Part shown: positions 1 through 30,256 of the stretch, one piece after another
How positions within the stretch are numbered: the stretch's first letter is position 1
How the letters are laid out: each line of letters opens with the position of its first letter
Origin: a virus
Lineage: Duplodnaviria; Heunggongvirae; Uroviricota; Caudoviricetes
IMG/VR virus record: IMGVR_UViG_2563366827_000006
Coordinates: 1-30,256 of that record
Reading direction: 5' to 3' (one strand)
Length of the DNA: 30,256 bases
Made by a program: the position numbers and the translations under genes
The notes under the pieces: model-generated
What the model saw: only the letters and a program-made list of their open reading frames with translations
Told to the model about the DNA's origin: nothing
Database searches by the model: none

Positions 1-66
1 GGGCACCGCCGTTCTGCTGATACGGCTGAGGTTTTCAACGGCCTGCTCAAGACCTTTTATGGCCAT
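1..66 (-). CDS. Z: Tail component Z, N-terminal fragment (gene continues beyond window start)
   Basis: Reverse complement of 1-66 translates MAIKGLEQAVENLSRISRTAVP, matching remembered N-terminus of lambda gpZ; ATG at 66-64 lies just downstream of FII stop. Confidence 0.7.
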   Translation of the reverse strand, partial: MAIKGLEQAVENLSRISRTAVP

Positions 67-77
67 ACATCCCCCTT

Positions 78-431
78 TCAGCGGCGACGGTTAACGGCAG
101 GCGGTACGCCCCGTCCAAGCCAGAGATGACAGCTTCCACCATCATCCGGCGAAACCCGATCTACCCAGAAATTTTCCTCACCGATGGTCAGCGTGTCTCC
201 ACGCCGCAGCTGCCGCACCTCATCAGTCCGGACAAACAGGGACGGGCTGGAGCCTTCAACGCGCACGCCCTGTCCGGCATAGCTGATATTTTCAGGGTCA
301 TCAAAAACACCACGTATCACCGCACCTGACTGCTCACCGGATGTCATGGTGGCTGACGTTCCCATGTACCCGCGAATCGTTTCATCGGCGCGGGCAATGG
401 CAGCATCGAACAGGTTATCGAAATCATCCAC
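78..431 (-). CDS. FII: Head-tail joining protein FII
   Basis: 117-aa ORF near-identical to remembered lambda gpFII (…DFDNLFDAAIARADETIRGYMG…); conserved lambda gene order. Confidence 0.92.
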   Translation of the reverse strand: MDDFDNLFDAAIARADETIRGYMGTSATMTSGEQSGAVIRGVFDDPENISYAGQGVRVEGSSPSLFVRTDEVRQLRRGDTLTIGEENFWVDRVSPDDGGSCHLWLGRGVPPAVNRRR

Positions 432-442
432 AGCGCCTCCCG

Positions 443-841
443 TTATTGCATTCTGGCCAGGCCGCGCTCTGTCATTTCGGCTGCCACACCGGCAGAGACA
501 CGAAACGCCGTTCCCGGCAGCACAAATGCCACAGGTTCATCCCGCGTGGCGTGAAGTGCATCAGTATGCAGCGTCACCAGTGCCACGACCGTGACCAGTT
601 CAGACGTATCCAGAATCACGGTATCCGGCTGCGCTGATCCCACCTCATTTTCATGTCCGGTCAGCACATTTTCCCGGCTGAGAGGGGTGTCCTGACCGGA
701 AGTTTCATCCGTGTCATCAAGCTCCTCTTCCAGCTCTGCCACACGGAGCGCCAGTTCTTCTTTCGTCCCCGTCAGGCTGACATCACGGTTCAGTTGTTCA
801 CCCAGCGAGCGGAGACGGGCAATCAGTTCATCTTTCGTCAT
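443..841 (-). CDS. FI: DNA packaging / head completion protein FI
   Basis: ORF 443-880 contains MTKDELIARLRSLGEQLNRDVSLTGTKEELALRVAEL… matching lambda gpFI (132 aa); start refined to ATG at 841. Confidence 0.9.
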   Translation of the reverse strand: MTKDELIARLRSLGEQLNRDVSLTGTKEELALRVAELEEELDDTDETSGQDTPLSRENVLTGHENEVGSAQPDTVILDTSELVTVVALVTLHTDALHATRDEPVAFVLPGTAFRVSAGVAAEMTERGLARMQ

Positions 842-882
842 GGACTCCTCCACAGAGAAACAATGGCCCCGAAGGGCCATGA

Positions 883-1908
883 TTACGCCAGTTGTACGGA
901 CACGAACTCATCAGGGTCAGCCAGCAGCATCAGCGGTGCTGACTGAATCATGGTGAACTCACGCGCCGGATCGCCGGTGGTCACCCAGTTTTTCGGGTAA
1001 CGGGCAGAGGCGTTAATGCCTTCGCGCTGTGCGTCCGCATCCTGAATGCAGCCATAGGTGCGCAGACCGCGTGCCTGAGTGTTCCCCAGCACCATCGTGT
1101 TGTCCGGCAGGAAGTTCTTTTTGACGCCGTTTTCCACGTACTGTCCGGAATACACGACGATGGCCACATCGCCATACATCCCCTTATAGGACACCGCTTT
1201 ACCCAGGTCTTTCACCGCTGTCTCCAGCTCGGAATGAGAGCCGCGACGGGTATCCAGCTTCTCCTTGACGGCTTTGAAGGAACGGAACAGCGCCCAGCCT
1301 TTCGGATCGAACACGATGATATTCACCACGCCGCTGGCGTTCAGCGCGTAGGCTTCGATATCGTCGGTCGGGTCATACGTGGACTTGTCACGCTTGCTCC
1401 ACTCCGTGCCGCCGGACTGCGTGATGTTATTCTCCTCACTGCGGCCCATATCCACCTCAACCGGATCGAAGGCTTCACCGGTCATGGTGTATTTGCCCTT
1501 GAGCACGGCAGAAACTGCCTGCATCTCTTCGACCTGAGCAATGGCCAGCTCTTCGTCACGCATGTTCTGCATGATGATGCGACGGCGGCGGTAAGCCGGG
1601 TCCGCCAGATTCTGCGGATCTTCATCCGGCAGGCGACGCAGGGTCATCTGCGGATTCACTTCATGCTTGGGTTTGACATATCCCGGCGTAAATTCAGAGG
1701 TGGAGCCGCCACGGGAACGGATAACCTCACCGGAAACAATCGGCGAAACGTACAGCGCCATGTTTACCAGTCCCGGAATTTGTGAGAGATAGACTTTCTC
1801 CGTGGTGAAGGGATAGCTCTCACGGAAAAAGAGACGCAGAAACAGCGGATCAAACTTAAATTTCTGCTCATTTGCCGCCAGCAGTTGGGCGGTTGTGTAC
1901 ATCGACAT
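883..1908 (-). CDS. E: Major capsid protein E
   Basis: Translation from MSMYTTAQLLAANEQKFKFDPLFLRLFF… matches lambda gpE over 341 aa; start refined from ORF-track 1935 to ATG at 1908. Confidence 0.95.
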   Translation of the reverse strand: MSMYTTAQLLAANEQKFKFDPLFLRLFFRESYPFTTEKVYLSQIPGLVNMALYVSPIVSGEVIRSRGGSTSEFTPGYVKPKHEVNPQMTLRRLPDEDPQNLADPAYRRRRIIMQNMRDEELAIAQVEEMQAVSAVLKGKYTMTGEAFDPVEVDMGRSEENNITQSGGTEWSKRDKSTYDPTDDIEAYALNASGVVNIIVFDPKGWALFRSFKAVKEKLDTRRGSHSELETAVKDLGKAVSYKGMYGDVAIVVYSGQYVENGVKKNFLPDNTMVLGNTQARGLRTYGCIQDADAQREGINASARYPKNWVTTGDPAREFTMIQSAPLMLLADPDEFVSVQLA

Positions 1909-1963
1909 AAAAAAATCCCATAAAAAAAGCCGCACAGGCGGCCTTTAGTGATGAAGGGTAAAG

Positions 1964-2296
1964 TTAAACGATGCTGATTGCCGTTCCGGCAAACGCGGTC
2001 CGTTTTTTCGTCTCGTCGCTGGCAGCCTCCGGCCAGAGCACATCCTCATAACGGAACGTGCCGGACTTGTAGAACGTCAGCGTGGTGCTGGTCTGGTCAG
2101 CAGCAACCGCAAGAATGCCAACGGCAGCACCGTCGGTGGTGCCATCCCACGCAACCAGCTTACGGGTGGAGGTATCCAGCATCAGCGGGGTCATTGCAGG
2201 CGCTTTCGCACTCAATCCGCCGGGCGCGGTTGCGGTATGAGCCGGGTCACTGTTGCCCAGCGGCTGGTAATGGGTAAAGGTTTCTTTGCTCGTCAT
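1964..2296 (-). CDS. D: Head decoration protein D
   Basis: [27 protein letters not shown]… matches lambda gpD (110 aa); start refined to ATG at 2296. Confidence 0.95.
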
Positions 2297-2305
2297 AAAC
2301 ATCCC

Positions 2306-2701
2306 TTACACTGGTGTGTTCAGCAAATCGTTAACGGCATCAGATGCCGGGTTACCTGCAGCCAGCGGTGCCGGTGCCCCCTGCATCAGACGATCCAGCG
2401 CAGTGTCACTGCGCGCCTGTGCACTCTGTGGTGCTGCGGCCAGAATGCGGCGGGCCGTTTCCACGGTCATACCGGGGGTTTCTGCCAGCACGCGGGCCTG
2501 TTCTTCGCGTCCGTGAGCCTCCTCACAGTTGAGGATCCCCATAATGCGGCTGTTTTCTGCCGCAACCGCAGCGGTGATCTGCGCGTTCACGTCCGGCTGC
2601 GCCGCGCTGGCGTTTTCGCCCTCCGTCGCTGGCACCACGTCAGTAACGTCAGCCTGCGAAGCAGTGGCTGAAACAGTTGTTGATTGAGTCTCTTTGGTCA
2701 T
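2306..2701 (-). CDS. Nu3: Scaffolding protein Nu3 (in-frame internal start within C)
   Basis: Internal ATG at 2701 gives MTKETQSTTVSATASQADV… 131 aa sharing the C-terminus of C, as for lambda Nu3. Confidence 0.75.
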   Translation of the reverse strand: MTKETQSTTVSATASQADVTDVVPATEGENASAAQPDVNAQITAAVAAENSRIMGILNCEEAHGREEQARVLAETPGMTVETARRILAAAPQSAQARSDTALDRLMQGAPAPLAAGNPASDAVNDLLNTPV

Positions 2702-3605
2702 TCGCCCTCCTGAGAGACGGGATTTACGTGCATCCAGTGCATCACGCATGACGGTGATCGCATCGGTGCTGTTAACAAGTTCATCAGCCAGTCCGGCATC
2801 AATGGCCTCCTGACCGCTGTACACTGCAGCCTCGGTATCCAGCACAGCCTGCACGGACAGGCCGGTATATGCCGACACCTTCTGCGCAAACATCTGGCGG
2901 GTTGCGTCCATCCGGGACTGCAGTGTCTCCCGGACGTCATCCGGAAGATGGCTGTAGGGGTTGCCATCCACCTTATGGCTGCCGCTGTAAATCAGCGTGA
3001 TTTCCACGCCCTGTTTCTCCAGCGCAGCACCGTAATTACTGTGAGCCATCATGACGCCGATGGAGCCTGTCCGGGCGGTCTGCGTGACCAGACGCCGGGA
3101 GGCGGCACTGGCAAGCAACTGACCTGCACTGCAGTTCATGTCGTTGGCAAGCGCCCATACCGGTTTTATGTCACGCACACGGGCGATGATGTCAGCGCAG
3201 TCAAATGCCCCCGCCACCATCCCGCCGGGCGTGTCCATATCGAGCAGAATGCCGTCCACCATCGGATCGCTGGCAGCCTGTTGCAGACGGGCGATAATGC
3301 CGTTGTAACCGGTCATCCCCGAGTACGGCTGCAGCGCCCGCGTCCGGCTGACCAGCGTGCCGGACACCGGCAGCACGGCGATGCCGTTCATGACCTGATA
3401 ACTGCGGGCCTGTCGTGGTCCGTCATCATCACCGGATAATGCCAGCGTCGCGAGTGCCTCCTGGGCAGCCAGGCTGTCGCCGGACACCGCATCCGTCAGG
3501 CGGCTGATCCCAAGCTGGCCTGCAAGCGCACAAAAGAAAACCCGCGCATAGGCGGGTTCAAGCATCAGCGGCTCATTAAAGGCCATGCTGGCAATATGCG
3601 GGAGA

Positions 3606-3625
<20 letters not shown>
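2306..3625 (-). CDS. C: Head maturation protease / minor capsid protein C (GTG start)
   Basis: ORF 2306-3760 contains VTAELRNLPHIASMAFNEPLMLEPAYARVFF… matching lambda gpC (439 aa); GTG at 3625-3623 preceded by GGAGGAG RBS; overlaps B 3' end as in lambda. Confidence 0.88.
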
Positions 3626-7306
<3,681 letters not shown>

Positions 7307-7332
<26 letters not shown>

Positions 7333-7852
7333 TCAGCAACCCCGGTATCAGTTCATCCAGCGCGGCTGCTTTGTTCATGGCTTTGATGATATCCCGTTTC
7401 AGGAAATCAACATGTCGGTTTTCCAGTTCCGGAAAACGCCGCTGCACCGACAGGGGGATCCCGTCGAGAATACTGGCAATTTCACCTGCGATCCGCGACA
7501 GCACGAAAGTACAGAATGCGGTTTCCACCACTTCAGCTGAGTCTCTGGCATTCTTCAGTTCCTGTGCGTCGGCCTGCGCACGCGTAAGTCGATGGCGTTC
7601 GTACTCAATAGTCCCTGGCTGGAGATCTGCCTCGCTGGCCTGCCGCAGTTCTTCAACCTCCCGGCGCAGCTTTTCGTTCTCAATTTCAGCACCCCTTTCG
7701 GCATACCATTTTATAACGGCGGCAGAGTCATAAAGCACCTCATTACCCTTGCCACCGCCTCGCAGAACGGGCATTCCCTGTTCCTGCCAGTTCTGAATGG
7801 TACGGATACTCGCACCGAAAATGTCAGCCAGCTGCTTTTTGTTGACTTCCAT
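7307..7852 (-). CDS. Nu1: Terminase small subunit Nu1
   Basis: 181-aa ORF MEVNKKQLADIFGASIRTIQNWQEQGMPVLRGGGKGNEVLYDSAAV… matches lambda Nu1; overlaps A start as in lambda. Confidence 0.95.
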
Positions 7853-8100
7853 TGTTCATTCCACGGACAAAAACAGAGAAAGGAAACGACAGAGGCCAAA
7901 AAGCTCGCTTTCAGCACCTGTCGTTTCCTTTCTTTTCAGGGGGTATTTTAAATAAAAACATTAAGTTACGACGAAGAAGAACGGAAACGCCTTAAACCGG
8001 AAAATTTTCATAAATAGCGAAAACCCGCGAGGTCGCCGCCCCGTAACCTGTCGGATCGCCGGAAAGGACCCGTTGGCCGTTCTGGTCTACTTCGTAATGG
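7853..8100 (-). other. cos: cos region (cosB / cosN / cosQ); 12-nt cohesive-end sequence AGGTCGCCGCCC at 8030-8041 (reverse complement of lambda GGGCGGCGACCT)
   Basis: Sequence 7940-8060 is reverse complement of remembered lambda left end (GGGCGGCGACCTCGCGGGTTTTCGCTATTTATGAAAATTTTCCGG…), about 178 bp upstream of Nu1 start. Confidence 0.85.
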
Positions 8101-8518
8101 GATTTAATAGCTGAACGACAAAAGTCTTGCGACCACAGTCACACAGACCTGAATACACGTCCTGTTTCTTCCACCCCCGCACAGGACTGGCGAGCATGAG
8201 GGACACCCCCGCGAACCATAAACGCGGTAAAAACCCGGTGTGCATCGTTTTTGATTATTCCCGCACACTCACGCAGAAGGAATTCCCCGTCGGGCTACGG
8301 TCATGGTTAATGCGGGAATACGGCGACGATACAGCGCAGCTAAAAGGGTAATGGACAGATAGAGCGGTTTATTTCATTCCACAGGATTCTGAGTGCCCCC
8401 CCTCCTCCAATAGGCTGAGCATCCACCTATATAGTTTTAATTTTCATCAATCCATTTAACTATCGTTTAATTGTTGTCACATAGGATTCTGCCGTTTTTA
8501 ACAATGCAGGATAATAAG

Positions 8519-8812
8519 ATGAAAAAAATGTTGTTTTCTGCCGCTCTGGCAATGCTTATTACAGGATGTGCTCAACAGACGTTTACTGTTGGAAACAAAC
8601 CTACAGCAGTAACACCAAAGGAAACCATCACCCATCATTTCTTCGTTTCGGGAATTGGGCAGAAGAAAACTGTCGATGCAGCAAAAATTTGTGGTGGTGC
8701 AGAAAATGTTGTTAAAACAGAAACCCAGCAAACATTCGTAAATGGATTGCTCGGTTTTATTACTTTAGGCATTTATACTCCGCTGGAAGCGCGTGTGTAT
8801 TGCTCACAATAA
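8519..8812 (+). CDS. bor: Bor lipoprotein (serum-resistance associated outer-membrane lipoprotein)
   Basis: MKKMLFSAALAMLITGCAQQTFTVGNKPTAVTPKETITHHFFVSGIGQKK… matches lambda Bor (97 aa) with lipobox LITGC; ATG at 8519 inside ORF 8471-8812; opposite strand to lysis genes as in lambda. Confidence 0.9.
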   Translation: MKKMLFSAALAMLITGCAQQTFTVGNKPTAVTPKETITHHFFVSGIGQKKTVDAAKICGGAENVVKTETQQTFVNGLLGFITLGIYTPLEARVYCSQ

Positions 8813-8843
8813 TTGCATGAGTTGCCCATCGATATGGGCAGCT

Positions 8844-9305
8844 CTATCTGCACTGCTCATTAATATACGTCTGGGTTCCTTCCAGTTGTTTTTGCATAGT
8901 GATCAGCCTCTCTCTGAGGGTGAAATAATCCCGTTCAGCGGTGTCTGCCAGTCGGGGGGAGGCTGCATTATCCACGCCGGAGGCGGTGGTGGCTTCACGC
9001 ACTGACTGACAGACTGCTTTGATGTGCAACCGACGACGACCAGCGGCAACATCATCACGCAGAGCATCATTTTCAGCTTTCGCATCAGCTAACTCCTTCG
9101 TGTATTTTGCATCGAGCGCAGCAACATCACGCTGACGCATCTGCATGTCAGTAATTGCCGCGTTCGCCAGCTTCAGTTCTTTGGCATTTTTGTCGCGCTG
9201 GGCTTTGTAGGTAATGGCGTTATCACGGTAATGATTAACAGCCCATGACAGGCAGACGATGATGCAGATAACCAGAGCGGAGATAATCGCGGTTACTCTG
9301 TTCAT
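8844..9305 (-). CDS. Rz: Inner-membrane spanin Rz
   Basis: ORF 8844-9317 contains [41 protein letters not shown]… matching lambda Rz (153 aa); start ATG at 9305 overlaps R stop. Confidence 0.9.
8903..9085 (-). CDS. Rz1: Outer-membrane lipoprotein spanin Rz1 (embedded in Rz, +1 frame)
   Basis: 60-aa [63 protein letters not shown] lies wholly within Rz; lipobox VVGC; proline-rich, as lambda Rz1. Confidence 0.88.
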
Positions 9306-9799
9306 TGCTGACCCCACAAACAGATTTCACGCTCAATCTCACGACGAGTCATGAGACCTTTCCATTGCTTACCGCCAGCATATGTCCAGCGACGTAGCTG
9401 ATCACATGCGCCTTTGATATCGCCCTGGTTTATTTTGCGAAGAAGCGTCGATGTTCTGAAATTGCCAGCACCCACGTTGTAAACGAATGAGTAAAGAGCG
9501 CCGCGCGTTGTTTCCGGTATATCGACTTCGATGTACGGGTTAATTTGTCTGGCGACAGTGGCAAGGTCTTTATTCAAGAGTGCTTTGCATTCTGCTTTGG
9601 TATACGTTTTACCGAGCATGATGTCTTTTCCTGTATGCCCGTGACATACAGTCCATACACCAACAATATCTTTGTATGGTATGTAGCTGACACCTTCCAG
9701 ACCATCGTTACCACTTGGGCCAGTGATTAACACTGATGCTATAGCAATTGCTCCGCCACCAATAGCAGCAGCAACGGCTTTTCGTAATGATGGAGGCAT
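9302..9799 (-). CDS. R: SAR endolysin (phage-21-type lysozyme, T4-lysozyme-like fold with N-terminal signal-arrest-release domain)
   Basis: 165-aa [62 protein letters not shown]… matches remembered phage 21 R; Gly/Ala-rich weakly hydrophobic N-terminus typical of SAR domains. Confidence 0.88.
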
Positions 9800-10014
9800 T
9801 ATTCACCTCTCGCAGCCTTGCGCTTATCTTCTTTAATCTTGAAATAAAGGTTTGTCAGGTACGTCAGCAGGCCAAATACCAGGCTACCCAGCACACCTAT
9901 TGCTGCCCACTGTGAGGGCGTGACTTTATCGAGCAGCTGTAAAAACCAGTAACCGGCACTACCTGCTGAGGTGCCATAGGCGACACCCGTTGTTAACTTA
10001 TCCATGGATTTCAT
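9799..10014 (-). CDS. S: Pinholin S21 (dual start: ATG 10014 gives 71-aa form MKSMDK…, ATG 10005 gives 68-aa form MDK…)
   Basis: ORF 9799-10059 contains [71 protein letters not shown], matching phage 21 S; stop overlaps R start by 1 nt. Confidence 0.88.
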
Positions 10015-10602
10015 AACCCCACCTCGCAGACAAAGCGGGTGTAAATTGAGGGAATACAACGTATCGCAAAAAAGCAGAAACGTAACAGACTCGGAGTCAG
10101 TGAATAACTTAGGTATTGAGTTATCAGCTAATATCGAGACTCAAAAAATGGAAAAACCAGCTCGACGGCGGGTTTAAGCTGTGTGACGAAGTAACCACTC
10201 TTAACAGCATAACCAATTTTTTACGTACGTAAACCACTGAATGATATTTATGAGAATGCTACCGAGTGTTCAAAACACCACCACAAATACATAAGAAAAC
10301 CTCAACAAATAACCAATAAATAATTTCCAGCGTTATTTTTAGTTGATTTAAATTAAACCGTCAAATTATAGAACCCCCATAAATAACAGCCATTAATATA
10401 AATTAGCTAATAGGTTTATTTTTGTTCAAATAAGAGCCATAAATAGGTTTTGATAGAAAAAGTTCAGATAAAAATAGAGATCTACTTCACAAATTAAATG
10501 AGAAACTAAAACTTACATCTTGAAATAATCACATTGATTAGATGAATATTTATCTCGCAGTGACATCATTTTTTAATAATAGTTCAAAAAAAAGGGCTCA
10601 CG

Positions 10603-11700
10603 ATGAAAAAATTAACAGTGGCAATTTCTGCTGTAGCTGCATCAGTACTGATGGCGATGTCTGCTCAGGCAGCTGAAATTTATAATAAAGACAGTAACAA
10701 GCTGGATCTGTACGGGAAAGTTAATGCCAAGCACTACTTTTCCTCTAACGATGCAGATGATGGTGATACTACTTATGTTCGTCTGGGCTTCAAAGGCGAA
10801 ACCCAAATCAACGATCAGCTGACTGGTTTCGGTCAGTGGGAATATGAATTCAAAGGCAACCGCGCTGAATCTCAAGGTTCCTCCAAAGACAAAACCCGTC
10901 TTGCATTTGCAGGCCTGAAATTCGGTGACTACGGCTCAATCGATTACGGCCGTAACTACGGTGTAGCATACGACATCGGTGCGTGGACTGACGTTCTGCC
11001 AGAATTCGGTGGCGATACCTGGACCCAAACAGATGTGTTCATGACTGGTCGTACCACTGGTGTTGCAACCTATCGTAACAACGACTTCTTTGGTCTGGTT
11101 GATGGTCTGAACTTTGCTGCTCAGTACCAAGGCAAAAACGATCGTAGCGATTTCGATAACTACACCGAAGGTAACGGTGATGGCTTCGGTTTCTCTGCTA
11201 CCTATGAATACGAAGGATTCGGTATCGGTGCAACTTATGCGAAATCTGATCGTACCGACACTCAAGTTAATGCAGGGAAAGTTCTTCCTGAAGTATTTGC
11301 TTCCGGTAAAAATGCAGAAGTTTGGGCCGCAGGTCTGAAATATGACGCTAACAACATTTACCTGGCCACTACCTATTCTGAAACCCAGAATATGACTGTA
11401 TTTGCTGATCACTTCGTTGCTAATAAAGCTCAAAACTTCGAAGCTGTTGCACAATATCAGTTCGATTTCGGTCTGCGTCCGTCCGTTGCTTACCTGCAAT
11501 CTAAAGGTAAGGATCTTGGAGTATGGGGCGATCAGGACTTAGTCAAATATGTTGATGTAGGTGCAACCTATTACTTCAACAAAAATATGTCTACTTTCGT
11601 TGATTACAAAATCAACCTGCTTGACAAAAATGACTTCACTAAAGCACTCGGTGTAAGCACTGATGACATCGTTGCTGTAGGTCTGGTTTACCAGTTCTAA
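10603..11700 (+). CDS. nmpC: Outer-membrane general porin, OmpC/OmpF family (prophage-encoded NmpC/Lc type)
   Basis: 365-aa ORF with signal peptide [23 protein letters not shown] and C-terminal …VAVGLVYQF; matches remembered NmpC/Lc; sits between Q and S on the opposite strand as in DLP12 and PA-2. Confidence 0.9.
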
Positions 11701-11716
11701 TCTGATTACGAAAAAG

Positions 11717-11750
11717 ATATGTTGCGGGAGGCTTTGCCTCCCCAACATAT
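11717..11750 (-). terminator. Long hairpin followed on minus strand by CTTTTTC; candidate late-operon tR'-like terminator or Q-utilisation structure
   Basis: ATATGTTGCGGGAGGC-TTT-GCCTCCCCAACATAT near-perfect inverted repeat; T-run follows on minus strand (complement of GAAAAAG at 11710-11716). Confidence 0.45.
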
Positions 11751-11837
11751 AAGTGGCTCCCTCAAGCCACTTCCTTTAGGAGCACAACCTTGCTTCTAAC
11801 TATATAAACCTTCTGTTATATATTACCCTTTATTTTT

Positions 11838-11863
11838 GGGGGCGTTGCAACGCCCCATTTTTA
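11838..11863 (+). terminator. Rho-independent terminator candidate downstream of porin gene (GGGGCGTTG/CAACGCCCC stem followed by ATTTTTAAT)
   Basis: Perfect GC-rich palindrome 11838-11856 followed by T-run on + strand. Confidence 0.6.
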
Positions 11864-11889
11864 ATAACTTTTAGTAAACAACTGGCATA

Positions 11890-12273
11890 TTAATTAGAGT
11901 TATTAACAACGATATCCATCTCTAACCGGATATCTAATGCCATTAACATCCCTTCAATTATACCCTCAGCCTTCTGTAACCTTTTCCCGATATAACCATC
12001 AGAGCAGCAATGCTTACCTGCCAGTGACATGAATGTCATACCGACTACATAATAATCTACTAATAAATCGTGCAAATCGCTGTTGTTCTTTTTCAGACGG
12101 GCCATGCACCCGCAAATGATCATCGCGTCATCGTCACAACATTGCGGGCGAGATTTTACTTTTGAAGGAATTAATCCCTTAAAACCGGCGGCAATGGACG
12201 ACCAGGTCACATCTTCATGATTATTAGCCGCCCACGCTCCCCAACGCTCAAGAACCATCTGAATATCACGCAT
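11890..12273 (-). CDS. Q: Late-gene antiterminator Q (DLP12 QuuD type)
   Basis: ORF 11890-12288 contains [49 protein letters not shown]… matching remembered DLP12 QuuD (127 aa); start taken at ATG 12273. Confidence 0.85.
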
Positions 12274-12495
12274 CAACTTACTCCACAAAAATCAGACCAG
12301 AACGCCAATTACAAGCAAAAATCAACAAAACAGTATTAGTTGATTGTTATCTCTGACTTCATACTCCTGCTCCTGTCAGGGTTTTGGCGTAACTCTTCAG
12401 TATTCGGTAATCGGTCAAAACAGAACCGGGGAAACGATATAAGCGCAGACGCCCCCAGCGGTGGCGAAGAAGTTCTGCCATATAAAACTCAAACA

Positions 12496-12858
12496 TCATT
12501 CATTCCCCATTTCGGTGATGGTCAGTTCCAGCCTCCCACCTTTGGTAACAGGCATCTTCACAACGCGGTAATCAACGACTTGAGCATCATCCAGCCAGAA
12601 ACCTGCTTTAGTGAGTGTGTCAAAAGCGGCTTTTTGCAGATTATCCAGGTCACGGCGACGGCGATCCGGCATGTGGCACTCAATGCGGATTTTCACAGGC
12701 ATAGCCAGGCCGATATCCAGCATTGCGTTTTTAATGATTCGGGCGACGTTATCGCGGTATGCCTGCCCCTCTGCGCTGACGTGCGTGCGCCCGCGATTAT
12801 GGCGGTAATAGCGATTATTGCTCGGAGGCCAGGGTAATGTGATGCTGTAGGTATTCAC
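12496..12858 (-). CDS. rusA: Holliday-junction resolvase RusA
   Basis: 120-aa [45 protein letters not shown]… matches RusA. Confidence 0.93.
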
Positions 12859-13145
12859 GCCTTAATAACCCCCTCTTTCAGCCAGATAACCTGTGTTCTC
12901 GCCATACCTTCCAGCGCGCATTCTTTTGCATATGCAGCATCGACAAAATGTGTGCGGCGGTCGATTTCGTCGTGGCAGGCAGAACATGCAATGGTGGCAA
13001 TCAGGTCTGGCGGTTTGGTACCGGTGCCGCACAATCCAGTCAGCCGGATATGTGCCAGTACAGACGTTTCAGGGTTGCCATTACATACGCCAGGGATTCT
13101 TACCTGGCATTCCCGACCACGCGCTGCTTTTCTCAAATCAGCCAT
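12855..13145 (-). CDS. ybcO: YbcO-like protein (NinF/YbcO family, Cys-rich putative nuclease)
   Basis: ORF 12855-13184 contains [42 protein letters not shown]… (96 aa from ATG 13145), matching remembered DLP12 YbcO. Confidence 0.8.
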
Positions 13146-13308
13146 GATTCCTCCTTGCTGCCAGTCGCAACCATTTTTTATCAACCAGGCTGGCGGTATA
13201 TCCGAGCAGTGTTGGTATTTCGGAAGGCTTCAGCTCCGGTTTACGCTTACGACGATTTGGTACTCTGTAGATGTGTCCGTTCATGACACGAATAAGCGGT
13301 GTAGCCAT
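13138..13308 (-). CDS. ninE: NinE protein
   Basis: [56 protein letters not shown] (56 aa) matches lambda/DLP12 NinE; the ORF-track start at 13329 lies inside IS3, so the start is taken at ATG 13308. Confidence 0.82.
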   Translation of the reverse strand: MATPLIRVMNGHIYRVPNRRKRKPELKPSEIPTLLGYTASLVDKKWLRLAARRNHG

Positions 13309-13378
13309 TACTCTGATCTTACCCAGCAATAGTGGACACGCGGCTAAGTGAGTAAACTCTCAGTCAGAGGTGACTCAC

Positions 13379-13678
13379 ATGACAAAAACAGTATCAACCA
13401 GTAAAAAACCCCGTAAACAGCATTCGCCTGAATTTCGCAGTGAAGCCCTGAAGCTTGCTGAACGCATCGGTGTTACTGCCGCAGCCCGTGAACTCAGCCT
13501 GTATGAATCACAGCTCTACAACTGGCGCAGTAAACAGCAAAATCAGCAGACGTCTTCTGAACGTGAACTGGAGATGTCTACCGAGATTGCACGTCTCAAA
13601 CGCCAGCTGGCAGAACGGGATGAAGAGCTGGCTATCCTCCAAAAGGCCGCGACATACTTCGCGAAGCGCCTGAAATGA
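13379..13678 (+). CDS. insE: IS3 transposase OrfA (InsE)
   Basis: [54 protein letters not shown]… matches IS3 OrfA; ATG at 13379. Confidence 0.92.
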
Positions 13679-14541
13679 AGTATGTCTTTATTGAAAAACA
13701 TCAGGCTGAGTTCAGCATCAAAGCAATGTGCCGCGTGCTCCGGGTGGCCCGCAGCGGCTGGTATACGTGGTGTCAGCGGCGGACAAGGATAAGCACGCGT
13801 CAGCAGTTCCGCCAACACTGCGACAGCGTTGTCCTCGCGGCTTTTACCCGGTCAAAACAGCGTTACGGTGCCCCACGCCTGACGGATGAACTGCGTGCTC
13901 AGGGTTACCCCTTTAACGTAAAAACCGTGGCGGCAAGCCTGCGCCGTCAGGGACTGAGGGCAAAGGCCTCCCGGAAGTTCAGCCCGGTCAGCTACCGCGC
14001 ACACGGCCTGCCTGTGTCAGAAAATCTGTTGGAGCAGGATTTTTACGCCAGTGGCCCGAACCAGAAGTGGGCAGGAGACATCACGTACTTACGTACAGAT
14101 GAAGGCTGGCTGTATCTGGCAGTGGTCATTGACCTGTGGTCACGTGCCGTTATTGGCTGGTCAATGTCGCCACGCATGACGGCGCAACTGGCCTGCGATG
14201 CCCTGCAGATGGCGCTGTGGCGGCGTAAGAGGCCCCGGAACGTTATCGTTCACACGGACCGTGGAGGCCAGTACTGTTCAGCAGATTATCAGGCGCAACT
14301 GAAGCGGCATAATCTGCGTGGAAGTATGAGCGCAAAAGGTTGCTGCTACGATAATGCCTGCGTGGAAAGCTTCTTTCATTCGCTGAAAGTGGAATGTATC
14401 CATGGAGAACACTTTATCAGCCGGGAAATAATGCGGGCAACGGTGTTTAATTATATCGAATGTGATTACAATCGGTGGCGGCGGCACAGTTGGTGTGGCG
14501 GCCTCAGTCCGGAACAATTTGAAAACAAGAACCTCGCTTAG
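13675..14541 (+). CDS. insF: IS3 transposase OrfB (InsF; DDE catalytic domain, normally expressed as OrfAB by -1 frameshift)
   Basis: 288-aa [39 protein letters not shown]… matches IS3 OrfB; overlaps orfA 3' end. Confidence 0.92.
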
Positions 14542-14568
14542 GCCTGTGTCCATATTACGTGGGTAGGA

Positions 14569-15024
14569 TCACGCCTCCTGCTTGTCGCGCAGCAGCTGGA
14601 ACTCGCAGCTCTGCGGAATAGTCAGGTGGCAGCCAATATTCACCGCCCAGGCTTCAACCTTACACAGGAAGACATACATCTCTCCGGTATCAAGATCGGA
14701 GGTATGGCGTAACGACTGGATAGTAGTGATTTCGCCGGTTACGACATCAACCAGGTCCTTGGTTTCATAACCGAGGTATGTGTGTTTGAGAGCATCTTTT
14801 ACCCATGCTGAAGTAGCGAACGATTTCCCCCTGCTGATGAGGTATTCACTGATTTCGCTGTACCACATGTGGCTGAGTGCATTCTGGGAAAGACTGCGTT
14901 TCTCACGCCACGGTTTAAGCACCATGCGAAAGCATTTTCCGTTCTCCAGATAAGGCTGGATCTGCTGGCCGATAGCGGTGAAGTTACCGCGATGCAATTT
15001 GATGCCATCTTGTAGGAGGTTCAC
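14569..15024 (-). CDS. ybcN: YbcN-like protein (DLP12 YbcN family)
   Basis: 151-aa [58 protein letters not shown]… matches remembered YbcN; its TGA stop is formed by the terminal 3 nt of IS3. Confidence 0.8.
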
Positions 15025-15215
15025 GATTCACCTCCGCAGAGGTCAAACGCTGGATGCAAAAAATCGCAGGTACATTTCTGCATCTGTGAAGGGAGAAGAG
15101 AGTTTGGATTGTATGTGCGCATAAACGTCCCCGTTTAGCGCAGAAGTCACCGGAGTTGTTCAGGCTCCGGTGACTTAATTATGACAAGTTGATTATGGAA
15201 AATCAAAGCTTGTCA

Positions 15216-15761
15216 TCAGAACAACGAATAATTTAAAAACTCTATAATTTCTAAGATTTTTTCACTTATCGCTGGAATGAAACGTGAAGCAAAATAGAGC
15301 CCCAAAAAAACCAATATTGAGTACGAAACCGTGATAGCGACTCTGTATTTTTTCTCGCCTCGCTTCACTCTCTCCCACTCAGTTTTAAGAACACTGGAAC
15401 TATATTCAAAATACTGTCTGACCACATCTGTAATGTTAGATGAGCGATCCATTTTTAAAATGTAATCCTCAATGATTTTCAAAAGCAGAGACTCTTCATT
15501 AGTTAAGTTTTTACTGGATAACCTAAGCTTCACTTTTGCGGAAAGAAAATAAATTTTTCCAGCCACCTCAGGGAGCTTCTCAGGCGGAGTCGTGCGTAAT
15601 TGTAAAAAGTTCTCCATCAATTCGGCTAACTCTTCCCTTAAACCATCTATCCACGCTTGCCGAAACTCAGATGTTTTATTCTCCTTAGTGATAACAAGCC
15701 CCACTCCAGCTGCAGCTGCGGCAATAATTGCGGCGACAACTGAGGCTATCCCTGCATCCAT
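15216..15761 (-). CDS. Hypothetical membrane protein with hydrophobic segments at both termini (unknown function, moron cassette)
   Basis: 181-aa ORF; N-terminal GIASVVAAIIAAAAAGVGLVI and C-terminal AITVSYSILVFLGLYFASRFI hydrophobic stretches; AT-rich coding sequence; no recognised homolog. Confidence 0.55.
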   Translation of the reverse strand: MDAGIASVVAAIIAAAAAGVGLVITKENKTSEFRQAWIDGLREELAELMENFLQLRTTPPEKLPEVAGKIYFLSAKVKLRLSSKNLTNEESLLLKIIEDYILKMDRSSNITDVVRQYFEYSSSVLKTEWERVKRGEKKYRVAITVSYSILVFLGLYFASRFIPAISEKILEIIEFLNYSLF

Positions 15762-15900
15762 AAATTACCCCTCAAAACAATATGAATATGAATATGATTC
15801 GATGTCTTCAGCAATTGAAAACTAAAACTCCCTGTAATGTCACATCTGCCCATGAATGTGTTTTCTTCATACAGCTTTGCTGCAATATCTAAATCAGACA

Positions 15901-16227
15901 TTAGTCAGCGGTTCTCCCGCGCCAGCGTTTGTTACTTTCTGATATTCTTTCTGTATCAACGGATTCAACCTCACCTTCTGAAAACCTAACTGCATTAGCT
16001 TTAGCCATTGCCTTCCTAGCATCTTCTTCCGCCTGGCTAAAATGCACCTTCTTTCTTCCCTTGAAACTACCAACGCGAATTTTGGAAGAGGCCTGCGTCT
16101 TGTACTTGCTAATCCGTAATTGTGCCGCCAAATGGGCTTTTGCCTCGGTGCGGTTCGCTGGCTTCTTCTTTACTAATTCAAGGTCTAAATGGTACTGCTG
16201 CTCAGCTCTTAGTTTCTTCGGTTTCAT
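15901..16227 (-). CDS. Hypothetical small basic protein (Lys/Arg-rich; unknown function, moron cassette)
   Basis: ORF 15901-16245 begins with TTG; first ATG at 16227 gives MKPKKLRAEQQYHLDLELVKKKPANRTEAKAH… (108 aa); same strand and cassette as neighbours. Confidence 0.5.
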   Translation of the reverse strand: MKPKKLRAEQQYHLDLELVKKKPANRTEAKAHLAAQLRISKYKTQASSKIRVGSFKGRKKVHFSQAEEDARKAMAKANAVRFSEGEVESVDTERISESNKRWRGRTAD

Positions 16228-16598
16228 AATATCACTCTCAAACAAAGTCCATTTATCATAGAATAAAAGCCCTCTAAGAGCTTTGATTTGTATCTATGCT
16301 AATTCCCGTCAATTTGTTCTTCATTTTACCTCCAGCTGTTGTGCTGCTGCAGTGGCATTCAATAGTTTTCCTTCTAAGCATCCTACAAAATCGGTGACGA
16401 GTCATGACCAGTTCACGTAGTGCAATGAAATTACTGCAATCTATTATGACGCAAATGCGTCAATACTCGAATCAACTGATCATCCTGCCACGACTGAAAT
16501 CTCAAATAGGCCGTTTCTCAAGTAAGAGATTTTGAATGCATTATTGGCTACTGAAATAAAAAACCCAGCGCCAACTGGGTTCATATGAAATTTTTTTG

Positions 16599-17093
16599 TC
16601 ATTTCCAATTGCAAGACTGTGAAATTTTTTCCACAACCTTATCAATCTCAGACAAGTCAAACTCAACTACTTGCATAGTTGATCCATAAGGTTCAAACCC
16701 AAAAATAGCTTTTTTATGCTTAGCCAAGGTCTTTATAAATTGTATTGGTTGTGGAGCAAATGCAGAATCACCGCCTTCCCCACCTCCCCAAACACTCTTG
16801 ACCGGCTTTCCGCCATCTAACCGCACTGTAATCCTTGGGTTGTCCGAACCCATATAATCATTGAATGATAAATAGGCATCTGTTTTGTTATCACTACAAC
16901 GCAACACCAGTGAAGTTGCACGATCAGTACCTGCTTTGTTATATGAATCTGGTGATAAATTAAGAGCCACAAAGTCAGTCTGGTCAGTCATTTTATTTAT
17001 CTCAGACTTTGTTATCCACGGCCCTAACTTCTCTACACCAGCATTTGCTGTAAACGAGGCACTTATGACAAAGGCTAAAATAAATTTTCTCAT
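16599..17093 (-). CDS. Hypothetical secreted or periplasmic protein with signal peptide (unknown function, moron cassette)
   Basis: 164-aa ORF MRKFILAFVISASFTANA|GVEKL… has a typical Sec signal peptide with ANA cleavage motif; strong RBS AAGGAG 8 nt upstream; AT-rich. Confidence 0.65.
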   Translation of the reverse strand: MRKFILAFVISASFTANAGVEKLGPWITKSEINKMTDQTDFVALNLSPDSYNKAGTDRATSLVLRCSDNKTDAYLSFNDYMGSDNPRITVRLDGGKPVKSVWGGGEGGDSAFAPQPIQFIKTLAKHKKAIFGFEPYGSTMQVVEFDLSEIDKVVEKISQSCNWK

Positions 17094-17239
17094 AACCCTA
17101 TCTCCTTGGATTTAAAGAACTAAATATTATCAAGTCTCTTGCCACTAGAAAACCCACTTTATTTCCAAACTCTGACGGCATTCCTGAAAATCCGCTTCAT
17201 ACTCACTTGCCCCGCCCTATCATCCTGAGTAGCTAACCG

Positions 17240-17413
17240 TTAAACAAACGTTCGCCAGACCTTACCATCAATGACCAGGATTCCTGCCCGCGCCATTTTT
17301 GCCGCAGCCTGATTTATGCTGGTTAATGTCACACCTGTTGTCGCAGCAACGTCCGGCGCACAGAAGCTCTTGTGCGTCTCCAGATAATGAATAATTGCCT
17401 CTTTGCCCGTCAT
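17240..17413 (-). pseudogene. ren: Truncated ren (first ~52 codons homologous to lambda Ren, then divergent and prematurely terminated at 57 aa)
   Basis: Minus-strand translation from ATG 17413 (ATGA overlap with P stop): MTGKEAIIHYLETHKSFCAPDVAATTGVTLTSINQAAAKMARAGILVIDGKVWRTFV*; lambda Ren is 96 aa. Confidence 0.7.
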
Positions 17414-18111
17414 ACAGTTGCTCCTTTCAGTCCGAACTTCGCTTTGATTTCTGCGATCTTCGCCAGAGCCTGTGCACGATTTAGAGGTCTACCGCCCATG
17501 ACAGGAAGTTGTTTTACTGGTTCAGGTATCGCCTCACCACGGTTAATTCGCGCGGTCATACAAGTCAGTTCATCGGCAGCCTTGCGCCGTAATTCCGCAT
17601 CAGTCAGCGCATTGGCCCGCATGTTCTGATACAGGTTGGTAACCAACCAGTAGTGCGCGTTTGATTTCCATGGATAAGACTCTGCATCCGGATACAGGCC
17701 ACGCTTCCGGCAATACTCGTAAACCATATCAACCAGCTCGCTGGCGTTTGGCAGCCCGGCAGTAACGGATGCTTCTTCCCGGCACCAGGCAACAAACTGC
17801 CCGGGTGATGGCAGGAATGGTCGATTCTGCCGACGGGCTACGCGCATTCCTGCGTTAACCTGTTCCATTGTGGTGATCCCGTTTTCCCGGAAAGCCAGAA
17901 CCCACTGGCGGCGGATTTCGTTCAGTTCGTTCTGGTCCCGGTTAGCCAGGCTCGCCGGGAAAGTTGCCAGTAACTGGCTGAACACACCATTGATGATCTG
18001 CGCTACCTGCTGTACCTGCGGCTTTTCGTCGTACTGTTCCGGCATGTTGTTGGCGATCCGACGCATCTGCTCACGGTCAAAGTTAATCATCTGTGCGGCG
18101 ATGTTTTTCAT
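17410..18111 (-). CDS. P: Replication protein P (DnaB helicase loader)
   Basis: 233-aa ORF MKNIAAQMINFDREQMRRIANNMPEQYDEKPQVQQVAQIINGVF… matches lambda P in length and sequence. Confidence 0.95.
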   Translation of the reverse strand: MKNIAAQMINFDREQMRRIANNMPEQYDEKPQVQQVAQIINGVFSQLLATFPASLANRDQNELNEIRRQWVLAFRENGITTMEQVNAGMRVARRQNRPFLPSPGQFVAWCREEASVTAGLPNASELVDMVYEYCRKRGLYPDAESYPWKSNAHYWLVTNLYQNMRANALTDAELRRKAADELTCMTARINRGEAIPEPVKQLPVMGGRPLNRAQALAKIAEIKAKFGLKGATV

Positions 18112-19037
18112 AGATCCACCCCGTAAATCCAGTCTGTGTTTGTCAGGTCGAGTTTTGGTTTGCTAGCTGTCACGCCTGCCTGTTGCTTGTTACGGTTGAT
18201 TTCGAGTTGGGTCCACTTGTCGCGGAGTTTGGCCGGACTTAGCACGTTACCGGACCAGAAGTTGTCCTGGCATGCCCAGCGGAACAGCACGCACATGTCG
18301 CGGTGGTTACGTCCGTCACGTTCACGCATCAGGCGGATATCGTTAGCCCACCCTGCAAAATTCGGTTTTCTGGCTGATGGCGCGATGGTCTTCACCATGT
18401 CAAACATCCACTCTGCGGCGGTCAGGTCTTCTGCTGTCCCCCACCTGCTGCCGCTCTGAATTGCAGCATCTGGTTTCTCCACAGGAAGGGCATTTTCTGG
18501 CTGGTCAGAGGATTCGCCAGAATTCTCGGACGAAAAAGGTTTTATATTGTCTTTTGTTAGTTTGTCTTTTGTGTTTACCTGATTCGGGTAAATGCCTTTA
18601 CCTGATTTGGGTAAGCTTTTCTTACCTGATTCAGGTAAATTTACCTCTTTCAGGTAAACTTTATTTTTCTTACCCGATTCGGGTAATGTTGACCATTCAC
18701 TGACCACATTATTGATGCCGATATTCCGCCCGCTCTGAATAAGAATCCCACGCTTTACCAGAACGCTTTTTGCAGCAGAACACTTGTGCGGCAATATCCC
18801 GGTCAATTCGGAAAGTTGCTCGTTGCTCACCCAATCCAGTTTTTTATTAAAGCCATATGTTTTGCGCATGACAGCCAGGAAGACCAGAAGCTGGTGCTGT
18901 GTTAATCCGGCCAGCATTACAGCTTCCAGCAACTCATTTGCAATGCGCGTATAACCATCATCGAGATCTGCCACGCGCGGCTCCTTTTGTGCCACATCCG
19001 GCACTGGAAAATTGAATATCTCAGCAGTGTTTGCCAT
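18108..19037 (-). CDS. O: Replication initiator O (lambda-type C-terminal domain, variant N-terminal/iteron-binding region)
   Basis: ORF 18108-19127 contains MANTAEIFNF…VADLDDGYTRIANELLEA… and a C-terminal half matching lambda O (…YPNQVNTKDKLTKDNIKPFSSENSGESSDQPEN…TNTDWIYGVDL); start at ATG 19037 preceded by GGAGG. Confidence 0.9.
   Translation of the reverse strand: MANTAEIFNFPVPDVAQKEPRVADLDDGYTRIANELLEAVMLAGLTQHQLLVFLAVMRKTYGFNKKLDWVSNEQLSELTGILPHKCSAAKSVLVKRGILIQSGRNIGINNVVSEWSTLPESGKKNKVYLKEVNLPESGKKSLPKSGKGIYPNQVNTKDKLTKDNIKPFSSENSGESSDQPENALPVEKPDAAIQSGSRWGTAEDLTAAEWMFDMVKTIAPSARKPNFAGWANDIRLMRERDGRNHRDMCVLFRWACQDNFWSGNVLSPAKLRDKWTQLEINRNKQQAGVTASKPKLDLTNTDWIYGVDL
18575..18688 (-). 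repeat. ori: ori iterons inside O: about five direct repeats of an ~18-19-bp unit (TTACCTGATTCGGGTAAA and variants), flanked by an AT-rich stretch at 18541-18570
   Basis: Repeats start near 18575, 18597, 18621, 18640 and 18670; each unit has internal dyad symmetry (TTACC…GGTAA); this is the position of ori-lambda within O. Confidence 0.8.
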
Positions 19038-19123
19038 AATTCCTCCCGCAATGAGTGTGTTACGATTTGCACCTGAAAGTCGGTTCTGTTCGCGCAGACC
19101 GGCTTTTGCCATTTCTGAACCTG

Positions 19124-19669
19124 TCATATTGCCCCCAGCATGGTGGTGACCATCGCCATCAATGGACCAGCCAGGTCCGGGTCCACACGAAACATCGACA
19201 CAATGCCTTCACTCATCTCCTTCAGTTTCTGGTGGCGTGGTGCGTTGAGAATGACAGCCTGTTTTGCCTCACTGAGTTCCTTTTCCATTTCAGCCAGCCG
19301 AGCCATGAAGCTATCCTGCTCAACCAAGTGGCCGCGATATTCCAGCGGTAGTACCGCCAGAATTGCCGGGGTCAATTCACGCACGTTATTTCGGTATTTT
19401 TCAGAATCGAATTTGTTATCGAGGAAGCGGAACAGCTTCTGGCGTGCACGGCTGACATCATCAGGGAAATCGATGGTGCCGCCGCCCTGTGCTCGATACT
19501 CATTCACAATGAGTGCGGCAACGACATCCTGATTATCTTCAGCCGACCAGGCGCGGACGGCATCACGGATTTTTTCGTGGCCTGGCACCTGTTTTGTTTG
19601 AGAACGATTTATCACCGCTGTCGGGCTAAATCCGCTAGTCTGTTGGTATGTAAGTGGTTGCATAGTCAT
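19124..19669 (-). CDS. YdaT-family protein occupying the cII position (putative CII-like lysogeny regulator)
   Basis: 181-aa ORF; segment …VNEYRAQGGGTIDFPDD…LTPAILAVLPLEYRGHL… resembles remembered Rac YdaT; sits between cro-like gene and O. Confidence 0.55.
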   Translation of the reverse strand: MTMQPLTYQQTSGFSPTAVINRSQTKQVPGHEKIRDAVRAWSAEDNQDVVAALIVNEYRAQGGGTIDFPDDVSRARQKLFRFLDNKFDSEKYRNNVRELTPAILAVLPLEYRGHLVEQDSFMARLAEMEKELSEAKQAVILNAPRHQKLKEMSEGIVSMFRVDPDLAGPLMAMVTTMLGAI

Positions 19670-19693
19670 TGCCTTATCAGTTAACGCCGCAGT

Positions 19694-19921
19694 TTAGGCG
19701 GCAGAATTACTCGCGTTAAACAATGGTGCGAGGTCGGGACGAATATCTGCTGGTTTAATCTTTCCACCAGTGGCTGAGACAATTTTCATTACATAGCGGG
19801 CATCAATTCCGCCACCGTGTAGCCAACGCCAAACAGTGGGTTGGGCTACACCGCATAGATCTGCCAGTCGTTTTTGACTACCTGTAATACTGATTGCGAG
19901 TTGAATGGTTTGATTTGTCAT
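19694..19921 (-). CDS. Cro-like HTH repressor (YdaS/Cro family)
   Basis: ORF 19694-19927 begins with TTG; ATG at 19921 with AGGA RBS gives 75 aa MTNQTIQLAISITGSQKRLADLCGVAQPTVWRWLHGGG…; HTH motif; divergent from CI-like gene. Confidence 0.75.
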   Translation of the reverse strand: MTNQTIQLAISITGSQKRLADLCGVAQPTVWRWLHGGGIDARYVMKIVSATGGKIKPADIRPDLAPLFNASNSAA

Positions 19922-20031
19922 TATCAATTCCTATTGGTATTGCAATGAACAGATAATAGCAATGCGTATTAACCCATTCAATAGCAAAACGTGTTTTGAC
20001 CATCAATACGCAAGCGTATAAATTAAAACTT
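19922..20031. promoter_or_regulatory. Immunity control region between divergent cro-like and cI-like genes (expected pR/pRM and oR operators)
   Basis: 110-bp AT-rich intergenic region with repeated AATAGCAA(T/A) motifs (~19955-19965, ~19981-19989) and inverted repeat TACGCAAGCGTA at 20007-20018. Confidence 0.6.
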
Positions 20032-20724
20032 ATGAAAAAAGAAACTCTTGCTGATCGCTTAAACCTAGCGATGGAACAATCTGGAATGTCTCAAGGCGCT
20101 CTTGCAAAGGCGTCTGGCGTAGCTCAACCCACAATCTGGAGACTGACAAGCGGCAACGCGCGCGGCTCAACAAAAATTGTTGAAATAGCTAATGCATTGG
20201 GTGTTCGAACAGAGTGGCTCTCATCAGGCATAGGCCCGATGAGAAATGACGGTCAACAATCAGGAAAGCCTGCTGTCAACCATTCCAAATACTTCAAGAT
20301 TGACGTTCTTGATATAGAAGTCAGTGCTGGGCCGGGTGTCATCAACCGTGAGTTTGTAGAAGTCCTACGCTCGGTTGAGTACTCGTTTGACGATGCTCGT
20401 CACATGTTCGATGGCAGGAAGGCAGAAAATATCCGCATCATTAACGTACGCGGTGACAGCATGTCAGGAACGATCGAACCAGGTGATCTTTTGTTCGTTG
20501 ATATCACTGTTAAATCTTTCGACGGTGATGGTATCTATGCGTTTCTGTACGACGACACAGCCCATGTAAAGCGCCTGCAAATGATGAAGGATAAGCTGCT
20601 GGTTATCTCTGATAACAAGAGCTACTCACCGTGGGACCCGATCGAGAAAGACGAGATGAACCGGGTGTTTATCTTCGGTAAGGTTATTGGGAGCATGCCG
20701 CAGACATATAGGAAGCATGGTTAA
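20032..20724 (+). CDS. CI-like prophage repressor (N-terminal XRE-type HTH, C-terminal LexA-like S24 autopeptidase domain)
   Basis: ORF 19996-20724 begins with TTG; ATG at 20032 gives MKKETLADRLNLAMEQSGMSQGALAKASGVAQPTIWRL…; Ala-Gly site in EVSAGPG, Ser in RGDSMSGT and Lys in HVKRL form the S24 motifs. Confidence 0.88.
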   Translation: MKKETLADRLNLAMEQSGMSQGALAKASGVAQPTIWRLTSGNARGSTKIVEIANALGVRTEWLSSGIGPMRNDGQQSGKPAVNHSKYFKIDVLDIEVSAGPGVINREFVEVLRSVEYSFDDARHMFDGRKAENIRIINVRGDSMSGTIEPGDLLFVDITVKSFDGDGIYAFLYDDTAHVKRLQMMKDKLLVISDNKSYSPWDPIEKDEMNRVFIFGKVIGSMPQTYRKHG

Positions 20725-20846
20725 AGTGAGGCTAAAAAACAGTTACAGCAATAGGCCTGTTGTTTTTCTTTAAACACGCAGTGTTAAACCGCTCTTTGAG
20801 ATGCGGAGTAATGAGATGGAAGACTTGAATCACATAAGGGTTAGTG

Positions 20847-21596
20847 ATGGAGTGCGTAGCGAGCAGCAATAGTGCAATACCTAATGTCGTTGAGGTAATA
20901 CGTCGCATCAATGAAGGTTCCACTCAGCCATTTCTTTGCAAATGTGATGATGGGCAGTTGTATGTTTTGAAGTCAAAACCATCAATGCCCCCGAAAAATC
21001 TCTTAGCTGAGTTCATTTCGGCGTGTTTGGCTAATGATATCGGCCTTCCTTTACCTGACTTTAAAATCGTATTTGTGCCAGAGGAACTTATAGAGTACTC
21101 ACCTGATCTGCAGCAACAAATTTGTACAGGATATGCCTTTGCTTCATTGTTCATTGACGGTGCAATAGCGTTAACGTTTACGCAGTCAAGAAACGAAACG
21201 ATCATCCCAGTCGAACAGCAAAAATTAATCTATGTTTTTGATAAATGGATATTAAATGCAGACAGAACGCTTACTGACAAAGGTGGAAACGTTAACATCC
21301 TTTATGACATCAGTAACGATAAGTATTATCTGATTGACCATAATCTCTCATTTGATCAGAATGCTGGACCTGAAGATTTTTCTGTGCACGTGTACGGCCC
21401 TGGTAACCGCAAATGGCAATATGATTTAGTGGATCGCGTAGAGTACCGCCAGAGGGTCGTTAACAGTTTACACAAGCTTCCTGCTATCCTTGACGAAATT
21501 CCAGAAGAGTGGATAGTAGATGAGGAGTTTTTACCTTTTGTCTGCACTACGCTAGACAAAGGTGATTGTGATGAATTTTGGAGCGCAATAGAATGA
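20847..21596 (+). CDS. Hypothetical protein with HipA-like atypical kinase-fold motifs (gene 1 of two-gene cassette in rexAB position)
   Basis: ~249 aa from ATG 20847 (AAGGG RBS at 20836-20840; ORF track starts 20844); motif YVFDKWILNADRTLTDKGGNVNIL…YLIDHNLSF resembles HipA-type catalytic loop; kinase assignment is pattern-based, not searched. Confidence 0.55.
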   Translation: MECVASSNSAIPNVVEVIRRINEGSTQPFLCKCDDGQLYVLKSKPSMPPKNLLAEFISACLANDIGLPLPDFKIVFVPEELIEYSPDLQQQICTGYAFASLFIDGAIALTFTQSRNETIIPVEQQKLIYVFDKWILNADRTLTDKGGNVNILYDISNDKYYLIDHNLSFDQNAGPEDFSVHVYGPGNRKWQYDLVDRVEYRQRVVNSLHKLPAILDEIPEEWIVDEEFLPFVCTTLDKGDCDEFWSAIE

Positions 21597-22420
21597 CAAC
21601 TCCATGCCTATATAGCATCGTTCGCTATGCGCCTTATGCGGAGACTGAAGAGTTCGCAAACATAGGCGTACTTCTGTGCGCGCCAAAAGAAAATTACTTT
21701 GATTTCCAGCTCACAAAGCGAAATGACTCTCGTGTAAAGAATTTTTTCCATGATGATTGTATTTTCCCTGTAGCAAAAGACTCAATACAAAGAGAACTAC
21801 AGTTCGCAAAAATGCATGCGACCCAGATTGTTGGACATCAACAACTTGCACAATTCTTCAGATATTTTACAAACAAAAAAGAATCAATTTTTCAGTTCAG
21901 TTCTACGAGAGTGATTCTCAGCGAAAACCCAAAAGAAGAGCTGGCCCGCATTTACAATAAATATGTAAACCACTCTGACTACACAAAAGAGCGCCGTGAA
22001 GATGTTCTAGCCAGAGAGCTAAAACGAAGTATCGATAGAATAGATGGATTGAAGAACGTCTTCAAACAAGCAACCATTGATGGGTATTTCGCAAAGTTCT
22101 CAATGCCATTGGTCGCCAAGAAGCATGACAGGATCCAATGTGCCATCAAACCTCTGGCATTCACTCAAGCTGAACCAGGAAAAATGATGGAGCATAGTGA
22201 TACTTGGGTGATGAGAATAACTCGAGCAGCAGAAGAAAACCTGCTTTCACTTGATGACATTTTATTCACAATTGAAACTCCTGAATCACCAAACTCAGGC
22301 CAAAGCAAAGTTATTGACATCATAAAGAGAACTATGGATGCTAAGAAAATAAATCATATACCTGCATCCAACCACAAAGAAACTATTGATTTTGCAAAAA
22401 AAATACTTCCCCAAGTTTAA
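21593..22420 (+). CDS. DUF3037-like protein (gene 2 of two-gene cassette, translationally coupled)
   Basis: ATG at 21593 overlaps gene-1 stop (ATGA); N-terminus MTTPCLYSIVRYAPYAETEEFANIGVLL matches my recollection of the DUF3037 N-terminal signature; ~275 aa. Confidence 0.55.
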   Translation: MTTPCLYSIVRYAPYAETEEFANIGVLLCAPKENYFDFQLTKRNDSRVKNFFHDDCIFPVAKDSIQRELQFAKMHATQIVGHQQLAQFFRYFTNKKESIFQFSSTRVILSENPKEELARIYNKYVNHSDYTKERREDVLARELKRSIDRIDGLKNVFKQATIDGYFAKFSMPLVAKKHDRIQCAIKPLAFTQAEPGKMMEHSDTWVMRITRAAEENLLSLDDILFTIETPESPNSGQSKVIDIIKRTMDAKKINHIPASNHKETIDFAKKILPQV

Positions 22421-22455
22421 AATTTATTTTTGTATGTGATATTCCTTATTAATAA

Positions 22456-22482
22456 CCCGGCCACCGTGCCGGGTTTTCTTTT
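22456..22482 (+). terminator. Rho-independent terminator after the two-gene cassette (CCCGGC-caccgt-GCCGGG followed by TTTTCTTTT)
   Basis: GC stem plus T-run 36 bp downstream of the 22420 stop. Confidence 0.7.
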
Positions 22483-22760
22483 GCCTCCCCTCATCACACA
22501 AACCGCTCAAAAAACCACCACAACCCCGCTTCAGTTATCGCTATGCGATGCAAGTCACAAAATTAATTCTTTTTGCTATCAAACATTTAATATCAAAACA
22601 CATCTAACAATAGCAATAAGTATTGATACCACCAATAGCAATAGCTATTATCACCATATCGCAACAACACAACGATACGGCAACCACCTGATTCACCGTT
22701 GCGATGACCGCTTAGATCCGCAGCTTGGTTTCAGCAGGCTCCGGGGAGTGCGAGGGGTGA
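22483..22760 (+). promoter_or_regulatory. Putative pL/oL region (leftward early promoter and operators)
   Basis: Non-coding; carries the same CAATAGCAAT-type motifs seen in the cI-cro intergenic region (22608-22618, 22633-22649, the latter with palindrome AATAGCTATT); position equals lambda pL/oL. Confidence 0.5.
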
Positions 22761-22925
22761 AACGGACGCGTGAACGTCGGTGTGACCAGCTGAAATCAAC
22801 TCAACACTTCATACCTCAGTTGCTTCAACGAGGCGACTTAGTTATGACAACCGGCGGCCATCCACCGCCAGATACTGCGCAACCCCTTATTTGTTCAGCA
22901 GCCCAGCTTACGGGCAGGAGTTTTT

Positions 22926-23132
22926 ATGGTTCATCAACATTATGGAACGCAGACCGTTAATCGAGGTGCGGTCATGCCAGGAATGCTGGTCAAACACAAA
23001 GATGGTACCTGGACTGCATCAGCTAATTTACGCGGACGGCTTTATCTGCATCGCGGCATCGAGCGCACTTATACCCGTGATTTGCTCGTGGAAGTTTTTC
23101 TCGACGGACGCGGTAACGGCCTGAATCACTAA
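22926..23132 (+). CDS. Hypothetical small protein (68 aa) at the kil/cIII position upstream of gam
   Basis: ATG preceded by AGGAG at 7 nt; [68 protein letters not shown]; no recognised homolog. Confidence 0.55.
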
Positions 23133-23207
23133 TCCCCTTTCCTGTTTTCCTAATCAGCCTGGCATTTCGCGGGCGATATTTTCACAGCCATTTTCAGGAG
23201 GTCAGCC

Positions 23208-23504
23208 ATGAACGCTTATTACATTCAGGATCGTCTTGAGGCTCAGAGCTGGGCGCGTCACTACCAGCAGATCGCCCGTGAAGAGAAAGAGGCAGAACTG
23301 GCAGACGACATGGAAAAAGGCCTGCCCCAGCACCTGTTTGAATCGCTATGCATCGATCATTTGCAACGCCACGGGGCCAGCAAAAAAGCCATTACCCGTG
23401 CGTTTGATGACGATGTTGAGTTTCAGGAGCGCATGGCAGAACACATCCAGTACATGGTTGAAACCATTGCTCACCACCAGGTTGATATTGATTCAGAGGT
23501 ATAA
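23208..23504 (+). CDS. gam: Gam, host RecBCD inhibitor (short GamS form only)
   Basis: 98-aa [47 protein letters not shown]… matches lambda GamS; AGGAGG RBS upstream. Confidence 0.93.
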
Positions 23505-23509
23505 AACGG

Positions 23510-24295
23510 ATGAGTACAGCACTCGCAACGCTGGCAGGGAAGCTGGCTGAACGTGTCGGCATGGATTCTGTCGACCCACAGGAACTGATCACCACTCTTC
23601 GCCAGACGGCATTTAAAGGTGATGCCAGCGATGCGCAGTTCATCGCATTGCTGATCGTCGCCAACCAGTACGGCCTTAATCCGTGGACGAAAGAAATTTA
23701 CGCCTTCCCTGATAAGCAGAACGGCATTGTTCCGGTGGTGGGCGTTGATGGCTGGTCCCGCATCATCAATGAAAACCAGCAGTTTGATGGCATGGACTTT
23801 GAGCAGGACAATGAATCCTGTACATGCCGGATTTACCGCAAGGACCGTAATCATCCGATCTGCGTTACCGAATGGATGGATGAATGCCGCCGCGAACCAT
23901 TCAAAACCCGCGAAGGCAGAGAAATCACGGGGCCGTGGCAGTCGCATCCCAAACGGATGTTACGGCATAAAGCCATGATTCAGTGCGCCCGTCTGGCCTT
24001 CGGATTTGCTGGTATCTATGACAAGGATGAAGCCGAGCGCATTGTCGAAAATACTGCATACACTGCAGAACGTCAGCCAGAACGCGACATCACTCCGGTT
24101 AACGATGAAACCATGCAGGAGATTAACACTCTGCTGATCGCCCTAGATAAAACATGGGATGACGACTTATTGCCGCTCTGTTCCCAGATATTTCGCCGCG
24201 ACATTCGCGCATCGTCAGAACTGACACAGGCCGAAGCAGTGAAAGCTCTTGGATTCCTGAAACAGAAAGCCACTGAGCAGAAGGTGGCAGCATGA
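23510..24295 (+). CDS. bet: Bet (Red-beta single-strand annealing recombinase)
   Basis: 261-aa [62 protein letters not shown]… matches lambda Bet. Confidence 0.96.
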
Positions 24296-24972
24296 TACCG
24301 GACATTATCCTGCAGCGTACCGGGATCGACGTGAGAGCTGTCGAACAGGGGGATGATGCATGGCACAAATTACGGCTCGGCGTCATCACCGCTTCAGAAG
24401 TTCACAACGTGATAGCAAAGCCCCGCTCAGGAAAGAAGTGGCCTGACATGAAAATGTCCTACTTCCACACCCTGCTGGCTGAGGTTTGCACCGGTGTGGC
24501 TCCGGAAGTTAATGCTAAGGCGCTGGCCTGGGGAAAACAGTACGAGAACGACGCCAGAACCCTGTTTGAATTCACTTCCGGCGTGAATATTACTGAATCC
24601 CCGATCATCTATCGCGACGAAAGTATGCGCACCGCCTGCTCCCCCGATGGTTTATGCAGTGACGGCAACGGCCTTGAACTGAAATGCCCGTTTACCTCCC
24701 GGGATTTCATGAAATTCCGGCTCGGTGGTTTCGAGGCAATAAAATCGGCTTACATGGCCCAGGTGCAGTACAGCATGTGGGTGACGCGAAAAGATGCCTG
24801 GTACTTTGCCAACTATGACCCGCGCATGAAGCGTGAAGGCCTGCATTATGTCGTGATTGAGCGGAATGAAAAGTACATGGCGAGTTTTGACGAGATGGTG
24901 CCGGAGTTCATCGAAAAAATGGACGAGGCACTGGCTGAAATTGGTTTTGTATTTGGGGAGCAATGGCGATGA
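24292..24972 (+). CDS. exo: Exo (lambda 5'-3' exonuclease, Red-alpha)
   Basis: 226-aa [57 protein letters not shown]… matches lambda Exo; ATGA overlap with bet. Confidence 0.96.
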
Positions 24973-25151
24973 CGCATCCTCACGATAATATCCGGGTAGG
25001 CGCGATCACTTTCGTCTACTCCGTTACAAAGCGAGGCTGGGTATTTCCCGGCCTTTCTGTTATCAGAAATCCACTGAAAGCACAGCGGCTGGCTGAGAAG
25101 ATAAATAATAAACGGGAGGCGGTATGCACAAAGCATCTCCTGTTGAGTTAA
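24969..25151 (+). CDS. Small early-left protein (lambda orf60a-like)
   Basis: ORF 24963-25151; ATG at 24969 overlaps exo stop; [41 protein letters not shown]… 60 aa. Confidence 0.6.
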
Positions 25152-25315
25152 GAACGAGTATTGAGATGGCACATAGCCTTGCTCAAATTGGAGTCAGGTT
25201 TGTGCCAATACCAGTAGAAACAGACGAAGAATTTCATACGTTAGCCACATCCCTTTCACAAAAGCTGGAAATGATGGTGGCGAAAGCAGAAGCAGATGAG
25301 AGAGACCAGGTATGA
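25124..25315 (+). CDS. Small early-left protein (lambda orf63-like)
   Basis: 63-aa [66 protein letters not shown] in conserved lambda position. Confidence 0.6.
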   Translation: MHKASPVELRTSIEMAHSLAQIGVRFVPIPVETDEEFHTLATSLSQKLEMMVAKAEADERDQV

Positions 25316-25391
25316 CAACCACTGAATGCATTTTTCTGGCAGCGGGCTTCATATTCTGTGTGCTTATGCTTGCCGACATGGGGCTTGTTCA

Positions 25392-25607
25392 ATGACACCT
25401 CAGCAAGAAAACGCCCTTCGCAGCATTGCCCGTCAGGCTAATTCTGAAATCAAAAAAGCCAGACAGCATTTTCCGGATAAAAACGTCGATGACATTTGCC
25501 GTAGCGTACTAAAGAAGCACCGCGAAACGGTAACGCTGATGGGATTCACACCGACTCATTTAAGCCTGGCGATCGGCATGTTGAACGGCGTCTTTAAGGA
25601 ACGGTAA
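25392..25607 (+). CDS. Small early-left protein (lambda orf61-like; start uncertain)
   Basis: ORF 25326-25607; MTPQQENALRSIARQANSEIKKARQHFPDKNVDDICRSVLKKHRETVTLMGF… from ATG 25392. Confidence 0.55.
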   Translation: MTPQQENALRSIARQANSEIKKARQHFPDKNVDDICRSVLKKHRETVTLMGFTPTHLSLAIGMLNGVFKER

Positions 25608-25705
25608 ACATGAAAAGCAAAATTATCAGGGAGCTACAGGCTCCTTTTTTATTGTTCGCATTCACCCTCAAGCGTATTAACCAACAGTTCAGGGATTAAT
25701 GAAAG

Positions 25706-25927
25706 ATGGCAGACATCATTGATTCAGCATCAGAAATAGAAGAATTACAGCGCAACACAGCAATAAAAATGCGCCGCCTGAACCACCAGGCTATATCTGC
25801 CACTCATTGTTGTGAGTGTGGCGATCCGATAGATGAACGAAGACGCCTGGCCGTTCAGGGTTGTCGGACTTGTGCAAGTTGCCAGGAGGATCTGGAACTT
25901 ATCAGTAAACAGAGAGGTTCGAAGTGA
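25706..25927 (+). CDS. TraR/DksA-family C4-type zinc-finger protein
   Basis: 73-aa ORF with CxxC…(17)…CxxC motif: …ATHCCECGDPIDERRRLAVQGCRTCASCQEDLE…. Confidence 0.75.
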   Translation: MADIIDSASEIEELQRNTAIKMRRLNHQAISATHCCECGDPIDERRRLAVQGCRTCASCQEDLELISKQRGSK

Positions 25928-26079
25928 GCGAAATTAACTAGAAGCCAAAGATAAAATCATCGCTGAGCATGAGAAAATCGCTAACGGAGAAAAGACAGTA
26001 AGTCAGTATATGAAAACCGCATGATATCATCAGATAAAAATCGATCGTAAAGCGAAATATTAATACCAGAATAAACGAG

Positions 26080-26103
26080 TCGAGGTAAATTATATTACCT
26101 CGA
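26080..26103. terminator. Intergenic hairpin (TCGAGGTAA-attata-TTACCTCGA), possible terminator between convergent genes
   Basis: 9-bp perfect stem between TraR-like gene (+) and membrane-protein gene (-); weak flanking T/A runs. Confidence 0.4.
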
Positions 26104-26137
26104 TAAATTAACTAAAACTTGCCCGCTATATACTATC

Positions 26138-26740
26138 TCATTCAGTATCATCACGCGCGGTCTGTGCATATGTCACTACCGCACCTAATGTATTAATTTT
26201 CTTTTCAACATAGATAATATTATCGTACTCATAATTGCCATACGGATAGCAAATGCGAATATTCTCATGTAGATCGGGGTCATCCACCTCAGCTCCAGAA
26301 CAACTTTTTGAACTACCGGAAGTATACCGATACGGTGCAACATAAGACGATGTCTCTCCAGGCAAAAAATAAGTTAGTGTTGTAAGGGGTATAATCAGAA
26401 AAAATCCAGAAAATATGCACATCCCTGCATAAACCTTAAGGTATGCTGACAGACTCTTCCAGCCGTTTTGTTTTACTATCCCCTTCTTAACCCAAAACAG
26501 AGATAACAGAAAAGCTATTCCCATGCTAAACAGAATGTAATAGTGGGATATACTCTGATTAAGAAACGTGACCCTGTAGATATCTGCCCGCCACCAGAAG
26601 AAAAGGAAAATAAAGATCAGCCCTGAAACTGTCATGCAAATCAAATAAGGATACGAATCTTTTTTCATGTTTAGCGCCCATAAAATTTTTCCTGCCCCGG
26701 ACAAATTTACCATCCATTTTTTGCGCAGAAAATAGCTCAT
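26138..26740 (-). CDS. Hypothetical integral membrane protein (multiple TM helices; opposite-strand moron; start codon uncertain)
   Basis: 200-aa ORF with hydrophobic segments (LICMTVSGLIFIFLFFWW, YYILFSMGIAFLLSLFWV, VYAGMCIFSGFFLIIPLTTLTYFL) and a Cys/Tyr-rich C-terminal tail; AT-rich; no SD at any candidate ATG. Confidence 0.55.
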   Translation of the reverse strand: MSYFLRKKWMVNLSGAGKILWALNMKKDSYPYLICMTVSGLIFIFLFFWWRADIYRVTFLNQSISHYYILFSMGIAFLLSLFWVKKGIVKQNGWKSLSAYLKVYAGMCIFSGFFLIIPLTTLTYFLPGETSSYVAPYRYTSGSSKSCSGAEVDDPDLHENIRICYPYGNYEYDNIIYVEKKINTLGAVVTYAQTARDDTE

Positions 26741-26952
26741 TACTTACTGCACAATAATACACAAAATTGCGTAAATTTTTTGCATGGATTTTAGCTCTTT
26801 CAGCCGACGTTTAAGGGGTAAATAGCATTTCCTAAAAGCAACTGCACCAACCCAACAGAATGGGCTACCGCTTACGTTGAGAGCAAAAAAGTGTATAGCA
26901 GCAATGAACAGCATCCTCGCACTGACGGGGATTTCTTTTATATGGGGATAAT

Positions 26953-27753
26953 ATGACTATCCACTTTCACGGCAGCCCAATATGGGGGGATGAGCATGCC
27001 CCTACAGATATGCTGATTAAAGCCCTTTACCGTGATGGTGGGGCTTTTGTTTCATTTGCCAGACCAGAGCAGATGAAAAAGATTGCCATGTTCCCTTGTG
27101 ATATACGCCTTGATAACGGTGCTTTTAGCGACTGGATGAAAGCATTAAAGAAAGGCACTCCGGTAGACTGGAGTAAGAGACGAGCAAAATTCTACGACTT
27201 TGTTGGGAAGTGGTTCAGCAGAATTGAATGGTTTCTTATACCTGACGTTATCGAAGGGACAGAGGCAGAAAACGACGAGCAGATTGAGTTGGTTCCTGAT
27301 TGGCTAAAATCAAAAGCGGTTCCGGTCTGGCATACCGACGAATCAATTGAACGTCTTTTACGCCTTTCTGGCAAATTTGAATGGGTGGCGATTGGATGCT
27401 GCGGCCCACACAGGAACATACGCTCTAAATGGTGGGAACAGAGAATGGATGAAGTTTTCACTGAGCTTTATATCAATCGTAATTTGAAAGTGAAAATTCA
27501 TGGTCTTCGAATGCTCGACGTGAGAGTTCTTGGTATGTATCCGTTCGCCAGTGCGGATTCTACTAATGTTGCTGTTAACGTACCGAAGACAGAGAAGCGA
27601 TTTCCTGAGATTACCGACAAACTGGCACGTACAGCTGTACTTCGCGCTGCTATTGAAAAGGTGCACCCGCCATCGATATCAGCATGGGTAGACAGAAAGA
27701 TGAGAGAGCCGGCGCAAGCCGGTTTTTTATTTGAATTCACCGACGCCGCTTAA
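26953..27753 (+). CDS. Hypothetical protein (266 aa); weak, unverified resemblance to TGT/DpdA-type transglycosylase motifs
   Basis: ORF with GGGGA RBS; motifs …IRLDNGAFSDW… and …HGLRMLDV… loosely recall TGT catalytic Asp motifs (…DSGGFQ…, …GMFD…); own AT-rich upstream region. Confidence 0.5.
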   Translation: MTIHFHGSPIWGDEHAPTDMLIKALYRDGGAFVSFARPEQMKKIAMFPCDIRLDNGAFSDWMKALKKGTPVDWSKRRAKFYDFVGKWFSRIEWFLIPDVIEGTEAENDEQIELVPDWLKSKAVPVWHTDESIERLLRLSGKFEWVAIGCCGPHRNIRSKWWEQRMDEVFTELYINRNLKVKIHGLRMLDVRVLGMYPFASADSTNVAVNVPKTEKRFPEITDKLARTAVLRAAIEKVHPPSISAWVDRKMREPAQAGFLFEFTDAA

Positions 27754-27810
27754 TGCGGATTTCTTTTATATGAACTCGCTACGGCGGGTTTTATTTTATG
27801 GAGACAAGAA

Positions 27811-28155
27811 ATGTCAGATTTGGCTATGAAGGTTTTGAAATGGCAATCGACCGGCGATGTCGGCATCAGTAGCGCAACTCTTGCCTCAATCGCATGTGGA
27901 CTGAAAAAGAATATCTATGGTCATCACTTCGGCGCTCCACATGACGCAGCAGATTTCAGACGATGCGTTGCACTTGTTGAGCAGATTCCAGAAATCAGAG
28001 ATTCATTCAACAAGGTTGCAAAGCGCGTTCCGGCATTCAAAGGAATCCTCAACGAATGGGATTCCCTCGTTGCTCTGTTGAAGTCTGAAATGAAGATACA
28101 CGGAAACAAAGCACCAGAGACTTACAGAAGAATCAGCGAGCTACGCAAGGACTAA
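27811..28155 (+). CDS. Hypothetical protein (114 aa), unknown function
   Basis: ORF MSDLAMKVLKWQSTGDVGISSATLASIACGLKKNIYGHHFGAPHDAADFRRC… with GGAG RBS 9 nt upstream; terminator follows. Confidence 0.55.
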   Translation: MSDLAMKVLKWQSTGDVGISSATLASIACGLKKNIYGHHFGAPHDAADFRRCVALVEQIPEIRDSFNKVAKRVPAFKGILNEWDSLVALLKSEMKIHGNKAPETYRRISELRKD

Positions 28156-28212
28156 CCCGCCTCACACTCGATGAGGCCTGTTCATTGCTCAATGATATCC
28201 AGACCTACCATC

Positions 28213-28236
28213 GCCGCATCAATGCGGTTTTTTATT
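28213..28236 (+). terminator. Rho-independent terminator (GCCGCA-tcaa-TGCGG followed by TTTTTTTATT)
   Basis: GC stem plus 7-T run downstream of the 114-aa gene. Confidence 0.7.
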
Positions 28237-28243
28237 GCCTGAT

Positions 28244-28259
28244 TTGCAGGTTCGATTCC
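28244..28259 (+). other. tRNA-Arg (argW) T-arm-like fragment TTGCAGGTTCGATTCC, not part of an intact tRNA gene
   Basis: 16/16 match to the T-stem/loop portion of argW as I remember it (…AATTGCAGGTTCGATTCCTGCAGGGGACACCA); sequence diverges immediately after. Confidence 0.5.
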
Positions 28260-28278
28260 CTATTTGGAGATAGCACTC

Positions 28279-28479
28279 ATGCAACACGAACTACAACCTG
28301 ATTCACTGGTTGATTTGAAATTCATCATGGCTGATACTGGCTTCGGTAAGACCTTCATCTATGACCGGATTAAGTCCGGCGACCTGCCTAAAGCCAAAGT
28401 TATCCACGGACGAGCAAGATGGTTATATCGTGACCATTGTGAATTCAAAAATAAGCTCTTAAGCCGCGCCAATGGGTAA
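28279..28479 (+). CDS. torI: TorI-like excisionase / recombination directionality factor (AlpA/Xis family winged-helix)
   Basis: ORF 28264-28479 begins with TTG; ATG at 28279 (GGAGA RBS) gives 66 aa MQHELQPDSLVDLKFIMADTGFGKTFIYDRIKSGDLPKAKVIHGRARWLYRDHCEFKNKLLSRANG, matching remembered KplE1 TorI; adjacent to an argW core repeat. Confidence 0.75.
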   Translation: MQHELQPDSLVDLKFIMADTGFGKTFIYDRIKSGDLPKAKVIHGRARWLYRDHCEFKNKLLSRANG

Positions 28480-28551
28480 AATAGCGGGTAAAATATTTTT
28501 CACATCTAAAAAATACCATTCCAATCAATCCCCTGCCGCGCCAAGTAGATG

Positions 28552-28567
28552 CCTGCAGGGGACACCA
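28552..28567 (+). other. attR: Prophage attachment-site core: 16-nt copy of the 3' end of tRNA-Arg argW (CCTGCAGGGGACACCA), prophage/host junction
   Basis: Exact match to the remembered last 16 nt of argW including discriminator and CCA; no upstream tRNA body, so it is a core repeat rather than a tRNA gene. Confidence 0.65.
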
Positions 28568-29008
28568 GATACCCTTCAAACGAAATCTACCTTCACCCCG
28601 TAAAAGATGGGTTTGGCAGCACACTTGCCTTATATCTACTCATTTTTACTGCAACAGGTTGAAATCTCAGCACTGTCAGAAAGCGCTGATGACTAAACAG
28701 CCCTGGGCCGGGCGATGTAACCATCACACAGAATCCTGATAGCGAAATATGGCGTGACTCGATACTTCACTCCGCAATGCATTCCTTGATGAATTCGCAG
28801 GACCGTGATACACGGGACAGGTCACTGAATGACGACAATGTCCTGGAAATCAGCGAACCGCGCATCTGAAGTACATTTGAGCGACTGTACCAGAACATGA
28901 ATGAGGCGTTTGGATTAGGCGATTATTAGCAGGGCTAAGCATTTTACTATTATTATTTTCCGGTTGAGGGATATAGAGCTATCGACAACAACCGGAAAAA
29001 GTTTACGT

Positions 29009-30256
29009 CTATATTGCTGAAGGTACAGGCGTTTCCATAACTATTTGCTCGCGTTTTTTACTCAAGAAGAAAATGCCAAATAGCAACATCAGGCAGACAA
29101 TACCCGAAATTGCGAAGAAAACTGTCTGGTAGCCTGCGTGGTCAAAGAGTATCCCAGTCGGCGTTGAAAGCAGCACAATCCCAAGCGAACTGGCAATTTG
29201 AAAACCAATCAGAAAGATCGTCGACGACAGGCGCTTATCAAAGTTTGCCACGCTGTATTTGAAGACGGATATGACACAAAGTGGAACCTCAATGGCATGT
29301 AACAACTTCACTAATGAAATAATCCAGGGGTTAACGAACAGCGCGCAGGAAAGGATACGCAACGCCATAATCACAACTCCGATAAGTAATGCATTTTTTG
29401 GCCCTACCCGATTCACAAAGAAAGGAATAATCGCCATGCACAGCGCTTCGAGTACCACCTGGAATGAGTTGAGATAACCATACAGGCGCGTTCCTACATC
29501 GTGTGATTCGAATAAACCTGCATAAAAGACAGGAAAAAGTTGTTGATCAAAAATGTTATAGAAAGACCACGTCCCCACAATAAATATGACGAAAACCCAG
29601 AAGTTTCGATCCTTGAAAACTGCGATAAAATCCTCTTTTTTTACCCCTCCCGCATCTGCCGCTACGCACTGGTGATCCTTATCTTTAAAACGCATGTTGA
29701 TCATCATAAATACAGCGCCAAATAGCGAGACCAACCAGAAGTTGATATGGGGACTGATACTAAAAAATATGCCGGCAAAGAACGCGCCAATAGCATAGCC
29801 AAAAGATCCCCAGGCGCGCGCTGTTCCATATTCGAAATGAAAATTTCGCGCCATTTTTTCGGTGAAGCTATCAAGCAAACCGCATCCCGCCAGATACCCC
29901 AAGCCAAAAAATAGCGCCCCCAGAATTAGACCTACAGAAAAATTGCTTTGCAGTAACGGTTCATAAACGTAAATCATAAACGGTCCGGTCAAGACCAGGA
30001 TGAAACTCATACACCAGATGAGCGGTTTCTTCAGACCGAGTTTATCCTGAACGATGCCGTAGAACATCATAAATAGAATGCTGGTAAACTGGTTGACCGA
30101 ATAAAGTGTACCTAATTCCGTCCCTGTCAACCCTAGATGTCCTTTCAGCCAAATAGCGTATAACGACCACCACAGCGACCAGGAAATAAAAAAGAGAAAT
30201 GAGTAACTGGATGCAAAACGATAGTACGCATTTCTGAATGGAATATTCAGTGCCAT
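29009..30256 (-). CDS. cscB: LacY-family oligosaccharide:H+ symporter, most likely sucrose permease CscB (host chromosomal gene)
   Basis: 415-aa ORF MALNIPFRNAYYRFASSYSFLFFISWSLWWSLYAIWLKGHLGL… with LacY-family motifs (DKLGLKK, FDQQ, GPKNALL, HAIEVP, FKY); start codon is the last 3 nt of the window. Confidence 0.8.
   Translation of the reverse strand: MALNIPFRNAYYRFASSYSFLFFISWSLWWSLYAIWLKGHLGLTGTELGTLYSVNQFTSILFMMFYGIVQDKLGLKKPLIWCMSFILVLTGPFMIYVYEPLLQSNFSVGLILGALFFGLGYLAGCGLLDSFTEKMARNFHFEYGTARAWGSFGYAIGAFFAGIFFSISPHINFWLVSLFGAVFMMINMRFKDKDHQCVAADAGGVKKEDFIAVFKDRNFWVFVIFIVGTWSFYNIFDQQLFPVFYAGLFESHDVGTRLYGYLNSFQVVLEALCMAIIPFFVNRVGPKNALLIGVVIMALRILSCALFVNPWIISLVKLLHAIEVPLCVISVFKYSVANFDKRLSSTIFLIGFQIASSLGIVLLSTPTGILFDHAGYQTVFFAISGIVCLMLLFGIFFLSKKREQIVMETPVPSAI

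Follow-up and report, generated by a model that had tools for sequence, protein, structure and literature searches.

A recent IS3 insertion in the ybcN-ninE overlap of a lambda-like prophage probably blocks, rather than activates, the operon that contains rusA and Q

Introduction

IS elements that enter the early operons of lambda are classically polar, as in the case of IS2 near cII and O. Early transcription that has been modified by N in lambda and other lambdoid phages is resistant to termination, and it suppresses the polarity of IS elements in early operons. A second outcome of IS insertion is known from the DLP12 prophage of K-12, where rusA is activated by IS2 (rus-1) or IS10 (rus-2) insertions upstream of the gene (PMC1636454). 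IS3 is likewise able to act as a mobile promoter, according to what PMC8860574 and PMC12095673 relate of the work of Charlier (1982).

Here we describe an IS3 that interrupts the early operon of a prophage upstream of rusA and Q. The window that was analyzed is a stretch of 30,256 nucleotides from a virus record (IMG/VR record IMGVR_UViG_2563366827_000006). As in rus-1 and rus-2, an IS element lies upstream of rusA, and as in the lambda cases, a rightward early operon is cut.

Results

A complete IS3 lies antisense in a DLP12-type nin-Q module

In the window, the replication genes O and P, a CII-like gene, cro, and a cI-like repressor gene lie upstream of ybcN. Downstream of Q, ORFs and family matches indicate a porin moron, lysis genes, and head genes. 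The operon between these two groups contains the following genes.

14569..15024, minus strand: ybcN, NinB-like DNA base-flipping protein of 151 aa (...QEA); protein identical to that of the IS-free allele
13138..13308, minus strand: ninE, 56 aa; coding sequence intact and protein identical to IS-free NinE; ATG at 13308-13306
12855..13145, minus strand: ybcO, DUF1364 protein or putative nuclease of 96 aa (PF07102, E = 7e-43; synteny)
12496..12858, minus strand: rusA, Holliday junction resolvase of 120 aa (PF05866; synteny)
12359..12499, minus strand: ylcG, 46 aa (synteny with annotated relatives)
11890..12273, minus strand: Q late-gene antiterminator (quuD-like), 127 aa (phrog_79, E = 6e-54)

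The order ybcN-ninE-ybcO-rusA-ylcG-Q, followed by the porin moron and the lysis cassette, is that of a DLP12-type nin-Q module, and annotated relatives show the same arrangement. At its right end, the window carries sequence that matches the torI-cscB junction at argW/csc, which implies that the host is a lambda-like prophage at argW of E. coli with a DLP12-type nin-Q module. The host prophage is not DLP12 itself. Apart from the insertion, the prophage looks intact and complete within the window, as judged from its sequence.

The features of the inserted element are as follows.

13314..14571, plus strand: complete IS3, 1258 bp, with full-length 100% identity to many E. coli IS3 copies
13314..13352, plus strand: IRL, the left inverted repeat of IS3, at the end facing ninE; 28 of its 39 positions agree with the right end read as reverse complement
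14533..14571, plus strand: IRR, the right inverted repeat of IS3, abutting ybcN; its last 3 nt, TCA on the plus strand and TGA on the minus strand, are the ybcN stop codon
13379..13678, plus strand: IS3 orfA, 99 aa (HTH_Tnp_1, PF01527, E = 5e-10)
13675..14541, plus strand: IS3 orfB, 288 aa (rve/DDE integrase core, PF00665, E = 5e-28)
13641..13645, plus strand: A-AAA-G programmed -1 frameshift motif in the orfA/orfB overlap, located by motif position

The initial annotation had described an intact IS3 of 1258 bp with both transposase frames, and the 100% identity, the two open ORFs, and the Pfam matches bear this out. It had also placed the element at 13309-14577. An IS3 is indeed present there, but its exact limits are 13314-14571, and the larger span takes in 5-6 nt of flank at either end. 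IS3 runs antisense to the operon, with the transposase on the plus strand and the operon on the minus strand, and it splits the operon upstream of rusA and Q, as had been proposed.

The IS3 termini are imperfect inverted repeats of the form TGATC...GATCA, starting with TG and ending with CA; the end sequences in the window are TGATCTTACC... on the left and ...GGTAGGATCA on the right. These repeats were aligned by hand, as they are too imperfect for the seed of an automated repeat search. No interruption was found in orfA or orfB, whose frames overlap around AAAAG at 13641, and A4G is the frameshift site of IS3 (PMC8860574). Moreover, copies identical to the window IS3 are annotated by PGAP as an intact transposase with a programmed frameshift. 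The window IS3 is canonical and probably still able to transpose. IS3-like sequence is present in 4686 of 5426 complete E. coli genomes, at a median of three places per genome.

IS3 supplies the ybcN stop codon and separates ninE from its presumed Shine-Dalgarno sequence

The native junction was read from IS-free relatives, in which it runs ...CAGGAGGCG-TAATG-GCT; the alignment to the IS-free strain 48 gives ...CAG GAG GCG TAA TGG CT.... Natively, ybcN ends in a TAA that shares bases with the ninE start (TAATG), and a short distance upstream, within ybcN, is an AGGAGG. At the insertion point, GGCGTAATG was found in 28/28 IS-free relatives, which comprise the 20 loci first collected (K-12 derivatives among them) and 8 contigs encoding an identical YbcN. 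The native 14 bases are identical throughout the 20 first loci and the 8 later IS-free contigs. An IS-free allele that already carried GAG or an extra codon at the end of ybcN was thereby ruled out.

In the window, the ybcN stop codon is a TGA at 14571-14569 on the minus strand, formed by the three terminal bases of IS3 (TCA on the plus strand). The initial annotation was thus right that IS3 supplies this codon through its terminal TGA. The YbcN C-terminus is kept because the terminal TGA of IS3 replaces the native TAA, and the check on IS-free relatives that had been suggested showed that YbcN in the window is the same as the IS-free protein (151 aa, ...QEA). On the other side, the predicted distance of 5 bp between IS3 and the ninE start was confirmed; the 5 nt between the left end of IS3 and the ninE ATG read GAGTA on the minus strand. 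Every coding sequence around the insertion is left intact. What has moved is the putative ribosome-binding site of ninE.

14574..14579, minus strand: AGGAGG, the presumed native ninE Shine-Dalgarno sequence, from the native junction CAGGAGGCGTAATGGCT; now 1261 bp further from the ninE ATG

The GAG triplet that now precedes ninE was considered as a new Shine-Dalgarno sequence for the gene and judged unlikely to serve as one, having only 3 complementary nt and lying 2 nt from the ATG.

The insertion is recent and simple

The triplets that flank the element differ from each other by one base.

14572..14574: target-site duplication, unaltered copy; CGC on the plus strand, GCG on the minus strand, which is the last ybcN sense codon (Ala151)
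13311..13313: target-site duplication, altered copy; CTC on the plus strand, GAG on the minus strand, with one G>T change relative to CGC

The initial annotation had reported these triplets correctly, and had taken their mismatch to suggest an old insertion or an IS-mediated rearrangement. We rebuilt the native junction and the duplication from the IS-free relatives, as it had recommended. Compared with all 28 of them, the window contains exactly 3 extra bp besides IS3, which agrees with the 3-bp duplication that IS3 typically makes, although the two copies (CGC and CTC) differ at one base. Likewise, when the joined flanks were used as a query, about 2900 genomes matched as a single piece, and each match was 3 bp shorter than the query. 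Once IS3 and CTC are removed, IS-free contigs can be aligned to the window with no gap, the nearest relative differing at 2 of 4839 bp, and the 907 bp directly around the site are identical to strain 48. The window junctions were absent from 5426 complete E. coli genomes, phage records, GTDB representative genomes, and JGI metagenomes, where the GTDB representatives and the JGI metagenomes were searched with both junction sequences. IS3 was also absent from the site in 28/28 contigs that were read with the same YbcN allele.

Great age of the insertion, or a rearrangement through recombination of two IS3 copies, would account for the unlike flanking triplets, and real deletions next to IS3 do occur here in other strains (L009 and L010). 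However, both flanks are adjacent in 28/28 of the IS-free relatives examined and the window differs from them by exactly +3 bp, the element has the full consensus sequence, the rebuilt locus is nearly identical to its nearest relative, and the insertion occurs in no other genome searched. This earlier interpretation is therefore hardly credible. The contiguous flanks, the near-identity to relatives, the 100% consensus IS3, and the absence of the junction elsewhere instead imply an insertion that is recent, and neither old nor rearranged. By these sequence comparisons, it is a recent, private, simple IS3 insertion with a 3-bp duplication whose copies differ at one base, and for which the target was CGC on the plus strand. 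An imperfect target duplication alone is no sign of age or rearrangement.

The altered CTC copy has several candidate origins

Perfect 3-bp duplications flank 19 of 21 other mapped IS3 insertions in and around the module, and the remaining two (L009 and L010) are deletion derivatives of insertions that are intact in other strains. Age does not explain the single mismatch in the window, because background divergence is about 0.04% and a chance change within three bases is unlikely. Since the insertion was found in the window only, there is no ancestor with a perfect duplication for comparison. Candidate origins of CTC are an assembly or polishing error, an error in the repair that filled the 3-nt gaps, capture of a donor overhang, and a later mutation.

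We tentatively consider that CTC may be an assembly or polishing error at the repeat boundary, such that the true duplication is a perfect CGC/CGC. This origin would agree with the pattern among the other 21 insertions and with the low prior chance of a substitution in 3 bp at the divergence from the nearest relative, and reads from other IS3 copies could corrupt bases beside the end of an IS. The remainder of the junction is clean, though, which argues against such an error. The linear IS3 intermediate carries a 3-nt 5' overhang derived from the donor flank. A minor and improbable reading is that CTC might be a donor-flank footprint carried on this overhang; a literature search on the 3-nt overhangs of linear IS3 molecules returned nothing usable.

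Reported IS3 promoters read away from rusA and Q

The initial annotation had raised the possibility that outward transcription from IS3 drives ninE-ybcO-rusA-Q. According to published work, the outward promoters of IS3 run in the transposase direction and leave by the right end (PMC8860574, PMC12095673). The right-end box pairs are TTTAAT/TACAAT and TTGGTG/CAATTT (PMC12095673), and all four boxes are found in the window.

14446..14520, plus strand: published IS3 right-end promoter boxes, TTTAAT at 14446, TACAAT at 14467, TTGGTG at 14490, and CAATTT at 14515, directed toward IRR and ybcN

Transcription from these boxes would leave through IRR and enter ybcN in antisense, with ninE-rusA-Q behind it. 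The strengths of the IS3 promoters are unsettled: one paper gives the direction of P3R and calls it strong (PMC8860574), whereas another could detect no promoter activity from wild-type 150-bp fragments of the IS3 ends, which were chosen for a reporter study for this reason (PMC12095673). In the latter work, the wild-type 150-bp left end, which in the window faces ninE, had no detectable activity on either strand (PMC12095673). A consensus scan of the minus strand inside IS3 detected no sigma-70-like or promoter-like site. A hybrid promoter at IRL was also considered and rejected; none appeared in the consensus scan, and the interval up to the ninE ATG is too short to hold one.

IS3 could in principle be a mobile promoter that switches on ninE-ybcO-rusA-Q, like IS2 (rus-1) and IS10 (rus-2) in K-12. 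Activation of rusA by IS elements upstream of it is on record (PMC1636454), IS3 can act as a mobile promoter in the Charlier (1982) case as the two later papers present it, and about 450 bp that contain ninE and ybcO separate the window IS3 from the rusA start downstream. But the reported promoters exit via IRR into ybcN, the left end was inactive in the reporter study, the minus strand lacks a sigma-70-like site within IS3, and the 5 nt from IRL to the ninE ATG are too few for a hybrid -10 element and a leader. Activation of rusA and Q by this IS3 is thus very improbable. The activation of rusA by upstream IS elements in K-12, to which the initial annotation had pointed, stands as reported; the natural parallel that it had seen in this prophage is not supported, as the reported promoters point away. 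The direction of the IS3 promoters implies instead that the element is probably a block, and not a mobile promoter, for rusA and Q.

The insertion is predicted to weaken expression of ninE-ybcO-rusA-ylcG-Q

Taken as a whole, the locus is probably best explained as a recent simple IS3 insertion that acts as a block and not as a promoter. A transposition-competent IS3 would recently have entered the TAATG overlap of ybcN and ninE by simple transposition, with duplication of 3 bp (CGC). The geometry of the junction parts ninE from the AGGAGG and from the ybcN stop codon that once overlapped its start, both displaced by 1261 bp, and would thereby cost ninE its ribosome-binding site and its translational coupling to ybcN. 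The same geometry places 1258 bp of antisense IS3 sequence between the early promoter and ninE-ybcO-rusA-ylcG-Q, which would be transcribed as untranslated RNA. Translation of ninE would be reduced, and rusA and Q would be subject to Rho-dependent polarity. Late-gene activation upon induction may in that case be weaker, provided that the transcription complex of the phage does not resist termination. We infer that polarity, which the initial annotation had also proposed and which is still plausible, and the loss of ninE translational coupling are likelier consequences than activation of rusA.

No intrinsic terminator was detected on the minus strand inside IS3 in a consensus scan, which implies that any polarity would be Rho-dependent. 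The first ~500 nt of the antisense IS3 RNA contain more C than G and are untranslated.

The insertion may also be functionally silent, such that termination-resistant early transcription crosses IS3, Q expression and lysis proceed, and only ninE translation is affected. The suppression of IS polarity by N in lambda early operons is a precedent for such an outcome, and the lack of an intrinsic terminator on the minus strand inside IS3, the intact coding sequences, and the complete appearance of the remaining prophage in the window are consistent with it. If an N-like system operates here as in lambda, polarity might be suppressed upon induction and Q still expressed. However, neither an N-type antiterminator nor a boxA was recognized beside the immunity region by a boxA pattern and family scans of the repressor-adjacent ORFs (a weak negative), and transcription running the other way from the IS3 promoters would work against read-through. 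We regard a silent insertion as unlikely, and favor a block of the operon by IS3.

IS3 insertions between the ybcN and Q starts share one orientation

Complete E. coli genomes were searched twice, with the window arrangement and then with the same flanks around an inverted IS3. IS3 was found within ~1.5 kb of the region in 25 genomes with the window arrangement and in 28 genomes with the inverted IS3, and 21 of the loci found were fetched and mapped onto strain 48 coordinates. Between the start of Q and the start of ybcN (~1.5 kb), there are nine different, independent insertion points, including that of the window, and in all nine IS3 is antisense to the operon (9/9 antisense, 0 sense; binomial p = 0.004). 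The sense orientation occurs only outside this interval: two sites lie within Q, two in the lipocalin gene past it, and upstream of ybcN there are four verified sites and four more for which annotation was the basis. Antisense insertions also occur elsewhere: one site lies in Q, one verified site beyond it, and several sites, again taken from annotation, upstream of ybcN. The numbers are small, and the difference between the interval and the flanking regions gives a Fisher p of 0.0007 for verified sites only and of 0.003 for all sites.

A sense IS3 in this interval would aim P3L and P3R into ybcO-rusA-Q. It is conceivable, but doubtful, that a recurrent orientation-restricted process is at work, in which sense insertions drive ybcO, rusA, and Q, cause toxicity or lysis, and are selected out, while antisense insertions act as one-way insulators that silence the late switch. 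The viability of the K-12 rus-1 and rus-2 strains, in which the IS reads toward Q, argues against such selection, and a mechanistic target bias is another possible cause of the 9/9 orientation. The census agrees with the idea that the orientation of the window IS3 is the harmless, blocking one.

Discussion

The window contains a complete-looking prophage with a possibly weakened route to the late-gene switch, and rusA is probably not switched on. These expectations are relevant to predictions of inducibility or of RusA-dependent phenotypes for the genome that carries the window. Only one observation extends further, namely the bias in orientation that IS3 insertions upstream of Q show across E. 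coli; should it reflect selection, it would be a simple natural read-out of the IS orientations that leak transcription into toxic prophage genes.

The inserted element is that of E. coli IS3 (IS3 family, IS3 group), with the same 1258 bp, terminal repeats, orfA/orfB arrangement with A4G, and rve-type DDE transposase, and with 3 extra bp at the target in keeping with a 3-bp duplication. Relative to E. coli IS3, the element is identical, and only its insertion site is new, together with the one-base difference between the duplication copies.

The rus-1 (IS2) and rus-2 (IS10) insertions in DLP12 of K-12 resemble the window in having an IS upstream of rusA in a ybcN-ninE-ybcO-rusA-ylcG-Q module, and thus in the same transcription unit as rusA. 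The likeness stops at location: the defining feature of those insertions is a promoter directed toward rusA, and none is recognized in the window IS3. Unlike in rus-1 and rus-2, the IS3 promoters in the window face away from rusA, ninE and ybcO lie between the element and the gene, and the geometry predicts a block.

The polar IS elements of the lambda early operons, with IS2 near cII and O as the classical case, are similar to the window in that a rightward early operon is cut upstream of Q. Rho-dependent polarity that depends on antitermination is expected of them, and the same expectation applies to the window IS3. Unlike those insertions, the window site lies in the nin region at a gene overlap and disrupts no coding sequence.

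Other IS3 insertions in the nin-Q region, in EC931, EC-07, GPEC1446, EC50/FT130, LR-31/F11, ET734, S1bESBLb, and 2018-01-1CC, have the same antisense orientation and fall in the same 1.5-kb interval. They occupy different points, and in all of them the duplication is perfect. In several, ybcN, ylcG, or the 3' end of rusA is disrupted, in contrast to the window IS3, which interrupts no coding sequence. By comparison with these systems, the window carries an ordinary IS insertion of the polar type, set unusually neatly in a gene overlap of the prophage early operon, so that no protein is altered.

Orientation of IS3 in the Q-ybcN interval

Relatives (E. coli loci L002-L022 and L024) were placed on positions 5410-6900 of the reference locus L001 (strain 48), equivalent to 12273-15024 of the window. 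In the stretch from the start of Q to that of ybcN, different E. coli strains carry IS3 at nine independent sites, and at all nine the transposase direction is antisense to the operon. Among the mapped E. coli relatives, sense-oriented IS3 occurs only within Q, past Q, or upstream of ybcN, and orientation in the Q start-ybcN start interval differs from that elsewhere (Fisher p ≈ 0.001-0.003). Selection against IS3 transcription into ybcO, rusA, and Q may be the cause of this antisense-only pattern.

Region 15065-15206 of the window (minus strand), just upstream of a small ORF and ybcN, houses both a promoter-like site and a terminator-like hairpin:

15206-15178, minus strand, promoter-like site TTGATT-17-CATAAT with extended TG
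15082-15065, minus strand, terminator-like hairpin and T-run

The hairpin could explain the tolerance of sense-oriented IS3 further upstream.

Deletions adjoin IS3 in two relatives, L009 (strain KFu019) and L010 (strain PEC41), whose parent ybcN insertions are intact in other strains. In L009, 147 bp of ybcN are missing beside the left inverted repeat (IRL). An integrase fragment and tRNA-Arg now adjoin the right inverted repeat (IRR) side in L010, which has thus lost the entire early region upstream of ybcN.

Other genes and the prophage end

Other genes of note in the window are:

10603-11700, plus strand, intact OmpC/NmpC-type porin gene (365 aa) between Q and the lysis genes
16599-17093, minus strand, nin-region ORF annotated in relatives as a TagO/VasI-like type VI secretion-associated protein
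within 20844-22420, plus strand, HipA_2-like kinase gene (250 aa; PF20613, E = 1e-76)
within 20844-22420, plus strand, DUF3037 gene (280 aa)
26953-27753, plus strand, ORF (266 aa) partly matching a PHROG profile (DpdA-like queuine tRNA-ribosyltransferase)
29009-30256, minus strand, cscB

Some relatives, strain 48 among them, have an interrupted or frameshifted copy of the porin gene that is whole in the window. The TagO/VasI-like ORF, for which relatives give a weak VasI Pfam match, is an unusual passenger in the early operon of a lambdoid phage. The DpdA-like match is confined to positions 10-317 of the 509-position profile, and this ORF may be a truncated DNA-modification gene.

The sucrose (csc) locus adjoins the prophage end (~28280-30256), with cscB lying after a torI-like excisionase region. 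This junction matches an argW/KplE1-type integration site, at which the integrase lies at the opposite prophage end, here beyond the window limits. The HipA_2-like kinase and DUF3037 genes, directly 3' of the cI-like repressor, together make up a candidate moron with a toxin or defence role; in lambda, their position is occupied by rexAB.

Follow-up and report, generated by a model that had tools for sequence, protein, structure and literature searches.

The described anti-phage system closest to this locus is DS-6, which was validated experimentally by DefensePredictor (Science 2026, PMC13092281) and, as stated in that paper, was independently found and renamed HipAD by Brenes & Laub in 2025 (Cell Host Microbe). 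Its first protein, DS-6A, is a HipA-related kinase, and its second, DS-6B, combines a DUF3037 domain with a weak DUF1829 match (PMC13092281). According to Table S7 of this source, Bas1 plating was down 3.9 logs in the first screen, and in a mutant assay the same phage gave 3e6 pfu on the empty vector, 20 pfu on wild-type DS-6 and 4e5 pfu on the D139A mutant, with which protection was removed; as -log EOP, the Bas1 values for DS-6 are 3.9 and 5.2, i.e. approximately 4-5 logs. For the predicted DS-6A/DS-6B complex an AlphaFold3 ipTM of 0.76-0.79 was given, the predicted binding of DNA by DS-6B was weaker (AlphaFold3 ipTM 0.67), and the DefensePredictor authors proposed a toxin-antitoxin-like mechanism (PMC13092281).

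A homologous pair lies beside Retron-Sda1 (PMC12548924). In that study, DUF3037 was strongly associated with HipA-like kinases, the PADLOC name of the pair was given as PDC-M66, and the pair formed a stand-alone defence against phage Bas51 that was abolished by deletion of the kinase; deletion of the DUF3037 gene was toxic. The C-terminal region of this DUF3037 protein reportedly resembles the DNA-binding protein of retron type III-A1 (PMC12548924). Likened by description, the Retron-Sda1 pair has the same HipA-like/DUF3037 pairing as our locus, but it comes from another host and adjoins a retron reverse transcriptase and ncRNA. The main text of the Payne 2024 preprint mentions neither PDC-M66 nor HipA.

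Two other known systems were compared, the canonical HipBA module of E. coli K-12 and lambda RexAB. Canonical HipA phosphorylates glutamyl-tRNA synthetase (GltX). It shares with the kinase of HipAD the character of an atypical Ser/Thr kinase, a PI3/4-kinase-like fold, and a catalytic and a Mg-binding Asp, and in both modules the toxin would be neutralised by a co-transcribed partner, which for HipAD is an analogy with its homolog. RexAB, like HipAD, is a two-gene, lysogen-expressed cargo of the cI-pL slot that acts against superinfection, and both apparently have no strong promoter of their own; RexAB is a membrane-depolarising system, whereas HipAD is a kinase.

The window, by which we mean the whole stretch of 30,256 nucleotides of viral DNA that was analysed, carries the same two proteins as DS-6. 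When compared by script with the sequences of Table S8, the hipA product was identical to WP_000389051.1 (DS-6A) at 249/249 residues and the hipD product to WP_000210934.1 (DS-6B) at 275/275 residues. In phage PhiR5_1 (GenBank PV340545.1), identical genes occupy the interval from cI to kil and are annotated as 'HipA toxin' and 'HipD antitoxin'. Apart from the proteins, in which there is no difference, the window shares with DS-6/HipAD the gene order, the overlap, the prophage origin and, as seen in PhiR5_1, the cI-to-kil slot. What differs is the surrounding immunity region: PhiR5_1 and E. coli H9Ecoli carry an identical cassette and the same cI C-terminal domain, but their homology to the window starts only at 20168, and their cI N-terminal domain, operators and cro are different. 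In addition, both PADLOC PDC-M66 models, a label that denotes a bioinformatic candidate and not a mechanism, match the adjacent window genes.

The first-pass annotation, written from the nucleotides and their translations, had taken the pair for an undescribed system and had named identification with an already characterised system as a finding that would speak against this. Given the 100% identity of both proteins to DS-6A and DS-6B, the PDC-M66 matches and the HipA/HipD annotation of PV340545.1, the pair is not undescribed: it is already known and named, and the domain reading of the annotation is correct. Its further proposal of a kinase-based anti-phage module agrees with what the DS-6 assays consulted report for identical proteins, namely D139-dependent protection against Bas1 (PMC13092281). 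We therefore consider it very probable, from the sequence comparisons, that the cassette is HipAD (DS-6, PADLOC candidate PDC-M66), which a lambdoid prophage carries in its cI-pL interval as cargo expressed in the lysogen. Discovery, naming and validation of the system all date from 2025-2026, so this result has no discovery value; it serves as a calibration point, in which a reading of the sequence alone correctly recognised a genuine defence system together with the domains and the catalytic motif of its proteins.

Layout, exchange and expression of the cassette

The gene immediately 5' of hipA encodes a CI-like repressor with an HTH and an S24 autopeptidase domain (20032..20724, plus strand; Pfam Peptidase_S24 1.5e-18 and HTH_3 1.5e-6). 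Its open frame spans 19996-20724, with the stop codon at 20722-20724, and the start is probably ATG 20032, as the annotated CI homolog of phage 4A7 suggests. Divergent from cI, on the minus strand at 19694..19927, lies a repressor gene in the Cro position with a YdaS-type HTH (Pfam YdaS_toxin 1e-14; the HTH_3 and P22_Cro matches are weak). Counterparts of this gene in related phages are annotated as Cro or as transcriptional repressor. Between the two genes, a consensus scan placed divergent promoter-like sites, each scoring 9/12, in an oR-like region (19953..20024): a pR-like site that reads leftward (minus strand, 19981 to 19953) and a pRM-like one that reads rightward (plus strand, 19996-20024). 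In the latter, the -10 element stops 7 nt short of the ATG of cI at 20032, which suggests that the cI mRNA may be leaderless, as in lambda.

Downstream of cI, a 122-bp spacer (20725..20846, plus strand) with an AAGGG ribosome-binding site leads into hipA (DS-6A; 20847..21596, plus strand), which encodes a 249-aa Ser/Thr-kinase-like effector or toxin of the HipA_2 family and starts with ATG at 20847, immediately preceded by an in-frame GTG at 20844 (ORF table, raw sequence). It is followed by hipD (DS-6B; 21593..22420, plus strand), whose 275-aa product, presumed to be the antitoxin or regulator, consists of DUF3037 (residues 7-125) and a predicted C-terminal PD-(D/E)xK-like domain (~132-275). 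The two genes overlap by the ATGA at 21593-21596, in which ATG occupies 21593-21595 and TGA 21594-21596. ORF table, raw sequence and Pfam thus agree with the initial description of two same-strand ORFs that are ATGA-coupled and lie directly after a CI-like repressor. The spacer and both genes are 100% identical in E. coli H9Ecoli. The cassette had also been described as less GC-rich than its surroundings, and its GC content is indeed 40.1%, compared with 48.8% over the window and 50-53% in the flanks.

The cI-hipA-hipD unit ends at an intrinsic terminator (22454..22484, plus strand) with a stem of 8 bp, including 6 G-C pairs, at 22454-22475 and a T-run that continues to ~22484. Its folding energy of -14.2 kcal/mol (z = -3.4) was reached by 0/200 shuffles, and the hairpin is the sole convincing terminator near the cassette. 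Of what had been said about this element, its existence holds; its limits, previously put at 22456-22482, had to be shifted, and it belongs to the conserved phage backbone rather than to the cassette. Promoter-like sequences resume ~140 nt beyond it: the site TTGATA-17-TATTAT (22623-22651) scored 10/12, the top sigma-70-like match within 19600-23300, and is enclosed by two 24-nt direct, operator-like repeats (22608-22631 and 22633-22656). The earlier suggestion that pL/oL lies downstream of the cassette is therefore plausible for the plus-strand region 22608..22656. Neither an N gene nor a nut- or put-like RNA was recovered 3' of this candidate pL, with no Rfam match even at E 1 and with folding no better than that of shuffled sequences.

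The limits of the mobile unit became clear from an alignment of the window with sister phages that share cI and carry other cargo (PhiR68_2, 4A7 and PhiR47_2). Homology with these phages ends at 20720-20723, in the cI stop codon, and resumes at 22451-22456, at the foot of the terminator stem. These breakpoints define an exchangeable unit of ~20724-22455 that contains the spacer, which moves with the cassette, hipA, hipD and a 30-nt tail; since the phages with other cargo align again from 22451-22456, the terminator is assigned to the backbone. In place of hipA and hipD, the slot of sister phages holds the GevT toxin with the GevA antitoxin or, as another alternative, an ASCH protein paired with a hypothetical protein of 353 aa, in line with the proposal that the cI-to-pL interval is a hotspot for cargo.

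With regard to expression, the consensus scan found no sigma-70-like site of at least 8/12 in 20450-20860, and the cI-hipA spacer has no recognisable terminator or attenuator and no stable structure, folding no better than shuffles (z = +1.2). Inside the cassette, promoter-like sites (8 versus 6.6 expected), terminator-like sites (4 versus 3.4 expected) and minus-strand ORFs all occurred at chance level. Because neither a promoter nor a terminator separates cI from hipA, expression is most simply explained by read-through from the cI promoter, the arrangement known for rexAB in lambda, and hipAD is thus probably transcribed from pRM in the lysogen. Membership of the RexAB family itself was rejected, as no Rex match was found in Pfam, PHROGs or PADLOC and only the genomic position is common to both.

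Domains and predicted structures of HipA and HipD

The hipA product matches Pfam HipA_2 (PF20613) from end to end (E 9.7e-77) and PADLOC PDC-M66A over residues 12-170 only (E 6e-15). An AF2 model based on 48 homologs had a pLDDT of 90 and a pTM of 0.89. When this model was compared with the PDB by Foldseek, rank 1 was human PI4KIIalpha (E 4e-6, TM 0.62), followed by the H. pylori kinase CtkA (E 5e-6, TM at most 0.58); Shewanella HipA (4pu5) appeared at rank 22 (E 7.7e-4, TM 0.44). The HipA-like kinase fold that had been assigned to gene 1 is thereby supported, with matches of the PI4K/CtkA/HipA type. Eight residues are invariant among the 48 homologs (K42, E55, D139, N148, N150, D164, H165 and N166), a set that is consistent with an active kinase and that includes D139 and D164, the counterparts of the catalytic and Mg-binding Asp of HipA. 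The 'NADR' motif, which had been singled out as catalytic-loop-like, has D139 as its Asp, and mutation of this residue abolishes defence in the DS-6 data (PMC13092281).

The same model indicates a compact kinase with the PI3/4-kinase/HipA-like fold and not a canonical HipA. With 249 aa it is much shorter than canonical HipA (~440), and at E <=1 the Pfam search returned only PF20613 HipA_2, with neither HipA_N (couple_hipA) nor HipA_C. The partner in HipAD is a downstream DUF3037 protein, whereas that of canonical HipBA is the HTH protein HipB; there is no upstream XRE-type HTH gene in HipB position, the gene 5' of hipA being the phage CI repressor, and the hipD product has no HTH match in Pfam. 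The PDB sequence search retrieved no HipA with the window protein and gave no meaningful match for either HipA or HipD. Canonical HipBA was rejected as a family assignment, given the missing HipA_N/HipA_C and the missing upstream HipB-type antitoxin. Neither protein is assigned a family in NCBIfam, and in PHROGs both fall only into families with the annotation of unknown function (3162 and 5137). The RefSeq names are 'HipA family kinase' and 'DUF3037 domain-containing protein'.

For the hipD product, the DUF3037 assignment that had been proposed from its N-terminus was confirmed by Pfam (PF11236, residues 7-125, E 7.6e-24), and the suggested PADLOC search gave a nearly full-length match to PDC-M66B (E 3.8e-16) next to that of PDC-M66A. 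Residues 126-275 have no Pfam match, and a Pfam scan of 64 HipD homologs revealed no consistent C-terminal family. The AF2 model from these 64 homologs (pLDDT 91, pTM 0.56) consists of two domains, between which residues 128-130 form a linker of low confidence. A Foldseek search against the PDB gave nothing at E <=0.001, and the N-terminal DUF3037 domain had no assignable PDB match. The sub-threshold matches could be placed on the C-terminal domain by its alpha-beta-beta-beta-alpha-beta topology in the model, and from this we infer that the domain may have a restriction-endonuclease-like (PD-(D/E)xK-like) fold.

If so, the domain has probably lost its chemistry. With motif positions set by secondary structure instead of structural alignment, the canonical acidic D ... 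(D/E)xK residues are absent: the beta-2 Asp position is L or F173, following P172, in 64/64 homologs, and the (D/E)xK position reads A184-I185-K186, with Ala in 59/64. The residues that are conserved among the 64 homologs are E136, K186, E/D200, H201 and W205. The modelled C-terminal domain is therefore probably a non-catalytic module for nucleic-acid binding or sensing, a reading with which the weak DUF1829 match and the AlphaFold3-predicted DNA contact published for DS-6B are consistent.

Toxin-antitoxin-like defence and its alternatives

The best supported mechanism is a toxin-antitoxin-like, kinase-dependent defence. In the lysogen, hipA and hipD would be read through from the cI promoter, with their translation linked through the ATGA overlap and with transcripts ending at the backbone terminator. 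HipD would bind HipA and keep it inactive until infection by a sensitive phage lifts this inhibition, a release in which the nuclease-like, probably non-catalytic and nucleic-acid-binding C-terminal domain of HipD possibly takes part. Freed HipA would then phosphorylate an essential target of host or phage origin, and phage production would be halted, most likely through growth arrest (abortive infection). The toxin and antitoxin roles are assigned here by analogy with the Retron-Sda1 homolog and not from the window allele. That infection frees HipA, what kind of target the kinase has, and that the outcome is abortive are steps that we infer. We also considered that the C-terminal domain of HipD, as a catalytically degenerate restriction-endonuclease-like module, might sense phage DNA or a replication intermediate and thereby free the HipA_2 kinase for a target other than GltX. 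HipD would then be more than a passive antitoxin, and the released kinase would be CtkA/PI4KII-like and not canonical HipA-like; we regard this specific version as unlikely.

Within a kinase-dependent defence, the target could also be a protein of the infecting phage, on which HipA would act directly in a non-abortive exclusion that does not poison the host. As the kinase is only distantly HipA-like (249 aa, no HipA_N/HipA_C, top folds PI4KIIalpha and CtkA), another class of substrate is plausible, and Bas1 is the only phage in the DS-6 rows considered (PMC13092281). The Sda1 homolog, however, is toxic in the absence of phage once its DUF3037 partner has been deleted (PMC12548924), which implies that the kinase has a host target, and the authors of the DS-6 study themselves prefer a toxin-antitoxin or abortive model (PMC13092281). 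Direct exclusion thus seems unlikely to us. The same toxicity of DUF3037 gene loss in the homolog (PMC12548924), together with the GenBank annotation as toxin and antitoxin and the occurrence of distant homologs in apparently non-prophage chromosomal contexts, would suit a pair that mainly stabilises the prophage as an addiction module, with phage defence as a side effect. Such a role does not readily account for the 4-5 logs of protection against Bas1 that identical proteins gave from a low-copy plasmid in the reported DS-6 assays (PMC13092281), for the use of the slot by other defence cargo such as GevT/GevA in sister phages, or for the classification of the pair as defensive by both DefensePredictor and PADLOC, and we hold it to be quite improbable. 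That HipD is the true effector, a nuclease merely regulated by the kinase, is very improbable given the Leu/Phe and Ala at its inferred acidic positions, the lack of a Foldseek match at E <=0.001, and the pattern in the homolog, where a toxic DUF3037 deletion and a kinase deletion that ends defence (PMC12548924) are the signature of a kinase toxin with a DUF3037 antitoxin.

Linkage to cI and distribution of the pair

The complete cassette was present in 284 of 5,426 complete E. coli genomes, in all cases on the chromosome. Of the 308 matching E. coli records, a total that includes terminator-only matches, 306 were at least 99% identical. The first-pass annotation had suggested examining co-occurrence and enrichment next to phage repressors, and all 284 complete E. 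coli copies directly follow one and the same cI C-terminal domain. The exact immunity region of the window accompanies the cassette in 46 of these 284 genomes. Approximately 1,900 further E. coli genomes carry this cI C-terminal domain without the cassette, and there the homology stops at the cI stop codon.

What is new here is modest: the exact breakpoints, the constant linkage to the cI C-terminal domain, the conserved gene order and overlap, and a putative nuclease-like HipD domain without the canonical acids. The breakpoints, the cI linkage, the absence of a recognisable promoter of its own and the putatively degenerate HipD domain provide context of possible use to work on HipAD. Outside E. 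coli, homologs of HipA and HipD occur commonly in Enterobacterales and extend as far as Pseudomonas, Idiomarina and sphingomonads. The context of three such distant loci is not obviously that of a prophage immunity region. In these three loci, from Sphingomonas, Pseudomonas and Idiomarina, the kinase gene precedes the DUF3037 gene and the 4-nt overlap between them is kept.

A mosaic junction within the repressor gene

Comparison of the window with phage PhiR5_1 and E. coli H9Ecoli, which carry an identical HipAD cassette (hipA, 20847-21596, and hipD, 21593-22420; + strand), placed a mosaic junction within cI (20032-20724, +) at position 20168. From this position onwards both genomes were homologous to the window, across the part of cI encoding the C-terminal domain and the HipAD cassette, whereas they differed from it in the cI N-terminal domain, the operators and cro. 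The HipAD cargo is therefore joined to at least two immunity specificities.

Three sister phages that have the cI of the window carry other two-gene cassettes, again with overlapping genes, in the slot between cI and the terminator (PhiR47_2, 2727-4155; 4A7, 2706-4122; PhiR68_2, 2719-4174; coordinates of their own records). One of these cassettes consists of the GevT toxin and GevA antitoxin, the second of a 353-aa hypothetical protein and an ASCH-domain protein, and the third of two hypothetical proteins; the latter two are without functional annotation in the sister-phage records.

Regulatory genes and the leader of the pL-like promoter

The cI start codon (ATG at 20032) follows the -10 hexamer of the pRM-like site (19996-20024, +) at a distance of 7 nt (window 19996-20034), an arrangement suggesting that the cI transcript is leaderless, like that of lambda. 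On the opposite strand (19124-19927, -), the gene in the Cro position (19694-19927) encodes a YdaS-type HTH protein (PF15943, 1e-14) and that in the CII position a YdaT domain (PF06254, 8e-30). These are the YdaS/YdaT pair of the Rac prophage, here in regulatory positions; both families carry a toxin label in Pfam.

Downstream of the pL-like promoter (22623-22651), the first gene of the series kil-like ORF (22926-23132), gam, bet and exo is reached without an intervening N-like ORF (22657-22925). This leader had no Rfam match, even at an E-value of 1, and its predicted fold was no better than that of shuffled sequences.

The right end of the prophage

The interval separating the TraR/DksA-like gene from torI contains three ORFs without a Pfam match, all hypothetical in RefSeq (26138-26740, -; 26953-27753, +; 27811-28155, +), that could represent additional prophage cargo (26138-28155). 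Since the window contains no integrase gene, this gene is presumably located at the other prophage end. The right end (28200-30256) holds the TorI-type excisionase, and ∼530 bp beyond it lies a host gene for a LacY-family oligosaccharide MFS transporter (29009-30256, -).

Follow-up and report, generated by a model that had tools for sequence, protein, structure and literature searches.

An early-left gene beside torI in an Escherichia coli argW prophage encodes a probable phage-type DpdA

Near the torI end of an Escherichia coli prophage lie a gene for a 266-aa protein and, behind it, a gene for a 114-aa protein, and the locus raises the question of what the larger protein does and whether the smaller one has any part in it. 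The window (the whole stretch of DNA analysed, 30,256 nucleotides) is a lambdoid E. coli prophage integrated at the argW/KplE1 site. An earlier note had seen in the 266-aa protein two short motifs recalling enzymes of the tRNA-guanine transglycosylase (TGT) superfamily, and had ventured, as a weak guess, that it is a TGT/DpdA-like enzyme of 7-deazaguanine DNA modification. Both open reading frames are present where that note had placed them, on the plus strand and separated by 57 nt, and each is preceded by a Shine-Dalgarno-like sequence: GGGGA at 26944–26948, 4 nt 5' of the ATG of the 266-aa gene, and GGAG at 27800–27803, 7 nt 5' of the ATG of the 114-aa gene. The features of the region are as follows.

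26913–26932, plus strand: terminator-like hairpin directly 5' of dpdA
26953–27753, plus strand: dpdA-like gene (266 aa, ATG start), putative DNA-guanine transglycosylase of phage type ('singleton DpdA' clade, TGT superfamily)
27703–27728, plus strand: terminator-like hairpin (11-bp stem) and T-run within the final ~50 nt of the dpdA ORF
27772–27791: terminator-like hairpin between dpdA and the 114-aa gene
27811–28155, plus strand: gene for the 114-aa orphan early protein (phrog_1229; ATG start; predicted all-alpha)
28213–28228, plus strand: terminator-like hairpin (6-bp stem, 4 GC pairs) and T-run 3' of the 114-aa gene
28279–28479, plus strand: torI, the excisionase / recombination directionality factor, from the RefSeq annotation of a 99.8%-identical locus in strain C41 and the K-12 CPS-53 layout

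The 266-aa gene had been credited with its own AT-rich upstream region. This region is mildly AT-rich only (GC of 0.44 versus 0.488 for the window), and a consensus scan of the plus strand upstream of dpdA found no sigma-70-like promoter. Likewise, the terminator behind the 114-aa gene, described as strong, does exist as a hairpin with a T-run and is of moderate strength.

The guess of a TGT/DpdA-like protein was borne out by its relatives. The 266-aa protein is matched by phrog_887, 'queuine tRNA-ribosyltransferase' (PHROGs, E = 3e-102), which also takes in the DpdA of Streptococcus phage MS1, a Dp-1 relative whose DpdA gene lies within a queC-queD-queE-folE-Vut operon, plus proteins of Salmonella phage 7-11, Pantoea phage MED16 and Caulobacter phage DMCA. 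A tblastn search of 50,697 phage records matched 109 phages. Escherichia phage HK106 gp29 (YP_007151699.1 / AFH20717.1) is equal in length and 99.2% identical; identity is 64% for Pectobacterium phage PEAT2, 58% for 7-11, 43–47% for MED16 and about 35% for ORFs in P22-like and other temperate Salmonella and Shigella phages (SPN3UB, BTP1, SfI). Homologues number 2230 in the 90%-clustered database, and an HMM search of 1.84 billion representatives gave 1825 family members at 50% clustering, 137 of them at E ≤ 1e-30. The family has been catalogued before: the near-identical HK106 protein (JQ086369, YP_007151699) is listed as DpdA, with those of SfI, PEAT2, 7-11, SE131, SEN1, SPN3UB and BTP1, in Supplementary Data 1 of Hutinet et al. 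(2019), and is named queuine tRNA-ribosyltransferase in the RefSeq viral annotation.

Profile comparisons extended this relationship to other phage DpdAs. With hhalign, a 32-sequence family alignment (A1) reached a probability of 95.4% against the experimentally validated DpdA of Enterobacteria phage 9g (E = 1.8e-8, 150 columns), 96.9% against MS1 DpdA, and 98.4% against an alignment of 32 Dp-1-type DpdAs (A2; E = 8.4e-15), with the motifs in register. Among the DNA-guanine transglycosylases of phages, the 266-aa protein belongs to the 'singleton DpdA' clade, which stands nearest to the DpdA1 subfamily. Homology to the K-12 CPS-53 yfdQ family, which the earlier note had named as a case that would refute its guess, was not found, since YfdQ (DUF2303) is dissimilar to both ORFs; no similarity to either ORF was seen for any of the CPS-53 proteins YfdP, Q, R, S, T, YpdJ and TorI.

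The absence of the CxCxxC…H zinc motif of canonical TGTs, which had been held against the guess, is real and is normal for the phage DpdAs examined. The CxCxxC motif is absent from the 266-aa protein, which has 3 Cys only, and no conserved Cys or His column follows residue 203 in A1, nor is there one in A2. It is equally absent from the validated 9g DpdA and the Dp-1-type family, so that the zinc site does not define a phage DpdA and instead separates phage DpdAs from TGT and from the bacterial enzyme bDpdA. Searches against known domains and structures must be read in the same way. Neither ORF had a match in Pfam, NCBIfam or PADLOC, PF23859 and PADLOC Dpd included; phmmer and hmmsearch against the PDB, with the protein, A1, A2 and a set of 61 homologues 24–49% identical to the query (A4), returned noise only (GCN4, a metalloproteinase, AcrIC9). 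When A1, A2, A4 and merged profiles were aligned by hhalign with E. coli Tgt or with an 81-sequence gamma-proteobacterial TGT alignment, which is shallow (Neff 2.2, TGTs all at least 68% identical to that of E. coli), the E values of 0.1–0.5 were not significant. Since the validated 9g DpdA likewise has no Pfam TGT/DpdA match and no PDB sequence match, these negatives carry no weight. The MS1 DpdA falls below threshold for PF23859, and a published HHpred search with the MED16 protein gave 99.18% to the T. maritima TGT 2ASH.

We then looked at the residues that the family conserves. In A4 the only invariant columns are D54, D98, H127, H183, D202 and S203, and these are invariant in A1 too. Their predicted roles and codons are given here.

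27112–27114, plus strand: Asp54 (LD54NGAF58), predicted general acid/base; F58 would be the base-stacking 'gate'
27244–27246, plus strand: Asp98 (IPD98VI), predicted base-recognition Asp
27331–27333, plus strand: His127 (PVWH127), predicted base-contacting His, proposed equivalent of bDpdA His181
27499–27501, plus strand: His183 (KIH183G), equivalent of the DpdA1 hallmark His196 of 9g
27556–27558, plus strand: Asp202 (SAD202ST), predicted catalytic nucleophile

The D54 motif aligns with LDSGAF of 9g and VDSSAY of MS1, and its D-x-x-x-F spacing is that of D95/F99 in bDpdA; D98 aligns with SLD94VIPG of MS1, H127 is conserved as H141 of 9g and H138 of MS1, and D202 aligns with SCD215SS and SAD217ST of the same two proteins. 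H183 falls on KVH196G of 9g and KVH198G of MS1. As DpdA2 enzymes are without the conserved His at position 196 (Hutinet et al., 2019), this residue appears to mark the 266-aa protein as DpdA1-like and not DpdA2. The order and spacing of the invariant residues match the bDpdA active site (D95/F99, D130, H181, G206-G207, L236 and D256; PMC10164549), and H127 is probably the equivalent of His181, as it lies 75 residues before D202, the same spacing as between H181 and D256. On the maximum-accuracy path of hhalign against the TGT alignment, itself not significant, D54, D98 and D202 pair with D89 (DSGGFQ), D143 and D264 (MFDCV) of E. coli TGT. The C-terminal ends of the strands are the usual active-site face of a TIM barrel. 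In the structural model the residues lie at or just after the C-terminal ends of strands E50–54, E91–95, E125–127, E181–184 and E200–203, and the predicted fold is a bare, compact (beta/alpha)8 barrel closer to TGT/DpdA structures than to other barrels. An unrelated or degenerate TIM barrel (another glycosidase, an aldolase-like enzyme or an inactive relic) that resembles TGT by chance is the least probable of all the explanations considered here.

Both motifs that had prompted the guess are present (LDNGAFS at residues 53–59, GLRMLD at 184–189), and they fared differently as catalytic Asp motifs. LDNGAFS is the counterpart of TGT DSGGFQ, carrying the predicted general acid/base. In contrast, D189 of GLRMLD is kept in the close singleton clade only (it is Q in DMCA, A in MS1 and S in 9g) and is not invariant in A4, and the nucleophile candidate is D202 of SADST. 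R186 and D189 of GLRMLD are an invariant pair specific to the singleton clade and absent from the DpdA1 of 9g and Dp-1; on an improbable reading of the role of these enzymes, given below, this pair of residues could be behind a changed substrate or target specificity.

Comparison with known systems places the protein further. The DpdA1 enzymes of 9g, Escherichia phage CAjan and Dp-1/MS1 share with it the motifs D-[NS]-[GS]-A-[FY], P-x-[WF]-H, K-[IV]-H-G and [AC]-D-S-[ST], although pairwise identity is only ~18–22% and the 266-aa protein is ~50 residues shorter. These phages carry folE/queCDE or amidotransferase genes and replace 25–32% of G, whereas the 266-aa gene has no such companions and the figure for singleton-clade relatives is 0.02–0.13%; the 7-11 and MED16 proteins have all catalytic motifs in common with it. 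The bDpdA of Salmonella Montevideo (PDB 7UI4), from the Dpd restriction-modification island, has 413 residues; it carries four insertions, the large Ins8 domain among them, as well as a CxCx2Cx22H zinc site, and requires the DpdB ATPase (PMC10164549). Nothing of this kind is seen here. Neither ORF gave a PADLOC match to the Dpd modification-restriction partners (DpdB ATPase, DpdC, DpdD-K), and none was found among the neighbours. [quoted passage not shown] In type IV CBASS the TGT-like component is Cap10, whose target is a protein and not DNA. The title of its structure entry (PDB 9NTN) describes a complex with the CdnD cyclase containing an 'NDG modification'; the 266-aa protein has no sequence similarity to Cap10, and no CBASS genes lie nearby.

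The position of the gene bears on when it would be expressed. On the plus strand, a cI-like repressor gene (19996–20724) precedes bet and exo (23510–24972) and a DksA/TraR-type zinc-finger gene, while cII, O, P, NinB and Q are on the minus strand. torI marks the right end of this KplE1-type prophage, with the host cscB next to it on the minus strand. dpdA is located between exo/bet and torI (xis), its neighbours being a membrane protein gene, the 114-aa orphan gene and torI; it and the 114-aa gene come last in the early-left (PL-direction) operon, filling the mosaic 'ea' slot ahead of torI (xis). HK106 gp29 occupies the same slot, directly upstream of xis/int in a lambdoid early-left operon, in a phage that is also without preQ0 genes; it differs in that a 55-aa lambdap35-like ORF follows dpdA, where here there is the 114-aa gene in a KplE1/argW-type prophage. 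Given this distal position, dpdA is most likely expressed after induction or infection and, as no sigma-70-like promoter was seen upstream, most likely by antiterminated early-left transcription.

The source of the base is also suggested by the gene content. PHROG scans, which covered 20 early-region ORFs, found no FolE, QueC, QueD, QueE or YhhQ/Vut, and the minus-strand membrane protein at 26138–26740, considered as a Vut/YhhQ transporter, had no Pfam match. By this lack of preQ0/G+ synthesis genes, and by its similarity to listed members, the 266-aa protein fits the 'DpdA-only' (singleton) gamma-proteobacterial cluster, in keeping with the earlier note's remark that some phages carry only dpdA and use host preQ0. 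The gene contexts of several relatives support a 7-deazaguanine function. In P0006 (76% identical), the start of the gene overlaps the end of a gene of the Vut_1/YhhQ family, a preQ0 transporter family, in a prophage early operon with an integrase nearby; the Vut and dpdA genes overlap in this way in PEAT2 as well, and in DMCA a QueD gene immediately precedes the homologue. No such adjoining Vut_1 gene as in the PEAT2 and P0006 relatives was found in the window. The P0006 protein is moreover a fusion of a full DpdA-like domain with a phage Dam-type DNA adenine methyltransferase, and its frame runs beyond the position of the dpdA-end hairpin into the Dam domain; here, the 27703–27728 hairpin encodes a poorly conserved C-terminal tail, which is variable in A1 and has a pLDDT below 50 at residues 256–266.

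Is the 114-aa gene part of this function? The two genes had been presented as a pair, and they do lie side by side on one strand, with 57 nt between them and terminator-like hairpins to either side; one could imagine a two-gene system, which might account for the dADG found in singleton phages, with the small protein as a specificity factor, as an activator (as DpdB is for bDpdA) or as a preQ0-to-ADG converter. However, the pairing is not conserved among relatives. Besides HK106, where the different 55-aa gene takes its place, phage 434 has the 114-aa gene without dpdA in an otherwise identical layout, and no 114-aa homologue was found near dpdA in PEAT2, 7-11, MED16, MS1 or DMCA. Near-identical alleles of dpdA occur in 82 of 5426 E. 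coli genomes and those of the 114-aa gene in 963, and at least 80% of the joint region is covered in only 12. The small protein itself, which belongs to phrog_1229 with 63 homologue clusters, is predicted to fold as an all-alpha bundle; none of its conserved residues looks catalytic, and no structural neighbour was found. A two-gene system is very unlikely and is largely refuted by gene distribution: the 114-aa gene is an independent mosaic module, an unrelated orphan that is not part of DpdA function.

Taken together, these results lead us to read the 266-aa ORF, with a probability of roughly 70%, as a phage-type DpdA, expressed early-left, that puts sparse, host-made 7-deazaguanine marks in phage DNA. 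[quoted passage not shown] The guanine would be replaced by a 7-deazaguanine base, preQ0 or possibly the amide ADG. E. coli has the FolE-QueD-QueE-QueC pathway. With no que genes found in the early region of the prophage, the base would have to come from this host pathway; in E. coli, expression of 9g DpdA by itself is enough for dPreQ0 to be inserted. The product would be sparse, probably sequence-specific dPreQ0 or dADG marks, at the ~0.02–0.13% of G known from 7-11 (50 dADG per 10^6 nt) and MED16 (354 dADG and 3 dPreQ0 per 10^6 nt); dADG could arise without DpdC if ADG itself were inserted. These marks may blunt some host nucleases. MED16 DNA is still cut by most enzymes tried, which makes a protective role the weakest link of this reading.

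An improbable variant of it is that the singleton DpdAs of temperate lambdoid phages make sparse site-specific marks from a host intermediate for a purpose other than classical anti-restriction. For example, ADG, an intermediate of the QueC reaction, could be inserted directly, which would explain dADG without DpdC, and the marks could serve to escape from a non-restriction-modification defence, as a packaging or replication signal or to mark the lysogen chromosome. It is unlikely, though the founding members of the TGT superfamily are tRNA enzymes, that the protein acts instead on host or phage tRNA, or with another base (preQ1, queuine or G+), reprogramming translation. RefSeq and PHROGs do name its relatives queuine tRNA-ribosyltransferase, DpdA2 enzymes are promiscuous for preQ0, preQ1 and CDG, and the very low modification of 7-11 and MED16 DNA could be a side activity. 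Nevertheless, beyond the clade the nearest homologues with significant scores are DpdAs shown to act on DNA (9g), 7-deazaguanines are present in the DNA of these two clade members, and the P0006 relative is fused to a DNA adenine methyltransferase; furthermore, no relatives with tRNA-recognition domains (PUA, C-terminal ArcTGT domains) were found, and the 266-aa protein is a bare barrel.

The gene might also be a 'moron' expressed in the lysogen, marking the host chromosome or acting on incoming DNA, for defence or self-recognition like the modification half of the bacterial Dpd system. The gene lies beside the att site, where morons are typically found, terminator-like hairpins flank it, bacterial DpdA modifies its host genome (<0.1% of G), and a probable defence cassette lies after cI in the same prophage. 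We consider this quite unlikely, as there is no promoter-like site upstream, no DpdB/DpdC or restriction partner and no PADLOC match, and the same gene occurs in the strictly lytic phages 7-11, MED16 and PEAT2, in early/DNA-metabolism clusters. In addition, for TGT-type enzymes the reversal of 7-deazaguanine insertion is chemically unfavourable, which also speaks against a moron.

Searches of the recent literature found no direct work on prophage or temperate-phage DpdAs beyond the 2019 and 2021 papers. RefSeq labels dpdA a 'hypothetical protein' in every one of the E. coli chromosome records that were listed from among 82 complete genomes carrying it, which include the laboratory and industrial strain E. 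coli W. A phage gene 99% identical to it has already been entered as DpdA, and the main value of the finding is a correction of annotation for E. coli chromosomes. The gene of the E. coli prophage and HK106 offers a convenient system for asking what role DpdA-only enzymes have in temperate phages. Some E. coli prophages may write 7-deazaguanine marks in DNA by way of the host queuosine pathway, and such marks would be relevant to studies of restriction, nanopore base-calling and phage defence.

The earlier note had considered that the 266-aa protein, the phage-type DpdA encoded at 26953-27753, might instead belong to the YfdQ family of the K-12 prophage CPS-53. In an 80-kb phage-like contig (L091, Logan SRR20672926), a YfdP gene (PF27127) and a DUF2303/YfdQ-family gene are present (positions 3444-6870), both in the same operon as a dpdA homologue and a few genes upstream of it. 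dpdA is thus separate from the K-12 CPS-53 yfdPQ module, and the two can occur together in one early-region neighbourhood; this may be why YfdQ came to mind.

Looking at the rest of the window, the following features accompany the dpdA-like gene:

10603-11700, plus strand: 365-aa ORF, phrog_410 (function unknown)
13370-14541, plus strand: two IS3-like transposase ORFs, phrog_151 and phrog_157
20844-22420 and 22430-22960, plus strand: candidate defence/exclusion cassette with Pfam and PADLOC matches
26138-26740, minus strand: 200-aa predicted membrane protein, C-terminal part matching phrog_1416
26744-26914, minus strand: 56-aa ORF, antisense in the early-left operon
27703-27728: strong terminator-like hairpin (11-bp stem and T-run) inside the dpdA-like coding sequence, about 25 nt ahead of its stop codon

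The 365-aa ORF, with the lysis genes to one side and Q to the other, is probably a lysogenic-conversion gene for an outer-membrane protein; RefSeq annotates a gene of similar prophages, possibly its counterpart, as 'porin'. The transposase ORFs interrupt the nin region between NinB and the HNH/Q genes, and the prophage may thus be partly disabled. Immediately 3' of the cI-like repressor gene, in the position of the rexAB slot of lambda, lie two ORFs. The product of one matches PF20613 (E = 1e-76) and is a HipA_2-like kinase; that of the other falls in the DUF3037 family (PF11236). In PADLOC the two match A and B of PDC-M66, a candidate defence system, with E = 6e-15 and 4e-16, while a third, 176-aa ORF had no match in PHROG, Pfam or PADLOC. 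These are probably prophage-encoded defence or exclusion genes.

Directly upstream of dpdA, the two minus-strand ORFs lie antisense inside the early-left operon and could be a moron expressed in the lysogen. The larger had no Pfam match. In phage 434, two minus-strand genes annotated 'putative membrane protein' (CPT_434B_36 and _35) occupy a similar position.

The hairpin codes for the poorly conserved, low-confidence C-terminal tail of the DpdA-like protein. In P0006, a relative 76% identical to that protein, the frame stays open here and goes on to encode a Dam methyltransferase domain; the hairpin may therefore mark a mosaic recombination junction. The DpdA-Dam fusion ORF (460 aa) has 42 member sequences. 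On enterobacterial prophage-like contigs with an integrase nearby (L093/L094, 4540-6383), its start is overlapped by a gene of the Vut_1 (YhhQ) preQ0 transporter family. Unless sequencing error has produced it, this fusion would place two kinds of DNA modification on a single polypeptide.

Follow-up and report, generated by a model that had tools for sequence, protein, structure and literature searches.

The IntS/TorI site-specific recombination module, whose architecture and 16-nt core have been published (PMC2951348, PMC3509656), is found in KplE1 (CPS-53), a 10-kb defective prophage remnant beside dsdC in Escherichia coli K-12. HK620, Sf6 and CUS-3, in which HkaC/P18 is the counterpart of TorI and the integrase is of the IntS type, as well as argW-directed lambdoid/Stx phages such as VT2phi_272, share the torI - attP - intS arrangement and the argW target (PMC3509656). 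Integrases of this group are 98–100% identical to IntS. In K-12, TorI sites have the cores GTTCG, GATCG or GTCCG and IntS arm-type sites contain TAAA (PMC2951348, PMC3509656), the latter being common to all published arm-type sites; repression of intS by TorI requires site I4, and the core is given as CTGCAGGGGACACCAT (PMC2951348). Moreover, a 135-bp K-12 attR, beginning at primer attR-IHF2, works in vitro (PMC3509656). The torI promoter has been termed ‘non-characterized’, and expression of the recombination directionality factor (RDF) has been named an open question (PMC2951348).

On the circular phage genome the gene order is torI - attP - intS, and upon integration intS therefore comes to lie beside the rebuilt argW at attL, torI being left as the terminal phage gene on the attR side. 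At attL the 3' end of the tRNA is supplied by the phage, the original argW 3' end, CCTGCAGGGGACACCA, being displaced to attR. Excision requires both IntS and TorI; IntS is kept low by self-repression of a promoter inside attL, and TorI acts as the limiting switch. The att sites were reportedly mapped in a JBC paper of 2007 and a Virology paper of 2010, and a PNAS paper of 2013 is said to concern Rho and torI. The module resembles that of lambda in having a bivalent integrase whose arm-type and core-type sites are distinct, a 7-bp overlap between imperfect inverted half-sites, and an RDF that steers recombination toward excision. In lambda, however, int and xis are neighbours that share transcription from pL, whereas here the two genes flank attP and each has its own transcript; the lambda xis leader, in addition, is not known to carry a copy of the attB half-site.

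The DNA analysed here, referred to as the window, is the whole 30,256-nt stretch of the Caudoviricetes record IMGVR_UViG_2563366827_000006, and the evidence supports the assignment of one end of its prophage to the already known IntS/TorI module of KplE1, HK620, Sf6 and CUS-3 (Table 1). Overall, the best explanation, which we regard as highly probable, is that this end is the argW attR of a KplE1/HK620/Sf6-type module and that a 16-mer ahead of torI is a conserved, phage-borne copy of an attB half-site. An earlier note, prepared from the sequence without database searches, had described a KplE1-type prophage end, and this description is borne out, as torI stands at attR, is followed by the argW core repeat, and aligns together with it to KplE1.

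Table 1. Features of the right prophage end and adjoining host DNA, in window coordinates.
Feature	Position	Strand	Basis
P22-type xis relic, 5' part of the gene (~codons 5-21), without start codon	28159-28209	+	sequence match
Hairpin GCCGCATCAATGCGGT with a T run after it, resembling an intrinsic terminator	28213-28233	+	terminator scan; directly 5' of the torI leader
T-arm-like 16-mer TTGCAGGTTCGATTCC (core CAGGTTCGATTCC at 28247-28259)	28244-28259	+	argW identity; conservation
Shine-Dalgarno GGAGA of torI	28266-28270	+	read from sequence; 6 nt past the T-arm-like motif, 8 nt ahead of the ATG
torI (recombination directionality factor/excisionase of the IntS/TorI module)	28279-28479	+	protein identity to K-12 TorI
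Phage-side part plus core of the experimentally sufficient attR	28456-28567	+	primer attR-IHF2 matches 28456-28475
Two direct GGGTAAAAT repeats, putative IntS arm-type sites of the P arm	28474-28482 and 28486-28494	+	motif count; TAAA likeness
Conserved P-arm block CCAATCAATCCCCTGC, candidate attR IHF site	28521-28536	+	cross-genus conservation 3' of the RDF gene
Proposed crossover core: C half-site GATGCC (28548-28553), 7-bp overlap TGCAGGG (28554-28560), B' half-site GACACC (28561-28566)	28548-28566	+	symmetry
argW 3'-end copy CCTGCAGGGGACACCA, 16 nt, attR core repeat	28552-28567	+	exact match to argW; K-12 alignment
Native argW-cscB chromosomal spacer (bacterial)	28568-29008		empty-site genomes
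cscB (sucrose/oligosaccharide MFS permease), host gene	29009-30256	-	ORF and homologue annotation

The 66-aa product of torI is identical to TorI of E. coli K-12, and homologous genes are annotated with WP_001163428; IMG/VR torI loci likewise encode a 100% identical protein. It is also identical to PDB entry 1Z4H, matched over its full length (E = 6.6e-43), which places it among the TorI/HkaC RDFs, winged-helix proteins of 66 aa. The earlier note had called this an AlpA/Xis-family gene; its size, coordinates and role as an excisionase stand, but the family label is not reached by Pfam, the scores being 16.9 bits for HTH_17 and 12.7 bits for Phage_AlpA, under gathering cut-offs of 27 and 21, respectively, and a scan against NCBIfam gave no match. 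Although some homologues do carry an AlpA-family label in the sources, sequence similarity to these families is weak. The Shine-Dalgarno sequence is kept at equal spacing in most of the lineages aligned. Upstream of the gene, a scan for a sigma-70 promoter of torI overlapping the T-arm-like motif found none, only terminator-like hairpins being present there; in torI loci with a P22-like upstream context, a different hairpin and T run occupy the same place. Further upstream, the xis relic is 88–94% identical to xis genes of P22, SfV, SfIV and epsilon34, its P22 counterpart lying 14–63 nt into the gene, and it marks a mosaic joint, the IntS/TorI module having taken the place of a xis-int module of P22/lambda type.

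When the region was compared with the K-12 KplE1 attR, a check that the earlier note had proposed, the alignment extended from 5' of torI to the final base of the core, at ~93% nucleotide identity over the stretch from the torI leader to the core, and then broke off, cscB-side DNA following here and dsdC-side DNA in K-12. KplE1 shares the core, the GGGTAAAAT pair and the T-arm-like 16-mer; its prophage likewise closes with torI, and the integrase gene is expected on the argW side. Differences in the attachment region include the base preceding the core (C here, T in K-12) and the base following it (G here, of the csc-type attB, T in K-12); beyond it, in contrast to the KplE1 remnant, the window holds a lambdoid prophage beside csc sucrose genes, with genes arranged as in lambda: O, P, Q, lysozyme, NinB, an S24/HTH CI-like repressor, Bet, Exo, terminase, portal and capsid genes. 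HK620, Sf6, CUS-3 and the argW-directed lambdoid/Stx phages, which have the same leader with the T-arm-like motif, differ in virion type and in the rest of the genome, as is usual for mosaic phages in which the module moves from P22-like to lambda-like backbones or back. The joint in the present DNA falls within the xis relic.

The argW 3'-end sequence CCTGCAGGGGACACCA occurs once in the window, at the coordinates given previously. Its first base, the C at 28552, is a minority allele found here and in a few relatives; most related prophages have T, and the copy is there 15 nt long. Of the 15–16-nt repeat (CTGCAGGGGACACCA) expected at both prophage ends, the attR copy is present and the attL copy lies beyond the window; in the homologous prophage of E. 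coli strain 48 it is inside an intact argW. An inverted repeat around TGCAGGG was seen in 23 lineages; Erwinia phage vB_EhrS_49 has it in perfect form, with half-sites GGTGTC and GACACC, and in Edwardsiella both half-sites are altered together, to GGCGTA and AACGCC, around the same TGCAGGG. From this symmetry we infer that cleavage would take place within 28548-28566.

Between torI and the core, GGGTAAAAT was matched twice against 0.23 expected, the first repeat overlapping the torI stop codon. The pair contains TAAA, as do the published IntS arm-type sites, and by this sequence match would serve the P arm as arm-type sites; on both arms together, the repeats change to GGGCATA in the phages Emek and phiEt88. 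The block CCAATCAATCCCCTGC, a partial match to the IHF consensus WATCAA, is probably the IHF site of attR.

Consistent with the earlier note, no recombinase ORF lies between bet/exo and cscB according to the ORF list and Pfam, and the sole ‘integrase core’ match in the window belongs to an IS3-family DDE transposase (13675-14541). The RDF gene is the last gene of the prophage, with no neighbouring integrase gene and with bacterial DNA directly past the core. Genomes with an empty site, in which tRNA-Arg is next to the oligosaccharide MFS transporter gene, match 28548-29010 at 99.8% identity. The closest sequenced relative with this prophage, E. coli strain 48 (NZ_CP166879; 98.5% identity over window 1-24000), has intS and an intact tRNA-Arg(CCT) with the same core at its other prophage end, together with five TorI sites and IntS sites as published, which the intS promoter overlaps. 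Supported by this 98.5%-identical relative, the integrase gene is predicted to lie at the far end of the prophage here as well. The three observations that the earlier note had named as speaking against its reading, an intact tRNA gene at 28552-28567, an overlooked integrase gene next to it and unrelated att sites, were all absent. The module assignment fixes the right boundary of an argW lambdoid prophage, identifies torI as an excisionase of the phage and not as a regulator of the host, and predicts intS beside argW at the other end.

The T-arm-like 16-mer, at the coordinates noted before, is an exact copy of the argW T arm and the only one in the window. The earlier note was right that the two fragments together would rebuild the 3' half of argW: both 16-mers tile its last 30 nt, ttgcaggttcgattcctgcaggggacacca, with a 2-nt overlap. 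More precisely, CAGGTTCGATTCC is identical to the argW stretch directly 5' of the crossover region, the identity ends at ...GATTCC, and the block shared by attP and attB begins at the next bases. Because argW identity stops exactly where this block begins, the evidence favours reading the motif as a duplicate of the half-site that attB has on its bacterial (B) side. To our knowledge, this motif in the torI leader has not been described.

Its distribution shows that 28244-28259 is a conserved, phage-borne part of the module and not a local scar. K-12 KplE1 carries the identical 16-mer, and nearly all of ~80 IMG/VR torI loci carry the motif, in two unrelated upstream contexts; within these loci only rare single-locus changes occur in it, without any common polymorphism, and the flanking positions are polymorphic. 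Across Enterobacterales, CAGGTTCGATTCC precedes the ATG of the excisionase gene by ~29 nt in 13 of 23 lineages, including prophages of Enterobacter, Citrobacter, Serratia, Pantoea, Edwardsiella and Hafnia and the isolated phages Midgardsormr38 (two copies), Emek and phiEt88, and in some motif-bearing isolated phages the excisionase is merely 39–53% identical to TorI. In nine lineages GGTTCGATT is invariant, with synonymous third positions of the RDF gene only 54–73% identical. The other 10 lineages lack the motif, among them Dryocola with a clean deletion, and it is therefore dispensable.

Further hints come from how the motif varies and what accompanies it. Its only common variant, GATTTC, is a shift toward the C-arm consensus GATGTC. 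On the C arm of the phage, the consensus AATTCGATGT is kept beside the same boundary, though it is never part of a tRNA, and TTCGAT consequently looks like part of the sequence read by the integrase. Phage phiEt88 has altered P'-arm repeats as well as altered Int arm-type sites, its motif being unaltered. The leading guess for the function of the motif is a putative IntS-binding site controlling torI. IntS bound to the motif, a half-site resembling a core-type site, would hold torI expression down in the lysogen, possibly bridged or looped to the arm-type GGGTAAAAT pair just 3' of torI, and the motif itself would probably have originated at an old integrase-mediated or aberrant-excision junction that caught the left half of attB. 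That CAGGTTCGATTCC is a working operator, through which the core-binding domain of the integrase controls its own directionality factor, is a tentative proposal in which we place rather low confidence. The motif is a single half-site without an inverted partner, which speaks against a core-type site, and the tandem direct copies in Midgardsormr38 are unlike what would be expected of one. Its location ~200 bp outside the attR sufficient for excision in vitro and its absence from 10 of 23 lineages also count against the proposed function.

It could instead be postulated that the motif is an operator for TorI itself, which would bind the GTTCG core and so switch off translation or transcription of torI. 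A repressor role of TorI at attL is already known, the motif adjoins the torI ribosome-binding site, and it holds GGTTCG, the core of the published TorI site I4, TGGTTCGC (PMC2951348). However, each of the 15 TorI-type sites read in K-12 and in two Erwinia phages shows one pyrimidine two bases ahead of GTTCG and another following it, the motif having A at both positions, and its conserved 13-nt block exceeds the length of a TorI site. Moreover, phiEt88, whose RDF is 39% identical, has CGATGTAAC-like P'-arm repeats without GTTCG, yet its motif has not followed them, and autoregulation gives no reason for argW identity to end at the crossover boundary. We therefore consider a TorI operator unlikely.

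Action of the motif as RNA, either as a T-loop/T-arm mimic or as an anti-Shine-Dalgarno sequence affecting translation, processing or stability of torI mRNA, would suit its location in the leader, 6 nt ahead of the Shine-Dalgarno sequence and at a near-constant distance from the ATG. The weak UUCC:GGAG pairing suggested by RNAalifold would cover the Shine-Dalgarno sequence, and the Serratia flanks make a 4-bp T-stem, but the T-stem is limited to 2 bp in most lineages and the RNAalifold consensus reaches only -0.76 kcal/mol, with neither conserved leader structure, compensatory changes nor covariation. The GATTTC variant, in a true T arm, would break the universally conserved G53-C61 pair, and no 5' acceptor strand lies upstream. 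A tRNA or tRNA-like gene in the region was also rejected, since ARAGORN found no tRNA gene in the whole window and Rfam no match in 27700-29100 at E <= 1. The phage-borne tRNA mimic that the earlier note had entertained is accordingly left without structural support, and a role as RNA appears quite improbable.

The same holds, on different grounds, for a non-functional scar, whether of an earlier tandem argW integration in this strain or as the decaying remains of a tRNA captured by an ancestral phage, which we likewise judge very doubtful. The two fragments do tile the argW 3' half as though an insertion had split it, the motif may plausibly have originated when the left half of attB was captured, and it is absent from 10 of 23 lineages and unneeded for excision in vitro, lying ~200 bp outside the 135-bp attR that supports it. 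The strain-specific version, which the earlier note had offered as the scar of an earlier tandem integration, is nevertheless excluded by the same sequence within phage DNA of K-12 KplE1 and of isolated phages. A neutral relic is itself unlikely, as 9–13 nt have stayed invariant while synonymous sites and flanks diverged by 30–45%, and the ~80 E. coli loci show no common polymorphism in the motif as opposed to polymorphic flanks. Nor did any of 5426 E. coli genomes contain a chimeric argW-5'/torI junction, a result by which the motif as an alternative crossover or homology site was rejected too. The ‘arm site’ that had also been suggested is a poor fit for a sequence outside the in vitro attR and unlike the IntS arm-type sites.

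A chance match to generic T-loop-like sequence is hardly credible and was refuted, for although GGTTCGAnTCC-like strings are common, one being present in every tRNA gene, the 16/16 match is to exactly the tRNA targeted by the module, 0 of 100 shuffles matched TTGCAGGTTCGATTCC even with one mismatch permitted, the 12-mer AGGTTCGATTCC has no second exact copy in 30 kb, and the site recurs at the same position in many independent lineages.

If the putative IntS-binding site controlling torI is real, it would supply the control of RDF expression that has been missing for prophages whose int and RDF genes are transcribed separately. The excision decision in this class is thought to rest on RDF expression, and a 13-bp element at the torI ribosome-binding site, conserved across genera, is a lead in this respect. 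KplE1 of K-12 is a well-established system in which the motif is a cheap and specific target for mutagenesis and binding work, with the stretch GTTCGATTCC set against the designed mutant form CAAGCTAAGG.

As for modules directed to other tRNA genes, a narrow scan of IMG/VR for GGTTCGAATCC followed by a Shine-Dalgarno sequence and ATG gave 117 matches, without a TorI-like ORF or an evident excisionase, 100 of the ORFs 3' of the scan motif being under 50 aa. In the protein search with IntS, relatives among the 120 matches listed were all at least 82% identical. Every member of the family found, down to 39% RDF and 61% integrase identity, targets an argW-type tRNA.

The reading of this junction as an argW prophage end with the known IntS/TorI architecture, as put forward in the earlier note, is supported by sequence comparison, the far end, which lies outside the window, probably being that seen in a homologous prophage of E. 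coli strain 48; the finding is real and was read correctly, and what it chiefly describes is established knowledge. In KplE1, intS is located at attL and torI at attR, the duplicated 16-nt core is CTGCAGGGGACACCAT, and the recombination module is common to HK620, Sf6, and CUS-3 (PMC2951348, PMC3509656). The alignment with the right end of K-12 KplE1 (CPS-53) that had been called for extends over ~28159-28567, across torI and up to the last core base, past which the two diverge, with dsdC-side DNA in K-12 versus csc-side DNA in the window. Thousands of E. coli genomes have an unoccupied site, in which tRNA-Arg precedes the spacer and MFS transporter gene seen in the window, and match the window from 28548 onward with 99.8% identity; 28568-29008 therefore belongs to the native chromosome, and 28552-28567 represents the argW 3' end in its displaced position. 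This sequence, CCTGCAGGGGACACCA, occurs once in the window, as does the T-arm-like motif TTGCAGGTTCGATTCC in the torI leader (28244-28259), and because argW terminates in ...aattgcaggttcgattcctgcaggggacacca, the two 16-mers together indeed cover its last 30 nt, overlapping by 2 nt. At 28552, the base before the core, the window and strain C41 carry C (GATGCC/TGCAGGG, the slash marking the boundary), which is the bacterial attB base, while T (GATGTC) is found in almost every related prophage; the C may represent an attP allele or mark the end point of strand exchange or repair.

What the earlier note states about the sequence (the torI ORF, both 16-mers, their tiling, and the lack of tRNA and recombinase genes) is correct throughout, and nothing that it had named as counter-evidence was found. 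An intact tRNA gene over the core was not among the features detected, as ARAGORN predicted no tRNA anywhere in the window, and Rfam gave no match in 27700-29100 at E <= 1. TorI is identical to that of E. coli K-12 (WP_001163428, borne by the homologous genes of both K-12 and strain C41) and to the protein of 80 IMG/VR loci (100%), and PDB 1Z4H ('Tor inhibition protein') matches the 28279-28479 product over its full length. From bet/exo to cscB, the ORF list and Pfam revealed no ORF with a recombinase domain, and the sole 'integrase core' domain in the window is that of an IS3-family transposase (13675-14541). The E. coli collection contains no match to the window as a whole. For the phage body, strain 48 (NZ_CP166879) comes closest, being 98.5% identical over 95% of window 1-24000; its prophage runs from lambda-type tail genes through intS to an intact tRNA-Arg(CCT) and yfdC, and in its attL the core lies in front of intS together with IntS sites and all five of the published TorI sites.

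In attL of K-12 and strain 48, the argW T-loop GTTCG is 31 bp from the GTTCG of TorI site I1; as published TorI sites are spaced by 20 bp (I1 to I2) or 10 bp (I3 to I4, I4 to I5), the T-loop is roughly in helical phase with the TorI array. The published attL substrate begins right at the T-arm. At a locus (locus positions 2501-4134) on a chromosome-sized, 4.87-Mb Hafnia-type contig, the excisionase gene, argW-type core, and integrase gene are contiguous in an attP-like order, suggesting a tandem array, integration through another site, or an assembled circular form.

The T-arm-like motif, left without an explanation in the earlier note, is not confined to this locus. The same 16-mer is found in the same place in K-12 KplE1, and in ~80 IMG/VR torI loci it lies behind two unrelated upstream contexts, P22-like and lambda-like, each ending in its own terminator hairpin; across these loci its 12-13-nt core shows only rare single-locus changes, with common polymorphisms at neighbouring positions. 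Beyond E. coli, prophages of Enterobacter, Citrobacter, Serratia, Pantoea, Edwardsiella, and Hafnia have CAGGTTCGATT(C/T)C upstream of the excisionase ATG, at a distance of 27-36 nt (mostly 29-30), and the motif core is also present in the isolated phages Erwinia Midgardsormr38, Salmonella Emek, and Erwinia phiEt88, the excisionases of the latter two being 53% and 39% identical to TorI, respectively. Ahead of its excisionase gene, Midgardsormr38 (locus positions 2480-2520) carries AGGTTCGATTCC twice as a tandem direct repeat with a spacing of 16 bp, and in Enterobacter sp. R1 (locus positions ~2165-2195) an incomplete additional copy, TCGATTC, lies 12 nt upstream of the motif. GGTTCGATT does not vary among nine lineages in which the flanks cannot be aligned and identity at synonymous third positions of the excisionase gene is 54-73%. 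This cross-lineage invariance and the presence in phages indicate that the motif is phage-borne and under purifying selection; as it is missing from 10 of the 23 lineages (Dryocola appears to have lost it by a clean deletion), it is advantageous but not essential to the phage.

Comparison of the crossover region across the 23 lineages revealed a 7-bp TGCAGGG flanked by an imperfect inverted repeat, which is perfect in Erwinia phage vB_EhrS_49 (GGTGTC/TGCAGGG/GACACC) and changed on both sides together in Edwardsiella (GGCGTA/TGCAGGG/AACGCC). A 7-bp segment within an inverted repeat is the usual core anatomy of tyrosine recombinases, and from this we infer TGCAGGG to be the overlap region. With that boundary, argW attB is CAGGTTCGATTCC/TGCAGGG/GACACCA, and the motif upstream of torI equals the attB left arm, argW identity stopping exactly at the inferred boundary. 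The tiling follows naturally from this half-site reading, one fragment lying left of the cleavage point and the other comprising the overlap and the tRNA 3' end. The phage's own left arm is never in a tRNA, yet retains the consensus AATTCGATGT beside the boundary, which suggests that TTCGAT belongs to the sequence recognized by the integrase.

A 13-bp element abutting the crossover has the size of a recombinase-binding element. The favoured explanation, though less likely than not, is that the core-binding and catalytic domains of IntS bind the motif and thereby affect torI expression; a bridge might link IntS bound there to the arm-type pair just downstream of the torI stop codon. The motif probably arose when the left half of attB was taken up at an ancient junction, either integrase-mediated or formed by aberrant excision. 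Rho control of torI was reportedly described in a 2013 paper. The torI promoter has been termed 'non-characterized', and RDF expression named as an open question (PMC2951348). The conserved attB half-site copy in the torI leader gives a modest but testable lead, for which a well-developed experimental system exists.

The main rival, that TorI binds the motif and autoregulates torI, draws on the GGTTCG shared with published TorI site I4, but is weakened by two positions at which the motif has A and all 15 TorI-type sites read from K-12 and two Erwinia phages have pyrimidines, and by phiEt88, in which the P'-arm repeats are now CGATGTAAC-like and the Int arm-type sites GGGCATA, with the motif unchanged. 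No sigma-70 promoter was predicted over the motif, and no conserved RNA structure was found there beyond a weak UUCC:GGAG pairing with no covariation. Use as an alternative crossover is rejected, as 5426 E. coli genomes contained no chimeric argW-5'/torI junction. The in vitro attR substrate of the Ansaldi laboratory is 135 bp and starts at primer attR-IHF2 (PMC3509656), which maps to 28456-28475, so that the motif, ~200 bp upstream, is not part of this functional attR; the earlier idea of an arm site likewise fits poorly, since the motif bears no likeness to IntS arm-type sites, which contain TAAA (PMC2951348). The scar of an earlier tandem integration, also suggested before, is contradicted by the same motif in K-12 KplE1 and isolated phages. 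Chance is ruled out by the cross-lineage conservation and by zero matches to TTGCAGGTTCGATTCC in 100 shuffles, one mismatch allowed. No family member with another tRNA target appeared among the module relatives found, and a counterpart based on the common T-loop GGTTCGAATCC was not found in a narrow IMG/VR scan.

Coordinates of annotated features in the window
Feature	Position	Strand	Remarks
Gram-negative porin gene	10603-11700		full-length; late region
IS3-family insertion sequence	13370-14541		nin region, between NinB and Q
ORF with weak VasI-like (type VI secretion) domain	16599-17093		
YdaT_toxin-domain ORF	19124-19669		cII position
HipA_2-type kinase gene and DUF3037 gene	20844-22420		immediately downstream of CI-like repressor gene (19996-20724)
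200-aa ORF	26138-26740	opposite	no Pfam family match
P22-type xis relic	28159-28209		first ~20 codons, no start codon; directly upstream of torI module
torI ORF	28279-28479		encodes MQHELQPDSLVDLKFIMADTGFGKTFIYDRIKSGDLPKAKVIHGRARWLYRDHCEFKNKLLSRANG
Two GGGTAAAAT repeats	28474-28494		putative IntS arm-type sites by sequence

The remainder of the window is a lambdoid prophage with replication O and P, Q, lysozyme, NinB, a CI-like repressor, Bet, Exo, and terminase, portal, and capsid genes. In the IS3 element, a 102-aa ORF precedes a 288-aa ORF that has rve/HTH_21 domains, and because of the insertion in the nin region the prophage may be impaired. The HipA_2 kinase and DUF3037 genes resemble an accessory (moron) gene pair and may form a toxin or defence module. 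The porin gene and the VasI-like, YdaT_toxin-domain, and opposite-strand 200-aa ORFs are further accessory genes of the prophage. The xis relic, which is also present in K-12 KplE1 and phage Emek, indicates the point at which a xis-int module was replaced by the IntS/TorI module. In phiEt88 (locus positions 1230-1510) and Emek (locus positions 1225-1510), binding sites and proteins of a single module family have clearly changed in concert: the integrase arm-type repeats went from GGGTAAA to GGGCATA in both arms together, and the P'-arm repeats of phiEt88 from GTTCG-type to CGATGTAAC-type, with the argW core and leader motif unchanged.
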